Of a stretch of 64,000 nucleotides of DNA, positions 1-64,000 are shown one piece after another. Source of the stretch: Candidatus Bathyarchaeia archaeon (GTDB lineage: Archaea; Thermoproteota; Bathyarchaeia; Bathyarchaeales; Bathycorpusculaceae); assembly GCA_050015395.1 (NCBI GenBank), contig JBEKBM010000004.1, positions 32,001-96,000 of the forward strand, given 5' to 3'. Under the pieces are notes generated by a model that worked only from the letters and a program-made list of their open reading frames with translations, made no database searches and had not been told where the DNA came from. Both the position numbers and the translations under genes were made by a program. Position 1 is the stretch's first letter, and every line of letters begins with the position of its first letter.

Positions 1-592
1 CGTATTTATCTTCGATTCGGGCTGCTCGATAATGGTCAACACCGACAAAATCGAAGAGTTTCCAATCAACCGCTTCCCAGATCAGTGATGCATACGTTAG
101 TTTTCCATGAAACTCTTTTCTCACAGCATCATTCACTCTGGTCAAAAATTCATTAAGTGGCTTGTTGTGCTCTCCAGCTTTGACGCGCACCCAATTTTTG
201 GGATTGCGTAGTCGATCCATGAGTCGCCTGCCTTCTATTATACCATGCATGAAGAGAGTGAACTCGGAACCGACGCTGAATACCAGCTGATCTGGCCATT
301 GCTGACGTAATGATTCTGCTGCTGTAGCCGCCTTCGTAACGTACTTAAGCGTCTTCTCTTGGCTTTTCTCCCACAGCTCTGGCGAAAGCCAAACTTCCAG
401 CCCCTGTTTCAAGGCGTCCTCGACGGCAATCATCAGGCGGTCGATATTGAGGCCGCATATTCTTACGGCATTGCAGTGCAAGTCATTTTTGATAATCTCG
501 AGCTCACGATGCACAACTTTTGGGTCAAAGTTAGGACGCCAATTAATTCCCATCACTCGGCCTGCATCATAAGAAACCCCTTTTCGCTTCAT
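1..592 (-). CDS. Uncharacterised glycoside-hydrolase-like TIM-barrel protein (often annotated 'abortive infection protein'); runs off the left edge
   Basis: Not in the ORF track. Manual translation from ATG 592, which overlaps the tetR stop (ATGA): MKRKGVSYDAGRVMGINWRPNFDPKVVHRELEIIKNDLHCNAVRICG...GLEVWLSPELW...VFSVGSEFTLF. Confidence 0.65.
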   Translation of the reverse strand, partial: MKRKGVSYDAGRVMGINWRPNFDPKVVHRELEIIKNDLHCNAVRICGLNIDRLMIAVEDALKQGLEVWLSPELWEKSQEKTLKYVTKAATAAESLRQQWPDQLVFSVGSEFTLFMHGIIEGRRLMDRLRNPKNWVRVKAGEHNKPLNEFLTRVNDAVRKEFHGKLTYASLIWEAVDWKLFDFVGVDHYRAARIEDKY

Positions 593-1215
593 TGAGGTCG
601 CTTTCCTTCCTGCCCGTCTGGCTTGAGTATTCGCATAATAATTTTGACTTCGGGAAAATGCTTTTTTGCGTCCTCGGGGTCTAGCCAAGTTGTTCTTTTT
701 ACTAATCCGTCGAAACATGCCATCAGGGCAGTCATCAGCTGGTCTGGGTCATCCTTTGCAATCTCGCCGGATGCTTGGCCTTCAACGATAAGCTGCCGCA
801 TGATGTCTTGAATAACACGGCCATTACTTTGAACAAGCTGCCGAAGATCATTAGGCATAGTATCGTCAGCCAAAACCTGGTAAAAAAACTGGTAGAATCC
901 TGGGTGTTCGCGTCTATCTTCTAACAAATATGAAACTAAGAGTGCAAGGCGCTTGCCCGGCGTTCCTTGGATTTCCCGGATGCGTGCAGCAGGTCCGCCG
1001 CCGTCTTGCGCCGCCTGCTTTACCAGTGTGGTTAACATTTCCTCTTTGCTGGCAAAGTACCGATATGCTAATCCCTGACTGACTCCAGCTTCAGCAGCCA
1101 CGTCAGCCATGGTGGCCGCCTTGCCCTTCCGTGCAAAGACTTTTTTGGCTGCGCTCAGGATTTTTGTGCGTTGTTCTTCGCGAATTTGTTGATTTGCTTC
1201 GTCTGTTTTTGGCAT
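589..1215 (-). CDS. TetR/AcrR family transcriptional regulator
   Basis: N-terminal HTH ILSAAKKVFARKG..ATMADVAAEAGVSQGLAYRYFASKEE. Confidence 0.92.
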   Translation of the reverse strand: MPKTDEANQQIREEQRTKILSAAKKVFARKGKAATMADVAAEAGVSQGLAYRYFASKEEMLTTLVKQAAQDGGGPAARIREIQGTPGKRLALLVSYLLEDRREHPGFYQFFYQVLADDTMPNDLRQLVQSNGRVIQDIMRQLIVEGQASGEIAKDDPDQLMTALMACFDGLVKRTTWLDPEDAKKHFPEVKIIMRILKPDGQEGKRPQ

Positions 1216-1233
1216 TTCGTTAAACCTTGTAGA

Positions 1234-1252
1234 TGAATGAATAATTCATTCA
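1234..1252. promoter_or_regulatory. Putative TetR operator (perfect 9-1-9 inverted repeat TGAATGAAT-A-ATTCATTCA)
   Basis: Palindrome lies between the TATA-like sequence and the tetR start codon. Confidence 0.7.
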
Positions 1253-1429
1253 CTTAATAAGGGTATCCGCTTGGATGGTAGACCAGCGAATAGTGCAAAG
1301 CAAAACTTGGTAAACTAAAAAAGAGAAACTCGAGAGTGCTATCACCATTGAGGTATTTCAGACCCAGCGGTCCCACCACAACCTCAATTCTGCCTATTCT
1401 ATGAAAAACGTAAGATCAAGATTTAGTGA

Positions 1430-1819
1430 TTATTTTAGCATGACTGCTTCTTTCAAGTTTTTGAAGTGGGGGTCTCCGGTTAACACTTTGGATTTCAGTT
1501 GCCTTGCAGTAGCTAGTACGTAGGCATCAGCAAGGCCAAAGTCTTTTTCAGTTTTTCTCATTTCAGCATGGAGTAAACCTGTTTTTTTAGAGAGTTCTTC
1601 GTCAGCATTTAGAATTTGGGAATTACTTAGGAGTATGTCAAAGGCTTTTTCAACGTCTTGTTTGTCTCGTGCAACTTTGCTTATGACTTCAGCAACCGTA
1701 ACAGCACATGTGTAGACCTCAACATTTTCTTTCTCTATAATCTCGTTAACTTTAGCGCCCACATCACTTCCAATTAAGTATTCAACCCAAGCATAGGCGT
1801 CAATTACATACCTAATCAC
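1430..1819 (-). CDS. vapC: VapC PIN-domain toxin
   Basis: YVIDAYAWVEY, TVAEV, GLADAYVLATA, LTGDPHF PIN motifs; overlaps the upstream antitoxin. Confidence 0.9.
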   Translation of the reverse strand: MIRYVIDAYAWVEYLIGSDVGAKVNEIIEKENVEVYTCAVTVAEVISKVARDKQDVEKAFDILLSNSQILNADEELSKKTGLLHAEMRKTEKDFGLADAYVLATARQLKSKVLTGDPHFKNLKEAVMLK

Positions 1820-2012
1820 GTGTCTTCAACTCATCCTCAACAGTGAAAGCCGACAATTTTTTTAAAGCGCCAAAACCCGACTTTCGACATTTCTTAATCG
1901 TTAGTTCCACAAATTCGTTCTCTTTGATTTTTTGACTTTTCACCAATTCACTGGGCAGAGTAACAACTATTGAGCCTCCGACCTTGCGAGTTTTGGCTAA
2001 GCATCCGACCAA
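1812..2012 (-). CDS. vapB: AbrB/MazE-type antitoxin (VapB)
   Basis: KTRKVGGSIVVTLP AbrB motif; directly upstream of the PIN gene. Confidence 0.85.
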   Translation of the reverse strand: MVGCLAKTRKVGGSIVVTLPSELVKSQKIKENEFVELTIKKCRKSGFGALKKLSAFTVEDELKTRD

Positions 2013-2035
2013 AATAACACAACCATGATTATTTA

Positions 2036-2368
2036 TTATACACTAGTGACATATATTTTTTGCGCAGAAACTAAGGTTAACCATGCCGACCATTGGTTCT
2101 GCGAATGCATGCTCCTTCTATAATATCTAGTTCCCCAGATCACCCACATCAAGCCGATCAGCAGACCCGCGATAGCTAGCGAGACTATTGTCACGATGAC
2201 GTTCTGAAACAGGCTAAAACCCCGCGACCAGTAGAGCGCGTAGAAGAGAATGAAGACAAGCCACGCTATTACGCCGAGGATTGAAAAAATGATAGGTGCG
2301 ATAGAGCCTCCGTACCATTGGGATTGGTTAGTTTCGATACTATTAACATGATTTGTCAATTCCTTCAC
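2036..2368 (-). CDS. Small two-TM membrane protein
   Basis: Two hydrophobic helices; GGTGA SD/GTG start. Confidence 0.6.
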   Translation of the reverse strand: MKELTNHVNSIETNQSQWYGGSIAPIIFSILGVIAWLVFILFYALYWSRGFSLFQNVIVTIVSLAIAGLLIGLMWVIWGTRYYRRSMHSQNQWSAWLTLVSAQKIYVTSV

Positions 2369-2441
2369 CTTTAAGGATAAATGTCAATTTTTAACTTTAT
2401 AAAATCATCGTTGGTGATAATAAGTATAGGTAGCAGTAAGC

Positions 2442-3074
2442 GTGGAAAAAACGGATGAGTATACTAAGCAGAATGAAGAGCTGTGGGATTCGAGAGCTGA
2501 GACCTATGATAGAAGGTTCGGTTTTACCCGCTGGACGCAAAAGAAATTGGTCTCCATTTTGGAATTGGGAGAAAACCCGTATTTTCTAGACATAGGTTGT
2601 GGCACAGGTTGGGCTGTGCGCTACGCAGCCAATTTGGCTCATGGACGAGGAGAATTCTATGGTATCGATAATTCGTCGAAAATGATTAAGACGGCAGAAG
2701 CAAACTCTTCAAGCCATAAGAACATCCATTTTTACAAAGCCAACGCTGAGAGCCTTCCTTTCGACAATAACTTCTTTGACCTAATCATTTCCACAAATGC
2801 TTTTCATCACTTCGCCAGCCCTGACAAAGTTTTAAAAGAGGCATACCGCGTGTTGAAGCCAAAAGGGAGAATCTACATTTTCGACGTAACTGCAGACAAC
2901 TTCATGATTAGAATCTTGGACGGATTAAGTAAGAAGCGAGAACAAGGTCATGTAAAAATATATTCAACACGGGAATACCAAACTTTGTTTGAAAACTCGG
3001 GCCTACAATATGCGGGTCATAAAACGGTAATAGTTTCCATGAAAACTCACATCGGCGAAAAAGTCTCCCAGTAA
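2442..3074 (+). CDS. Class I SAM-dependent methyltransferase
   Basis: LDIGCGTG motif I; LPFDNNFFDLI; AFHH. Confidence 0.88.
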   Translation: MEKTDEYTKQNEELWDSRAETYDRRFGFTRWTQKKLVSILELGENPYFLDIGCGTGWAVRYAANLAHGRGEFYGIDNSSKMIKTAEANSSSHKNIHFYKANAESLPFDNNFFDLIISTNAFHHFASPDKVLKEAYRVLKPKGRIYIFDVTADNFMIRILDGLSKKREQGHVKIYSTREYQTLFENSGLQYAGHKTVIVSMKTHIGEKVSQ

Positions 3075-3112
3075 CCGAGTCATCTTTTTTTATGTTGCAG
3101 GAATCAGAGGTG

Positions 3113-4114
3113 TTATGCTGATTTCCTATTTCTTAGTGTTTCGATGGCTTTTTCTGCCCATTTCGAATCACTCCAAAGCGCTCTGCCCACTGCCACCAAA
3201 TCAACTTTTCCTTCACTTACCAGTTTATCCGCGAATCCAGGCTCGCTGATTCCTCCCACACCGATAACGGGAACGCTAACTGCTTTCTTAATTTCACTTG
3301 CCTGTGGAACAAAATAGCCTTTTACTTGCCGCAGCTGTTTAGGTTCGCTTCCGCACATGCCCCCAGACACATCAACAATATCCACTCCAGACTGCTCAAG
3401 CTTCTTGGCAAACGTCACAGAATCTTCTATATGTGTTCCGCTGGGGGCTAAATCGTCCGAGCCTAACCTGTAGAGCAAAAGTTTGCCCTTGAGGCGTTCA
3501 CGCACCCTTCCAACAATCAACAGGGGAAAGCGCATCCGGTTCTCTAAAGACCCACCATACTCATCACCCCGCTTGTTAAACAAAGGCGAAAAGAACTGGT
3601 TAAGCAAGTAACCGTGCGCTCCATGAAGCTCAACCCCGTCAAAACCAGCTTTAACCGCACGCTCAGCAGCCAAAGCAAACTCGTCAGCGATAGCTTCCAT
3701 TTCATTTACTTCCAACATGCGCGTTTTATCCCTTGCTGAGGGTCCAGCTGGTTCGGCGCCGATGACTTTTTTGTTTGTAACGCCCCCTGCATGAGATATC
3801 TGTACAACCGCGGGAGCACCAACCTCATGTACCCGCTTTGCGAGCTTCTCAAAACCACTAATTAACGAGTCATCATAGATTCCAAGTTGCTTAGGGCCTA
3901 TCTTTCCAGTCGGCGAAATATAAGCGTGTTCAACAATGGGCAAACCTAACGCTGATGAGCGTCGAACGTAAAAGTTAATCAGCTTGTTAGTTACGGCGCC
4001 TTCAAAAGTTGCCCTTCCCGTCTGCATGGGCGGCATAACAATGCGGTTCCTAAGAGTGTAACCCTTCACTTTCAGAGGCTCAATTAAACCTGGCAAACAC
4101 TGACACCGTTGCAA
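3113..4114 (-). CDS. NADH:flavin oxidoreductase (Old Yellow Enzyme family)
   Basis: RNRIVMPPM, GFDGVELHGAHGYLLNQF, DLVAVGRA. Confidence 0.92.
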   Translation of the reverse strand: MQRCQCLPGLIEPLKVKGYTLRNRIVMPPMQTGRATFEGAVTNKLINFYVRRSSALGLPIVEHAYISPTGKIGPKQLGIYDDSLISGFEKLAKRVHEVGAPAVVQISHAGGVTNKKVIGAEPAGPSARDKTRMLEVNEMEAIADEFALAAERAVKAGFDGVELHGAHGYLLNQFFSPLFNKRGDEYGGSLENRMRFPLLIVGRVRERLKGKLLLYRLGSDDLAPSGTHIEDSVTFAKKLEQSGVDIVDVSGGMCGSEPKQLRQVKGYFVPQASEIKKAVSVPVIGVGGISEPGFADKLVSEGKVDLVAVGRALWSDSKWAEKAIETLRNRKSA

Positions 4115-4381
4115 TGAATGGGTGATGCGGCGCTATAATAACATATCAATCAACCTGAGTTTTTCCAAAATTTTCATTATTTTTAGGTTGCGTGTCATGT
4201 GAGACGTCACCATTATCCATAATCATTCCTTTGGATTGCGAACATGGAAGAAGCATTCTTTCAAGGCATTGACGAATAAATACTTGGGTTTGGCAATCAA
4301 ATTGAAGGTCTCCCGATGGTTGAGGTTGCGTCTACCCAAAAGGTTTATTTTTCTATTGTAAAACATTGCTCTGTGATTGTC

Positions 4382-5149
4382 ATGGATATTCTTGAAGTCA
4401 AAAATTTGACTGTTAAGGTTGAGGGAAAGCCTATCCTCAAAGACGTGACTTTCAGCCTTAAAAGCGGCGAGAGTCACATTCTTTTCGGACCGAATGGTTC
4501 TGGAAAAACGACCCTCATAAGTGCAATTATGGGTCTTCCAACTTACGAAGCAACTTCAGGAACAATCTTGTTCAATGGAACCGACATTACCACCAAGACT
4601 GTGGAGGAAAGGGCGAAACTTGGAATGGCTGTCAGCTTCCAAAATCCTCCTGAAATCACCGGCGTGAAGCTCGTAGACTTATTGAAGCTATGTCTTGGCA
4701 AGAAAACGGAGGATCCGTTCAGCGCAGAAGAACAGCGGCTTATTGAAGCCTTCAGATTAACAGACTTCTTGAACAGAGACCTCAACGTTGGCTTCTCCGG
4801 CGGCGAAAGAAAACGCTCCGAAATTCTTCAGTTGATTTTCCTTAAGCCCAAGCTTCTCCTTCTGGACGAGCCTGACTCGGGCGTAGACGTAGAAAGCCTG
4901 AAGCTGATTGCTACTGAAATCCAGCGTTACGTGGAAAACAGCGGAAGCTCAGCTTTAGTGATAACTCACAAAGGCGATATACTGGAGTATGTTAAAGCGA
5001 AGTATGGGTGCATCCTTTTAGACGGGCAGTTTCACTGTTTCACTCACCCCATGAGAATATATGAGGACATAAAGAAGGTGGGTTACGAAGAATGCGTAGC
5101 CTGCAGAAGAAGAACAGTCGGGGGCTGGAAAACTGACAAAAGAGAGTGA
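4382..5149 (+). CDS. sufC: Fe-S cluster assembly ABC ATPase SufC/SmsC (probable start ATG 4382)
   Basis: GPNGSGKTT, FSGGERKR, LLLDEPDSGVD; C-terminal cysteines (C...C...CVAC) as in SmsC. Confidence 0.9.
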   Translation: MDILEVKNLTVKVEGKPILKDVTFSLKSGESHILFGPNGSGKTTLISAIMGLPTYEATSGTILFNGTDITTKTVEERAKLGMAVSFQNPPEITGVKLVDLLKLCLGKKTEDPFSAEEQRLIEAFRLTDFLNRDLNVGFSGGERKRSEILQLIFLKPKLLLLDEPDSGVDVESLKLIATEIQRYVENSGSSALVITHKGDILEYVKAKYGCILLDGQFHCFTHPMRIYEDIKKVGYEECVACRRRTVGGWKTDKRE

Positions 5150-5150
5150 A

Positions 5151-6257
5151 TTGACAAAACTTCCGCACAGAATTCTTGAAGAAGCGCAAAAGGCTGGCAT
5201 TGAACCAAACGACAAGAACCGTTCAGGCACCTATTTCCACTTGAACCAAACAACCGTCCAGACAGCAGTCAACCAGCTTTTCGAAGGAAAAATCGAGCTA
5301 ATGGACATTAAGGATGCCCTGAAAAAGTACTCCTGGCTCAACGATTATATGTGGAAAATAATTGACCAGAACAAGGACGAGTACACCAAAAGAGTAGCTG
5401 AGGACTACAGCGGAGGTTACTTCATACGGATACTTCCAGGCGCCGAAGTGGAGTTTCCTCTCCAATCATGCCTCATGATCACGCAGAAGAATCTTGAACA
5501 ACGAGTGCACAACATCATAATCGCCGAGGAAGATTCAAATGCACACATAATCACCAGTTGCCTTCAGCACTCAACGGTTGAAAACGCATCGCATCTAGGT
5601 GTATCAGAAATCTATGTCAAAAAAGGTGCTATGCTCAACTTTACGATGATCCACCAATGGAGCGAGAACACTTTGGTACGACCTAGAAGCGCCGCCGAAA
5701 TAGCTGACAAGGCCACATTCGTGTCGAACTACGTATGCATGCGCCCCGTCATGGACATACAAATGTATCCGGCAGCGTACTGCAAAGGCGAAGACTCACG
5801 GGTAAGCTTCAACAGCATCTTGTACGGGCACAAAAATTCGCAGTTGGACATTGGATCCAAGGCTGTTCTGACTGGAAAAGGAAGTAAAGCAGAGATGATT
5901 AGCCGCGCCATCTCCCGTGAGGGCTCAAAAATGACAATCAGAGGCATGATAGAAGGTGACAGTTCAGACTGCAAGGGCCATTTGGAGTGCCGTGGCTTGC
6001 TCATGGATAACGAATCGTTCATGGAATCCATACCTGAACTAATCGCAAAAAAGAAAGGCGTAGAGATAACTCATGAGGCAGCAGTGGGAAAAATCTCGGA
6101 AAAAGAAATTACCTATCTCATGACACGAAAACTATCGCGCGACCAAGCCGTTTCGCTGATCATACGCGGTTTCATGGATGTAGGTATACTTGGCCTGCCA
6201 GACACTCTTAACGCAGAGATCAAGAAAATAGTAGAAGCCTCTACAGAAAACACATAG
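5151..6257 (+). CDS. sufB: SufB/SufD-family Fe-S scaffold (SmsB)
   Basis: KGHLECRGL, ITHEAAVGKI, LIIRGF motifs; co-transcribed with sufC. Confidence 0.9.
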   Translation: MTKLPHRILEEAQKAGIEPNDKNRSGTYFHLNQTTVQTAVNQLFEGKIELMDIKDALKKYSWLNDYMWKIIDQNKDEYTKRVAEDYSGGYFIRILPGAEVEFPLQSCLMITQKNLEQRVHNIIIAEEDSNAHIITSCLQHSTVENASHLGVSEIYVKKGAMLNFTMIHQWSENTLVRPRSAAEIADKATFVSNYVCMRPVMDIQMYPAAYCKGEDSRVSFNSILYGHKNSQLDIGSKAVLTGKGSKAEMISRAISREGSKMTIRGMIEGDSSDCKGHLECRGLLMDNESFMESIPELIAKKKGVEITHEAAVGKISEKEITYLMTRKLSRDQAVSLIIRGFMDVGILGLPDTLNAEIKKIVEASTENT

Positions 6258-6399
6258 CAACGCATGGCAGTTTAGTCAAACAAAAAAGCGAGCAATAAAT
6301 GAAGTAGAGTCTCTTGCGCACCAATATTTTATTTTTACGGCTATAAAAATAGCGGCTCGGCTCGCGAAAATTTAAAGAGAGCCATTTAGGAAAGATAAG

Positions 6400-6502
6400 T
6401 GGCGCCCAGGCCGGGATTTGGACCCGGATCAGGCCACGATTTTGTTCGTGATGTCCTGCGGGCGACAGCCGCATATACTAGACCGAACTATACTACCTGG
6501 GC
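6400..6502 (-). tRNA. tRNA-Asp(GUC) with encoded CCA and a 25-nt intron (6428-6452) at non-canonical position 48/49
   Basis: Acceptor GCCCAGG/CCTGGGC+GCCA; anticodon stem TGCGG/CCGCA with loop CTGTCGC; T arm CCGGG-TCCAAAT-CCCGG; insert forms a strict BHB. Confidence 0.92.
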
Positions 6503-6682
6503 TATCTGTATGATGGCCTAAGCGCCGCATCAATACACGATAATTTAACTAATTAATCTTTTCTCGGAAATGATGTTGAACAGTTTGTTAGAAAACCTCT
6601 CTTTCAGCTTGCTGTCTTTAAAGGGTGAATTAGCGGCAATTTTAATATGCCACAGGTTATTTATTGATGAAATTGAGGGTAG

Positions 6683-8596
6683 GTGAAGAGGGTAATAAAG
6701 AGCACTGCTTACTCAGCGGTTCTGCAAAAATACTGGATCGCAATATTGCTATTGCTGCTGGCTTTAGCGTCGTTTCCCTCAGTTTACGTCGCTCTCTTAA
6801 CCGCGTTAATCTTCACTTTTCTGGTTCCAGGCTTGATTTTCTACCGGTTTTTCTCGTTGAAATCTCATGAAATATGGGCTTTTGTGCCTATTTTCAGCGT
6901 TTTAGTCTCTGTCCAATTCATTTACTATTTATCGTTGGCGTTTGGCTACTCGCGGGACACAATTCTCTTTAGCTTTCTCGCTTTAGTAGCACTCTACACG
7001 CTGGTGGTTTACAAGAAAGGCGAACCGTTAAAGCCTCCAAAGTTTCTCAAGCTAAAACAGATTAAGAAAACAAGCCTTCTGCTTTTCACCATAATTTTCC
7101 TCATTTCCCTTGTTGTTCTGGTCAAGAGCGTGTGGGTTGGCAATCAGTATGGTATAGTTTTGACTGGTTCTAACTGGCAAGATACACCTTTGCATTATGA
7201 GATAATTGAGAGTATAAACAACGGTAATTTTCCGCCGCAAATGCCCAATTTTGCAGGGCAGCTGGAGACTTATCATTACTTTGTTGATTTTCACACGGCC
7301 ATAATGGAGAAGGTTTATGGTTATTTGCCGACTCTTTTGCCTGTTTTAAACGCGGTTTTCATACTTGTTTTTGCCCTCGCAATTTACGCTTTAGCAAGGC
7401 CGAATGGAAGGCGCGCCGCAATAATTGCCACTGTTATCGCCACGTTCGGTTGGGGGTTGAGCTACTTTGGGCTTTTTTCCGCGTTGCTCCACGGGTCCTT
7501 TAATGTGAACCAAAATTACATTTACCAGTATGGCGGCACGTTTGGTTTGCCCTCGATATTTGACAATTTGCTGCAGCAGAGACCTCTTCTAATGGGTTTG
7601 CCAGCGTTTGCGTTTGTTTTAGCCTTGCTATGGAACATGGATGACAAAAAAAGAATGCTGTTAGCTGGCGTCATCACTGGTTTAGTGTTCGAATTTCATA
7701 ACGTGGCATTCCTTTGTTGCTACGTCGCCTTCTTTGTCGCCATTTTATTTAACTTTAAACGCTCCAACATTAGAAGTTGCCTGTACTTTTTGGTGCCAAG
7801 CGTCTTCGCGCTACCTTTTATTTTACATAATGGACCTCCACTATCAATTACGCTAAGCACTGTTTGGATAGCTAATTTCGCGAAGGACCCGTTTACTTAT
7901 TACTTTTTATGCTTGGGTATTCCCTTCGTTATAGCTATTGTTTCTTTTGTGAAACCTGGAAACGAGCTTCTGAAAGGAACGTTTCTCTTGTTATTCCTTG
8001 TTCCCAACATTCTTTTGTTGACGCCTAACCCGTGGGACATGTACAAATTCTTCATTTTCGCGTGGATTCCAATAGCCGTACTGGCTGGCGTAATGTTGGC
8101 TAAGACAAGAAAAGTCCTCCTTTTAACACTGGTCCTGCTTTGTATTCTAACTTCGGCAAGCGTTATCATCTATAATGTTGGAACAAATTATACAGCGGCA
8201 AGCTGGAATGAATATCAGCTTGGGCTTTGGGTGCGGAATAACACGCCTGAGCGTTCTGTCTTTTTAACGTATTATTCTATTCAGACGCCTGTAGCGTTTA
8301 TTGGTGGCAGATTGACCGTGTCATCTTACATAAATTGGCCTTATGGACAAGGAGTACCGCTTAGTGAAATTTACCAACGAGACGCCGCTATTGATAGTGC
8401 ATACAACGGGACTGCAAGTGACTTAAAGGCGGTTATACTCGAGTACAATGTTACTTACGTGTACGTGGGGGTTGATGAGCTGAGCCATTATCCTGGTTGC
8501 GAGGCAAGATTTGATAATATAACTTGGTTGACGCCGGTTTACACCAACCAAAACCTAGAGATATACCAAGTAAATTTAGCCCAGATGGGCACTTAA
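6683..8596 (+). CDS. Polytopic membrane protein, GT-C glycosyltransferase-like
   Basis: About 13 TM segments; loop WQDTPLH...FPPQMPNFAG..YHYFVD; C-terminal WVRNNTP...YVYVG..E domain. Confidence 0.6.
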   Translation: MKRVIKSTAYSAVLQKYWIAILLLLLALASFPSVYVALLTALIFTFLVPGLIFYRFFSLKSHEIWAFVPIFSVLVSVQFIYYLSLAFGYSRDTILFSFLALVALYTLVVYKKGEPLKPPKFLKLKQIKKTSLLLFTIIFLISLVVLVKSVWVGNQYGIVLTGSNWQDTPLHYEIIESINNGNFPPQMPNFAGQLETYHYFVDFHTAIMEKVYGYLPTLLPVLNAVFILVFALAIYALARPNGRRAAIIATVIATFGWGLSYFGLFSALLHGSFNVNQNYIYQYGGTFGLPSIFDNLLQQRPLLMGLPAFAFVLALLWNMDDKKRMLLAGVITGLVFEFHNVAFLCCYVAFFVAILFNFKRSNIRSCLYFLVPSVFALPFILHNGPPLSITLSTVWIANFAKDPFTYYFLCLGIPFVIAIVSFVKPGNELLKGTFLLLFLVPNILLLTPNPWDMYKFFIFAWIPIAVLAGVMLAKTRKVLLLTLVLLCILTSASVIIYNVGTNYTAASWNEYQLGLWVRNNTPERSVFLTYYSIQTPVAFIGGRLTVSSYINWPYGQGVPLSEIYQRDAAIDSAYNGTASDLKAVILEYNVTYVYVGVDELSHYPGCEARFDNITWLTPVYTNQNLEIYQVNLAQMGT

Positions 8597-8673
8597 ATTG
8601 CATGCAACAGAAAACCTTGTTATTCTTCACGTGGTTGTTCGCTACTGGAGCTTGGGCATTCTAAAAACCGCTC

Positions 8674-9234
8674 TTATTCACTTTCTTTGCTTTCACTGCT
8701 TGACGATTTAACGGAGCTGTTTCCTCGGAACACATAATTTAACTCTTGCAATCTTTCCCTGTTTGGAGAACCCTTTTTGCCCGTCATGTACTCGATGTCG
8801 ATTCTGCCAATCGTTGTCTTCTCAAGCTTCTCAGGTTTAATCTTAGCCAGCTTCATCTCGGGATTAAGTGAAAGTTGCCGTACTATCACTTCAATTGCGT
8901 GCTGCTTCTCGCCCAATTCGTCGATTAGATGCATTGTGCCTGAGAAGTGGACAGAGGTGTAAACGTAGTCGCACTCGTCAGTGACGCCGAAATCCAGCAC
9001 AGCCTGCCCCCAAACCCTATTGTTCGCTTTTAGGTAAACGAGTTTTTTGCCTTCAGGAGCACAGTGAAAATACACGCAGTTTTTTGTTTCATCATAACCA
9101 TGACTCAACGCAACGAGGTAGGGCTCGTTATCCATGCAGAGGGCAACAGTAACGTATTTGGTGGTTTTCAGTACTTGCCGTAACTCGTTTGGATCAGTGA
9201 TTTCTCGGTCTTTGCGTCGAACATGAAAAGACAT
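8674..9234 (-). CDS. Pyridoxamine 5'-phosphate oxidase-like FMN-binding protein (NimA family)
   Basis: RRKDREIT, PYLVALSHGY, YFHCAPEGKK, YTSVHFSG, MTGK. Confidence 0.88.
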   Translation of the reverse strand: MSFHVRRKDREITDPNELRQVLKTTKYVTVALCMDNEPYLVALSHGYDETKNCVYFHCAPEGKKLVYLKANNRVWGQAVLDFGVTDECDYVYTSVHFSGTMHLIDELGEKQHAIEVIVRQLSLNPEMKLAKIKPEKLEKTTIGRIDIEYMTGKKGSPNRERLQELNYVFRGNSSVKSSSSESKESE

Positions 9235-9384
9235 ACTTCACCGTTAAGTAGCAAGGCAATATTAACTTTTAGAGTTTCATTAGCTTCAGCTTGTGGTTGG
9301 TGTTAGCTCTTTGGGTTTTGGAGAGGCATTCCGTGTCAGGGGGCAGATTGAAACTGCTTCAGCAGGATATAAATTTATAAGGCT

Positions 9385-9406
9385 TGTAATACAAATATGT
9401 ATTACA
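9385..9406. promoter_or_regulatory. Putative antitoxin operator (TGTAATACA-AATA-TGTATTACA)
   Basis: Perfect 9-4-9 palindrome just downstream of TATA (TTTATAA) and upstream of the RHH antitoxin. Confidence 0.7.
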
Positions 9407-9413
9407 GTGATCT

Positions 9414-9641
9414 GTGATGAGTGACGTTATTACTATAAGGGTTCCACGCAAAACTAAAGAGAAACTAAAAAAATATAATGTCAACGTTAGCGAGACAGTA
9501 CGAAAAGCGCTTGAGGACTGCCTCAACGAAATGGAACAGAAGGACTTGGAAGAGAAACTAGAGCAAGTCAAACGATTAGGTGACAAAATAGACACTCAAT
9601 TATTAACTAAACTTATACGCGAAGACAGGGAAGCCCATTGA
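9414..9641 (+). CDS. vapB: Ribbon-helix-helix antitoxin (VapB/CcdA-like)
   Basis: VITIRVPRKTKEKL...VNVSETVRKAL; LIREDRE tail; overlaps the PIN gene. Confidence 0.85.
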   Translation: MMSDVITIRVPRKTKEKLKKYNVNVSETVRKALEDCLNEMEQKDLEEKLEQVKRLGDKIDTQLLTKLIREDREAH

Positions 9642-10078
9642 AGTTTCTTCTTGACGCCTCAGCAATGCTGCCCATCGTAACCCGAAGCGGAAAAAAATTA
9701 ATTGCAGACGCTGCCCAGGCAGACTTTATCACTACTGATTTGGCAATTTATGAGGCATGCAATGGTCTTTGGAAACTGTCAACGCTTCTGAAAACGATTA
9801 GCCTTGAAAACGCCCAAGAAATAGTGGAATTACTAAATGAGCTAACAACCAAAAACTTAATCCAAACAATAAACTTTACAACCATAGACCTACTCAGTAC
9901 ACTTAACCTGGCGCAAACAAACCACCTAACATTCTACGACGCATCATACATTACAGCCGCACAAAACATCAAAGCAACTCTCGTAACGGAAGACAAAAAA
10001 TTATTCAAGACCGCAAACAACTACGTTAAGACAATGTCCGTTGCTCAGTTAGAAAAAGAATTTGCTAACAGCACATAA
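9638..10078 (+). CDS. vapC: VapC PIN-domain toxin
   Basis: FLLDASA, YEACNGLWK, LTFYDASY, LVTEDKKL. Confidence 0.9.
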   Translation: MKFLLDASAMLPIVTRSGKKLIADAAQADFITTDLAIYEACNGLWKLSTLLKTISLENAQEIVELLNELTTKNLIQTINFTTIDLLSTLNLAQTNHLTFYDASYITAAQNIKATLVTEDKKLFKTANNYVKTMSVAQLEKEFANST

Positions 10079-10092
10079 CTCAAGCTTTGGGT

Positions 10093-10174
10093 AGTGATTT
10101 CTCAGTCTTTATGCCTTAAATGAAACGACAGGCCTTCAAGTGAGTAGCCGAAACAATTTAACCTTTAACCTTTC
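10093..10174 (-). pseudogene. Decayed copy of the 5' end and promoter of the NimA-family gene (homologous to 9196-9278)
   Basis: Reads (CTG)SFHLRHKD*EIT versus MSFHVRRKDREIT; the upstream DNA also aligns. Confidence 0.75.
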
Positions 10175-10355
10175 GAATCCGCCAAAATAGCATAGCGGTA
10201 AAAACGTGCATACATGGTTAAGCATGCAGGCCTAAACCGAGTTAGCGCTCAGTAATGCTTAATATTCAAATAAGAGAATTAGTTTTGTAGGTTAGGCATC
10301 GATTTGAGGATGTGAGATTATTAAGACAGAATCGTTTGATGTTGAGAAAACTGTA

Positions 10356-11606
10356 ATGGAAATGATTTTAGAGGATGATGTGGCAAAGAAGAGGCTGTTA
10401 GCCGAAAAGATTTTTGACGCTGCTTACGCGGAGGGGATTTATCCCGCAAGTATCCATGAATTTTATATGGCTCGTGGCAGGGGCGAATTCGCTGGTTTCA
10501 CAGTTCCCGCGATAAATTTGCGGAGTATGACTTATGATTTGGCTCGTGCAATATTCAGGGTTGCAAATAAAAATGATTCTGGCGCTTTCGTCTTTGAGAT
10601 TGCCCGCTCTGAGATCGGTTATACTAATCAGCCGCCGATCGAATTCGCAAGCATGGTTATGGCAGCAGCGATAAAAGAGGGCTATTCCGGTCCAGTCTTT
10701 ATCCAAGGAGACCATTTCCAAGCCAACGCAGCCAAGTACAAAGAGAATCCCAATAAAGAAATTGAAGGCTTGCAAGCTTTAATTGAGGATGCGGTTAGTT
10801 CAGGTTTCTTAAACATCGATATTGACTCATCAACACTCGTCGATTTAACCAAACCAAATTTTAAAGAACAACAGCTCCTAAATTATGAAGTCTGCGCAAA
10901 ACTCACTCAGTTTATCCGCCATCTTGAGCCGAAGGGGATCACGATTTCGGTGGGTGGAGAGATTGGCGAGATTGGGCATCAAAATTCGACACCTGAAGAC
11001 CTGCACGTCTTTATGGACGGCCTCAAAGACAAGATGGACAAGGGTGTGGTTGGCATTAGTAAGATTTCAGTTCAGACGGGAACAACTCATGGCGGCATTG
11101 TCCTACCTGACGGGTCAATCGCGCAAATCATGCTTGACTTTAACACGTTGAAGACTCTTTCTGAGATTGCCCGCAGAAAATATGGGCTGGCGGGAGCTGT
11201 TCAGCATGGAGCGTCAACCCTGCCTCCTGAGGCATTCCACAAGTTTGTCGAATGCGAGACCGCTGAAGTACACTTAGCCACAGAGTTCCAGAACATGATT
11301 TACGAATCAAAGCATTTCCCAGCTGATCTAAAGAAGAAAATATATGCATGGCTAAAAGTCAATGCCATAAACGAGGCTAAGCAAGGCGAAACTGAAGATC
11401 AATTCCTCTACAAGACCCGAAAAAAAGGGTTAGGCCCTTTCAAGAAAGAAATTATGAGACTGCCACAAGAGACGCGCGATGCAATTGCGGCTGAAATCGA
11501 GACAAAGTTTGATTTCCTCTTCAAGCAACTCAACATCGTAAATAAGCGAGATCTATTGAATAAATACGTACACGCCCCATCAAGCAAAGAAAACCGTATA
11601 CCATAA
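10356..11606 (+). CDS. Class II fructose-bisphosphate aldolase family protein
   Basis: FTVPAIN, QGDH, GGEIGEIG, GTTHGG, VQHGAST metal/substrate motifs. Confidence 0.85.
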   Translation: MEMILEDDVAKKRLLAEKIFDAAYAEGIYPASIHEFYMARGRGEFAGFTVPAINLRSMTYDLARAIFRVANKNDSGAFVFEIARSEIGYTNQPPIEFASMVMAAAIKEGYSGPVFIQGDHFQANAAKYKENPNKEIEGLQALIEDAVSSGFLNIDIDSSTLVDLTKPNFKEQQLLNYEVCAKLTQFIRHLEPKGITISVGGEIGEIGHQNSTPEDLHVFMDGLKDKMDKGVVGISKISVQTGTTHGGIVLPDGSIAQIMLDFNTLKTLSEIARRKYGLAGAVQHGASTLPPEAFHKFVECETAEVHLATEFQNMIYESKHFPADLKKKIYAWLKVNAINEAKQGETEDQFLYKTRKKGLGPFKKEIMRLPQETRDAIAAEIETKFDFLFKQLNIVNKRDLLNKYVHAPSSKENRIP

Positions 11607-11837
11607 CATTCGAGCGGCACCCATGTAAAGACTGTTACTAGTCTTTCCCTTTTTTCATTCGTCCCATAATTCTCTGACAATGAACCCCTACATTCTTCTA
11701 ACATTGTCATAATTTCCCTTATAACGACCTTTGCAACTCCAGTTAATCTGCTCAATAGAAAAGCGGTAATTGAAGGAAAACTCGATGGAAAAGAAACGTT
11801 CTTGATCAAGATCATGAAAACTGCAGTGAAAGCAGGG

Positions 11838-12932
11838 CTACTCTGGTAGAGGTTCCTTCTTAATTGCCTCCGATAAAAGAGCATCGGCAACACGATATTT
11901 TCCTTCCTTTACCGATACTATTCCCGTCTTCATCAAGTTTTTCAAAACGGTTGACGCCACATGGCTTGTCACCGATTTCTGTTCCTTGGATTCGAGAACA
12001 GCTCTTGTCTGTGACCAACTTGCTTCGTTAACTTTCACCAGAAAATTCAGAACAACTGCGTAACGTCTTGACAAAGCAGTCATCTTAAGAACTTCTGCCC
12101 GCACCAATTCCTTTGCCTTAGAAGCCACCTCATCGACAATCAGGCTCGAAGATACATTGCTTTCCTTGCATCTGACGCCAAACATAGTAAGCCAACCTGG
12201 GACGCCGTCCAGCTTTTGAACAGCATAATTTAAAACATCTAAAGAAGCCGACATCTTGATCTGCCTGAAACCTTCAGCTAGGAAGTCCATAGCCTCGTTG
12301 GCGGAAAAATCCTTCATTTGAACCTGAACGTAATGTCTGCCGAACAGCGGAGAATCAGGATTATCAAAACCCAAGAAGTCAAATAAAACCCCAACCTCCG
12401 ATCCAGTTACAACTATTGGGACGTTGCGGTAGGTGTCAGCAACATGAGCAAGAAAGCCAAGCATCCATTTGTCGCCGCGAATTACCTGAATCTCATCGAA
12501 GGCAATTACGAACTCCATGTGCCTATCCGTAGCCCACTTATTAATTTCCAAAAAAAGTTCACCAAGGTCTATTCCTGCTCTGCCCCATTGAAAACTAAGC
12601 TCGTTACCTAAGATGGATACACCCCTAAGATGTTTCAACGCGCCTGTTAGGTCAGAAAACCATTTCCGGTCTATCTGTCTGAAGGCGGCCTCAAGTCTGC
12701 GCACGACGTCAGACTGGGAAGGGTTGTAAGGCAGTTCACGTAGGTCCAAGAAGGCATAGGGAAAACCGCTCTCCTTCAAAGCTACATTAACGAAAGAGGT
12801 TTTGCCCGTTCGTCGAAGCCCGGTCACAACTGTCACAGGTGCAGATGAAAGAGCACTCAAGAACTGTTTAAGTTCAGGGTCACGATCGTATAAATCTTTC
12901 CTGTCGGTCTTAGGGTGTGAATCGAAATACAT
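11838..12932 (-). CDS. Archaeal ATPase (AAA/STAND-like) with C-terminal winged helix
   Basis: DLYDRD.EL, GLRRTGKTS Walker A, IAFDEIQ Walker B, VTGSEVG, DGVPGWL. Confidence 0.88.
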   Translation of the reverse strand: MYFDSHPKTDRKDLYDRDPELKQFLSALSSAPVTVVTGLRRTGKTSFVNVALKESGFPYAFLDLRELPYNPSQSDVVRRLEAAFRQIDRKWFSDLTGALKHLRGVSILGNELSFQWGRAGIDLGELFLEINKWATDRHMEFVIAFDEIQVIRGDKWMLGFLAHVADTYRNVPIVVTGSEVGVLFDFLGFDNPDSPLFGRHYVQVQMKDFSANEAMDFLAEGFRQIKMSASLDVLNYAVQKLDGVPGWLTMFGVRCKESNVSSSLIVDEVASKAKELVRAEVLKMTALSRRYAVVLNFLVKVNEASWSQTRAVLESKEQKSVTSHVASTVLKNLMKTGIVSVKEGKYRVADALLSEAIKKEPLPE

Positions 12933-12967
12933 GTATAGGTACCTATACTGAGTATACCTCCCTATAC
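12933..12967. promoter_or_regulatory. Tandem operators: perfect palindrome GTATAGGTACCTATAC plus degenerate GTATAcctcCCTATAC
   Basis: Abuts the ATPase start codon and its BRE/TATA (minus strand GGAAAGTTTTTTAG). Confidence 0.7.
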
Positions 12968-12986
12968 TAAAAAACTTTCCCTCGCA

Positions 12987-13064
12987 CTAAAGGTCAAGTT
13001 CGTCTTCTCTGTCTGCGAAGTCTTCGCCCGTCACGATTGTTCCGTACTTGAACGGGTTAGGCAT
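12987..13064 (-). pseudogene. 25-codon N-terminal stub of a second archaeal ATPase
   Basis: MPNPFKYGTIVTGEDFADREDELDL*, the typical NPF..G..V....F.DRE.EL start; GGTGA SD upstream. Confidence 0.75.
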
Positions 13065-13439
13065 TGTAGTTCACCATCTTCTCCGCTTTACAAAAATGTG
13101 CAACACATTAATGTATATTTTTCGCTTTACATAACTGTGTAACACACATTTGTAAAAGACCCTAACACTGCTTTGCCAGTCAAATGCTTGCTATAGTGAT
13201 GTCAGGATGCTTAATCGGCTCATCTTCTGAGAGAACATCTATAACACCACTTTCGCCTACATGAAGATATACACCACCGCTCATGTTTTCCATTACAGCA
13301 CGGAGCGCAAAAAGTTCGAGGCTGAACTCGAAGACCTAGAGAAAAAATTTGAAGAAGACAAGCGGCAGCGACAGCTTTCGGGGACTCCTCAAGCTTAGCC
13401 TTCCTAATGAAACTAAATTCTGATAATTCGAAATAATAT

Positions 13440-14027
13440 TTAGACTTTGAGAGTTTTTAGCCATTCCAGATAAGTTTCTCTCATTTTTTGCAGGTTTTCC
13501 AGTACATGCACGTCTTCCATGCTTTCAAGTTTTCGGACTTGGTCAGCTTCTTCCTTGCGTACTCTTAGCTTCATTTCTTTGCCGTTTGGAAGTTTCGTGT
13601 AAACGATGCTTTCCTTGTAATCTGTTGGCAGTATGTAAACGGGCACAAAAGCCTTCAAACTCATAATCGCCGAGTTCGTTATCAAAGTGTCACCTATGCC
13701 ATTAACGAGTTTAGCAACCGTGTTTGACGTTGCAGGGGCTATGAGCAAAAACTCGTATTTGCGCATTTGCATCCAAGCGGCAAGAAAAGGAGAATTAGAA
13801 TTAAGCTCAACTTGCACTTTCGGAAAATTCCTCTTCAACTCATCCTCAAGCCTATAAAACTTCAACACAATGTCAGCAGCTTTCGAAACATAAACATCAA
13901 TCTCCACAACATCTTCCGACTGCTTCTTTAAATCCTTCATTACTTCCAATATTTCAGCTATTTTATCGCCGGCACCAGTGATTCCCCACGCAACCTTACG
14001 CTTTTTCGCTTTCACGCTTTCAACCAT
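13440..14027 (-). CDS. Archaeoflavoprotein AfpA-like flavoprotein (probable start MVESV)
   Basis: VAWGITGAG, LIAPATSNTVAK..GIGDTL (HFCD flavoprotein fold). Confidence 0.8.
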   Translation of the reverse strand: MVESVKAKKRKVAWGITGAGDKIAEILEVMKDLKKQSEDVVEIDVYVSKAADIVLKFYRLEDELKRNFPKVQVELNSNSPFLAAWMQMRKYEFLLIAPATSNTVAKLVNGIGDTLITNSAIMSLKAFVPVYILPTDYKESIVYTKLPNGKEMKLRVRKEEADQVRKLESMEDVHVLENLQKMRETYLEWLKTLKV

Positions 14028-14040
14028 AACGATCAATCCA

Positions 14041-14637
14041 TTATTTTTCTCCATACTTCTCCATGTAAGCTGCAAACCGCTTCACAGTTTTCCTCAAACT
14101 TCTAAATCCTTCCTCATCCAACTTGACACCTTCCAAAGTGTCCTTAGTCCAGAAAGTTGCACCTAAATTAGCGCCAAAAAACCCGCCGCTAACAGGAACC
14201 GCGCCATTAAGAATGTAGAACGTTAAAATCTGCATTAACGCGTTCTCTTGTCCGCCTGCCCTGTCACCGCCCAAAGCAATTCCCATGCCGATTTTGCCCC
14301 TGAAAAAGTCTGGGTCACCCGCCACAGCGGCTCTACAGCGGTCCATTATTGCTTTGGTTTGTGCGCTCACTCCACCATTATAAACTGGCGTAGCAAAAAT
14401 TATCCCCTTAGCGTCTTTTAACAACGCATAGACTTCTTGCATGTCATCTTTGAATGCGCACTCCTTGTTTTTCAGGCAGAAATCGCAGTGCGTACAGAAC
14501 CCAACGCGCTTTCCTCTGATTGTCCAAAAGCGGGTTTCAAACCCTTTCTCTTGGAGCATTCGCAGAGCTTCTTTCAAAACATAATCAGTGGCTTGTTCTC
14601 TTGGGCTTCCGCAAATTCCAACTATCATAAGCTTCAA
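14041..14637 (-). CDS. Iron-sulfur flavoprotein (flavodoxin/NADPH-dependent FMN reductase family)
   Basis: GICGSPR, CTHCDFC..C, IFATPVY, GGDRAGGQE. Confidence 0.85.
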   Translation of the reverse strand: MKLMIVGICGSPREQATDYVLKEALRMLQEKGFETRFWTIRGKRVGFCTHCDFCLKNKECAFKDDMQEVYALLKDAKGIIFATPVYNGGVSAQTKAIMDRCRAAVAGDPDFFRGKIGMGIALGGDRAGGQENALMQILTFYILNGAVPVSGGFFGANLGATFWTKDTLEGVKLDEEGFRSLRKTVKRFAAYMEKYGEK

Positions 14638-14878
14638 TAAACGTTAACTGTTAATTTGCATTAAAGCATTACTCCAAACACAACAGAAAGACGCTAAACT
14701 TAAGAGCGAAATTTGAAGGGTGAACCGAAATCCTTGATGCGCCTAAGACTTACTTAACTTTTACTTTTGCGATCTCCGAGAGCACTGCAAGTTTTTGTTT
14801 TTCATTCGTTCAATGATTCATCCAACCGAAGACTTATTAACTTTCGCTTAAGTAAATTTAAGGTCAGGTTGAATAACT

Positions 14879-15712
14879 TTGCCTAAGAAAAACCAAACCC
14901 TCCTCCTGCAAAACAAAGGCGAATTCACAAAATTCCAAATCCTCCTCGAAGTCATGCACAACCAACCCCACATAAAACAAAAAGACATCGCCGACGTAAT
15001 GGGAATCACCATACAAGCCATCTCAAAATACTTCAAAAAACTCACAAAAGAAGGGCTTCTTGAAGCGGGCTCTGGACGCGCAGACTACCATTTAACCCCA
15101 AAAGCAATAGGTAAACTTCATGATGACCTAAAGGGTCTGGAACGCTACGTTACCTCCATCAGAAGCGAAATGAAGATTGAACGCGCTCTGCCAGCCATAG
15201 CTACTCAACCCGTCAAAGCAGGGCAAACAGTCGGCTTAATCGTCAAAGAAGGCGTCACGTACACTGTTGACCCGAACAATCCAGTTACAGAAGCAAAAGG
15301 GATAGCCATGACAGACGCTGCGGTAGGAGAAGATTTGGGGCTAAGGAACCTGCAGGGCAAAATGAAACTTAAACAAGGCAAAATCCTCATCGTTAAGTTG
15401 CCCAGCATAAGACAAGGCGGCTCAAGGGCAGTAGACATCGAACAAGTCCAAACGCTCTATGAGGAGTTTAAGCCGGACAGGATAGCGGTCATGGGTGCAG
15501 TTGGCAGAGCAGTTCTGAACAAGCTGAAGCTGAAGGCAGACATCGAATTCGGCATCAGCCGTGCCGTCGCCATAGCAGCTTCAAGGGGGTTAAACGTATT
15601 TGTGCTTGTTGTGGGCAGAATGACCAACCGCATGACCCAGGAAATAGAAAATGTGAACATGAAAAGCGCAGCCAACATAAGCTACGAAGTAAGAGACGCA
15701 AAAACCCCCTAA
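14879..15712 (+). CDS. Archaeal winged-helix transcriptional regulator (COG1497-like)
   Basis: TKFQILLEV..NQPHIKQKDIADVMGITIQAIS; AASRGLNV C-terminus. Confidence 0.75.
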   Translation: MPKKNQTLLLQNKGEFTKFQILLEVMHNQPHIKQKDIADVMGITIQAISKYFKKLTKEGLLEAGSGRADYHLTPKAIGKLHDDLKGLERYVTSIRSEMKIERALPAIATQPVKAGQTVGLIVKEGVTYTVDPNNPVTEAKGIAMTDAAVGEDLGLRNLQGKMKLKQGKILIVKLPSIRQGGSRAVDIEQVQTLYEEFKPDRIAVMGAVGRAVLNKLKLKADIEFGISRAVAIAASRGLNVFVLVVGRMTNRMTQEIENVNMKSAANISYEVRDAKTP

Positions 15713-15864
15713 CCCCAACTCACCTCGCGAAGTGACGTGAACGTTACTTTTTTTTTATCGCGCGCTTGGTACTTTCTGATCAAAGAGGCGAAGGCATCTT
15801 CCACATCTTGATTTTCCAGACCGCGCCAGCTTGTGGAAGCCTTGGTTGTGTTAATTTCATTATT

Positions 15865-16512
15865 CTATCCCGCAAAAATTATGTAGATTCCAATTGCAGC
15901 AATGACAAAGCCCACAATAGAATCGTTGTATTTCTCAGGGACATGCTCAAACGTTTTGGCAAGTCCCTTGGCGCCAACTTGAACGAGAACCAATTGAGAC
16001 AGAATTGAAGTTACGACAAAGATGATGAGAAGATAGACTGCAAATAGCAGACCAACTGTGATGGAAGCTAGGAAGATGGGAGTGATGCTTAGATCGGGAG
16101 AAAGTGCAGCTCCAAGAACAGCAAAGTAACCAATTCCATTTAGTCTCGACGCATTCTTTTTTTCCTTCTCAAGTAATTTCTCCCCCGGGGTAATCTCTTC
16201 TTTCTTTTTAGACACAAGAGCCCTGACACCGATGAAAAGTCCAACTGCAAGCATTATGAATCCAACAGCGTATGAAATGTAGGAAGAGATCAGCCTTGAA
16301 AACAAAAGTCCTGCTACAGCGATTCCAAATCCCAACGCCGCCGAAAGAACTGCGTGACCCGACGCTGTTACAAGTGATATGCCGAACAATTTTTTACTAT
16401 TCCAACCCGACTCTCGGCTCAGAATGCAGAGAGTAACCCAGTGGTCTGGAGCTGACATATGCAAAACTCCAACAAGCGCCGCCCCAACCAGCAAAGGCCA
16501 AATGTCAGTCAT
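15865..16512 (-). CDS. NiCoT-like nickel/cobalt transporter
   Basis: LHMSAPDHW (HxxxxDH) in TM1, GH in TM2; about 6 TM. Confidence 0.7.
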   Translation of the reverse strand: MTDIWPLLVGAALVGVLHMSAPDHWVTLCILSRESGWNSKKLFGISLVTASGHAVLSAALGFGIAVAGLLFSRLISSYISYAVGFIMLAVGLFIGVRALVSKKKEEITPGEKLLEKEKKNASRLNGIGYFAVLGAALSPDLSITPIFLASITVGLLFAVYLLIIFVVTSILSQLVLVQVGAKGLAKTFEHVPEKYNDSIVGFVIAAIGIYIIFAG

Positions 16513-16820
16513 GTGAAACTTATCAACCTGCGCAGTTCACAAATTAGCTTTACGCCTGTCCTTTAAGCTTTGTTGCATTAATAGGCAAATTCCACAAATC
16601 AGAAACGATTGTACCTATGAACTCTGAAGAGGAAATTGAAGAATCCATCGAGGATTATCTTAACGCCAACAAGAACCTGACTTATAACACCCAAAACAAA
16701 ACCGCTCGTCACCCGACTATTGTACCGGAACCGTCAGAGCAGGTCAGCTATAAAATTAGTGAGAAACTTGCAACTAGCCTTAAGTAAAAATTTAATTAAA
16801 AAAGAGTATAAGGCGGTTAA

Positions 16821-19037
16821 TTACTCCGATTCAAAGTACTCTTCTGGTTTCGGCGGAACCGGTGGCAAACCTCTGCGTTCACGAATCTTTTTTATTGTGT
16901 CAGCTTGCAACTGCTCTGGAACTGGTGCCCAACGGCTAAACTGTGTCGCCCAGAAAGCTCTACCCGAAGTGGAACCGCGCAATTCATCAGCGATGCCGAA
17001 ACTTTCGGAAACTGGCATTTCAGCTTTAACAGTAATCATATCTTCTTCCGATGGCATGTCTAAGATTTTGCCGCGTCGCTTGTTAAGTAAAGTGATAACG
17101 GAACTGACGAATTCGCTTGGAACCTTGCATTCGAAACTTAAGAGCGGCTCAAGCAGTTTTGGATCGCTCAGCAGTATAGCGCAGTATATTGGTCTCCAAG
17201 TCATTGGGATAGCCTGTGCTGGGCCTCTGTGAACCGGGTCTTCATGGAGCGTAATATCTTCAAGGTTGATTTTTAAGCCGTAAGCTGGTTCTTTAGCTAA
17301 AGGTGAAGTGTGCACAGCCTCGCGGAACCCAGTTTTAACGTGGTCAAGGACCTCCTCCACGTACTGTCTTCCTCTAATACGATTGCAAAGAATGTTGTTT
17401 TCTTCAACACATACTGCACCTTTAGCTTCGTCCGGTGCCCAACCTAACGAACGTAGTATTTTAGTTCGTTCATCTTTATTCTGTATGTCATTAATTTTAT
17501 CAGACTTTATTGCTTCAATCACTTCATCTGACAGTTTCTCAATAGTTATCCAAAGTTTATTGTGTTTGTTGGGGCTTTTACCCATTATTGCCGGACCACG
17601 ATAATCGTGACTTATGGTTTCTCGGTAATTAACAATTGGTTTGCTTAGTTTAACTTTCAAGCCTGCTTCCTGCATGCGGTAAGCGGTGATTTCAAGGTGA
17701 AGCTCACCCATACCTGACAGGAGGAATTCGCCGCTTTCCTTGTTCATAATGAAGTGCAGGTTAGGGTCTTCTGTTGTAAGTTTGTGCATGACTTTATCAA
17801 ACAATGGCAGGTCTTTGACGTCTTCTGGTTCAACAGCTACTGTTACGACTGGGTCTGAAACGTATCTTAAGCCTTCAAACGAGTGCACCTCTGCACCGTC
17901 TTCAGCAATAGTTTCGCCGACATGTATGGCTGGTAAACCTGAAATCGCGCCGATGTTGCCTGCTGGAACACGGTCAATGATCACTCGGTCTGTTGCCATA
18001 CTCATGAAAACCTGCTGTATAGTGCCCTTCTGGCTACTGCTTACAAGTTGGACTACTTTTCCTCTGGTGACTGAACCACTGAAAATTCTGCCGATTGCAA
18101 CTGTTCCGCTGTGTGGATCAACTTCAATTGTGGATATGCACATGAGCAAAGGAGCATTCGGGTCCACTTTCGCCATGCCTTGTCCTGTTGGACTGCTGAC
18201 GTCTCCTGGCCAAATCTGAGGTTGTCTGTATGGTTGCGCTTGATAAGGATTAGGTAAGTGCTTGCAGAACATGTCCAAAATCGGTTCATGTAATGATGCT
18301 CTCTTGCTTAATTCATCAACTTTTCTCCCAACATCCTCAGGTGCACCAGTGTAAGCGTCAATGATATCTTGGAAGGTAACTTTCTTCAGTTTCATATAGT
18401 CAACGTTCAAACCCCATTTATGAAGCGCTGAACCAAAAGCCACACGACCATCTTCAACTGTGACCTGCCAATCCTTCTTGTGCTCCGCAGGTGCATACTT
18501 CTCAATTAAATTGTTTACTCTCATGAGAATCTTAGCGAATTTTCTTTGAATCTCCTGAGGCGTAAGCTTAATTTCCTTTATGAGCCTGTCAACCTTGTTT
18601 ATGAAAAGAATTGGTTTTACACGTTCACGCAAAGCCTGCATCAGGACAGTTTCTGTTTGAGTCATGGGTCCTTCAACGGCATCCACAACCACAAGTGCAC
18701 CGTCAACTGCTCTGAGACTTCTTGTTACTGCACCAGAAAAGTCAATGTGCCCAGGCGTATCGATGAGGTTGATGAGGTAATCTCGGTTATTGTAAGTGTG
18801 GACTAGGCTAACGTTTGAAGCGAAAACGGTCATTTGGCGTTTCTGCTCAAGATCCCATGAGTCAAGGAACAATTTTTGTCCAGCCGTTTGCGTGCTGATA
18901 ATGCCTGCCGCGGCTAGAAGGCTGTCGGAGAGAGTGGTTTTTCCATGGTCAACGTGCGCGATGATGCTGGTGTTGCGTATAATTTCTGGGTTGTCCATCA
19001 GTTTAACAATTTCATCTGTTTGCCTATAACGCGCCAT
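16821..19037 (-). CDS. fusA: Elongation factor EF-2 family GTPase, probably the paralog aEF-2p
   Basis: AHVDHGKTT, DTPGH, NKVD, GMGELHLE, diphthamide loop HEDPVHRGPAQ; switch I RQMT; not next to rpS12/rpS7. Confidence 0.9.
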   Translation of the reverse strand: MARYRQTDEIVKLMDNPEIIRNTSIIAHVDHGKTTLSDSLLAAAGIISTQTAGQKLFLDSWDLEQKRQMTVFASNVSLVHTYNNRDYLINLIDTPGHIDFSGAVTRSLRAVDGALVVVDAVEGPMTQTETVLMQALRERVKPILFINKVDRLIKEIKLTPQEIQRKFAKILMRVNNLIEKYAPAEHKKDWQVTVEDGRVAFGSALHKWGLNVDYMKLKKVTFQDIIDAYTGAPEDVGRKVDELSKRASLHEPILDMFCKHLPNPYQAQPYRQPQIWPGDVSSPTGQGMAKVDPNAPLLMCISTIEVDPHSGTVAIGRIFSGSVTRGKVVQLVSSSQKGTIQQVFMSMATDRVIIDRVPAGNIGAISGLPAIHVGETIAEDGAEVHSFEGLRYVSDPVVTVAVEPEDVKDLPLFDKVMHKLTTEDPNLHFIMNKESGEFLLSGMGELHLEITAYRMQEAGLKVKLSKPIVNYRETISHDYRGPAIMGKSPNKHNKLWITIEKLSDEVIEAIKSDKINDIQNKDERTKILRSLGWAPDEAKGAVCVEENNILCNRIRGRQYVEEVLDHVKTGFREAVHTSPLAKEPAYGLKINLEDITLHEDPVHRGPAQAIPMTWRPIYCAILLSDPKLLEPLLSFECKVPSEFVSSVITLLNKRRGKILDMPSEEDMITVKAEMPVSESFGIADELRGSTSGRAFWATQFSRWAPVPEQLQADTIKKIRERRGLPPVPPKPEEYFESE

Positions 19038-19647
19038 AATTATTCAGTCTCCTTTTTGATTATATTTGTAATTTTAAATGTTTGTTTTTTAATTATATGT
19101 AGCATTTTAGTAATCTCTCGAAAGTGATAAGCTACATGGAAAGTGAATTTGTAGCCTATTAACTTTATGGCATGCTTTTTTGAAACACTTTGGAAATTAA
19201 CAATTGCATAATCAGCCGCAATCATATTTTTCTTTCAAGCAATTTGGCAATAATTGCCAATTTAGCTTCATCTGGCTAACGAGTGAGCGGTTGATTGTAC
19301 TTTGCAAGTTGGTTAAGCCTAGTTCGCAAAAAAGGATAAAAAGGCTCGATTTTTCTTATAAGAAAATAATGAATTTGAAATGGGAAAAAGAATTGAATGA
19401 ATAAGAAAGCTGTTGTCTGGTTAAAATTTGCTAAATCGCGGTTAAAGTCAGCTTTGCGCCCGATTAGTTTAAATTCAACAATCAACAATAAAACGAAAAA
19501 TAGTCTAAAAATGACGGCAATTAAGTTAAACCGCTGAGGATATGAATGTGTTCTCAATCAATTCCAGTCGAGGATATGAATATTTAGTTAAGTCTTTAGC
19601 ATTAATTTTACTCTCTTATTATGAGGTTGCTATATAACTAGTCAATC

Positions 19648-22449
19648 TTGAGGTTTGGCGGAGTTTATTTGGAAAAAGCTGCATCTATGCCAATTAACGA
19701 GGTCTTCGACGACCTAAGGGCATCACCCAATGGTTTGACAAGCGAAGAGGCTAAACTTCGCGTAACAAAATACGGCTACAACCAACTTTCCGAAAAAAGG
19801 CAAATACCCTTCATTCACAAATTCATCAGACACCTTCGAGACTTATTCGGCATCCTGTTGCTTGTCGCAAGCATTTTATCTTACATAAGCGGCAGTCCAG
19901 AACTTGCCTTAATCATACTTGCAGTTGTTTTCGTAAACATTTTTGTAAGCATGTTCCAAGAGTCCCGTGCAGAAAAAGCTATGGCAACCCTCAAAAGCTG
20001 GATGCCAGAGTTTGCCAAAGTAATCCGAGACGGAGAACTCAAAAAAATCTCAGTCAGAGAAATTGTCCCCGGAGACATCATATCTCTGGAAGAAGGCGAC
20101 CGTGTACCAGCGGACGCACGCTTAATTGAAGCTTTTGACTTATGGACCAATAACGTCCCCTTAACAGGCGAGTCGGAACCGCAACCGCGCGTTGCCGAAG
20201 TCGTGAAAACAGTTGAGAAAGCCTACGTGTATGCGCCAAACCTCGTTTTCATGAGCACAAGCGTCGCCAAAGGTCAAGGAAAAGCAGTTGTTTACTCAAC
20301 AGGAATGAATACCCAGTTTGGAAGAATCGCTAATTTAACTCAGACAATCCATGAAGAAGAAAGCCCGCTCCAGAAAGAAATCGCTTTAACAGCAAAGTAC
20401 GATTTCATAATTGCCGTTGCCGTTGGCGCAATATTTTTTGCCGCTAGTTTTCTTTTCTTACATGTCACTTTGGCTACAAGCATTTTCTTCATGATTGGGG
20501 TAATGGTGGCTTGCGTTCCTGAAGGGTTACAAGTCACCGTTTCCAGCGCCTTAGCCATCAACGTTCTAAAAATGGTACGGCAGAACGTTTTGGTAAAACG
20601 GTTATCAGCCGTGCAAACCTTGGGCAGCGTCACCGTAATCTGCACGGACAAGACAGGCACAATAACCAAAGGTGAAATGACTGTAAACAAGCTGTGGGTG
20701 TACGACTACGTTGTGGACGTTTCTGGCTTAGGCTATAAGCCTGAAGGCGATTTCACCGTAAACGGTCAGCTATTGCAGGAAGGTCAAACAGGTTCTCTGG
20801 AGAAGCTTATTGAGATTGCTGCACTCTGCAACGGAGCGAAGCTCGATCCTCCTTCGGATAGAAACAGAAATTGGAGTGTGATAGGTGACCCAACTGACGG
20901 CGCTTTGCTTGTTGCCGCACTTAAATCGAACGTGAACGTTCAGAATGCTTTAGATGAGAAACCGATTGTGCATGTTTTACCGTTCAGTTTTGAGCGGAAA
21001 CGCATGAGTACCGTTCACAAGCTGAACGGTGACGTTTACATTTATACAAAAGGCGCTCCAAGGAACATCCTGGACATCTGCAGCAAAGTGCTTGTTGACG
21101 GCAAAGTTGAAGAATTAAACGAAGAAAACATGACGATTATTGAATCAAGGATTCACGAGTTTGCCAATCAAGGCTTGCGAGTCATAGCTGTAGCATACAA
21201 GGAAATACCCAAAAGCACATACAACAAAGACGAAGCAGAAAAAGACCTAATTTTCGTCGGCTTGGCTGCAATGCGTGATCCTCCACGAACAGAAGTTAAA
21301 GATGCCGTTTTGGAGGCAAAGCAAGCAGGAGTGAAAACCGTAATAATCACAGGGGACTATGGTCCGACTGCGCAGGCTATTGCTCAAGAGGCTGGAATTG
21401 TCGAGCGGCAATGTTGCCAGATTATTCGCGGCGTGGACTTGGAAGATTTAAGCGACCAAGCCATCGTAAACGAAGTTCGCAAAGGCAATGTGATTTTTGC
21501 TCGTGTTTCACCTGAACAGAAACTTCGCATAGTTAAAGTGCTCAAAAAGAGCGGAGAAATCGTCGCAGTAACTGGTGACGGAGCAAACGATGCACCTTCG
21601 CTTAAGGAAGCGGACATCGGCGTTGCCATGGGTGCGTCAGGCACAGATGTGGCTCGTGAAGCCGCCGACATTGTTTTGCTCAATGATAGCTTTGCATCCA
21701 TTGTGAAAGCCATTGAGTCCGGCCGTGCAATTTATGAAAATATCCGCAAGTTTATTGTTTATGTGTTTTCGCATAACTGGGCTGAACTGATTCCGTTCAT
21801 ACTGTACGCAGTGTTAGGCATCCCTTTGCCGCTGCTTGTACCGCAAGTGTTAGCCATTGACCTTGCCATTGACGTTATTCCTTCATTGGCTTTAAGCCGT
21901 GAACCTCCTGAAGCAGGGATCATGCAGGAGCCACCTAGAAGCATCAAGGAGAGACTGTTTACCCGTAAGGTTCTGCTACGATCAGTGTTCATCGGAGTCA
22001 TCATTGCCACAGGAGCTATGATCGGGTGTCTTAACGCTTGGGCTGCGGGCGGATGGCACTTCGGAATGGCATTAACAAGTACAAGTTCATTTTACACTAG
22101 CGGAGTTTACGCCAAAGGTGTAACTATGACTTTCGCTGGCATAGTAGTAGCTCAAGCAGGCAACGTCTTAGCATGTCGAACCAGCAAGCGATCAATCTTC
22201 AAGACAAGCTTGAAAACCAACAAGTGGATAATCTTCGGCATCACCGCGCAAATCGGAATCCTCTCACTACTCATCTACCTTCCAGTAATGCAGCACATCT
22301 TCACAACAACAGCGCTCTCCCTAAGCAACTGGGCATTTCTAGTGTCACTGGCTGTAATCGTTGTTTTCGCTGAGGAAATCAGAAAGTTCTTCAGTCGCAA
22401 ATTCACTAAAACCAGTGCTGAAGCACTTAAGCTGCATGACCACACTTAA
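19648..22449 (+). CDS. Cation-transporting P-type ATPase (P2 type)
   Basis: TGES, VPEGL, DKTGT, KGAP, TGDGANDAP. Confidence 0.93.
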   Translation: MRFGGVYLEKAASMPINEVFDDLRASPNGLTSEEAKLRVTKYGYNQLSEKRQIPFIHKFIRHLRDLFGILLLVASILSYISGSPELALIILAVVFVNIFVSMFQESRAEKAMATLKSWMPEFAKVIRDGELKKISVREIVPGDIISLEEGDRVPADARLIEAFDLWTNNVPLTGESEPQPRVAEVVKTVEKAYVYAPNLVFMSTSVAKGQGKAVVYSTGMNTQFGRIANLTQTIHEEESPLQKEIALTAKYDFIIAVAVGAIFFAASFLFLHVTLATSIFFMIGVMVACVPEGLQVTVSSALAINVLKMVRQNVLVKRLSAVQTLGSVTVICTDKTGTITKGEMTVNKLWVYDYVVDVSGLGYKPEGDFTVNGQLLQEGQTGSLEKLIEIAALCNGAKLDPPSDRNRNWSVIGDPTDGALLVAALKSNVNVQNALDEKPIVHVLPFSFERKRMSTVHKLNGDVYIYTKGAPRNILDICSKVLVDGKVEELNEENMTIIESRIHEFANQGLRVIAVAYKEIPKSTYNKDEAEKDLIFVGLAAMRDPPRTEVKDAVLEAKQAGVKTVIITGDYGPTAQAIAQEAGIVERQCCQIIRGVDLEDLSDQAIVNEVRKGNVIFARVSPEQKLRIVKVLKKSGEIVAVTGDGANDAPSLKEADIGVAMGASGTDVAREAADIVLLNDSFASIVKAIESGRAIYENIRKFIVYVFSHNWAELIPFILYAVLGIPLPLLVPQVLAIDLAIDVIPSLALSREPPEAGIMQEPPRSIKERLFTRKVLLRSVFIGVIIATGAMIGCLNAWAAGGWHFGMALTSTSSFYTSGVYAKGVTMTFAGIVVAQAGNVLACRTSKRSIFKTSLKTNKWIIFGITAQIGILSLLIYLPVMQHIFTTTALSLSNWAFLVSLAVIVVFAEEIRKFFSRKFTKTSAEALKLHDHT

Positions 22450-22561
22450 ACGGATATGCATAGCCGTAGTATATGCAATTAGTGGTTGATTGTAGCTTTT
22501 AACGTAACTCTCTTGGCATTTCTTGAAAGGTTTTTATTAGGTCAGCGGCAATGTAGATTTA

Positions 22562-23449
22562 ATGTCGGGCAAACAATTTTTCATAGACCGCTACGCAGAA
22601 CTTGGCTGGAAATTTAAGGAAACAGAGCTCAGGCAATCAATACGGATAAACAAAACAAACGCTAAAAGCAAAAACCTCCCGGAAAGGCTCCATAGTTTAG
22701 GAGTTGCGCTTGAGAAAATACCCTTTTTGCCAGAGGGGTATTGGATAGCCAAATCAAAGGTTTCAGCTGGCGCCACAGCCGAATACCTGCTTGGCATGTA
22801 CTCTATTCAGGAGGCAGCCGCGCAAATTCCCGCCACACTCTTCACCGCATTGCACGGCAAAATGGTGCTGGATGGATGTGCGGCGCCAGGAGGAAAAACC
22901 GTTCAACTTGCCGACCTCATGGAGAATAGCGGTGCCATAATAGCCTTAGATGCGAGTAAGCAGCGGTTAGTGGTGATGGCAAACCATTTAGAGCGTTGCC
23001 ACGTCAGCAACACAATCATCTATAATCTAGATGCACGGCAAGCCACAAAACTGAACCGCACGTTTAACCGCATACTGTTGGATGTTCCCTGCTCAGGCAA
23101 CTTCGCTTCTGACAGCCAATGGTTTTACCGAAGAACACTCGCCGACCTAGAGCAGAACTCGAAGGTGCAACGGGAAATTCTATCTGAGGCTGTAAAATGT
23201 TTAGCGTCAGAAGGCGAAATGGTTTATTCTACCTGTTCGCTGGAGCCCGAGGAAGACGAGTTAAACATGGATTGGGCTGTCAAAAACTTGGGGCTGCAGA
23301 TTCAGCACATTGATTGTATTGGGGTAAATGGGTTAACTGAGGTTTTTGGCAGAAAACTTGACTCTCAAGTTGCCAATTGCAGAAGAATCTGGCCTGAGAA
23401 AACACAGGGTTTCTTTGTATGTAAACTAAGAAAGGTGCCAGTGCAATGA
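22562..23449 (+). CDS. RsmB/NOP2 family RNA m5C methyltransferase
   Basis: DGCAAPGGKT, LLDVPCSG, YSTCS, TQGFF. Confidence 0.92.
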   Translation: MSGKQFFIDRYAELGWKFKETELRQSIRINKTNAKSKNLPERLHSLGVALEKIPFLPEGYWIAKSKVSAGATAEYLLGMYSIQEAAAQIPATLFTALHGKMVLDGCAAPGGKTVQLADLMENSGAIIALDASKQRLVVMANHLERCHVSNTIIYNLDARQATKLNRTFNRILLDVPCSGNFASDSQWFYRRTLADLEQNSKVQREILSEAVKCLASEGEMVYSTCSLEPEEDELNMDWAVKNLGLQIQHIDCIGVNGLTEVFGRKLDSQVANCRRIWPEKTQGFFVCKLRKVPVQ

Positions 23450-23922
23450 GACCGTATGAAGTTTTTGCTTCTCGTTTTGGAGCCAAAGTCGCCTTTAACT
23501 CCCAGTTTATACTCGAAAAGAGCCAACGTTATTATCTTTTGAATCCTCGCCTGAAAAAAGTTGGGCAAGAGGACTTTTTTTATGCTGGCTTGTACCTTGG
23601 CAAAGTGGGCAAGAACGGGGGTTTCTTTCCAAGCTTCAACCTGTTGAATATGCTTGTGGATGTAGCAGCGAATAAAATTGTGGTTGATCGGAAGGCGGCT
23701 TGGCTTTTCATCTGCGGAAGAGATGTTTTTCGAACGGGAATAGTGAAGGTGATGGGGTCTAAACGTAAGGGCGATGCTGCTTTGGTGCTTAATGAGTTCG
23801 GTGAATGTCTTGGCTTTGGCTCGATAATGGATATTTTAAATGAGTCGGAGGGAAAGGTTGCAGTTAAAAACGTGTTAGATATTGGGGATTTTCTGCGAAG
23901 AGAAACAAGAGGAAAATTCTAG
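23446..23922 (+). CDS. NIP7-like PUA-domain ribosome biogenesis protein
   Basis: LFICGRDV, ECLGFG, DIGDFLRRE; coupled to the NOP2 gene. Confidence 0.8.
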   Translation: MRPYEVFASRFGAKVAFNSQFILEKSQRYYLLNPRLKKVGQEDFFYAGLYLGKVGKNGGFFPSFNLLNMLVDVAANKIVVDRKAAWLFICGRDVFRTGIVKVMGSKRKGDAALVLNEFGECLGFGSIMDILNESEGKVAVKNVLDIGDFLRRETRGKF

Positions 23923-24091
23923 CTTTTCCATATTCAATAAATCTTTCAGTTTGTGTGAACGCATCTAATTTTTAAATCAGCTTGATTGCCTTAGAAAATT
24001 CGTTTTGCATAGTGAACGTTTATTCAAACATTTTGGGGATAAGCTTATATATGTTTACGTTTTAAGTGGATTCTAAAACATATGATTTAAT

Positions 24092-25564
24092 ATGGTGAAA
24101 GTCATGGATGAACAAGTAAAGAAAGCAATTGAAACTCTCAAAGCAAATAATATTCGATGGGTGCATTCGGCATTTGTCGATGTTCGAGGTATACTTCAAG
24201 ACATGGTTTTGCCTGCAAGAGAATATCTGAGCGGTGCAGCCTTCACTGAAGGTGTAGGCTTCGACGGATCCTCAGTGCGCGGCTTCAAGTCAATTGAAGA
24301 ATCAGACATGATTTTTATGCCAGACGCAAAGACACTCGCCATCATGCCCTGGGTAACTGATGAAGCTCAAAAAAGCGCAATCATACTCGGTGACGCTTTG
24401 GAGGCTTTCGGCGGAAAAGAGCCTTCTGTTGTCTGCCCAAGAGGTTACGTAGCAAAAAGAGCTATAAAAGCAGCTAAAGACATGGGATACACTGGAATTT
24501 TCGCTCCTGAACTTGAACACTTCGTCTTCTCCTCAATTGATCCAACTAAGCTGACATGGGACCTTTGGGTTAGCCCAAAAGGCGGCGAAGGAGACTCATG
24601 GGGTGCACCACGCGTTGTGCCTAATTCCCAAGAAATAACCCCTGGTGGCTTCGTCCTAAGACCCAAAGAAGCCTACTACCGAACCCCGCCTGAAGACACA
24701 ACCGTCGAATACAGAAACGAAGTCTCGCAGGTACTTGAAGACAACTTTGGATTAACAATTGAGAAACATCACCATGAAGTAGCCACAGTCGGACAAGTAG
24801 AAATCGACTATAAATACGGAGAACTCCTTGACACAGCTGACAGAGCAATATACTACAAGTTTGTCGCTAAAAACATCGCGAAAAAACACGGTTTAATCGC
24901 CACATTCATGCCAAAACCAATCTATCTAGACAATGCAAGCGGTATGCACGTCCACTCAAGCATATGGAAGGACGGCAAAAACGCAATGTATGACGGAGAA
25001 GATGACTACGCAGAACTCAGCCAAATAGGCAGATACTACGTTGGAGGCATACTTGCCCACGCTAAAGCCTTAACTGCAGTGTGTTGTCCAACTGTCAGCA
25101 GTTACAAGCGACTTGTGCCAGGCTTCGAAGCTCCAATATACGTCATGTGGTCCAGAGCTAACAGGTCTGCACTCGCGCGCATTCCTATGTACTATAAAGG
25201 TCCTTCGCATGCAGCACAAAAGCGTGTTGAATATCGAGGCGTAGATCCATCATGCAACCCATACCTAGCATTCGCATGCATCATGATGGCTGGTTTTGAC
25301 GGAATCAAAAAGAAGATTGATCCAGGCGATCCGGTTGACGAAGACGTTTACAAACTCAGCAAAGCAAAACGCAAAGAGCTAGGCATAAAAGAACTCCCGA
25401 CAACGCTCAAAGGCGCGTTAGATGAAATGGAAAGCGACGAAGTCATAAAAGAAACCTTGGGCATCCATGTTTTCGACGCGTTCATTGAGCTGAAAACAAA
25501 CGATTGGAACCAGTACTGCCTGTACGTTTCACCTTGGGAAATAATGAAGTACCTCGACTATTAA
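24092..25564 (+). CDS. glnA: Type I glutamine synthetase
   Basis: FDGSS, PELE, HHEVA, FMPKP, SGMHVH, KRLVPGFEAP, NRSA, EYR, NPYL. Confidence 0.95.
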   Translation: MVKVMDEQVKKAIETLKANNIRWVHSAFVDVRGILQDMVLPAREYLSGAAFTEGVGFDGSSVRGFKSIEESDMIFMPDAKTLAIMPWVTDEAQKSAIILGDALEAFGGKEPSVVCPRGYVAKRAIKAAKDMGYTGIFAPELEHFVFSSIDPTKLTWDLWVSPKGGEGDSWGAPRVVPNSQEITPGGFVLRPKEAYYRTPPEDTTVEYRNEVSQVLEDNFGLTIEKHHHEVATVGQVEIDYKYGELLDTADRAIYYKFVAKNIAKKHGLIATFMPKPIYLDNASGMHVHSSIWKDGKNAMYDGEDDYAELSQIGRYYVGGILAHAKALTAVCCPTVSSYKRLVPGFEAPIYVMWSRANRSALARIPMYYKGPSHAAQKRVEYRGVDPSCNPYLAFACIMMAGFDGIKKKIDPGDPVDEDVYKLSKAKRKELGIKELPTTLKGALDEMESDEVIKETLGIHVFDAFIELKTNDWNQYCLYVSPWEIMKYLDY

Positions 25565-25792
25565 GTTGAAGTATTTCTACTTCTTCTCTTTCTTTTAGCA
25601 TCTAAACTCGCATAAAATAAAGTAAATGTTTTCTAAACTCCAAGAAAGCTTTGGATTCTTCTCTAAAGCAATGAGTCTCATCAAATTGGCATATACAAGT
25701 AATAATGCGGCTCTAATCGTTGGCTTTGTAAAGTTATATTTTTTTTAAATTCTCTTTTTCTGAAGGAGGGAAAAATAAAAGTAAAAAAAGGT

Positions 25793-26104
25793 TTAGGCCA
25801 GTGTCTCTTCAAGGTCGGCTTCTTGTTTGTGTTGTGTTTCGGTTTTTTGTGTTTCTATTTCTTTTTCGGTTTCTGATTTTAGTGCGCGTGAGATAAGGAA
25901 TGCCACTGCGAATGAAAGAACGGCGGCGACTAGGAACGGCAACATTGCTGTTACGACGCTATATTCAAATAAGCTCGTAGGAGCGGCTGACGAATACAGT
26001 ACCTTACTCAATTCGTAACTTATTACTCCGGCCAATACCGTAAAAACTATGAATATTATGCCGGATACATTGGCGATTTTGTTTATGATTCTCCAGTTAT
26101 TCAT
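25793..26104 (-). CDS. Small two-TM membrane protein
   Basis: Two hydrophobic helices, acidic tail, GGTGA SD. Confidence 0.65.
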   Translation of the reverse strand: MNNWRIINKIANVSGIIFIVFTVLAGVISYELSKVLYSSAAPTSLFEYSVVTAMLPFLVAAVLSFAVAFLISRALKSETEKEIETQKTETQHKQEADLEETLA

Positions 26105-26413
26105 TTGTTTTCACCAGTTATCCTCTGTTTATGTCTTCTTTCCTTTTAAATAATTGCTTTTTCAAGTTGAAACTGTTCTATCTTAAAAATGGGTCGCAGT
26201 CCTTAAGTAAATTGAAGTAGGAGCGGGTTGGTCTGGGGGATTCGAGGTTGGAGCAAAATTGTGGTTAATTATGAAAATTTTATCAATTACTTAAATTTAA
26301 GCAATTAAACAATTTTCACATAAGTATTTCATTAAACGTTAAATATATTTATGCTTAAACACCTATTAAATAAACAGTTAATCAAACGCTAAATAACAGG
26401 TGAAAAGAATAAA

Positions 26414-27778
26414 ATGAGAAACTTCAAAGACGCAACATGGAAGGAAAACGTAACAAAAGTAATTCAAGAAATACGTGAACAAGAAATTAAATTCATCAGA
26501 CTTCAATTCACAGACATAAATGGTATGTTAAAGAATTTAGCTGTAAGCTCAAAAAACATTGAGTCAATATTTGAAAACGGCCAATCTTTCGATGGGTCCT
26601 CCATAACGGGCTACAGGCCTATCGAAGAATCAGACATGGTGCTGTTCCCCGACCCGACAACCTTCGCGGTTCTGCCTTGGCGACCCAAAGAAAAATCTTC
26701 TGCGAGGCTGCTCTGCGACATTTACACTCCGCAAAACAAGCGTTTTGAAGGGGACCCACGGTACGTTCTTGAGCGAGCCATTGAAAAAGCGTCCAAAGCA
26801 GGCTACACGTTCATTTGTGCTCCAGAATTAGAATTTTTTATAGTTAAAGAAAGCGAAACTGGCGGCTTGCCAACGCCCATAGACATGGCAGGCTACTTCG
26901 ATTTTCATCCTGGCGACTTAACAGACGACCTTAGACGGGAGATAGCTGATACTGCTGAAGCCTTCGGTATAGAAATAGAAATTTCGCATCATGAAGTTGC
27001 ATTGGGACAAAACGAAATCGATTTCAAATATGATGAGGCATTAAAAACAGCTGATAGAACCATTACTATGAAAATGTGCGGAAAAGTAGTCGGTGCAAGA
27101 AACGGTTACGTCACCACGTACATGCCTAAACCGTTCCCTGGCATAAATGGTTCAGGAATGCATACTCATCAAAGCCTCTGGAGCAAGAATGTGACACAAA
27201 ACCTCTTTTACGCAGATGACGAAAAAAACGGTTACTTATCAGACTTAGCAAGAAACTTCATCGGCGGACAATTAGCTCACGGACGCAAAATGTGCGCAAT
27301 TCTTGATTCATGGCCAAACAGTTTCAAACGATTAGTCCCCGGCTACGAAGCACCAGTATATCTTGCTTGGGCACACAAAAACCGCTCACCGCTTATCCGT
27401 GTACCAAACTTTGGCGGAAGGAAAAACGCTGCCAGATGCGAAATCCGCTGCCCAGACGGAGCAGGAAACCCATATCTGCAATTTGCAGTGCTCCTCGCGA
27501 CTGGTTTGGATGGTATCAAGAACAGGATTGACCCTGGCGAACCAGTGGAATTAAACGTTTACCAAATGACCTATGAAGAGCGCAAAGACCGAAACATCGT
27601 CTCACTGCCAGAATCATTACAAGAAGCACTTGATGAGCTGGAAACCAGCGATTTGATGCGTGAAACACTGGGCGAAACCGCATTCGAAAATTTCCTGCGT
27701 GAAAAACGCAAAGAATGGGACCTCTACCGCACGCAAGTAACCGAGTGGGAAGTCAACCGCTACATCAAACGACTCTAA
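26414..27778 (+). CDS. glnA: Second glutamine synthetase family protein (GSI-alpha-like)
   Basis: LQFTD, FDGSS, APELEFF, HHEVA.GQNEID, GSGMH, KRLVPGYEAP, NRS, EIR. Confidence 0.9.
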   Translation: MRNFKDATWKENVTKVIQEIREQEIKFIRLQFTDINGMLKNLAVSSKNIESIFENGQSFDGSSITGYRPIEESDMVLFPDPTTFAVLPWRPKEKSSARLLCDIYTPQNKRFEGDPRYVLERAIEKASKAGYTFICAPELEFFIVKESETGGLPTPIDMAGYFDFHPGDLTDDLRREIADTAEAFGIEIEISHHEVALGQNEIDFKYDEALKTADRTITMKMCGKVVGARNGYVTTYMPKPFPGINGSGMHTHQSLWSKNVTQNLFYADDEKNGYLSDLARNFIGGQLAHGRKMCAILDSWPNSFKRLVPGYEAPVYLAWAHKNRSPLIRVPNFGGRKNAARCEIRCPDGAGNPYLQFAVLLATGLDGIKNRIDPGEPVELNVYQMTYEERKDRNIVSLPESLQEALDELETSDLMRETLGETAFENFLREKRKEWDLYRTQVTEWEVNRYIKRL

Positions 27779-27834
27779 GCCTAAGGGCTTTCTTTCCTTT
27801 CTTTATTTTTGGCTTCTGTATGTGTTTTAGCTGT

Positions 27835-27992
27835 CGGCTTTTTGTGTTAGGATATTTGTGTGTGCTCAATAGACCCTCCCGGTCTACTAGATGCTTCTAA
27901 TATGCTTCAAATATGATTCAACATAGTTCAACATAGACTCAATGCCCGCACTTTTCATGTAGATTAATGCTTTTTCAACATACTGAGAATAG
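27835..27992 (+). repeat. Dispersed non-coding element, copy A (homologous to 58806-58966 on the minus strand)
   Basis: Core CGGTCTACTAGATG...TATGATTCAACATAGTTCAACATAGA..AAT.CCCGCACTTT; about 63/76 identical ungapped to copy B by hand alignment. Confidence 0.85.
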
Positions 27993-28023
27993 CAGAATCA
28001 CTAACCAGCATGAAACTAAGTGC

Positions 28024-29298
28024 CTAACTTTTAATTTTTTCAACCAGCTCTTTAATGGGAACGATTGTTTGTTCCCGTTTAGCTAAATTCCTCAGCACCA
28101 CAGCGCCCTCTTTTAGCTCGCGTTCGCCGACAATTACTGCAAAATCAGCTTGCCGCCTGTCAGCATCCTCCAAAGCTTTAGCCATCTTGCGGCCCATAAT
28201 TTCAAACTCAACAATAACGCCTGAGCTTCTGAGCATTTGAGCAATTTTTAACGCCTCAACCTTCAAGGCGTCATTCGCTGCAAGAACAAGAACCCTTTTC
28301 TCAACCTTACCTGCAAGGGTTGCTTTCTGGGTTTGCAATGCAAGCGCAACCCTGTCAATCCCGTGCGCACAACCAACCGCTGGCGTGGGTTCGCCGCCGA
28401 ACAATTCGATAAGCCTATCGTACCTGCCCCCGCCACCCAAGGCAATGTCCAGTTGCGGAATGTACACTTCAAAAACCATGCCCGTGTAATACTCTAAGCC
28501 CCTGGCGAATGCGGGCTCAACAACCTGCACAGGGCACCCGCTCTCCACCACAAGCTTAAGCACGTCACCGAGGTTTTCCACGGCAGCCTTAGCCTTCTCG
28601 TAACCAGCCACGTAACTTTTTATTTTCTCAACCGTCTCAAAACAGTCATCGCTTTTCAGCTGCAGTAATCCTTCAAGCATACCGCGGCATCGGTCTGTTG
28701 GCGCCAGCTTGAAAGCTTCCTCGTACTCTTTCTTATCCATGCGTTGCAAAATCGCGTTCTGGGTTTTTTCGTCCACGCCTTCTTGGCTAAGAATGCCGCG
28801 TATTACGCCTATTTGTCCTATTTTGAATGCGTAGCCCTGCAAACCCAAAGTTTTCATTAAACTGTTTGTTAGCAATATGATTTCTGCGTCTGCCTCTGGC
28901 CTGCCTGAGCCCATTAATTCAAAGTTTGACTGCCAAAACTCCCTATACCGCCCACGCTGCGGCTCGTCATAGCGGTAAACGTTGCCCACAGAAAACAGCC
29001 TCAACGGTTTAGGCTCGTTTTTTAGGGCTGTAGTTGCTAAGCGTGCAATTGAAGCGGTAAATTCAGGACGCAGTGCCACTTGTCGGTCGCCGAGGTCTTT
29101 GAAAATGAACATACGCTGCCGAATCTCTTCTCCAGATTTGGCGCTTAAAAGCTCAAGCGGCTCAACAACTGGCGTTATGGCTTCTTTGTAACCGTAAAGC
29201 GCCGCGGTCTCACGGGCTTTGCTGATTATGTATGTGAAGGCTTGGGCTTCTTCACCAAGTAAATCTCTCATTCCGCGAACGGTTTGGAAAGCTGGCAT
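28024..29298 (-). CDS. hisS: Histidine--tRNA ligase
   Basis: RGMRD, LRPEFTA, RYDEPQRGRYREFWQ, RGLEYYTG, GGGRYD. Confidence 0.97.
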   Translation of the reverse strand: MPAFQTVRGMRDLLGEEAQAFTYIISKARETAALYGYKEAITPVVEPLELLSAKSGEEIRQRMFIFKDLGDRQVALRPEFTASIARLATTALKNEPKPLRLFSVGNVYRYDEPQRGRYREFWQSNFELMGSGRPEADAEIILLTNSLMKTLGLQGYAFKIGQIGVIRGILSQEGVDEKTQNAILQRMDKKEYEEAFKLAPTDRCRGMLEGLLQLKSDDCFETVEKIKSYVAGYEKAKAAVENLGDVLKLVVESGCPVQVVEPAFARGLEYYTGMVFEVYIPQLDIALGGGGRYDRLIELFGGEPTPAVGCAHGIDRVALALQTQKATLAGKVEKRVLVLAANDALKVEALKIAQMLRSSGVIVEFEIMGRKMAKALEDADRRQADFAVIVGERELKEGAVVLRNLAKREQTIVPIKELVEKIKS

Positions 29299-29498
29299 AA
29301 TTTTTTCTCTTCCTTGCTTAAGAAGGCGTAATTATTCTTTTAAACTCTAGCTAACAGGTAAGCCAATGTTTGCACTTAAAACCTAAAAGGGATAATTGAT
29401 ATCTAACTTTTCCTATTTTCCGCTTCTCAAGTGGTCCTTCTATTTTCAGGGAAAAGGTTGAAAGCGAGAAGCTAAGATGTTACTTTGTCGGACGCCTG

Positions 29499-30077
29499 AT
29501 GATTGACACGTTCTATTTGCATTTAGAATTCACAAACAAAAAATCTGCATGGTCAATTAACCTGCCTTTTTTGTGCAACAAATGTGGTGTCTGTTGCACA
29601 CTGGAAGATTTCTTGACTACTGGAGAAATCAACGCCAAACCTGAAGAGCACCGTGAAGTCCACGCCAAAATCAAAGCCCTCTTCGAAGAGCTCGGCAAAA
29701 TGTGGGAAGCAGACGAAGCAAAATACGACGTCTACATTGCGCATACCCCCTGCCCATTCCTGATTAACAATGCCTGCTCCATCTACGAAATTCGATCTGA
29801 CGGCTGTCGACTTTTTCCTAAAACAGCCTTCGGCATGGAAACAGAAGATTGTGAACCCCTCACCCGATTCAAAAAACAGCGTGTAGCCCTGAAAAAGGGC
29901 AGGGCTCATAAAGAAACTTATCACTTTACCAGCTCAACCAAAAGTGATGAACCCATCAAACCTGCAAAGTTCACCGAAAAAAAATACGAAGTCTGCATCG
30001 CCAAACTACGCCAAGCAGGCATAACAGACGACGAGCTAACCCTCTTCAAATACTTCAACGAAAAAAACACAGAATAA
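29499..30077 (+). CDS. YkgJ/UPF0153 cysteine-cluster protein
   Basis: CNKCGVCC, CPFL..NACSIYEIRSDGCRLFP. Confidence 0.8.
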   Translation: MIDTFYLHLEFTNKKSAWSINLPFLCNKCGVCCTLEDFLTTGEINAKPEEHREVHAKIKALFEELGKMWEADEAKYDVYIAHTPCPFLINNACSIYEIRSDGCRLFPKTAFGMETEDCEPLTRFKKQRVALKKGRAHKETYHFTSSTKSDEPIKPAKFTEKKYEVCIAKLRQAGITDDELTLFKYFNEKNTE

Positions 30078-30231
30078 CCTGTTGTTTCTAATTCAAGCAG
30101 CATCACTCCAACCTAACGGTGCCAGCATAAGGCAAGACAAACAAACCCACGAACCTTTGAAGCAGGCTACACTAAAAACCCAAATATGCTTTTGGCAAGT
30201 TTTTAAAAGCAAGTTTGCCTCAATCAATGGT

Positions 30232-30498
30232 ATGGGAAACGTGAAGGAAATTGACGTCAAAATAGACTCAGAAGGCAGAATGTGCCTTCCGCCAGCCATA
30301 AGAAGACAACTTGGGAAGCATCCCACCCTAAAGAAAACCGAAGAAGGCTACCTACTAATCTCCAGCAAGCAAAACGACTTTTTAGAGGAATTTCGGAAGT
30401 TAATCACTTCTAAGCATCGCAGAACAGGCAAGCCCACACTTGCATCTCCCGAAGAAATGAAATCCATCTGGGACCCAACCAAAAGACAATCAGGTTGA
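30232..30498 (+). CDS. AbrB/MazE-family DNA-binding protein (orphan antitoxin)
   Basis: VKIDSEGRMCLPPAIRRQL; TATA upstream of ATG 30232; no PIN gene follows. Confidence 0.7.
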   Translation: MGNVKEIDVKIDSEGRMCLPPAIRRQLGKHPTLKKTEEGYLLISSKQNDFLEEFRKLITSKHRRTGKPTLASPEEMKSIWDPTKRQSG

Positions 30499-30523
30499 AA
30501 AACACAAAAAAGTGGTAAACGTT

Positions 30524-31357
30524 TTAGAGTTTTTTAGTCGCCTCGTAGATTCCAAATCCCAGAGCAACCACAATGGCAAGAAACGCTAAGAAATTCGTAG
30601 TGCTACTAAGCGATTCCCAAAAGTTAGCATGAGCGGCAAAGGATTGAACTAACAAAACACCTAAGATTACAAAGAAACTGAAAAGATTCGACAACACGAA
30701 CCTAACGGGTCTTCGAGATAAAACTAAACCTACTTTCTTAGATTGCCCGTTCATCTGGATTTTGTCGAAACGCTCTAAGACGTTGTTCTTTTCACTGATT
30801 GCTTCTAATTTTAGAGGTCTCTGAATTTCTCCAAACATATCAGCTAACCCATTTACAACCGCGAGCATTTGAAAAGTCTCTTTAGGATTCTCTATTCTGG
30901 GCAATATTCGTTCTTTCAAATTCATTCTGAGCTTACTTATAGGGTTAGTAAGTTCTGCTTTAACTAAACCCGAATTGACATCTTTTAGCTGTTTTTCAAA
31001 GCGAGCTAAATTAATAAGAACATATTCCAATTTTTTTGAGGCTTTTTCTAAACAGAGTTTAGACTTGCTGTCTTCGCTTGAACATAAGTCAAGTTGTTGT
31101 GAAGCTTGGTAAAGGTTTGAAAAAATATAAGTTTCAAGAGTTTCACTTCCCCACGGTTGCTTCATTTCATAAAGGAACGCAATGAGCATTCCAACAAGTA
31201 AAATAATTGCCCAATAAAAGTAAAATTGCATGCCAATAAATACGAGAACGGATTGAACAACAAATCCGATAATGACAAATAATGTGAGGAAATAGAGAAA
31301 TTTCATTCTTTGTTTCTTTCTTTCTTCATAACGCTTGTATGCCTTTTCCATGTTCAT
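30524..31357 (-). CDS. Hypothetical membrane protein (2 N-terminal TM, helical domain, 2 C-terminal TM)
   Basis: Hydropathy pattern; AT-rich DNA. Confidence 0.7.
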   Translation of the reverse strand: MNMEKAYKRYEERKKQRMKFLYFLTLFVIIGFVVQSVLVFIGMQFYFYWAIILLVGMLIAFLYEMKQPWGSETLETYIFSNLYQASQQLDLCSSEDSKSKLCLEKASKKLEYVLINLARFEKQLKDVNSGLVKAELTNPISKLRMNLKERILPRIENPKETFQMLAVVNGLADMFGEIQRPLKLEAISEKNNVLERFDKIQMNGQSKKVGLVLSRRPVRFVLSNLFSFFVILGVLLVQSFAAHANFWESLSSTTNFLAFLAIVVALGFGIYEATKKL

Positions 31358-31378
31358 GCTATTCTACGCTAATTAGTT

Positions 31379-32536
31379 TTAAGTTTTTGCATCGCTTGCT
31401 TTACCATCGATTTTTTTGCAACGTAGAACACGCCCTTGATACGCTTCTCTCCGACATTTTATTAATAATACAATGCCTTTTTTCTCATAATGAATAGCGT
31501 CATGAAGAGCTTTTTGTAAATCAACAATTGAACCCAACCATTTAGTATTGAATCCTGAGATAGGTCTCTTTTCTAGATGGTTTACTTCAATCGCTACAAT
31601 GTCAGCCTTTTGGTCGAAACCTCTTTTGATATGCGCTGAAATGTCTTCAATAATCGAATTCTCTTCAGGGAGAATTAACATGCCGTTATTCATGTCAGCT
31701 TGCTTTCTAGGATTAACAAATTTAAGTTTAGGTTTTTTCACTTCGACCCTTTTGTTTTCTATAAGTAAATCAGGGGATTTTGAAATTATCACTTTGAATC
31801 CTTTGTTTTTCGCAAATAAGGCAAGTCTACTTTCGGCAGATAAGTTGGCAAGCTCCTGTCTTATTTTTCTGATTCGTAAAAAAGCTGTCTTTGTTACTCT
31901 ACTACTAGTGTGAAATTTCTCATTTTTAATTAATTTTTGATAAGCTTCCATGTTTCCCTTTATTTTTTCATCCTTAATTTCTAACAATTTAGATTTTACA
32001 TCAACGTTCAATGAATCAAGTGTATGTAAATCAGTAATGAGTGAAAGGATGTTAACCAAATGCGATTCTCTAAAGTCAGTGGTGAAAGGATTCCAGTTAT
32101 ACTTTAGAAAATCCCATGCAGTTTCAGCTTCTATCGTCAGCCAGTAGTCATCGTTTGATTCTGTCTTGGCATTGAACCAATTCCAAGCCTCTATAATTTT
32201 TTCAGGTGTGTTTGCAAAATAGTAATCTGCATCATAATAGAAACCGCCTAATCCAATTAGGTTACCGATTCTTTTTAGTCCTGCATCCCCAAAATCAATA
32301 TCAAAATTGCCAGTCTTTGTGTCAAATACAATCATTTCAGGTAAGTAGCATGCACAGTAGATTTTACCATTGTCTAACTTTTGTTCCCACGGTTGTGCCT
32401 CACTAAACTTTTTGATATTTTTTATTGTCATCTCATTCATGGTTGGCAAAACAGATTCATAACATACTTCACAAAAACCATCCAACGCCTCAAAAGTTTC
32501 TGAGGGAATTATTTTTTTGCATATTTTACACTCCAT
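31379..32536 (-). CDS. Hypothetical protein with N-terminal Zn ribbon and C-terminal PD-(D/E)xK nuclease-like motif
   Basis: CKIC..x16..CEVC; E(SRLA)...SPDLLIENKRVEVK; AT-rich DNA. Confidence 0.6.
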   Translation of the reverse strand: MECKICKKIIPSETFEALDGFCEVCYESVLPTMNEMTIKNIKKFSEAQPWEQKLDNGKIYCACYLPEMIVFDTKTGNFDIDFGDAGLKRIGNLIGLGGFYYDADYYFANTPEKIIEAWNWFNAKTESNDDYWLTIEAETAWDFLKYNWNPFTTDFRESHLVNILSLITDLHTLDSLNVDVKSKLLEIKDEKIKGNMEAYQKLIKNEKFHTSSRVTKTAFLRIRKIRQELANLSAESRLALFAKNKGFKVIISKSPDLLIENKRVEVKKPKLKFVNPRKQADMNNGMLILPEENSIIEDISAHIKRGFDQKADIVAIEVNHLEKRPISGFNTKWLGSIVDLQKALHDAIHYEKKGIVLLIKCRREAYQGRVLRCKKIDGKASDAKT

Positions 32537-32697
32537 GTGCTTTCCCTTGAGAGATCAATATTAATTGTTTTGTTTTTAAGTTATGGCTCTTTCGCTTTTT
32601 TGCTTATATTTTTTACTTTCGCTTAAGCCTCTACTGTGCTGAAATGTCGTTAGGGCACTTATTTATATGGACACCATACGCTAATGTTTTAAGCCCT

Positions 32698-32874
32698 ATG
32701 CAAAAGGTTAACTTAGCGCGCCCTTGTGATGCTTGCGGAAAAATGATTGGCACCAGCTTCAAGTTTTGCCCTAGATGCCAAATTTACTTTTGCAGTGTAT
32801 GCTGGTTTAGGATGTTGCAGGTTAATGTTGAGTTTTCTTGTCCTATGTGCGGCGGCAAACTTCTAATTCCCTAA
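32698..32874 (+). CDS. 58-aa eight-cysteine zinc finger (C4C4 RING-like)
   Basis: CDAC-x10-CPRC-x4-CSVCW-x11-CPMC; TATA (TTTATAT) about 30 nt upstream of ATG 32698. Confidence 0.7.
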   Translation: MQKVNLARPCDACGKMIGTSFKFCPRCQIYFCSVCWFRMLQVNVEFSCPMCGGKLLIP

Positions 32875-32898
32875 TTCTTCTTCCGACGGGGCTGTGGC

Positions 32899-33699
32899 TT
32901 AGGGTTTGTGTGCTTCTGCTTCTATGCGCATCATGCCTACGTGAACTGTGCCCTCTGCATCTGCGGGGTGCTCTTTTAGGTAGCGGTTGACGATTAGTTC
33001 AACGAATTTTGGTCTAAGTTCAGCAGGAAGTTTGTCTGTGAAGGGCAGCCATGTGGTCCGTACCCACCCAGCTAAGCCTTCTGCGCCGTTAAACTTCATG
33101 TCTTTGGGGAAAAGCTCAACCCGCTCAGCCTCTAAACCCGCCTGCTGCAGGAACGCTTTGTATTCTTCGGGGTCGTAGAAGCCATAGGGAAACGTCATGT
33201 TGCTGAAAAAGCCCTTCCACGACTCCTCATCCGCCAACTCGTTTATGATGCTGAGTACGTCTTTGGCGTTGCCTTTTCCAGCCATCTGAAACAGTAGCCT
33301 GCCCCTTGGCTTTAGGCTCCTCTGCACGCCCGCGAGCACGGTTTTTTGATCAACAATCCAGTGCAGCGCAGCATTAGAAAACGCCACGTCAAATTCCGAT
33401 TTGAAGGTCAGTTTTCGGGCGTCCATGACTTGAAAAGAAAGGTTCGGGTAATCCTTTTGCGGGAAAGTGGTTTTTGCCAGGTTTATCATTTTTTCTGAGT
33501 TGTCAACTCCGACTGCCCTGCCGCTTGGTAGGCATTTTGCTATTTCAACTGTGATTTTTCCGTCGCCGCAGCCAATGTCCAGTAGCGCTTCGTTTCCGTG
33601 GAGTTTTAGTTTGGGAATTAGCTCTTTTGCCCATTGAAACTGGTTTGCGCTGTTTTTGGCGTAGTCTTGAGCGTTCCAGTTATAACCAGCGTTTGCCAT
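32899..33699 (-). CDS. SAM-dependent methyltransferase (trans-aconitate MTase-like)
   Basis: WNAQDY, LDIGCGDG, FSNAALHW. Confidence 0.88.
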   Translation of the reverse strand: MANAGYNWNAQDYAKNSANQFQWAKELIPKLKLHGNEALLDIGCGDGKITVEIAKCLPSGRAVGVDNSEKMINLAKTTFPQKDYPNLSFQVMDARKLTFKSEFDVAFSNAALHWIVDQKTVLAGVQRSLKPRGRLLFQMAGKGNAKDVLSIINELADEESWKGFFSNMTFPYGFYDPEEYKAFLQQAGLEAERVELFPKDMKFNGAEGLAGWVRTTWLPFTDKLPAELRPKFVELIVNRYLKEHPADAEGTVHVGMMRIEAEAHKP

Positions 33700-33711
33700 G
33701 TTTCCACAGGC

Positions 33712-34263
33712 TTATTTGAATGTTAGTTGTGAGACGGAGTAGTAGACGATTTCGCCTCTGCGGTTCATGACGGCTAAGGTTAACTCTTTCTTTTGGCTCT
33801 GACATTGCCGCAAGGCGTCGGTTAACTCGTCTATGCCCAACGGTTTGCCTTCTTGAGTGCTCAACACCAAGTAAGGCGCGGTATCCTTGCCGTATTCACC
33901 CCGCTCGTACATGCGAAAATCTATTCCTGCGCCGAACCCTTCCCGTGCTACGTATCCGCGGCTTCTTAGGTCACGGTAAACCAGATAGCTAACCCACGCG
34001 TTCTCGTTTTTGGCTTTATAGCAGTGCAGTAGGCTTTGGAAATCCACCGCTTTGCCGTTTTCGTCTTTGACTTCAAGCATGCCCTTATCCACAAGGTACA
34101 ATGATTCAAAAAAGGTAAGCGTGAAAACCTTGTCCTCTAACGTGCCATATCCCCGTGAAGTAAGCGCGTCAATGCTGCTTTGGTCACCTACCACAACCCC
34201 TTTCTGTGCAAGTGTGCCGTTGGTTCTGAATTCTGGAGGCTGCGCCTTTTTGGATTCGCTCAT
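33712..34263 (-). CDS. endA: tRNA-intron endonuclease subunit, probably the structural beta subunit
   Basis: FESLYL, YLVYRDLRSRGY, DFRMY, EIVYY; the GxKxG Lys and catalytic His appear substituted. Confidence 0.85.
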   Translation of the reverse strand: MSESKKAQPPEFRTNGTLAQKGVVVGDQSSIDALTSRGYGTLEDKVFTLTFFESLYLVDKGMLEVKDENGKAVDFQSLLHCYKAKNENAWVSYLVYRDLRSRGYVAREGFGAGIDFRMYERGEYGKDTAPYLVLSTQEGKPLGIDELTDALRQCQSQKKELTLAVMNRRGEIVYYSVSQLTFK

Positions 34264-35306
34264 TTTGCTCTTTTTCCTTCATCCCTGAACTTACTAAAAT
34301 CCTTACTGTAGTAAACTTGAGTCTCGCATATGATTGCTGACACATATTTCAGTGGCGTGATGTCGAATGCTGGGTTCATAACGTTGACGCCGTCTGGCGC
34401 AATTTGAACTGAACCGATGTGGGTGACTTCTTCAGGTTTGCGCTCTTCAATAATCACGTCTGATGCTTTGTGTGCCAAGTCGAAGGTGGATTTTGGCGCC
34501 GCCACATAAAACGGTATGCCATGCTCATGCGCCAGCACTGCCACGGAAAAAGTGCCAATCTTGTTAACTACAGCGTCTTGGACAATGCGGTCGGCGCCCA
34601 CAATAACCTTGTCAACAAGCCCTTTGCTCATGACGTAACCTGCCATGTTATCCGTTATCAAAGTAACAGGTATCCCATCGCGCTTAAGCTCATAAACCGT
34701 AAGCCTAGCACCCTGAAGCAGCGGCCTAGTTTCGTCAGCGATAACTTTGATTTTTTTGCCTTGCTCCCAAGCCGCACGGATAACACCCAAAGCAGTACCG
34801 TACTCGACGGTTGCTAACTCGCCTGCGTTGCAATGCGTTAAAATGGTGTCGCCGTCCTCTATGAGTACTGAACCGTTTTTGCCGATTGCACGGTTCTGCT
34901 GCGCATCTTCATCCGCTATTTCTTGTGCTTCCTCGATAACTGCTACTTTCAGTTCTTCCACGTTTCCTGAAAAACCTCTGGCTTTGTTTAGGACTCTGTC
35001 TACACCCCAAAACAGGTTCACGGCTGTTGGCCGCTGACGTTTAATAATTGAGCCAGCGTTCTCCAGTTCAACCAACAATTTTTCTTTACTCTGCGCTTTT
35101 GAATGGTAAGCTGCCAGTGCAACTCCGAATCCTGCAGCCGCACCCAGCAATGGGGCGCCTCTGACACGCAGGGTTTTTATGGCTTCAGCCATCTGCTCAA
35201 CCGTCTTAATTTCTAAGGTAACTTCTTGAAGGGGAAGTTTGGTTTGGTCAAGTGTGATAACCGTTCCGTTGCGCCACTGTATCATCCGCATTTTCATGTG
35301 CCTCAA
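34260..35306 (-). CDS. mtnA: S-methyl-5-thioribose-1-phosphate isomerase (eIF2B-like family)
   Basis: LDQTKLP, VRGAP, RPTAVNL, THCNAG.LAT, ETRPLLQGARLT, NPAFD. Confidence 0.92.
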   Translation of the reverse strand: MRHMKMRMIQWRNGTVITLDQTKLPLQEVTLEIKTVEQMAEAIKTLRVRGAPLLGAAAGFGVALAAYHSKAQSKEKLLVELENAGSIIKRQRPTAVNLFWGVDRVLNKARGFSGNVEELKVAVIEEAQEIADEDAQQNRAIGKNGSVLIEDGDTILTHCNAGELATVEYGTALGVIRAAWEQGKKIKVIADETRPLLQGARLTVYELKRDGIPVTLITDNMAGYVMSKGLVDKVIVGADRIVQDAVVNKIGTFSVAVLAHEHGIPFYVAAPKSTFDLAHKASDVIIEERKPEEVTHIGSVQIAPDGVNVMNPAFDITPLKYVSAIICETQVYYSKDFSKFRDEGKRAK

Positions 35307-35515
35307 ACTGGTTGTATACTGCTTAGTTGAGAACGGTTCTGTTTAAGATTTCGGAAAAAAAAAATTAGTTAAACCCAGCCTTTATTGCCAAAGTGACGTA
35401 TAACCATGAACTTGAGTGACTAGTACCAACATATATGCGTGACAGCACAGAACAGTCAAAAACAAACCCTATTCAACAAAAACAACTTGAAACACACGCT
35501 GAGGACACCAAAAAA

Positions 35516-35905
35516 TCAATATTTAATCCGCTGTATTAAGTCGAATAGGTTGCCGTAAAGGTCTTCAAAAACAACTTCAATGCCCCAAGCTTGCTCTGTT
35601 GGTTCCCCATGAAATTTTACTCCTTTAGCCTTCATTGCATTGTAGTCTCTGCGGCAATCATCAGTCTCCAAAGTTAGAAACACGTGGTCTCCCGCCTGCT
35701 TCCCCAAAGCTTTAAGCTTGTCTTCTGTGTCTGCCTTGACAAAGGTTAATTCAAGGTCCGGCTGGTCTTTTGGCGAAACAGTAACCCACCGCATGTCGCC
35801 CCAAAAAACGGTGTCCTCCCGCTTTTGGAATCCTAGTTTTTGAACGTAAAAATTTGCTGCTTCATCTTGGTCTTTGACGAGAAGGGTGATGTGGTCTATC
35901 TTCAT
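35516..35905 (-). CDS. VOC/glyoxalase family protein
   Basis: HITLLVKDQDEA..FY, WGIEVVFEDLYGN. Confidence 0.9.
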   Translation of the reverse strand: MKIDHITLLVKDQDEAANFYVQKLGFQKREDTVFWGDMRWVTVSPKDQPDLELTFVKADTEDKLKALGKQAGDHVFLTLETDDCRRDYNAMKAKGVKFHGEPTEQAWGIEVVFEDLYGNLFDLIQRIKY

Positions 35906-35965
35906 TTTGCTTTCTACAAAATAAATTGGGAAACGGAAAAGAAAAATGTTATCCTAAGCTTGAGC

Positions 35966-36742
35966 TTAGGCAGAGTTGTCAAAGGGCGATTTTAGGTGGG
36001 TAACAACTTCCACTGGGGAGTCTTCGCCTGATTTTAGGCGTTTCTTCCATTCCTCTCCGACGGCGATAAGCGAGAAGATGCCTGAAACTTCAGCTTTCGA
36101 CTTCTTTACAAGGGTTACGAGTGCTTCTTGTGTTTCGCCGCTTTTAATCATGTCATCTACAATTAGTACGCTGTCGCGTTTTTTGATTGCTTCTTTAGGA
36201 ATGTAGAGTGTAACGGTTACGCCTGAATCTCTCCCTAAAATGTATGTTTCGTCTAGGAAGGCTTTAACGCCGACTTCCTTGTTGCGCTTTGCAACGATAA
36301 GGTTTACTCCTAACGCGTTGGCAACCATGGTGGCTAAGGGAATGCCGTCAACGGCTGCTGTTAAAACTTTTGTAACTCGTTTTCCAGCAAAATTTGCAAG
36401 TGCATGGTTTGCCGCTTGCTGCAAAATGTTGTAGTCGCCGACAATTTCAGTATTATCAAAATAGCCGGCTTCGTCAAATTTTATTCTGCTGCGCAATTCT
36501 GCTTCTAAACCAACAATCTTGTTTAGAACTCGCCAAAGCTGCTTGGCTCTTAATGTGTTTGGCAGCACGTGCCCTTTTGCGTAGCGGCTCAGTACGGTGA
36601 CTGGTAAATCGGTTTTTGCGGCTAATTCCCGGTAAGTGATATTCCGCTTGTATTTCGCTGTTCTTAACAGTTCGATTGTCATTAAGCGGAGTTTCAAATC
36701 TTCTGCGTGAGTGCTCAATTTTACCTTATCCCCTTTTTTCAC
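35966..36742 (-). CDS. HTH-phosphoribosyltransferase fusion (PurR/APRT-like)
   Basis: N-terminal TYRELA..TDLPVTVLSRY HTH; PRPP motif VLIVDDMIKSGET. Confidence 0.85.
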   Translation of the reverse strand: MKKGDKVKLSTHAEDLKLRLMTIELLRTAKYKRNITYRELAAKTDLPVTVLSRYAKGHVLPNTLRAKQLWRVLNKIVGLEAELRSRIKFDEAGYFDNTEIVGDYNILQQAANHALANFAGKRVTKVLTAAVDGIPLATMVANALGVNLIVAKRNKEVGVKAFLDETYILGRDSGVTVTLYIPKEAIKKRDSVLIVDDMIKSGETQEALVTLVKKSKAEVSGIFSLIAVGEEWKKRLKSGEDSPVEVVTHLKSPFDNSA

Positions 36743-36915
36743 ACTTATAAGTCAAATATAAGATGTTTATTTAATATTGTATCTTGCAGATTTATGCTTT
36801 TCTGTTTAAATAAATCAATGTCCAAGCATTAAAGTCTTAACAATCTGACTCAACGATACTGTTGTACATTAAACTTTTTAGACAGCAACGCGAACTCCTA
36901 TATCAAAGGGGGCAT

Positions 36916-37461
36916 ATGACGCAGAAGACTAAACGATTATTCATTACTGCACTCTTCGGCTCAATAATCTTTGTCGTCAACGTTTTTTTGCCGCCCCCAA
37001 TAAATTACCTCTTAATTGTGGTTCAAGCGGTTCTTCTTGCTTTGAGCGGATTATTCATTAAAGCAGGCGCCTCCTACGTAGGAGCAGTTGGGGGCCTATT
37101 AACCGCGCTGGGAAGTCCCGCGTTGGGTCCATTTACCTTTTTGTTTTCCTTTCTCTTCGGCGTTTTAGTCGATAGCTTCTTGTTTATTTTCAGAATCACA
37201 GCTTCCCCCGAACGCGTAAACCGCAACAGGCTAATGGCTGCGATGGCTTTCAGCACAATGCTGATTGGCTTAATTAGCTATTCAGCGTTTGCTCTTTTTC
37301 CACACTTTATTCCCTTTGCGAAAGAGTGGGCTGGCTTATTTATTCAAAGAAGCACCATGCTAGATGCGCTTGTATTATTCATGGGTCCAGCTACCGGCAT
37401 AGTGGCTGGTTATGCTGCAGCCTATTTGTGGAATAAGTACTTGCGAAACATCCGCATCTAA
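36916..37461 (+). CDS. Membrane protein, ECF transporter S-component-like
   Basis: 5-6 TM helices, no soluble domain. Confidence 0.55.
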   Translation: MTQKTKRLFITALFGSIIFVVNVFLPPPINYLLIVVQAVLLALSGLFIKAGASYVGAVGGLLTALGSPALGPFTFLFSFLFGVLVDSFLFIFRITASPERVNRNRLMAAMAFSTMLIGLISYSAFALFPHFIPFAKEWAGLFIQRSTMLDALVLFMGPATGIVAGYAAAYLWNKYLRNIRI

Positions 37462-37727
37462 AGCAGTAACTGTTTGATTTTTTCATCAACCAATTTAGCA
37501 ATCATCAGATTGGAAACAAAAACGCATTTGACACCGGTTAATTCAGCGAGTTCAGCCGGCTTTTGATCCTGTGTTACAAGAATCAAGTTGTTTTTACCCG
37601 CGTATTCCACGATGTCACGGTCTTTAGCGCTCTTTAAACCCGCTTCCTGAGCGGTTAAAACTTCGTAACCTAAAGCTTCAAAGTACTCTTTTAAACCAGC
37701 ATACATTTCATCTAACAGAATCTTCAT
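37458..37727 (-). CDS. DUF5615/Mut7-C-like PIN protein
   Basis: KILLDEM, GYEV, DRDIVEYA, ILVTQD. Confidence 0.8.
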   Translation of the reverse strand: MKILLDEMYAGLKEYFEALGYEVLTAQEAGLKSAKDRDIVEYAGKNNLILVTQDQKPAELAELTGVKCVFVSNLMIAKLVDEKIKQLLL

Positions 37728-38074
37728 TTGGGTTCGCTAATCTACTTTTGCAGTTAAATTATTTGAGCTTTTACCTTTAGGCTTAAATTTAATCTATGAG
37801 GAGTAATGCGAACGATTCGGGATTCTTTGCAAACGGAAAACTGACCTGGATTCCAGCGTTACTTGCGGTTTTTCTTAATTTTTCAGCGCCTGTTTGAGAT
37901 GACATTTATTTCTCACTAACCTTTTTGCGGGAGGGTTTCTTTTGATATAAACATTTAGCGGAACCGTTGAGAAACCTTGTTAAAAAGCGTCAGCAGTTAA
38001 GCAGTTAATTGAATAGTTGGCGTTTTTATAGACTAGCAAGCACAAGGGTAATATAGAGATTCATTAAATCATCT

Positions 38075-39250
38075 TTGACTGAAGGTGCCGTTGTCGTTAA
38101 AAGCAAGATCAGCAGCATCGGATACGTCAACAAAATCCAAGAAAACATTTTAAACATCAAACGAAAGGAACTCTCACCGTTATTTAATGAACTGAAAGCG
38201 GCTGACTGCGTAATCTGCGGAGGATCAGGCAGGTCACTCTACTCGTTGAATGCTGCCTTGAGCCAAATTGCACTCAGCCAAGAGGGCTGGAGAAACAAGG
38301 TTGTTTTAACTCCTGATGATCCGGGTTTTCCAGGCAAAAGCATGTATGATGCAGCAGCTGACCTTTCAAGGCGTTACAAGAAAACCTTGCTTTTGATAAA
38401 TTCTGGCAGCGGTTATTCTGATGATCCGTTAGTTATGGCTCAAGAATTAGCCAAGTACATTGAAGAAAAGAAATCAAACAGGTTTTCAATGGGTCTTTTA
38501 ACGTCCACTGTTGAGTCGCCTTTGGGGGAAATAGTTGGTAAGTATGGTCACGTGGTTGAGCTTAAGGGACGTGGCAAATCCAAGCCAGGCACTGAGTACA
38601 GCGAAACAGGCATGATGGGCGACATATTCGAGTTAGGCACACTTGAACTGTTAAACAGCATGATTGAAGCTGTCTTTCGGAACCTTGAGGTTGATGATGT
38701 CTTTCAGCTTTGCACTGAAGAATTTGAAAAAATCGGCGATATGATAGACTCCAACGTTAACTCTGAAACCTACACGCAACTCGTCGATATACTTGAAAAA
38801 CGAACAAACGTGTTCCTGGGCGGAAAAGGCACCGCAAACGAAATCGCCAAAATGACAGGCGTAAGACTCTTCCACATCAAAAGCTTCCTAGGCGACAACG
38901 TCTACATAACAAGAGGCGTTAACACTCCGCATCCAAGAGCAGGCGACCTCGAAATCCTACTATCATACTCAGGCGAAACAAGACCCGTCATCATCTGGGC
39001 TGACGTAATCAAAAAGTTCGCTGGAACCGTATTTGCAATAACAAGCTCACCAGAATCAACCCTAGCAAAGAAAGCAGACCTAAAAATCATCCTGCCAGAA
39101 GAAGCCAAGCCAATGACGCCAAGACGCTTCTACACTCGAGCAGCCTACGTTTTAAGCCCAATTCCAGTTAAGCTAGCTGAAAGGCTTGGCCAAAGAGGAC
39201 TGAATCTTCCTGAATACATAATCAGCTGGTATCACTCCGTAACACAATAA
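38075..39250 (+). CDS. Tandem SIS-domain protein (6-phospho-3-hexuloisomerase-like)
   Basis: GGSGRS and NSGSG in the first half; SYSGET and AITSSPESTLAKKAD in the second; MGDIFE motif. Confidence 0.75.
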   Translation: MTEGAVVVKSKISSIGYVNKIQENILNIKRKELSPLFNELKAADCVICGGSGRSLYSLNAALSQIALSQEGWRNKVVLTPDDPGFPGKSMYDAAADLSRRYKKTLLLINSGSGYSDDPLVMAQELAKYIEEKKSNRFSMGLLTSTVESPLGEIVGKYGHVVELKGRGKSKPGTEYSETGMMGDIFELGTLELLNSMIEAVFRNLEVDDVFQLCTEEFEKIGDMIDSNVNSETYTQLVDILEKRTNVFLGGKGTANEIAKMTGVRLFHIKSFLGDNVYITRGVNTPHPRAGDLEILLSYSGETRPVIIWADVIKKFAGTVFAITSSPESTLAKKADLKIILPEEAKPMTPRRFYTRAAYVLSPIPVKLAERLGQRGLNLPEYIISWYHSVTQ

Positions 39251-39256
39251 AACTGC

Positions 39257-39445
39257 ATACAAAGGCTTCATAGGCTAAATTCCAGAACTTTATCAGTAAA
39301 ACTAGCCAAACTATCGGAAAATGGGGTAATCCACAAGACAGTGGAGAACGTCTCTCCACCATGACACATTATTCGCTGATCGAAAAAGGCATAGACCTAG
39401 TCATTGCATTCAAAGCCATGGTTGATTGGGAACTTAAAGTGGTGC
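39257..39445 (+). pseudogene. Frameshifted HxlR-family winged-helix fragment
   Basis: NSRTLSVKLAKLSENGVIHKTVENVSPP/(shift)/THYSLIEKGIDLVIAFKAMVDW. Confidence 0.7.
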
Positions 39446-39624
39446 CATCACCGAAAGGAAAATTGATCGCGATTACAACGGCAATGATATCTTCAGAAAA
39501 CGCAAATAGCTCTTATCTCCCAGATGACTGAGGTTTAGCGAAATTGATGTTAAATGAAGTTTGGCTCTATTTTCTTAAAAGAAGGCGCTGCAATCAGCGG
39601 TTGTTAAAAACGTAATTGCTATTT

Positions 39625-39813
39625 TTATGGTACAGGTCCTGTGGGGTAACGTCCCATCGCATCGAGTATTTCTTCGCTGATTGTCCTTTTTCCCACATTT
39701 CGAACAAAATCTGAAGCAACCACAATTTCAACCAGCTTATTCTGCTTCAAAACGGGCAGTCGCCTTATCCTATTACTGGACATCAGCCTCGCTGCCTCTT
39801 TAAGGGAGACACT
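39625..39813 (-). pseudogene. C-terminal remnant of a CBS-domain protein
   Basis: SLKEAARLMSSNRIRRLPVLKQNKLVEIVVASDF; the N-terminus is replaced by unrelated GC-rich DNA. Confidence 0.75.
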
Positions 39814-39930
39814 CTGAAGGGGGAACAAGGTGGAGGTCATCAAGGGGGGTCGCAGAGCTGACAGGGCCGAACAAGGTCGCCGTGAAGACCGAGGCGGGGA
39901 CAGAGGAGATCCAGGCCAAAAACGTGGTGG
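39814..39930 (+). pseudogene. GC-rich fragment of dihydrolipoamide dehydrogenase (LpdA-like)
   Basis: Removing one G from each of two G-runs gives LKGNKVEVIKGVAELTGPNKVAVKTEAGTEEIQAKNVV. Confidence 0.6.
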
Positions 39931-40081
39931 CATTGGCGCTCGTGGAGAGGAGGAACACATACTAGGCTCGTTAGGTCGAGTCATTCATTACGGCACAAAG
40001 TTGAGGGAATGACTATAATACACAGCGTAGTAGATGATTTCAACTGGCACGACAGTCCATGAGATGCGGAGAGAAAGATGA

Positions 40082-40867
40082 ATGAGAGCAACAAACCTTC
40101 CGAAAAGAAGTGGTTCGTGTCGGATCTGGAAAACTATTCTCGGGTTCGGAGGAGACAAACACGGCAGGCTGCGCAAATACGGGCACTATCTCTTCGTAAT
40201 TTCAATACTCATAATATTACTGAGCGTTCTAGCCCTGCTGAACGTATATTTTCATTTAACCAACGTATCGTCCTATAATATCAATCAGGAAGGTGTGTCG
40301 TCGCCATTTTTGTTAGCGGGTTACCTCGGCATGTTCATTAGCGTCGCCATTTTACCAGTTCCTGATTACTTTCTCGTTCCAGCGTATGGTTATCTATCAT
40401 TGATAGGGATGTTCAATCCATATTACACGTTTCTAGTGTGCCTCGTGGGCGCCGTGTTTCCGATAGAGTACGTTTGCGGCAGACTTGCGGCCAGACCCCT
40501 ACTGTTGAAAGTCCTGTCCCTCCTCCGTATATCCGAGAAGAACATCGAAACGGCAGATAAATGGTTGGTGGAACACGGCATATTCTCCATTTTCATATCC
40601 ACCTTCATACCGTTCTTCTACAACGTCACTTCCCTGGCTGCCGGGACACTGAAAATGAATTCGGTCAGATTCTTTCTATCCAGTTCCGCAGGATTCGGGT
40701 TGAGATTCGTATTCCTTGAAGGCGTGGGCTACTACAGCATCTACATCTTCACGGCTTCATTTGACTATTCGCAAAGAACTCTCTTCTCTTTGCTCCTGAT
40801 TTTATCTTCTGTTTACGCGGCTCTTTATCTCGTAAGAACTTTAGCGCGCATGCTTGTTCGAAATTAG
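40082..40867 (+). CDS. DedA/VTT (SNARE-associated) family membrane protein
   Basis: LPVPDYFLVP, ADKWLVEHG..SIFISTFIP, SLAAGTLKM..RF; true start uncertain. Confidence 0.8.
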   Translation: MRATNLPKRSGSCRIWKTILGFGGDKHGRLRKYGHYLFVISILIILLSVLALLNVYFHLTNVSSYNINQEGVSSPFLLAGYLGMFISVAILPVPDYFLVPAYGYLSLIGMFNPYYTFLVCLVGAVFPIEYVCGRLAARPLLLKVLSLLRISEKNIETADKWLVEHGIFSIFISTFIPFFYNVTSLAAGTLKMNSVRFFLSSSAGFGLRFVFLEGVGYYSIYIFTASFDYSQRTLFSLLLILSSVYAALYLVRTLARMLVRN

Positions 40868-41112
40868 TTAGCGAAGTATCTGATGCTTCTCGTTTTGCCA
40901 ATTTTGTTTGTGTTAACGGCGGCTTGAGCCGTAATCAGCATGATTAGAATGCAGAGTTGAGAATGAAACGTTAAATTGACCAAACCTCGCAGATTGTGAT
41001 CTTTTAAGCCTACCAAGTTCTGATGCTTTCGTAAACAGGCTAATGGAATGTTTCTTCTCGTTCTCGTTGCCCGAAACCACAATCAATGCAATGGGCAATT
41101 CGCTTTTGACGT
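40853..41112 (-). mobile_element. Internally deleted DDE transposase remnant (IS5/IS1182-like)
   Basis: VKSELPIALIVVSGNENEKKH (post-second-Asp region) joined out of frame to C-terminal GLKDHNLRGLVNLTFHSQLCILIMLI...RSIRYFAN*. Confidence 0.65.
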
Positions 41113-41184
41113 GACCCCCCTAAATCATCAAGTAAAAAACGTACTCCTATTACTTACCGCTGAGCAGGCGAATAATATATAGGC

Positions 41185-42636
41185 TTATTGAGTTTTTAGC
41201 CAAAACGGTTTGCTCGAAAGAAAATCCGTCAAGAACTCAGCGAAATCAACATTTTCTTCATATACTGCACCTATTTCGGCGTCAACCAGAATCTTGTGGT
41301 TCTTACGGATTGATTTTGCAATCAGTTCAGCGACGCCAGCGTTTTTGCCTCCGTCTGCAAGCTTATCTTTTAAGAGCGCAACTGCATCTGTTGTTTTGCG
41401 TGGCACTTCAACTATCCAGCGTCCATCCTCAATAAATGGTCCAGAAACAACCTGTTTATTGTCGGCATATTTAGCTAAGAAATTCTCGCTTTCCACTTCT
41501 CGTTCAAGCGGCGGACCTAGGTGCTTTTTGATGTTTGGCAAAATTTGCTGTTCAAGCTCAAAGGTGAAGATGCTGAGGGTTTTTTCGTTGCTCCAGACAG
41601 TGTCTTTTAGGATTTTGTAATCGTTTAGCTCTAATAGTCTATGTAGTGAACGTTTTGTTCTGTATAGTTGTCCCCATAAAACGTCTGGAACAGCGCCCAC
41701 CTGGTCTATAACTAGAAATACAATGGATGAGCCGCGGCTCTCAAACTGGCTTTTCAAGCTTGCAACTGGTAGAGCCTGAGGTTTAGGCGGATAAAAGAAG
41801 GCTACGTCAGGCTTTTTTAGGAAGGCTCTGGCTGCGCCAACAAAACTGTACAGTTTCTGAGGCTGCACGGCTGAAGCTACGTTTCTTCCTTTATCAACGG
41901 GGTCAATGATCACTAATGGTTCAGGGAAAAGTAGGGAAAGCTCGTTTTCTCTGTTTTCGTAATAGTTTTCGATGTCTATTACTACTCGTTTATTGTACCG
42001 TGCAAAGGCTCGTATTGTTTCAGCGAACGAGCGGTATTTCATTATCAAGAGTTCGCAGAGGTAACCGCTGAATCCGCCGACTTTTATTTCTGCCCCATAA
42101 ACGCCGATGCCCTGCATGAACCTTTTAAGAAGCCGAACCTCTCCACGCAAGTCCACGGTTAAGTGTTTTTTAATGTAGTCTGTATGATACGGCGTTCGGT
42201 CAGTGGCGCTTTGCCATTCGCCAGGCTTGGCATCATAACAAGGGACAATATCCACGCGGTAGCCTTCAACGAATATTTGTAGGTAAGGATGCTCAGCAAA
42301 ACGTTCAATCTGCTCATAAGCGCCAGCCGCCTTTTTAGCAATCTTTAAGCCGATGTCGCCAAGATTTTTTCTTGGTATGGAGGTTGGTAGGCGCATGAAA
42401 ATGTCAATATCAGGATTTTCCCGAAGCCATGTGTCTTTAGCTACTGAGCCTTCAACACGCACAATCGCTGCAGTACCTTCTTGTTTGCAAGCCAAGGCCA
42501 CTTTCTGCTCTAACTCACGGGTTATAGCATCAACTTTTGCACGGTCTTCCTTCTCAGGCGTAATTTTCTTTAGAACTTGCTTGGTTATTGCTTCGATTTC
42601 CTGCATGGCTATCATTTTTGCTCCTGTGTCGGGCAA
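41185..42636 (-). CDS. cca: CCA-adding tRNA nucleotidyltransferase (class I)
   Basis: GSVAKDTWL..PDIDIF, AEHPY, DIVPCY, SATDRTPYH, GGFSGYLCEL. Confidence 0.95.
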   Translation of the reverse strand: MPDTGAKMIAMQEIEAITKQVLKKITPEKEDRAKVDAITRELEQKVALACKQEGTAAIVRVEGSVAKDTWLRENPDIDIFMRLPTSIPRKNLGDIGLKIAKKAAGAYEQIERFAEHPYLQIFVEGYRVDIVPCYDAKPGEWQSATDRTPYHTDYIKKHLTVDLRGEVRLLKRFMQGIGVYGAEIKVGGFSGYLCELLIMKYRSFAETIRAFARYNKRVVIDIENYYENRENELSLLFPEPLVIIDPVDKGRNVASAVQPQKLYSFVGAARAFLKKPDVAFFYPPKPQALPVASLKSQFESRGSSIVFLVIDQVGAVPDVLWGQLYRTKRSLHRLLELNDYKILKDTVWSNEKTLSIFTFELEQQILPNIKKHLGPPLEREVESENFLAKYADNKQVVSGPFIEDGRWIVEVPRKTTDAVALLKDKLADGGKNAGVAELIAKSIRKNHKILVDAEIGAVYEENVDFAEFLTDFLSSKPFWLKTQ

Positions 42637-43205
42637 TATTCTCTGAGCGTTGAGTAAGTTGGACCTTTCGGTGAAAGTTGGCTTTTTTTAAGCCGAAGGC
42701 AGTCGGCTTTGATTGTGCCGAACTCGTAATCGGCTTTTTTTGTTACCAGCTCAGCTAGGCGCTGCTTGTTTGCGCCGGATTTCACCCGTGCGATTGTTAA
42801 GTGTGGGCTGAACCCGTAAGCATCTGCCGCGAAGCCTAACGCGCGCATCTGTGGTTCTAGCTGGCTGAAAATGCTTTTGAGTTGTTCTACACCCTCGGTC
42901 AATCCAGCCCAAACAACTCTCGGGTAATTTATGCTGGGAAAAACTCCTAAACCCCGAAGTTGGGTGTTGAACGGGGTAAACTTGACTTTCTTCATTGCTT
43001 CATAAACTTTGTCCACCATGCCCGGGCTGATTGAGCCGAGAAAACGCATGGTTATGTGAATGTTTTGCGGCTCTACAAGTCTGAGGTCTGCGCCAGTTTC
43101 AACCAGAAGTTTCTGCACCGCCGAGAGCCTGTTCAGTACCGACTCGTTTTCCATGTCGAAAGCAATGAAGCTTCTTATTTGTTCAGACATCGCGTGTTCC
43201 TTCAA
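42612..43205 (-). CDS. thpR: RNA 2',3'-cyclic phosphodiesterase (2H family)
   Basis: HITMRFLG and HLTIAR 2H motifs; adjacent to cca. Confidence 0.93.
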   Translation of the reverse strand: MKEHAMSEQIRSFIAFDMENESVLNRLSAVQKLLVETGADLRLVEPQNIHITMRFLGSISPGMVDKVYEAMKKVKFTPFNTQLRGLGVFPSINYPRVVWAGLTEGVEQLKSIFSQLEPQMRALGFAADAYGFSPHLTIARVKSGANKQRLAELVTKKADYEFGTIKADCLRLKKSQLSPKGPTYSTLREYCPTQEQK

Positions 43206-43680
43206 GTATTTTTAACACTTATCCTTCATAAATGCTTTTTAATGCAATCGCTTCTGTTGGTGATGTCACCAACTCCGCCTTATTTTCCCTTTTCTTTTTG
43301 GAGGCTCAATGAAATGGAGCTTAATCGAGATTTTTCTATTGGCCTTTGCGACAGCGTAAACGTGAGTTTAGAGCTGATAAAGGCAAGAAACAGAGTTATC
43401 CTAAGCAGCGTAAACGCTGGAATTTAATTAGTCATGGACAAGCAAACATGAATTTAAATTTAAACCAAACAACCGAGCAACATTCAGTCATTAACAATAA
43501 TAAAGCGTTTAAAAATCCTCCAGAAATAAGAGAATATTGGCGCATCCACAAACAACAGCAAGAGCGCTGTTAAGCTATTGATTTTCCTTAAATTCTACTT
43601 AATTCTCTAATAAAGAGAGTTAATAAAATTAGTTTAAGATATCCTGTTATTCTTTCTATCCAAAAACTTAGTAATTTGCT

Positions 43681-44106
43681 TCATTTCGTGGGGAAAATGG
43701 CAACTTTGGTTACATCCAGTTTTTCCTTTAAGATTCTAATAGCTTCAGTGACGAGAGAATCATACTTCAAGTCAGCCTCTTTTCCTCGCTTAAATTTTTC
43801 ATGTGTAGTTCTGTGAACGAAAAAATTCCGTTCATTATTAATTTTAATCATATTTTCATGTTCTTCAGAATCAATTATTTTCAATACTTTAAGTACACGA
43901 GCTGCATCTCTAAGATAGAAATTCTCAAGAACGCTGTCAATTACCTCATGGTCTGCATTACATAACAAAAAATAATCTTTAATTTTCAAGCAACCATTAT
44001 GTTCAAGTTGTATTGCTGAGAGAACGATTGCAGTAAACCAATCATGCTCATTTTTGGCATTCTCGATAATTTCAAGTTGCGCTGTGTTGTAAAAAACTGC
44101 CGTCAT
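43681..44106 (-). CDS. Hypothetical protein with HEPN-like RxxxxH motif
   Basis: All-helical 141 aa; AIVLSAIQLE helix and RNFFVH motif; AT-rich. Confidence 0.6.
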   Translation of the reverse strand: MTAVFYNTAQLEIIENAKNEHDWFTAIVLSAIQLEHNGCLKIKDYFLLCNADHEVIDSVLENFYLRDAARVLKVLKIIDSEEHENMIKINNERNFFVHRTTHEKFKRGKEADLKYDSLVTEAIRILKEKLDVTKVAIFPTK

Positions 44107-44275
44107 AGTCTAATCCTTCATTTGGTTTAGATTTCTCGTTTATTTTATCGTTGAAACTATTTCTACGCTATTCAGATTTAAGACTTTTTAATTTTTAGAT
44201 AGAACAGGCTTTTCATAAAAAACAAATGCTTTTTAATGGAAACGTTTGCTAATATGAACTAAAAAAGGGTAAGTC

Positions 44276-44842
44276 ATGTACGCTGACAAGATAGTTGTTG
44301 GTTTAGCAGGGATGCCTGGGTCAGGTAAATCCTTGGTTGTTGAAACTGCACGCGAACTAGGCTACGCCATAGTGGTTATGGGCGACGTGATTAGAGACGA
44401 AACAGCAAATCGAGGCTTAGATTTAACTCCGCAGAACGTTGGGAAAGTTATGCTTCAATTACGAGAAGAGGGCGGAAACACCGTGGTCGCAGAGAAGTGC
44501 ATTCCTAAAATAGAAGCGCAAGCAAGCAGTAAAGTTCTTGTTGACGGTTTAAGAAGCCTATATGAAGTTGACGTTTTCAAAGCGCATTTTGCCAAGTTCA
44601 GCCTTGTTGCTGTGCATGCTTCTCCCGAAACGAGGTTTAACCGCCTCTTCAATCGCCATCGAAGTGATGACCCAAGCGGATGGGAAGTTTTCCGTGACCG
44701 GGACATGCGGGAGCTTAGTGTTGGCTTGGGCAATGTGGTTGCGATGGCTGAGCAGATGATAGTTAACGATAATAGTGTTGAGGAAGTTAAGCTTAAAGTT
44801 GTGGAGTCTTTGCAAAGGATTGAGGAAAAATGGCTGAAGTAA
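44276..44842 (+). CDS. UPF0200 P-loop kinase (dephospho-CoA kinase-like)
   Basis: GMPGSGKS, MGDVIR, DGLRS, RDMREL..GLG. Confidence 0.88.
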   Translation: MYADKIVVGLAGMPGSGKSLVVETARELGYAIVVMGDVIRDETANRGLDLTPQNVGKVMLQLREEGGNTVVAEKCIPKIEAQASSKVLVDGLRSLYEVDVFKAHFAKFSLVAVHASPETRFNRLFNRHRSDDPSGWEVFRDRDMRELSVGLGNVVAMAEQMIVNDNSVEEVKLKVVESLQRIEEKWLK

Positions 44843-45231
44843 CTGTTCACGTTGAAGCTGAAATTAACCCAACGGAAAACGAAGATAAAGTAAAAACGGT
44901 TGTAACTAACGTTTTAGGCAACGCTTCCATAACAATCACGCCTTCAGGCAAAGCAGACACATTAACTGCTGAAGCTAAGGGGCAGGATTCTCTCTTTAAA
45001 CTACGCAATATACTGCGCACTGACAGGATTCGAGACGCCGCCAGAAAAGCGCTCTTCCACAGCATAAGAGGAAACACTATTAGTTTTTGCTTAAACAAGC
45101 AAGTAGCGTTTGCAGGGCACATCTCCTTTTCTGAAGAAACAGCGGAATCACCCTTAGGCCCCATACGAGTAACAATTACGGCTGATAATCCAAGGCAGCT
45201 TATCGAGTGGCTGGCGGAAAAAACCTCGTAG
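44830..45231 (+). CDS. UPF0201/DUF54 RNA-binding protein
   Basis: INPTENEDKV, IRDAAR, LNKQVAFAG, SPLGPI. Confidence 0.88.
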   Translation: MAEVTVHVEAEINPTENEDKVKTVVTNVLGNASITITPSGKADTLTAEAKGQDSLFKLRNILRTDRIRDAARKALFHSIRGNTISFCLNKQVAFAGHISFSEETAESPLGPIRVTITADNPRQLIEWLAEKTS

Positions 45232-45248
45232 GCAAGAAGGACTAAAAT

Positions 45249-46268
45249 TTGTCTGCAAGGGCTAAAGTAACGAAAAACGGCGCGGTTCTGTTAGGTGACA
45301 GCGTTGCCTGCGACGCTTTTGACGAGCAGAGGCCTTTGCGGATTGTAACTCATGCGCACGCAGACCATCTTGGCGGCTTACGGAAAAGCTTGAAGTGCTG
45401 TGAGAAAGTTTTGATGACTAAGGCTACTAGAGACCTTGCGGAGGCACTTGACGACTCGCTGAAACTTCGAGACGCAGTAACCGAGACACTGGAGTACGGC
45501 AAAACCGTCAGGTATGGTGAAGAGCAGATTACGCTTGTTAAGGCAGACCATATTTTGGGTGCCGCACAAGTGCTGGTTGAGGATGCTGGCGGAATACGGG
45601 TTGCTTACTCTGGCGACTTCAGGATTGACGACACTCCCGTTGTTGAATGTGACGTTTTGGTTGTTGAGGCAACTTATGGGAGTCCATCATGCAGGCGCTC
45701 TTTTGATGTGGATGTACGTGAACTTTTAGTTACAATGATTGAAAAACGCTTGCGCGGCGGCGCTGTCTACGTTTTCGGGTATCATGGCAAACTGCAAGAA
45801 ATCATGCAGCTTCTAAGAAATGCGGACGTCGCTGTGCCGTTTGTTATGCCACAGCGGATTTATCAGGTTACGAAAGTTTGCGAGCAACACGGTATGCAGC
45901 TGGGTTGCTTGTCGCTTTCCACCGATGCGGATGGGCGTGAACTTCTGGGTGGGAACCTTCCATGCGTCGCCTTTTACCACATGAATTCTCGTGAATACGT
46001 GGGCTTGAATAATGCGCGTATCTGCGTTAGCGGTTGGGAATTCAATTCGCCTTGCAGGCAGATTGGCGACAGGGAATATTTAGTTGCGTTAAGTGACCAC
46101 TCAGATTTCGACGGTTTAATAGAGTATGTTAAGCGTTCAAGAGCAAAACAAGTTATCACAGACAATTATCGAGTGAGTCACGGCGCAGTTTTAGCTAAGG
46201 AAATCCGCAAGCGCTTAGGCGTTTCCGCAGTGGCAATGCCCAGAACCCCAGGGCAAACCACGCTGTAG
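45249..46268 (+). CDS. MBL-fold/beta-CASP nuclease-like protein
   Basis: THAHADH, HILGAAQ, YSGDF, EATYG, LSDHSDF. Confidence 0.85.
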   Translation: MSARAKVTKNGAVLLGDSVACDAFDEQRPLRIVTHAHADHLGGLRKSLKCCEKVLMTKATRDLAEALDDSLKLRDAVTETLEYGKTVRYGEEQITLVKADHILGAAQVLVEDAGGIRVAYSGDFRIDDTPVVECDVLVVEATYGSPSCRRSFDVDVRELLVTMIEKRLRGGAVYVFGYHGKLQEIMQLLRNADVAVPFVMPQRIYQVTKVCEQHGMQLGCLSLSTDADGRELLGGNLPCVAFYHMNSREYVGLNNARICVSGWEFNSPCRQIGDREYLVALSDHSDFDGLIEYVKRSRAKQVITDNYRVSHGAVLAKEIRKRLGVSAVAMPRTPGQTTL

Positions 46269-46348
46269 CATTAGGGTTTTTGGCTAAAGAAAGTTAAAGC
46301 TTAAAAGCGGAAAATCAAACTACACTCAACTTACAAGAGAGCAAAGGA

Positions 46349-47629
46349 ATGAAGAGAATGAGCAAATCATCAGTTATTTCAGGCTTCTATAAGCTTTCGC
46401 CGAAAGAGCGTTTAGCAATCGTTAAAGATTTCGCAGGCTTAACCGATGAGGAAGTCCGTTTACTTGAGGACACAGGTTCCGTGTCCATTGATTTGGTTGA
46501 CCACATGGTGGAGAACGTTATCGGCGTTTTCCCTGAACCATTAGGCATCGCAGGCAACTTCCAAATTAACGGTAAAGACTATTTGATTCCGATGGCGACT
46601 GAAGAGCCAAGCGTGATCGCCGCTGCCAGCTACGCGGCTAAAATGGTAAGGGACGGCGGAGGATTTCACACCAGCAGTACAGCGCCGATTATGATTGGGC
46701 AAATCCAAGTTGTCGGCATCAAGGATGCTAAAGCGGCTAAGAAGCAGGTTTTAGATGCTAAAGCTGATGTTCTTAAGAAGGCGAATGACCAAGACCCAGT
46801 TTTGAACTCTTTCGGCGGCGGAGCAAAAGACCTGGACGCTAAAATCATCGACACTTCGTTGGGGCAGATGTTGATTGTAGAGTTGTATGTTGATTGTCGA
46901 GATGCCATGGGCGGGAACGCTGTTAATACTATGGCTGAAGCAGTGGCGCCGCTAATTGAGCAGCTTACGGGCGGTCACGTTTATTTGCGCATTATCTCTA
47001 ACTTAGCCACTAAACGATTGGCGAAAGCATGGTGCTCCGTGCCCAAGGAATCGCTAGGCGGGGAAGCAGTTGTGGACGGCATCGCTTACGCCTCGGCTTT
47101 TGCAGAAGCTGACCCTTACCGCGCAGCAACACATAACAAAGGCGCCATGAACGGCATAATAGCAGTGGTTCTTGCAACGGGAAATGACCACCGCGCTATT
47201 GAGGCTGGCGCTCACGCTTATGCCGCGTTAAAAGGACCATACACTTCCATATCAAAATGGACAAAAAACAAAAACGGCGACTTAGAAGGCGTAATCGAGC
47301 TGCCGATGGCGGTAGGCTTAATCGGCGGCGCAGTAAAAACTCATCCGATAGCAAGAGTTGCCATGAAAATCTTAGGCGTCAAATCAGCTAACGAGTTCGC
47401 TGAAGTCTTAGCAGCCGTCGGACTAGCCCAAAATCTAGGCGCCTTGCGAGCGCTGGCGAATGAGGGAATTCAGCGCGGTCACATGTCTCTGCACGCAAGA
47501 AACATCGCAATTACCGCGGGAGCCAAAGACGATTTGGTTGATAAAGTTGCAGAGCGGATGGTTAAGGAACGAAAGGTTCGAGTGGACAGAGCCAAAGAAA
47601 TCCTTGAAGAATTAACCAAAAAACAATAG
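46349..47629 (+). CDS. mvaA: Class II HMG-CoA reductase
   Basis: ENVIG, ATEEPSV, DAMGGN, ATHNKG, GIQRGHMSLH. Confidence 0.94.
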   Translation: MKRMSKSSVISGFYKLSPKERLAIVKDFAGLTDEEVRLLEDTGSVSIDLVDHMVENVIGVFPEPLGIAGNFQINGKDYLIPMATEEPSVIAAASYAAKMVRDGGGFHTSSTAPIMIGQIQVVGIKDAKAAKKQVLDAKADVLKKANDQDPVLNSFGGGAKDLDAKIIDTSLGQMLIVELYVDCRDAMGGNAVNTMAEAVAPLIEQLTGGHVYLRIISNLATKRLAKAWCSVPKESLGGEAVVDGIAYASAFAEADPYRAATHNKGAMNGIIAVVLATGNDHRAIEAGAHAYAALKGPYTSISKWTKNKNGDLEGVIELPMAVGLIGGAVKTHPIARVAMKILGVKSANEFAEVLAAVGLAQNLGALRALANEGIQRGHMSLHARNIAITAGAKDDLVDKVAERMVKERKVRVDRAKEILEELTKKQ

Positions 47630-47637
47630 TTTTTTTG

Positions 47638-50146
47638 CCTTATATCCTTGTTTTGATGGATCACCTTTTTGGACGTCTTGTAAGTGTATGATGCGGTAGA
47701 TTTCAGCCTGGTTTCAATCCTTGTTTTGATGGATCACCTTTTTGGATTACACGCAACTTAAGGAAAGTTGGAAAATACATTGTTTCAATCCTTGTTTTGA
47801 TGGATCACCTTTTTGGACGTTCTTTAAAACTATGAATGCTATCTGTATCTGTAGTTTCAATCCTTGTTTTGATGGATCACCTTTTTGGACTCCAACTTGA
47901 ATTTCTGATTCAATCAGCAGTTTGGTTGTTTCAATCCTTGTTTTGATGGATCACCTTTTTGGACTGTCGCTGAAGCTGTCAATAATGCGTTTCGAAGCCT
48001 GCTGTTTCAATCCTTGTTTTGATGGATCACCTTTTTGGACATTGGCAGAAATTTGTTTGGTGCCTTTATCACAGTTTCAATCCTTGTTTTGATGGATCAC
48101 CTTTTTGGACAGCTATAAAGGAAAATGAAAGCATGGCTCGATACTTGTTTCAATCCTTGTTTTGATGGATCACCTTTTTGGACGATTCACGCGAACAGCC
48201 CAGAAGTAACACGTGAAATGATGTTTCAATCCTTGTTTTGATGGATCACCTTTTTGGACGATTCACGCGAACAGCCCAGAAGTAACACGTGAAATGATGT
48301 TTCAATCCTTGTTTTGATGGATCACCTTTTTGGACAAGCGTCTATGGCGGCTTATAATGAACTTTTCAGTTGTTTCAATCCTTGTTTTGATGGATCACCT
48401 TTTTGGACCAGAACGCGGGCGCAGGCTTCGCAGATTTAGCAAGGGTTTCAATCCTTGTTTTGATGGATCACCTTTTTGGACCATAATCAAGCGGCAAACC
48501 CAAGTTGGGAACCCTAGTTTCAATCCTTGTTTTGATGGATCACCTTTTTGGACAAAAACATGGCGCAACTTCATACTGGAGTTGGCTAAAGTTTCAATCC
48601 TTGTTTTGATGGATCACCTTTTTGGACACCTCATGTATCTACCGCAATTCAGTTTATGGAGTGTTTCAATCCTTGTTTTGATGGATCACCTTTTTGGACC
48701 GCGGTTTTAACAGGCATCGTAACGGGCACGTATAGTTTCAATCCTTGTTTTGATGGATCACCTTTTTGGACATCGTAGAACTTACAATGCCCGCGCTCGT
48801 CATTAAGTTTCAATCCTTGTTTTGATGGATCACCTTTTTGGACTTCCTCTAGGATTCTTTAACGCATAAGTTATATTGTTTCAATCCTTGTTTTGATGGA
48901 TCACCTTTTTGGACGTCTACTTGGCAGGAGTGGAAAGCAGCGGTTTACTGTTTCAATCCTTGTTTTGATGGATCACCTTTTTGGACTCTTTCAATTTTTA
49001 TTTCCTCATATCACGTATATTTAGTTTCAATCCTTGTTTTGATGGATCACCTTTTTGGACTGTTTTGCGCATGCGGCGCCTGCAGCTGAAGAGTTGTTTC
49101 AATCCTTGTTTTGATGGATCACCTTTTTGGACCTGATTTCTGGAATATGGTTTCAGCGCCAACAATGTTTCAATCCTTGTTTTGATGGATCACCTTTTTG
49201 GACACCGTTCTGCTTCACGAAAGTCGCGCTTTTACCCGGTTTCAATCCTTGTTTTGATGGATCACCTTTTTGGACCATGCATCCAGAAATCGCAACAGGT
49301 ACTTTGCAGGATAGTTTCAATCCTTGTTTTGATGGATCACCTTTTTGGACAACCCCTTAACTTTCGCCCTATTCTCCAAAATAAGAAGTTTCAATCCTTG
49401 TTTTGATGGATCACCTTTTTGGACTTTTGTAGACGCTTTTGATATTGCAATGGTACCGATGTTTCAATCCTTGTTTTGATGGATCACCTTTTTGGACCCT
49501 TGCGCTGAATCGCGTCCCTGCAAACTCGCGTAAGTTTCAATCCTTGTTTTGATGGATCACCTTTTTGGACACTGGTAGTTCTGGTTTAATAAGTGTTACT
49601 TATCCTTGTTTCAATCCTTGTTTTGATGGATCACCTTTTTGGACTTTTAATATTATTATCCTTAAACTGTTCAACACCAGTTTCAATCCTTGTTTTGATG
49701 GATCACCTTTTTGGACTAAAGCTGTTGCATACCACCACCACTATTAGATTGTTTCAATCCTTGTTTTGATGGATCACCTTTTTGGACACGGAGGGATAAA
49801 GCAAAGTGAGTGGAGCTCCTGGTTTCAATCCTTGTTTTGATGGATCACCTTTTTGGACACAGCCTTCGGAATCCGAAGGTTAGCACTTACCAAAAACGTT
49901 TCAATCCTTGTTTTGATGGATCACCTTTTTGGACGGATATTTTGGGTTTTACGATTTTAGAATCTGCAGTTTCAATCCTTGTTTTGATGGATCACCTTTT
50001 TGGAGTTTACATCGCGCTTGTTGACACGAACGGAAGCGTGTTTCAATCCTTGTTTTGATGGATCACCTTTTTGGACATTCTTGACGACCGCGAAACGAAA
50101 AACACGCATGTTTCAATCCTTGTTTTGATGGATCACCTTTTTGGAC
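47638..50146 (-). CRISPR. CRISPR array: 35 repeats (37 bp, GTCCAAAAAGGTGATCCATCAAAACAAGGATTGAAAC) and 34 spacers of 33-39 bp
   Basis: Counted manually. The degenerate terminal repeat at 47638-47674 and the ATTGAAAC 3' end orient the array on the minus strand. Confidence 0.98.
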
Positions 50147-50268
50147 AGCCGGCAAATTGGGGTTTATTGTGTGTTCGAGGCAGGTTTTGTGCTTTTTTGG
50201 AAATTGATTTTTCATGATCTCTTGATTATTAGAGCCTTTATAAAGAAAAGGCTTTGCCCAAAAATTCC
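50147..50268 (-). promoter_or_regulatory. CRISPR leader
   Basis: AT-rich segment between the cas4 stop and the first intact repeat; TTTATAAA box at about 50237-50244. Confidence 0.7.
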
Positions 50269-50889
50269 TTAGGCATAGTTTGCAGAAACATCTGTAGACG
50301 GTTGTCTTTTTGAAGTACATGGTGGACAGATTTTTCGGTAACAACAGTTCAGGCAACGGTTATCATGTCTGGACGGAGGGATGAGACCTGAACTTAAAAC
50401 ATCACGTGTTTTCTGAAGTGTCGATAGGGCTAATTGTTTGATATTTTTTGTGATTTTTACTTGGATTTCAATTCGTTTTGTTTTGTCAAAAACAATTATT
50501 GCTCTTTTCGCTTTTTTCCCAAAGTTCTCTTCCGCAAGAATGGCCAGTAATCCCAACTGTGTTTTCATCGTCGGACCTATTACAGCATAATCGGAATACT
50601 TTCGTTCTATGATAAGAATCTCATCAGATGTTTCTATAGCCTCATCGATTTTACCTGAAAACATGTATTCCTTAGAGTAAAGCAGTATCTCCGTCAACTT
50701 TACACCGTTCAATCTTTTGATTTTGTAGCTCTTGTTAGTCGTGGAATGGCGACTATGGAAAGTTCTCCCTGCTAGTACTGTTCCACGTTTTCCTTCTCGC
50801 TGTTCAATTCCAAGAACTAGCTGGAAATAGGTGAATCGGGGACAAAAAGCATGTTCAACCGCGTTTGTAACAGATAGACCACTACTCAA
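50269..50889 (-). CDS. cas4: CRISPR-associated Cas4
   Basis: FCPR, GKIDE, IERK, Q(L), CLNCCYRKIC Fe-S cysteines. Confidence 0.92.
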   Translation of the reverse strand: MSSGLSVTNAVEHAFCPRFTYFQLVLGIEQREGKRGTVLAGRTFHSRHSTTNKSYKIKRLNGVKLTEILLYSKEYMFSGKIDEAIETSDEILIIERKYSDYAVIGPTMKTQLGLLAILAEENFGKKAKRAIIVFDKTKRIEIQVKITKNIKQLALSTLQKTRDVLSSGLIPPSRHDNRCLNCCYRKICPPCTSKRQPSTDVSANYA

Positions 50890-51182
50890 AGTACCATACT
50901 CTCCAGATTATTCGAGACGTACTCTTTATCGAATCCTTGACCGATAATGGTGACTCTGCCAAAGCATTTCTGGCAAGCAAAAATCAAGTATATAGACTCA
51001 TCTTCCCCAGCAATACGCTTAAGCTTCTCCACCAAATCCTTCTTCTGCTGAGATGAAAGAGAACCGCAAAAAACACTTTTCTGTATTCTAACGAAGCCTA
51101 TATCTTTGAGCGCTTGGACTATGCGTGAGCGGGTCTTGTCATCAGATATGTCATATACAGCATAGTACATGTTTTTCTTCAA
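50886..51182 (-). CDS. cas2: CRISPR-associated Cas2
   Basis: VYDISDDKTR, RIQKSVF. Confidence 0.95.
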   Translation of the reverse strand: MKKNMYYAVYDISDDKTRSRIVQALKDIGFVRIQKSVFCGSLSSQQKKDLVEKLKRIAGEDESIYLIFACQKCFGRVTIIGQGFDKEYVSNNLESMVL

Positions 51183-51185
51183 GAA

Positions 51186-52145
51186 TCAACCTTCTTCCAT
51201 CAATTTAGCTATCATTTTTCGGCAGTAAACCCAGCCTTCTCGCTCTATTGATTTTGATACATCTGTCATGTATCCATCAATTACAGCTTTTCGCCCTTCC
51301 TTAGAGAGGAAAACTCCAGACGCGGGCTCACCTTGCTGCGGAACTGTAAACCAAGAATCCCCGACCATTCTTTTAGTGAACAATTTTATCGCCAAACGAT
51401 CAACTTTAGCCCTAAACAGCTCAATCACGTCAAAGACCAAAGTTGGCTTACCATACGCATCTGCATGGTAAATTCCAGCATTCGGATCTAACCCACTCAA
51501 AATAACCACCTTTTCCAAACTTGAATAAGTCAACCCATAAGCATAATTCAGAACTGCATTAAATTTGTCCTCAGCAGGTTGCCGACTTCTCTCCCTAAAC
51601 GCATATTTTTTAGGCAATATCGCCGAAATCGCCGAGAAATATTCTGAAGCCGCAAAACCTTCGATGCCTAAAAGGGACTGCTTGAAAGAGAGCGCATACT
51701 CAAGTGATTTCAAGCTCGCCAATGACCTATTAATGCTTTCAATGGCTTTTTGTACTTTTTCGCTTGGAGTTTTTCTATTATTTTTTAGATCGACTAGTAG
51801 CTTTTTTTGTTCACGAAGTTTCCGAGATACTATCTCCTTAGATAGCTCGAATGCTAGAGCAGACTCTTGATGAAGGTACTGTTTTCGCCTAACCTCTGTC
51901 GCCCTCCCAGGTGTGCTCATCCAAAACCTTCCAAACGGTTTACCTGACCAATTTGCCAAGACCAGCTGGATACCTTTTTCTAAACAGAGAGCCACCGCCT
52001 GAGTGCTAACCAGAGCGTTGGCAGTGATCATTATGGCGTCAACTTTTTCTGCAGGTATCTCTATCTTGTCACTTGGCGTTTGAATCAGGAAACAATCATG
52101 ATTTCTCTTCAACACACTCCCATGTTCACTTATCTCAACTATCAT
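51186..52145 (-). CDS. cas1: CRISPR-associated Cas1
   Basis: LGIEG..A..YF, R..QPAEDKFNAVLNYAY, GLDPNAGIYH, LVFDVIELFR. Confidence 0.95.
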   Translation of the reverse strand: MIVEISEHGSVLKRNHDCFLIQTPSDKIEIPAEKVDAIMITANALVSTQAVALCLEKGIQLVLANWSGKPFGRFWMSTPGRATEVRRKQYLHQESALAFELSKEIVSRKLREQKKLLVDLKNNRKTPSEKVQKAIESINRSLASLKSLEYALSFKQSLLGIEGFAASEYFSAISAILPKKYAFRERSRQPAEDKFNAVLNYAYGLTYSSLEKVVILSGLDPNAGIYHADAYGKPTLVFDVIELFRAKVDRLAIKLFTKRMVGDSWFTVPQQGEPASGVFLSKEGRKAVIDGYMTDVSKSIEREGWVYCRKMIAKLMEEG

Positions 52146-52825
52146 GCCACTCGCCTTATCGTACCAAACCCTTTCGAAACACTCTTTCCCAACCCTATAA
52201 AATCTGGAAGATCAACATTCAAACAGAAACGGGCAACGAAAGCCTCGAACGGATTACCATGGGCTTTTACACATAACGGCCTAAACATGGTGATTTGAGA
52301 ATTAATGTGGTAGGTTACGAAAATGCCCAAACCTTTAAGGCAACTTAACGTATTTCCCACCAGTATTTTCTCTAAGAACCCTTTTTGCTGCTCTTTATCC
52401 ATAACCGTAAATGTAGCATAATTTTTCTCATTTAACGGAATCCAAGGCGTTACGAACTCGTAGAAACAGGTCCTGCTACAGACAGGCCAAGTTTGCAGTT
52501 CAATCTCTTTACTATTAACCTCAAAAGTCCCTTGCACGGTTGAGACCGTATCAATTGACGCCAGTTTATTCATCAAGACATTGGCGTAATCCTGAAGACC
52601 TACCACCATCAGTTCGCCATTAACCCGTTTGTACTGGATGAGCGGATAATGATAAGACCGCTCAGAATGATGATGAAACTCGGCGTCATCAACAAAAAGG
52701 TTACCGCAAAAACCCCTCAACTTAACTGATGAAATACAAGAAGCATCATCTACGAAATGCAGTTTCACCCTGCAAATCTTGACTGACTGATCTTTTTTAG
52801 CAACTGAAACATCAGGTTTACTCAC
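52142..52825 (-). CDS. cas6: CRISPR-associated Cas6 (Cas6b-like)
   Basis: KLRGF, HHH..YHYPLIQYK, FVTPWIPLN, GLGKSVSKGFG Gly-rich loop. Confidence 0.92.
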   Translation of the reverse strand: MSKPDVSVAKKDQSVKICRVKLHFVDDASCISSVKLRGFCGNLFVDDAEFHHHSERSYHYPLIQYKRVNGELMVVGLQDYANVLMNKLASIDTVSTVQGTFEVNSKEIELQTWPVCSRTCFYEFVTPWIPLNEKNYATFTVMDKEQQKGFLEKILVGNTLSCLKGLGIFVTYHINSQITMFRPLCVKAHGNPFEAFVARFCLNVDLPDFIGLGKSVSKGFGTIRRVA

Positions 52826-55097
52826 GAGCTTTCACCCATTTATCAAGCCCTATAACCGGATCGTAAACTTTGGAAACACACTCTTTCTTAGGCAAAAGAA
52901 CCCCTATATTAAACAAGTCATCATCAAACTGGTCCATCAATTTTAGCCCTTCAACTGTCCCAGGCAACTCTGCCATAAAACCTGAAAACCGTTTATACAA
53001 CGCACCCTTACTATCAAAAGAACCTGAAGACAAGAACCGCGACTTCACTTCATCCCACTCCGACAAGTCGGGTATAAAAACAGAATCACCCAACTCCACA
53101 GGCAAAACATGACTTTTAATGAAAGCCCAAACATCCTCAAACTCAAGCCGCTTCATACTAGAACTCAACTCGTCAGCCAATTTACTATTAAGTTTGTTAC
53201 TTTCGCTAACTTTGCGGTAATACTCAGGTAAACGCTCATACAAATCAACCGACGAATGCAACTGTGGAATCAACCGTTTAGAAAGGTTCATTTCAAGTTC
53301 ACTATAGGGTCTATAATCATCATCCAAATCAAAAACCGTCAAAACAGGTTCAGCCACCTCACCTTCCCGACTAAGACGCCCCATTGCCTGAACAATATTA
53401 TCTAACGGGGCCACCTCTCGATACATTCGAGTGAAGCTCACATCAACACCAGCCTCCATAACTTGCGTTGAAACAACAGTTGCAGTACCAGAACTATGAA
53501 GATCCTCAACAGCCTTCTTCCTTGCGCACTTCTTAATACCGCTTGATAAGTAAACCACATCAGATTTAAGCCGCGATATATCCTCGTAGAGTTTACAAGC
53601 TTTCCGCCGAGTATTAACCATAAAAAGTACGCGCTCATCACTCCCGAGAACAGGCACCTCCAATGAAACATCAAAACCTGCCTTAAACTCGATCCGTTTA
53701 GAAGTCAACCGCAAATAATTATCCTTCACTTCGTCTGGAGTATTCAACATTGGCAAACCATTAACTTCTTGAGGCACAGTAGCACTAACTAAAAGAATCG
53801 TTGAATTGTACTTGTCAACAAGCACCCTAAACAAAGAGAGAAGATTGGGAAGCAAAAACTTCGGAATCGTCTGAACCTCATCTATAATCAAAAAAGAATT
53901 TTTAAAAGCAAGAAGCTTCTCCTTATCAGCCGGCTCATTCGAATAAAGCACCATCAATAATCTCTGCGTCGTTGAAACAATCAATTCTCTATTAAAAGAC
54001 TCAACTTCAAAATATTCACGGGTTTTCCTAAAACCCGCTTCTTCCTCGTCACTTACCACTCCACTGGTTTTTTTAAGAAGACTCCCAACAAAAGCATGAT
54101 TATATATCAAAACTTTTTCCAAGTCTTTTTGCTTAAGAACAGCTTCAACCTCATTTTTGCCAAAAAGCTTAGCTTCAAAATCTTCAGTAAGCGCTAACAG
54201 TGGAGAAAAATAAAATACTCTTTCAAACACCCTCTTCTGCGAAAGACGGTTAACTATATCAAGAAAAATCTTTGTCTTACCTATTCCTGTAGGCGCCTTC
54301 AAAACCATCAATCTATCCTCAAACTCATTTTGAGAAAGAACTTTTTCTTGAAAAGCCCCCCTAAGAGCAGACAAATAACCACTTTTCACTAAAACGCTTG
54401 TGTCAAAGTTAATATTGAAAGCAGGATTTTTCCAATCAAAAAAACTGCCACGGTCAGCTAGAATAAGCGCCGAATACACCGCGGAAAAATCCAAAAAATC
54501 CATCGGAGCAACCACCTTGTTTTCAGCCTCAAAGCCATCCTCATTTTGGGGTTTACTCAAACGTTTGAATCTCTTAAGACATAAATCCCAATCTAAACCT
54601 CTAAAATCCTCAAGTGCACTAACCTCTTGAATGAACCTCTGCAGGTTAACCCCGACGCCCTCAAAACTTTTATCAAAACGGCGTTTGTCTTTGTTACAAT
54701 ACTCCAAGCTCTTATAAAACTGCGTAAGCTTAGAATGATGACCCGATACAGCAAATAACACCTGCATCCAACCCTGCCGTGTTAAAACCTCATTATTACT
54801 TAACCCGTAAGCGGCTAAAGCCGAAAAAATCGCGTGAGCCCTTACATAATTTCTATCGACTCCAATTTTCACGTTTTCACGACTTGACGGATCACTTGAA
54901 AAAAGTTCTTGATAGTACGGGTTAAGTTTTCCAACATCATGAAGTAAACCCGCATAAAAAGCAGGATCACCAAGACCTATGCTTGAAGCTATTTCCCGCG
55001 CGCCTTTTGCTGTTTTTAAAGAATGAGCGATCAGCCCTGAACCTTCAATCTCTTTAGGACGAGCATAGAAACTGTCAAAAGCAACCAAGCATCTCAA
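52818..55097 (-). CDS. cas3: Cas3 HD nuclease-helicase
   Basis: H, LHDVGK, GHH, LILAD; APTGIGKT, DEVQ, SAT, QAMGRLSR. Confidence 0.95.
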   Translation of the reverse strand: MRCLVAFDSFYARPKEIEGSGLIAHSLKTAKGAREIASSIGLGDPAFYAGLLHDVGKLNPYYQELFSSDPSSRENVKIGVDRNYVRAHAIFSALAAYGLSNNEVLTRQGWMQVLFAVSGHHSKLTQFYKSLEYCNKDKRRFDKSFEGVGVNLQRFIQEVSALEDFRGLDWDLCLKRFKRLSKPQNEDGFEAENKVVAPMDFLDFSAVYSALILADRGSFFDWKNPAFNINFDTSVLVKSGYLSALRGAFQEKVLSQNEFEDRLMVLKAPTGIGKTKIFLDIVNRLSQKRVFERVFYFSPLLALTEDFEAKLFGKNEVEAVLKQKDLEKVLIYNHAFVGSLLKKTSGVVSDEEEAGFRKTREYFEVESFNRELIVSTTQRLLMVLYSNEPADKEKLLAFKNSFLIIDEVQTIPKFLLPNLLSLFRVLVDKYNSTILLVSATVPQEVNGLPMLNTPDEVKDNYLRLTSKRIEFKAGFDVSLEVPVLGSDERVLFMVNTRRKACKLYEDISRLKSDVVYLSSGIKKCARKKAVEDLHSSGTATVVSTQVMEAGVDVSFTRMYREVAPLDNIVQAMGRLSREGEVAEPVLTVFDLDDDYRPYSELEMNLSKRLIPQLHSSVDLYERLPEYYRKVSESNKLNSKLADELSSSMKRLEFEDVWAFIKSHVLPVELGDSVFIPDLSEWDEVKSRFLSSGSFDSKGALYKRFSGFMAELPGTVEGLKLMDQFDDDLFNIGVLLPKKECVSKVYDPVIGLDKWVKARE

Positions 55098-55118
55098 GTC
55101 CCAAGAAAAAAGGGGTTC

Positions 55119-55889
55119 CTAATAGAGACATAAAACTTCCTCAGAATCATCAAAGGCATAAAACCTTGCTAAAGATAACTGCGAATAAAAAGAAGATAAC
55201 CGAACGCAAGAACAGATAGAATTCACAGGAACAGGTATGAAATGACGCAGCACTGTTCTTTTCAGTGAATCACCCTTAAAGTAATGGTGAAGATGTCGCT
55301 CAACAAAAACTCTAGCGGGTAACCCATCCGTTTCATCAAATTTAACCCCTGAATTTCCACCCTTAGACTCCACAACCTCATCTAAAAAGACTGCTGAAAC
55401 AAGTCGGTCGAAAGGCTCAACTTCTTTCACATTATCAATTTTATGAAAACGGGGAATTCTCGCTGGGCAATACGAATGACCCAGAGTTGGCGAAAAAACA
55501 AAGTTGTTACCTTTAAGTCGTTCAAGCAGCACTTGGTTCACCTCATTTGTAGACTTGACAAAAATAGTATAGTGAGGGGCAACCAGAAGCTCTGTCTTGA
55601 AAGGTTTTGTTTTTGCCTCTTTTAGCGAACGATGATTTGTGAAGAAAGTCCACTTCACCGGTTGACTTCTAACTTTGATTCCAATTGCAGTTTTTTTCAG
55701 CAGATCGATATAACTTTCGCAGTAAATATCGTCAAATATCGAGTTGGACCTTCTGATACCTAACAAGGCGCCTATCAAGCCGATTACTGCGCTTTTTGAC
55801 GGTATGACAGTTACAGTTTGGTTTGTGGTAACCGATGGGTCTTTGAAGGCTGCGAAGTCTCCTTCAAGGTCGAAGGAGACAATACTCAA
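55119..55889 (-). CDS. cas5: Cas5 (type I-B-like)
   Basis: FDLEGDFAAFK...IPSKSAVIGLIGALLG; PTLG...CPA. Confidence 0.92.
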   Translation of the reverse strand: MSIVSFDLEGDFAAFKDPSVTTNQTVTVIPSKSAVIGLIGALLGIRRSNSIFDDIYCESYIDLLKKTAIGIKVRSQPVKWTFFTNHRSLKEAKTKPFKTELLVAPHYTIFVKSTNEVNQVLLERLKGNNFVFSPTLGHSYCPARIPRFHKIDNVKEVEPFDRLVSAVFLDEVVESKGGNSGVKFDETDGLPARVFVERHLHHYFKGDSLKRTVLRHFIPVPVNSICSCVRLSSFYSQLSLARFYAFDDSEEVLCLY

Positions 55890-56899
55890 TTGGGCGCTTC
55901 CTCCGTTTTGATCAGTTCAACAGGAATGTTCAACTTTTCAATGCTTTTTATTAACTGCGAAGTATCCTTCAACAACTCTCTGCAGCAAGCTATCCGTATG
56001 TTTTTCACTTTTCCCTTACGAGCCGACAACGCATCGATCAGCTTCTCGAACCGCAATGGAGAACTCGTCAGACTGCTAACTTTTTCTTTAAGTGCAGGGT
56101 CTTCTTCTACCAAAATCGGCAAGTCATTATAGATAGCGGAATCATAAGTCACTTCCAGCAGAAATATGCTCCTTTGAGGAAATTTCGACCGAGTAATTAA
56201 TGCGTTTGTTCCTTCCCAAAGACAGGAAACAAGCTTTTCTTCTGCTTTTTTGAAGCTTGCTAAAACTTCTGTGTCCTCTAAATATTGTCCGAGATTCATT
56301 GGGTTTACTGCGCCATGTATTTTTATTAATGCGTAATCTACAGCGTAAAACTTCCCAAATGTGCTGAATTGTTCCTCTTTCTGCGTGTCACCTTGGGCGT
56401 CAACTTTTTCGCTCTTTCTCTCTTTTCCGACAAACCTGCCAGTAATCATCGGATTCAATATTTGTACTTGGTTGATGCTTCTGCCTATGGCGAATTGGAC
56501 AGGACCCGTTAGCTTCTGAGAGCTGCCCTTGCCCTTATCATTCCTAATTGTAACCAGTCCACCGAATAAGGGTACATCAAACGTTTTACAAGCTAATCCT
56601 TTTATGACGTCATCATTCGATTCATCCTTTAGGATTTCTCTTGCTCTGTCATCGGCGGTAACAGCCTTGCCATCCTTATCGAAATCTACGAAAAGTGTAT
56701 AACCATATTCGTTTTTTGCATAATCCCGAATTGTGCGTTTGATTCTAACGTCTGTGACCATTATTGTTCCATCTGACATCAATCTTGGTTGATTTTCGAA
56801 GCCAGGATCACCATTCGGATTATTCCTCGATTCATAATAGAATAGTACTTCTTTTTTAAGATTTTTTAAACCATTTTCTTTATTTTTTGTCATGTCCAT
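55886..56899 (-). CDS. cas7: Cas7 (Csh2/Csd2 family)
   Basis: NPNGDP..ENQPR, TDVRIKRTIRDY, DVPLFG, TGPVQF, TRSK. Confidence 0.93.
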   Translation of the reverse strand: MDMTKNKENGLKNLKKEVLFYYESRNNPNGDPGFENQPRLMSDGTIMVTDVRIKRTIRDYAKNEYGYTLFVDFDKDGKAVTADDRAREILKDESNDDVIKGLACKTFDVPLFGGLVTIRNDKGKGSSQKLTGPVQFAIGRSINQVQILNPMITGRFVGKERKSEKVDAQGDTQKEEQFSTFGKFYAVDYALIKIHGAVNPMNLGQYLEDTEVLASFKKAEEKLVSCLWEGTNALITRSKFPQRSIFLLEVTYDSAIYNDLPILVEEDPALKEKVSSLTSSPLRFEKLIDALSARKGKVKNIRIACCRELLKDTSQLIKSIEKLNIPVELIKTEEAPN

Positions 56900-56909
56900 T
56901 CACCTTTTG

Positions 56910-58703
56910 TTAGAGATTCTCGAAAACTCCTTTGTAGAAGAAATAAGAGTAATCTTCATGCGCTTTCGCATCGTCGATTTCATCGATCGGTATATCCTTT
57001 TTTATTATTTGTGTAATGCTATCTGATCGGTTGACATCAGCGGCTTTAGAGAGCGAAATGCCCAAGCTCACTCGCGAATAGACAAATCTGAGCTTCTCTC
57101 TGTCATACTTTGAATAGGTCAAAATGTCATTCGTTGAGTTATTCGCTTCTTTGGCGTCTCGCTTAAATTTTACATATTTTCCAGCAATGAGTCCAATTTT
57201 ATACGCATATTCTTCATTTTTGTTCATAACTAATCCCTTTTTTCCATCATGAGTTAATAGCTTCAAACAAAACTGGGCAGTTTCGAAGAATTCCTGTTTC
57301 GTTTTTTTCTCCTTTTCAGCGCCCTTTATCCAATCCCAAAGATAATTTTCCCTTATTATAATTAAATAGTGTTGGAGCAAAACAGCTCGATCAAAAAAGG
57401 TGCCCGTCATGAAACACCTTATGGCCATAAGATAATCTGTCCATATAATGTCGTTTTTTCTTTTTATAATGAGGGATTCTAACGCCTTAGGATGCCATAA
57501 AAAATTATCCTGAGCGCTGCTAAACATTTCCTTCATTTGATCAAAAGTCAGGTTTTCATCAAGAAGCACTTCAAGCTTAGCTTGTGCTGCTTTAACGCAT
57601 ATAATCTTCATATTCGATGCACGGCTGGCAGATACTCCTGGTCGACTGGACAGAAGCTTGTAATTGCTGAGAAGTTGGTCGTATATTCCAGCTCCCTTTT
57701 TTTCAAATTGAAATTCTGGGACATTAATATCAAGAAAATACCAAGTCAAACCCGATATGTCAAATCTGCTATCCGATGGCATATTTATCTTTGGGAAGGA
57801 CTGATTACCTATGCCTAGATTCTGGTAGAAATCTTTGCCCGTTTTACAATTAAGGGTAAACGCTTGGTCGTCAAAGGAAACAAACTTTGCGTTTATAGTA
57901 GTCTTTGAGGGAAAATCTGTTGCAGAAGTCCCAAAAGAATCCTCGAACTCTTGAGTCAAAACGACATCTGCGCGCGCATCACAGCGGTATTCAATTTTCA
58001 ACTCATCCGACACAAGCGAATAAGGCAATACAACTATGCGGAATCGGATATTTCCCCAAAAGTCCTTGAGTTCTTCGCACATTTTTTTCGCTTGCCAGAA
58101 TGATGCAAAGGCGCCGCAAACTTTGAAAAAAAGCTCAGAAGTCAGTGCACCATCAGCATTTACAATCCCGGCTTCGCTATAAATTTCAAAGAGATTTTTA
58201 TCTCGCACAAAGTAGTTCTTCTTATCTAATCTCAAGACTAAAGAATCTGCTTTAGATGCTGATTCCTCTTTGTTATTTTCGCAGTCGAAGAGGTATTCAA
58301 AGGAAGGCTTGTTTGTTTCGTCTTTATTCTTTTCCCCTTGAACAGAGATTTGTAGTTTCCCTTTCCTGTAAACGCCATAAAATTCTACATACGGTTTCTT
58401 AGATGCAGCTCCAGTAGCCCTATTGGGGAGACCAACTGATTCCAAATAATTTAAAGGCATAGAAAGAGTTTTACGGAAAGAATCATTTTGCTTTGGTTCA
58501 TCACCGTAATCCTCTAAAGATTTTGGGTCTAACTGAAGAGTTACGGCACCATCAACTTTAACAAACACTTTTTTTATTGGAACAATTCTCTTTATAGTTT
58601 CGTCTGTGTTTTTCTGATTTTTTAGGAAGAGTTCGTAAGCAAGCATTCGGATTTCTCTGGAAATTAGCTTGGATAGCGTATCTCTTCGAACAGTATTTAA
58701 CAC
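56910..58703 (-). CDS. cas8b: Divergent Cascade large subunit (Cas8b-like) with Cas11-like C-terminal helical domain
   Basis: First gene of the cas operon before cas7; C-terminal AYKIG...YFFYKG as in Cas8b/Cas11; start uncertain. Confidence 0.7.
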   Translation of the reverse strand: MLNTVRRDTLSKLISREIRMLAYELFLKNQKNTDETIKRIVPIKKVFVKVDGAVTLQLDPKSLEDYGDEPKQNDSFRKTLSMPLNYLESVGLPNRATGAASKKPYVEFYGVYRKGKLQISVQGEKNKDETNKPSFEYLFDCENNKEESASKADSLVLRLDKKNYFVRDKNLFEIYSEAGIVNADGALTSELFFKVCGAFASFWQAKKMCEELKDFWGNIRFRIVVLPYSLVSDELKIEYRCDARADVVLTQEFEDSFGTSATDFPSKTTINAKFVSFDDQAFTLNCKTGKDFYQNLGIGNQSFPKINMPSDSRFDISGLTWYFLDINVPEFQFEKKGAGIYDQLLSNYKLLSSRPGVSASRASNMKIICVKAAQAKLEVLLDENLTFDQMKEMFSSAQDNFLWHPKALESLIIKRKNDIIWTDYLMAIRCFMTGTFFDRAVLLQHYLIIIRENYLWDWIKGAEKEKKTKQEFFETAQFCLKLLTHDGKKGLVMNKNEEYAYKIGLIAGKYVKFKRDAKEANNSTNDILTYSKYDREKLRFVYSRVSLGISLSKAADVNRSDSITQIIKKDIPIDEIDDAKAHEDYSYFFYKGVFENL

Positions 58704-58805
58704 TTTCTTAGGCAGATGGGCACCTAGTGCTCTCAGTTTGCAGCGTTTATTACGAAGGATTCTGTAACGATGCGTGGCACAGCAATAAAGTCCATGTTAA
58801 AAGTA

Positions 58806-58966
58806 AGCTTATTCGACATGTAAAACAGCTTAATTCATGTTGAAAGTGCGGGAATTAATTCTATGTTGAACTGTGTTGAATCATAGTTGGCGTCTATTAG
58901 GCTCATCTAGTAGACCGAGGGGGTAGGCTGTGAGAGAGCACACACACAAATACCCTATCTAAGCCG
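58806..58966 (-). repeat. Dispersed non-coding element, copy B, upstream of the cas operon
   Basis: Reverse complement aligns with 27835-27992; iterated (C/T)ATGTTGAA motifs. Confidence 0.85.
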
Positions 58967-58992
58967 TAATCTCCCGCCAAGTTAACAGGACC

Positions 58993-59688
58993 TTATTCGA
59001 GTATTATTCTTGCGTCGACTGTTTTTGCGCCTTTCTGGTAAGCCATCACTGGGTTCAGGTCTAGCTCTTTGATTTCAGGGTTATCCATGACGAGGCGTGA
59101 AGTGGCGATTAGTATGCTTATTAGGGCGTCGATGTCTGCGGGCGGCGTGTTTCTGTAACCCTTCAGAAGCGGATAAGCCTTAAGTTCAGTAATCATTTCC
59201 TTCGCATCATCCGCGGTTATGGGTGCAATCCTGAAGCTTACGTCTTTGAGGATTTCAACAAATATCCCGCCTAAACCGAACATTACTGTTTGTCCAAACT
59301 GGGGGTCTTTGATGGCTCCAACGATGACTTCGGTTGACTGCGGCGCCATTTCCTGCACTAAAACGCCGACGATTTTTGCGTCGGCATAGTATTTTTTAAC
59401 GTTTTCCAAGATTTTTTTGTAGGCGTCGGTGACTTCGGCTGGGTTTTTCAGGTTAACGATGACGCCTCCAGCGTCGGATTTGTGGATTACGTCTGGCGAA
59501 ACAATCTTTAATACAACAGGGTACCCGATTTCGCAGGCGTATTCTGCTGCTTCATTTTCGTTTAATGCCACTTTGAATTTGGTAACTGGAATGCCATAGT
59601 CCACGCAGACGGTTTTGGCTTCAGGTTCAAGAAGCGCTTTTCTGCCTTCTTTTTTCGCTTGGTTAATGATTTTTGAGGTCTGATTCAA
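58993..59688 (-). CDS. acdB: ADP-forming acetate--CoA ligase beta subunit (ATP-grasp)
   Basis: GYPVVLKIVSPDVIHKSDAGGV, DPQFG, FGLGGIFVE, ELDLNP, VDARI. Confidence 0.92.
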   Translation of the reverse strand: MNQTSKIINQAKKEGRKALLEPEAKTVCVDYGIPVTKFKVALNENEAAEYACEIGYPVVLKIVSPDVIHKSDAGGVIVNLKNPAEVTDAYKKILENVKKYYADAKIVGVLVQEMAPQSTEVIVGAIKDPQFGQTVMFGLGGIFVEILKDVSFRIAPITADDAKEMITELKAYPLLKGYRNTPPADIDALISILIATSRLVMDNPEIKELDLNPVMAYQKGAKTVDARIILE

Positions 59689-59857
59689 GTTATTTTACTT
59701 CCATTGACGTTTCTGTGTATGACATGTCTTATTGGTTTAAAATTGTTTTGATAGCCGATGACTTTTGGATGATGATTACTCTTGCTTATTTATTGTCGTT
59801 GTGTTCAACACTTCAACATTAGTATGTATTGAGACGTAATATTTAATAAGCGTTGAC

Positions 59858-61597
59858 ATGAATCCTGAATACAGACCAACAATGCCAAAGCAAAGCCTCA
59901 AACAAAAACTCAAAGAATCCATCACCAAGCTACGACCCACTCGAAATGCAAACAAAACACCCAGCCAAACATCAACAGAAAGCAAACCAAGCAGTAATAA
60001 AAGATTCAATCTTCCAAAAATCAATCTAGGTTCCAAAAAGAAAACGCCAGAGCCAGAAATTCCCTCAGTAGCCAAATCCTTACCAAAAGGGATCAAAATA
60101 GCCGACAAATACCCCTTGTACGAGCCGTTCTCCCAGGTTGTAATAGTTCAAGACCCCAAAACAGGCGAATACAAGTATGTTCTTGATGAGCTACAGCTTG
60201 ATCCACTGGAACGAGGCATATACAATCGCATCCTAGACATGCTGCTCGCCGAAATTGAGTCACCAAAAGACCAAATAAAGGACCCAAGAAAATTCTTCGC
60301 TCAAGAAGCCAAAAAAATAGTGGATAAATACCGCATTAGCCTCGGCTGGTTACCCGATGTTTCATGGTACAAAATCATCTACCACGCAGAACGTGATCTC
60401 GTCGGCTACGGCAAAATCGATTCATTAATGCGCGACCCAAACATAGAAGACATTTCATGCGACGGAGTAAACAGGCCACTTTACATTTGGCACCGAACCT
60501 TCGAAAGCATAGAAACCAACGTTCAATTTGAAAGCGATGAAGTCCTCGACAACATGGTAGGCAAACTTGTTCACATGGCTGGAAAACACGTCAGCTCCGC
60601 CTTCCCAATAGTTGACGCTTCTCTTCCCGGTAAACATAGATTAGCTGTGCTTTACAGGCGAGAAATCACACCTTTCGGAACAGCTTTTACGATCCGAAAG
60701 TTCCGAGATGACCCCTACTCAATAATAGATTTAATCAATATAGGCACATTCACTGAAGAACTGGCAGCCTACCTATGGATTTGCCTAGAAAACCGCGCCT
60801 CCATCATGATTCTCGGTGGAACAGCAGCAGGCAAAACCACCGCATTAAACGCCTTAGCCTGCCTAATCAAACCGGGAAGCAAAATCGTCACAATAGAAGA
60901 AACCGCCGAGTTAAACTTGTCCGCTGAAAACTGGGTTTCACTCATTTCACGTCAAAGCTATGGTTTAGGCGGAAGCAGCGTCGGTGAAGTACCCCTCTTT
61001 GATCTTGTTAAAGCTTCTATGCGTCACCGCCCTGACATGTTAATCGTAGGCGAGGTGAGAGGTCAAGAAGCGTACGTTCTCTTCCAAGCCTTAGCCACAG
61101 GTCACGGCGGCATGTGCACCATGCACGCTGAAGACTTGGATTCAGCAGTAAAACGGTTAACCCAGAAACCCATGGAAATTTCTCCAGCATATATTCCATT
61201 AATGAACGTAGTCATATCCGTGCAGCGAGTGCACCTAGTCAAGAACGGAGTAAAAAAAGCTTACAGGCGCATACTTTCCACTAACGAAATTGTCAACTTT
61301 GAAAATTATCTAAATATCTTCCGATGGGATCCAAACGCCGACCTACAAATAGCTTCTCCGGAAAATAGCGTATTGTTATCATCTGTTTCCAAACGGTTGG
61401 GAGTGACAACACAAGATTTACTCGAAGAAATGAAAAGACGCAGTAATGTTCTGCACTGGATGCGGCAACAAAAAATCAGAAGCTACAAAGAAGTAGCATC
61501 AATAATTGCAGAATACTACGCAAGACCAAAAGAATTCTACCAAAAAATCCGCGCAAACGAGGAGGTAAAAATAGTTGCCGCTTCTAGAGAAATTTGA
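59858..61597 (+). CDS. Type IV pilus/type II secretion ATPase (FlaI/TadA family)
   Basis: IEDISCDG, TIRKF, GGTAAGKTT, IEET.E, RHRPD..IVGEVRG, TGH...TMHA. Confidence 0.93.
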   Translation: MNPEYRPTMPKQSLKQKLKESITKLRPTRNANKTPSQTSTESKPSSNKRFNLPKINLGSKKKTPEPEIPSVAKSLPKGIKIADKYPLYEPFSQVVIVQDPKTGEYKYVLDELQLDPLERGIYNRILDMLLAEIESPKDQIKDPRKFFAQEAKKIVDKYRISLGWLPDVSWYKIIYHAERDLVGYGKIDSLMRDPNIEDISCDGVNRPLYIWHRTFESIETNVQFESDEVLDNMVGKLVHMAGKHVSSAFPIVDASLPGKHRLAVLYRREITPFGTAFTIRKFRDDPYSIIDLINIGTFTEELAAYLWICLENRASIMILGGTAAGKTTALNALACLIKPGSKIVTIEETAELNLSAENWVSLISRQSYGLGGSSVGEVPLFDLVKASMRHRPDMLIVGEVRGQEAYVLFQALATGHGGMCTMHAEDLDSAVKRLTQKPMEISPAYIPLMNVVISVQRVHLVKNGVKKAYRRILSTNEIVNFENYLNIFRWDPNADLQIASPENSVLLSSVSKRLGVTTQDLLEEMKRRSNVLHWMRQQKIRSYKEVASIIAEYYARPKEFYQKIRANEEVKIVAASREI

Positions 61598-63302
61598 AGC
61601 CCTGTCCTATCGCATCTTCGGGCGTATTACACCGTATTTTTTGAACAATGTTTTCCACATTAAAGGTTCCTTAGAAAAGGGACGGGTAAAAATTTACCCT
61701 GAAACTTACATTTCAATGATGTTCTTCACCGCCATGCTGACTCTTCCCGTGTCAGTGCTGGCTATAGTGATTGTTTTGCTCACTCGATTTATACCTCTGC
61801 TCATTTTGGTACCGCTTCCGCTTTTTGTAGTCGCTGGATTCTTAGTTGTTCCCAGCTCTAACGCCAGCGACCGAGCAACAAACTTGGAGCGTGAAATACC
61901 TTTTGCGGCAGCATACATTAGCGTCATGGCAGCCGGCGGCATTGCACCGTACACTAGCTTCAAGCGGCTATCAGAAGTAGACCTTATGCCCGCAATGCGT
62001 AGTGAAGCAAGAGATATTATGAAAGACGTTGAAGTATTTGGTGTTGACCCACTATCAGCCCTTGAAGGGGCTGCAAAAAAAGTGCCGCTAGACGTATTCA
62101 AAGATTTTCTGAGCGGTTACGCTTCAACTGTTATAATCGGCGGCGACATCGGACATTTCCTTGAGCGAAAAGCCGAAGACATATTCAAAATTCGTGCGCT
62201 CCGCGTTAAAGCCGCTGCTGAACGCCTTGGAATGCTACTTGAAACCTTCATCATCGTTATGGTCATGATGTCGCTTTGTTTTTACATACTCTTCGCTGTA
62301 CAGCAAATTCAAACGGGGACCAGCACAGGCACCAACTTATCCACGTACTCGGGCATACTAATGTACACTTACCTTTTCTCGCCACTGCTCGCAGTCGTAT
62401 TCGTCTATCTAGCTCATAGCATGCAGCCGAAAACGCCGATAGTGGAAATGCGTCCCTACAAAGTGTTCGGGATATGCAGTGTAATAGGCATAATCGTATT
62501 CTTACTGCTCACAAACTTCATGGGAACAATCCAGCTTCCCCTCTTCAGCACCTTGCAAGCTTGGGGCCTTGATTTGCCCATAGCCCTAACTGTTGCCTTG
62601 TTTATTACTGTTGCGCCAGCAGCCGTAGTGGACATGAGATTGGCCAAGACTAAGAACAGCATGGAAGAGGGAATCACAAGTTTTCTCAGAGACCTCACGG
62701 AAGTGCGAAAAACAGGTTTGTCGCCAGAAAAATGCATCGAAAACCTGTCCACACGAGACTATGGCTCTTTTAGCAAAGAACTTCGTAAAATCAGCTCCGA
62801 TATTTCTTGGGGTATCCCACTCAAGAAGGTCATGATGGATTTTCTTCATCGCACGCGCAGTTGGATGGTGCAAATAGTCATGTTTCTCCTAGTTGAAACC
62901 ATAGATGTTGGCGGAGGCACCATCGCAATGATTGAATCCTTGGCCCGCTTTAACAGTTTAACGGCGGAAGTGGACAAAGAAAAGAAAATGTCCGTTCGTC
63001 CCTACGTAATGATGCCCTACTTGGCATCAATCTTGCTTGTAGCAACAACTGTCATGATGATGAGTTTTACCACAGGCTTCGGCGTAACAACCACAAGCGT
63101 CTCAACCGCAGCATCTGCAGCAAGCAAAGGCCTGATGCAAACGATATTCATGACCGCAGTTATCTTCAACAGTTATATCATTGGAATTGTGGCGGGAAAA
63201 ATAAGTGAGGAATCAATCTCTGCCGGATTCAAACATTCAGCCATCCTTGTTATAATCGCCCTGTTAGCTGCTAAACTCATACCTATGTTCGTTAAAATTT
63301 GA
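61575..63302 (+). CDS. Type IV pilus membrane platform protein (FlaJ/TadC, duplicated T2SSF domains)
   Basis: Two T2SSF-like repeats with TM bundles; follows the ATPase. Confidence 0.9.
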   Translation: MPLLEKFEALSYRIFGRITPYFLNNVFHIKGSLEKGRVKIYPETYISMMFFTAMLTLPVSVLAIVIVLLTRFIPLLILVPLPLFVVAGFLVVPSSNASDRATNLEREIPFAAAYISVMAAGGIAPYTSFKRLSEVDLMPAMRSEARDIMKDVEVFGVDPLSALEGAAKKVPLDVFKDFLSGYASTVIIGGDIGHFLERKAEDIFKIRALRVKAAAERLGMLLETFIIVMVMMSLCFYILFAVQQIQTGTSTGTNLSTYSGILMYTYLFSPLLAVVFVYLAHSMQPKTPIVEMRPYKVFGICSVIGIIVFLLLTNFMGTIQLPLFSTLQAWGLDLPIALTVALFITVAPAAVVDMRLAKTKNSMEEGITSFLRDLTEVRKTGLSPEKCIENLSTRDYGSFSKELRKISSDISWGIPLKKVMMDFLHRTRSWMVQIVMFLLVETIDVGGGTIAMIESLARFNSLTAEVDKEKKMSVRPYVMMPYLASILLVATTVMMMSFTTGFGVTTTSVSTAASAASKGLMQTIFMTAVIFNSYIIGIVAGKISEESISAGFKHSAILVIIALLAAKLIPMFVKI

Positions 63303-63353
63303 TAGGAGCAAAAGAAAACGAGATCCGTCTACAACCAGCACAAGAGAAAAACT

Positions 63354-64000
63354 TTGCACAGTGATAACCGAGCAATTAGCCCAGCCATTGCTACAGTTAT
63401 CATGACCAGCGCCATCATCGTCATGGTTCTAGTAGCGATGTCATATGCACAAACTTATCTAAGCTCAAGCATGGCTCAAAACGACTTCAGCACCAACAAG
63501 CAGTTCATGCAGACGACGGGGCTCCAAATCGACGATGTCGCATGGATGATGGGTAGAACTCAAACCATAACTTACTCAAGCACATATGGAAGTTTAGAAT
63601 TCGTGAATACTACCAGTGCGACTCAACCGCTGAGCTATTCCATGGAAATCAAACAAGGCTCTGGCTGGGAACCAGTTGTCCCCTCTCTGGAAACAGGCAT
63701 AATTCTGTTCAACATGCCTACAACCGAATATACGTTAGGCAATAATTATCTGGACCAACTTTCTTCGACCGGTTCATTTTTGCAGGAAGGTCCCTCTGCG
63801 CCTGTGAGTGATGTTTATGCCATTGAGAAATTGCCTATGACGGATGGAAACTTTCTTCGCGTAGCGGTTGTTCCCTCAATTAGAATGCTGAGCACTACCG
63901 TAGGCTCCCAGAACTATGAGGAATTTTACCTGCCATTACTCCAAAACGGTACGAACTTGGGGCTTTCTCAATCAGTCACTTTGACCGGCCAATCTGTCCA
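63354..64000 (+). CDS. Pilin-like protein with class III signal peptide; runs off the right edge; start uncertain
   Basis: Manual translation ...HSDNRA|ISPAIATVIMTSAIIVMVLVAMSYA; follows the TadC-like gene. Confidence 0.75.
   Translation, partial: MHSDNRAISPAIATVIMTSAIIVMVLVAMSYAQTYLSSSMAQNDFSTNKQFMQTTGLQIDDVAWMMGRTQTITYSSTYGSLEFVNTTSATQPLSYSMEIKQGSGWEPVVPSLETGIILFNMPTTEYTLGNNYLDQLSSTGSFLQEGPSAPVSDVYAIEKLPMTDGNFLRVAVVPSIRMLSTTVGSQNYEEFYLPLLQNGTNLGLSQSVTLTGQSV

Follow-up and report, generated by a model that had tools for sequence, protein, structure and literature searches.

Two similar non-coding stretches of a Bathyarchaeia genome, one of them at the edge of a CRISPR-Cas island, are very probably copies of a MITE family with a conserved core

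Introduction

The DNA analysed here, 64,000 nucleotides of a Bathyarchaeia genome (hereafter the window), holds a non-coding stretch at the head of a cas operon and a look-alike of it, in inverted orientation, between glnA and hisS. The question is what this sequence is. The original prediction, made from the letters of the window, allowed for a dispersed repeat, a protein-binding array, an RNA gene or a decayed gene tail. Bathyarchaeia are abundant and uncultured, and to our knowledge their mobile DNA has barely been described. A full-text literature search returned no paper joining Bathyarchaeia with miniature inverted-repeat elements (MITEs). The main texts of a census of prokaryotic MITEs (PMC11602168) and of a survey of archaeal insertion sequences (PMC13343696) do not mention Bathyarchaeia, and the supplementary tables of both may list such elements.

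The analysis makes it very probable that both stretches, called copies A and B below, belong to a MITE family, a non-autonomous DNA transposon that multiplied in one Bathyarchaeia genus. This kind of element is ordinary in itself and newly described here in the lineage; it has a conserved core, and no host function is needed to explain the presence of copy A or of copy B.

Results and Discussion

Two copies in the window, a family in the genus

The resemblance between the two stretches is real. The longest inverted pair that a repeat search found in the window has its arms at 27873-27967 and 58830-58924 (95 nt, 79% complementary), and the sequence blocks listed earlier for copies A and B were recovered in a MAFFT alignment. 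Chance is excluded as the source of the match, since the same sequence is matched 41 times in the genome, the lowest E-value being 1e-54. The element had been taken to be present twice, which was wrong: blastn with both copies as query found 65 places, 50 of them with both core anchors, and the two copies thus far from being alone belong to a large family that is also conserved in related genomes.

The positions first proposed, 27835-27992 and 58806-58966, were right as to place but too narrow. Copy A spans 27818-28024, as delimited by empty-site comparison, and copy B spans 58781-58992, as delimited by family alignments and a junction in the related genome G404. The neighbours were named correctly, with copy A between the genes for glutamine synthetase and histidyl-tRNA synthetase and copy B beside an ATP-grasp gene and cas8. 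A start shortly after a co-oriented stop codon stood for copy A (40 nt past the glnA stop) and for copy B (0 nt past the ATP-grasp stop), but not as a rule of the family, the upstream ORF being co-oriented in 27 and opposite in 20 of 47 intergenic copies of the window's own genome.

In that genome (G000; assembly of 2.59 Mb, 42 contigs), copy A as query gave 41 matches (61 candidates, 40 scored), and the family is put at 50 to 65 copies on 30 or more contigs, about 20 of them 91-98% identical over about 230 bp. Because two contigs have their start within the element, the true copy number is probably higher. An exact 43-nt core pattern occurred at 29 loci in 10 public assemblies, all titled Bathyarchaeia or Bathyarchaeota, and had 0 exact matches in viral contigs. 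In a class-wide sample of 401 genomes, at least 7 had matches, namely the own genome and 6 of the 40 sampled from the same genus; this count is an undercount, two candidates per genome having been scored. At the same depth of scoring, none of the other 130 genera had a family match, so that among the class genomes sampled the matches were confined to the genus of the window. Within the genus, the pattern of the terminal inverted repeats (TIRs) was present in 19 of 101 genomes, with 0 to 30 hits each. Copy number was uneven among close relatives, with 26 matches in G283, 21 in G404, 16 in G458, 8 in G444 and 3 in G403 (up to 40 candidates scored, and about 2 matches per count due to the flanks of the query itself).

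Ends, target sites and movement

The expectation of a dispersed repeat family of MITE type was borne out by TIRs, target-site duplications (TSDs) of 8 bp and empty sites. Elements of the main subfamily measure 228-231 bp and have the TIRs GTRTRTATTTAGCTCT, a pair that 13 elements carry at both ends, and the terminal pairing extends imperfectly to about 28 bp. A full element forms a TIR hairpin on either strand (z = -5.19 and -4.45). The TSD was perfect (8/8) at the called ends in 5 of 15 elements; it was 8/8 at C6:3095 after a 1-nt shift, matched at 6/8 in one further element and was not convincing in 8 of the 15. Random 8-mer pairs at that spacing reach at least 7/8 in 0.055% of trials. A 199-bp variant on contig C10 is flanked by ttattaat, as seen by eye. 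Nearly all copies (48 of 50) were intergenic, lying outside a crude ORF set that covers 77% of the genome, and their orientation relative to neighbouring genes had no clear bias in the own genome.

Insertion polymorphism was found for copy A (see below) and for the copies at C1:17666 and C30:20093. The site of C1:17666 is empty in G283 and G458, where flanks of 90-96% identity are joined with an overlap of 8-9 nt, that is, with the target present once. The site of C30:20093 is likewise empty in both relatives, the flanks of these two sites being 88-96% identical overall. The comparison at C14:28514 was not clean, the flanks near the site being poorly conserved.

The main subfamily is a classical MITE, and the family, with its clear TSDs and empty sites, has been recently active. 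Its elements are short and non-coding (199-331 bp across the family; no codon-position pattern in the reverse-strand frame), have TIRs and a TSD of fixed length, occur in many mostly intergenic copies and are polymorphic for insertion. As regards the TIRs, copy A has the left one and a degenerate right one, and copy B departs from the family at both ends, with a foreign left inverted repeat (IR) and a truncated right side.

Search for an autonomous partner

Neither the own genome nor the TIR pairs of 5 relatives, all searched in fragmented assemblies, yielded a transposase gene enclosed by the family TIRs. In the own genome no TIR pair was more than 331 bp apart, save one weak 5.6-kb pair that is attributed to chance, and the IS66 and IS256 transposase families were absent. 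MITE families are commonly without a known autonomous element of the same TIRs.

Two candidates in related genomes were rejected. The 2.1-kb TIR pair of G458 (C17:51963-54044) is a MITE with a nested IS1182-like element, which consists of a DUF772 plus DDE_Tnp_1_6 transposase and a DUF2080 ORF and sits inside the invariant core directly after ..GATGCTTCTA. The 1.44 kb between family TIRs at G172:C148:5831-7269 encode an ORF of 247 aa with an N-terminal hydrophobic stretch, without a transposase domain and without a Pfam match; the segment may be a cargo-carrying relative of the MITE.

Copy A in the glnA-hisS spacer

Copy A (27818-28024, + strand, 207 bp) lies between glnA (glutamine synthetase; 26414-27778, +) and hisS (histidyl-tRNA synthetase; 28024-29298, -; an ORF with the Pfam domain tRNA-synt_His). 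Empty sites and family alignments place its left TIR at GTATGTGTTTTAGC and its degenerate right end at ..GAAACTAAGTGCC. The decayed left TSD (TGGCTTCT, 27810-27817) matches the right TSD (TAACTTTT, 28025-28032, from the empty-site comparison) at 5 of 8 positions, and the two TSDs of the G458 orthologue, TAACTCTT and TAACTTTT, match at 7 of 8. The segment is absent from the glnA-hisS spacer in G403, G399, G434 and G454 and present in G283 and G458, and the target TAACTCTT stands once in the empty sites of G403, G399 and G434. The insertion of copy A at TAACTCTT, between glnA and hisS, is complete, and it is old enough to be common to three species. The insertion hit the stop codon of hisS, which the last base of the element and the right TSD restore (CTA, that is, TAG on the minus strand).

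Identity between orthologues was uneven along the element. Compared with copy A of G283, the window copy was 96% identical in its left part, 99% in the core and 49% in the tail (flanking genes 92-94%); compared with that of G458, the respective values were 65%, 80% and 91% (flanking genes 92-95%). The three orthologous copies are mosaics, which we take to have arisen by segment exchange between family copies after insertion. Such exchange would also account for a core shared by subfamilies with differing ends, and for the 8 of 15 elements without a clear TSD.

Copy B and its IS6-like end

Copy B (58781-58992, - strand, 212 bp) is abutted by the stop of the ATP-grasp_5 gene (58993-59688, -; Pfam) and has the structure of a chimera, with an IS6-like IR, the family core and a truncated M2-type tail. 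In place of the family TIR stands an IS6-like terminal IR, GGTCCTGTTAACTTGGCGGGAGATTACGG (29 nt, 58964-58992, -). The right side tracks the M2 tail to ..GACTTTATTGCT (58781) and then departs from the family consensus, the tail ending 77 nt before cas8. Copy B has this one IS6-like end only and contains no transposase gene. The GGTTCTGTTAAC.. end was also present at C6:21718, at C37:8347 and in the inverted pair C9:68116/69115 of the own genome, and the hybrid left end of copy B is common to four other family members. Contigs from 4 public DNA runs (4 studies) span both junctions of copy B with 0 differences, so its arrangement is not a mis-assembly, and read depth was 10- to 30-fold higher over its core, as expected of a repeat.

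The left end of copy B (GGTCCTGTTAAC..) resembles the IR (GGTTCTTTCAAG..) of an element of the IS6/IS26 family (Pfam DDE_Tnp_IS240) at C23:47050-49674 in the own genome; both start with GGTTCT and their IR patterns are alike, copy B having the single end. The C23 element is 2,625 bp long, with the IR GGTTCTTTCAAGTCTTCGGTTGATGAGG (28 bp, 96% complementary) and a perfect 8-bp TSD (CGGTTTGC), and encodes a 382-aa SWIM plus DDE_Tnp_IS240 transposase and a passenger Methyltransf_24 gene. It is apparently an intact IS6-type element, and its TSD is of the same length as those of the MITEs, whereas the main family TIR (GTATGTATTTAGC..) is unlike its IR. The left IR of copy B presumably resembles those of IS257 and IS26 as well. 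By its composition, copy B appears to be a product of segment exchange whose left terminus came from a different, IS6-like element.

The GGTTCTGTTAAC.. ends on C9 enclose a 1-kb cassette (C9:68116-69130), which has inverted repeats of about 55 bp (GGTTCTGTTAACTCTTAGGGTGG..GTTAACTGTCGGGTGG) and a 244-aa ORF that is glycosyltransferase-like by eye and not a transposase; no TSD was seen around it.

Mechanism and known systems

In the mechanism that we propose, a DDE-type transposase supplied in trans would recognise the TIRs GTRTRTATTTAGCTCT (imperfect to about 28 bp) and make an 8-bp staggered cut, and the element of 200-330 bp would be inserted, mostly between genes. Copies would swap segments after insertion, which would produce mosaic, "modular" subfamilies and erase many TSDs. 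Copy B would be one such exchange product, with an IS6-like left end and a tail cut where the type I-B island begins.

Comparable prokaryotic MITEs are the SM-type elements of Sulfolobus and, reportedly, MITEAba12. The BOX elements of pneumococci and the Correia elements of Neisseria are modular intergenic repeats, and by description they resemble the present family in their mosaic modules, intergenic position and potential effect on neighbours, whereas mobility is here directly supported by TSDs and empty sites. Prokaryotic MITEs in general (census in PMC11602168) are like the present elements in being short and non-coding, with TIRs and a fixed TSD, dispersed between genes, genus-specific and dependent on a transposase in trans; unlike them, the present family has yielded no partner insertion sequence with the same TIRs, and has a core conserved above the level of the TIRs and subfamilies with different ends. 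The family could serve as a marker for strain-level population studies in peat metagenomes and as a handle on the swapping of defence islands at one hypervariable slot, and offers an explanation for assembly breaks in these metagenome-assembled genomes.

The cas island and its hypervariable slot

The type I-B CRISPR-Cas island (47630-58780, -; assigned by Rfam CRISPR-DR7 and Pfam Cas domains) has an HMG-CoA reductase gene (46349-47629) as its far flank. It comprises an array of about 35 repeats (34 matches to CRISPR-DR7 in the window), cas4, cas2, cas1, cas6b, cas3, cas5 and cas7, each with its Pfam match (Cas4, Cas2, Cas1, Cas6b, Cas3, Cas5, Cas7), and a 597-aa cas8-like ORF without a Pfam match. 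The suspected link of copy B to the island held in so far as comparison with related genomes puts copy B right at one of the two edges of the CRISPR-Cas insertion. Within the array, two adjacent spacers are identical (repeat-spacer units 48146-48221 and 48222-48297, with 100% identity).

The slot between the HMG-CoA reductase and ATP-grasp genes is hypervariable in the genus (16 genomes). It measures 11,363 bp in the window (47630-58992) versus about 50 bp in G442, and 58-138 bp in G415, G038 and G454. A radical-SAM/SPASM gene followed by a family member occupies it in G458, G434, G403 and G410, with a broken version in G404, where the slot also has two PIN genes. The slot of G283 contains two family members with a PIN gene between them and then a DpnI-like gene, that of G444 a tyrosine-integrase element and that of G438 a CcdA/HTH gene set. 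A co-oriented family member adjoins the conserved side of the slot in G000, G283, G404, G403, G434, G458 and G410.

G404 has the same cas8, together with the region upstream of it, on another contig, beside ParA-like and wHTH genes. Over 1.8 kb the two versions are about 95% identical, which exceeds the identity of the housekeeping flanks (87-90%). There too a family member adjoins cas8; it ends where copy B is truncated, belongs to another subfamily and has its core replaced by unrelated sequence. Copy B thus marks the edge of a horizontally mobile island, and the link between MITE and cas8 recurs once (G404).

From this arrangement it could be argued that MITE copies act as attachment or homology sites at which cargo enters, the CRISPR-Cas island included, and that copy B is tied to the arrival of the island. 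The variable contents of the slot across the 16 genomes, with a family member often beside the conserved side, speak for such a role, as do the recurrence of a family member cut at the same position beside cas8 at the other locus of G404 and a unit of MITE, PIN gene and MITE that stands in the slot of G283 and on contig C26 in G000. On the other side, the MITE is present at one end of the island only, the far end consisting of the last CRISPR repeat, at 8-15 nt from the stop of the reductase gene, and having no remnant of a MITE; the MITE bodies beside cas8 in G000 and G404 belong to different subfamilies; and no recombinase is linked to the site in G000. Adjacency of MITE and island is on its own weak evidence, because there is one family copy per 45-50 kb and chance adjacency is not rare. 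We regard entry of cargo at MITE copies as possible but rather unlikely. Integration of the island into a MITE was rejected; it predicts a MITE remnant at the far end, and none is present.

In both genomes cas8 keeps its own 77-nt upstream region (58704-58780, -, in the window), which is borne by the island and not by the MITE and is about 95% identical to the G404 sequence on contig C61, so the element would not be needed to explain the promoter of the operon.

The unit with the PIN gene consists of two co-oriented family members around a toxin-antitoxin module, at different loci in G000 and G283. In G000 it lies at C26:44195-45902, as a MITE, a VapBC-like (PIN) module and a second MITE, the latter cut in the core after ..CTAATAGGCTCC by a gene that is DDE-transposase-like by eye, where the contig ends. 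No TSD was found around this two-MITE composite.

Another dispersed repeat, unrelated to the family and about 220-240 bp long (copies 83-97% identical), occurs at C12:40083-40303, C15:69622, C17:47070, C19:8815, C29:17906 and C35:2140. On C35, a second cas8 paralogue, sharing 83% identity with the window cas8, has one copy of this repeat about 100-330 nt upstream.

The invariant core

The core of copy A (27881-27936, +) reads GGTCTACTAGATG .. CTAAT .. CAAATATGATTCAACATAG TTCAACATAG, its blocks having zero variability in 78 copies, and that of copy B (58861-58916, -) contains tandem TTCAACACAG TTCAACATAG. Across the 78 copies, the blocks GGTCTACTAGATG, CTAAT, CAAATATGATTCAACATAG, CATAGA and CGCACTTT were nearly invariant, with variable stretches in between. 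The 64 kb contain 4 exact instances of TTCAACAYAG, all in copies A and B, where they form tandem pairs at 10-bp spacing (27917-27936 and 58861-58880). Each element has 3 to 5 instances of the half-site TTCAACAT, two of them spaced by 10 bp, and in B-type tails the half-site is found in inverted order too. The core is more conserved than the TIRs and is common to subfamilies with different ends, which a passive MITE does not predict.

One account of this pattern is that the conserved core, of 130 nt, is a cis-acting, putative protein-binding array made of direct and inverted TTCAACAT half-sites and the invariant GGTCTACTAGATG. Invariant blocks among variable stretches, a repeated and regularly spaced half-site with an inverted pair in B-type tails, and retention of the core where the ends differ are consistent with it; the same core identity can also stem from recent amplification and recombination between copies, and no candidate binding protein was identified. 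We judge a binding array of this kind unlikely on balance. The protein would be a host regulator or a mobilising protein. The further step, that copies like B would put their neighbours, such as the cas operon, under its control, is similarly doubtful: orientation had no bias toward downstream genes (27 co-oriented versus 18 opposite), and cas8 retains its upstream region with little change in G404, where the adjacent MITE has lost its core. Our best guess for the core with its TTCAACAT half-sites is a putative binding array for a mobilising protein.

In a broader scenario, to which we give a low probability as well, the core would be a binding array for mobility, the copies would be movable stretches of homology or landing sites by which defence cargo passes from locus to locus and from species to species within the genus, and copy B would be the scar of island delivery. 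The cargo would include the type I-B CRISPR-Cas island, the PIN toxin-antitoxin modules and the DpnI-like nuclease.

The core blocks (27881-27936 and 58861-58916) contain stops in all three frames on both strands (forward TAG, TAA, TGA, TAG, TAG; reverse TAGTAG, TAG, TGA), which may be due to chance in AT-rich DNA.

RNA-gene and gene-tail readings

It is very improbable that the repeats are small non-coding RNA genes, or copies of a 3'-UTR or terminator module, dispersed through the genome. Both window copies do start just past a co-oriented stop codon and T-runs follow the core in all subfamilies, as such a reading would have it, but the upstream gene was co-oriented in only the 27 of 47 copies given above. 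At the gathering threshold of Rfam 15 the window matched CRISPR-DR7 only, and at E up to 1 there was one chance hit (E = 0.55), in three element loci; the window was also negative for tRNA and tmRNA in ARAGORN. RNAalifold gave a consensus near zero over 79 copies (-0.37 kcal/mol forward, -0.15 kcal/mol reverse), that is, no consensus structure, and copies A and B folded no better than their shuffles (z = -0.14 and -1.37). Where full elements fold strongly, they do so symmetrically on the two strands, which is what TIRs in DNA would produce. The RNA suggested in the original prediction was therefore not upheld, and the candidate "new ncRNA/regulatory element" upstream of the cas operon is removed from the annotation.

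The suggestion of a decayed 3' end of a duplicated protein gene, raised by a reverse strand that reads ..MLNYVESYLKHIRSI followed by two stops and by a reverse frame ending in TAGTAG that stays free of stops over 40 codons or more in 37 of 79 copies, has almost nothing left to recommend it, given variability equal at the three codon positions (0.142, 0.147 and 0.127, without third-position excess), open-frame lengths scattered from 7 to 177 codons, an internal stop in copy B, open frames that are common to near-identical recent copies, and elements with TIRs, TSDs and empty sites.

At C14:28575 and C26:44249, the reverse frame ending in TAGTAG is open for 155 and 177 codons, respectively, into the flanking DNA, and at these two places the element may supply the C-terminus and the stop of a host ORF.
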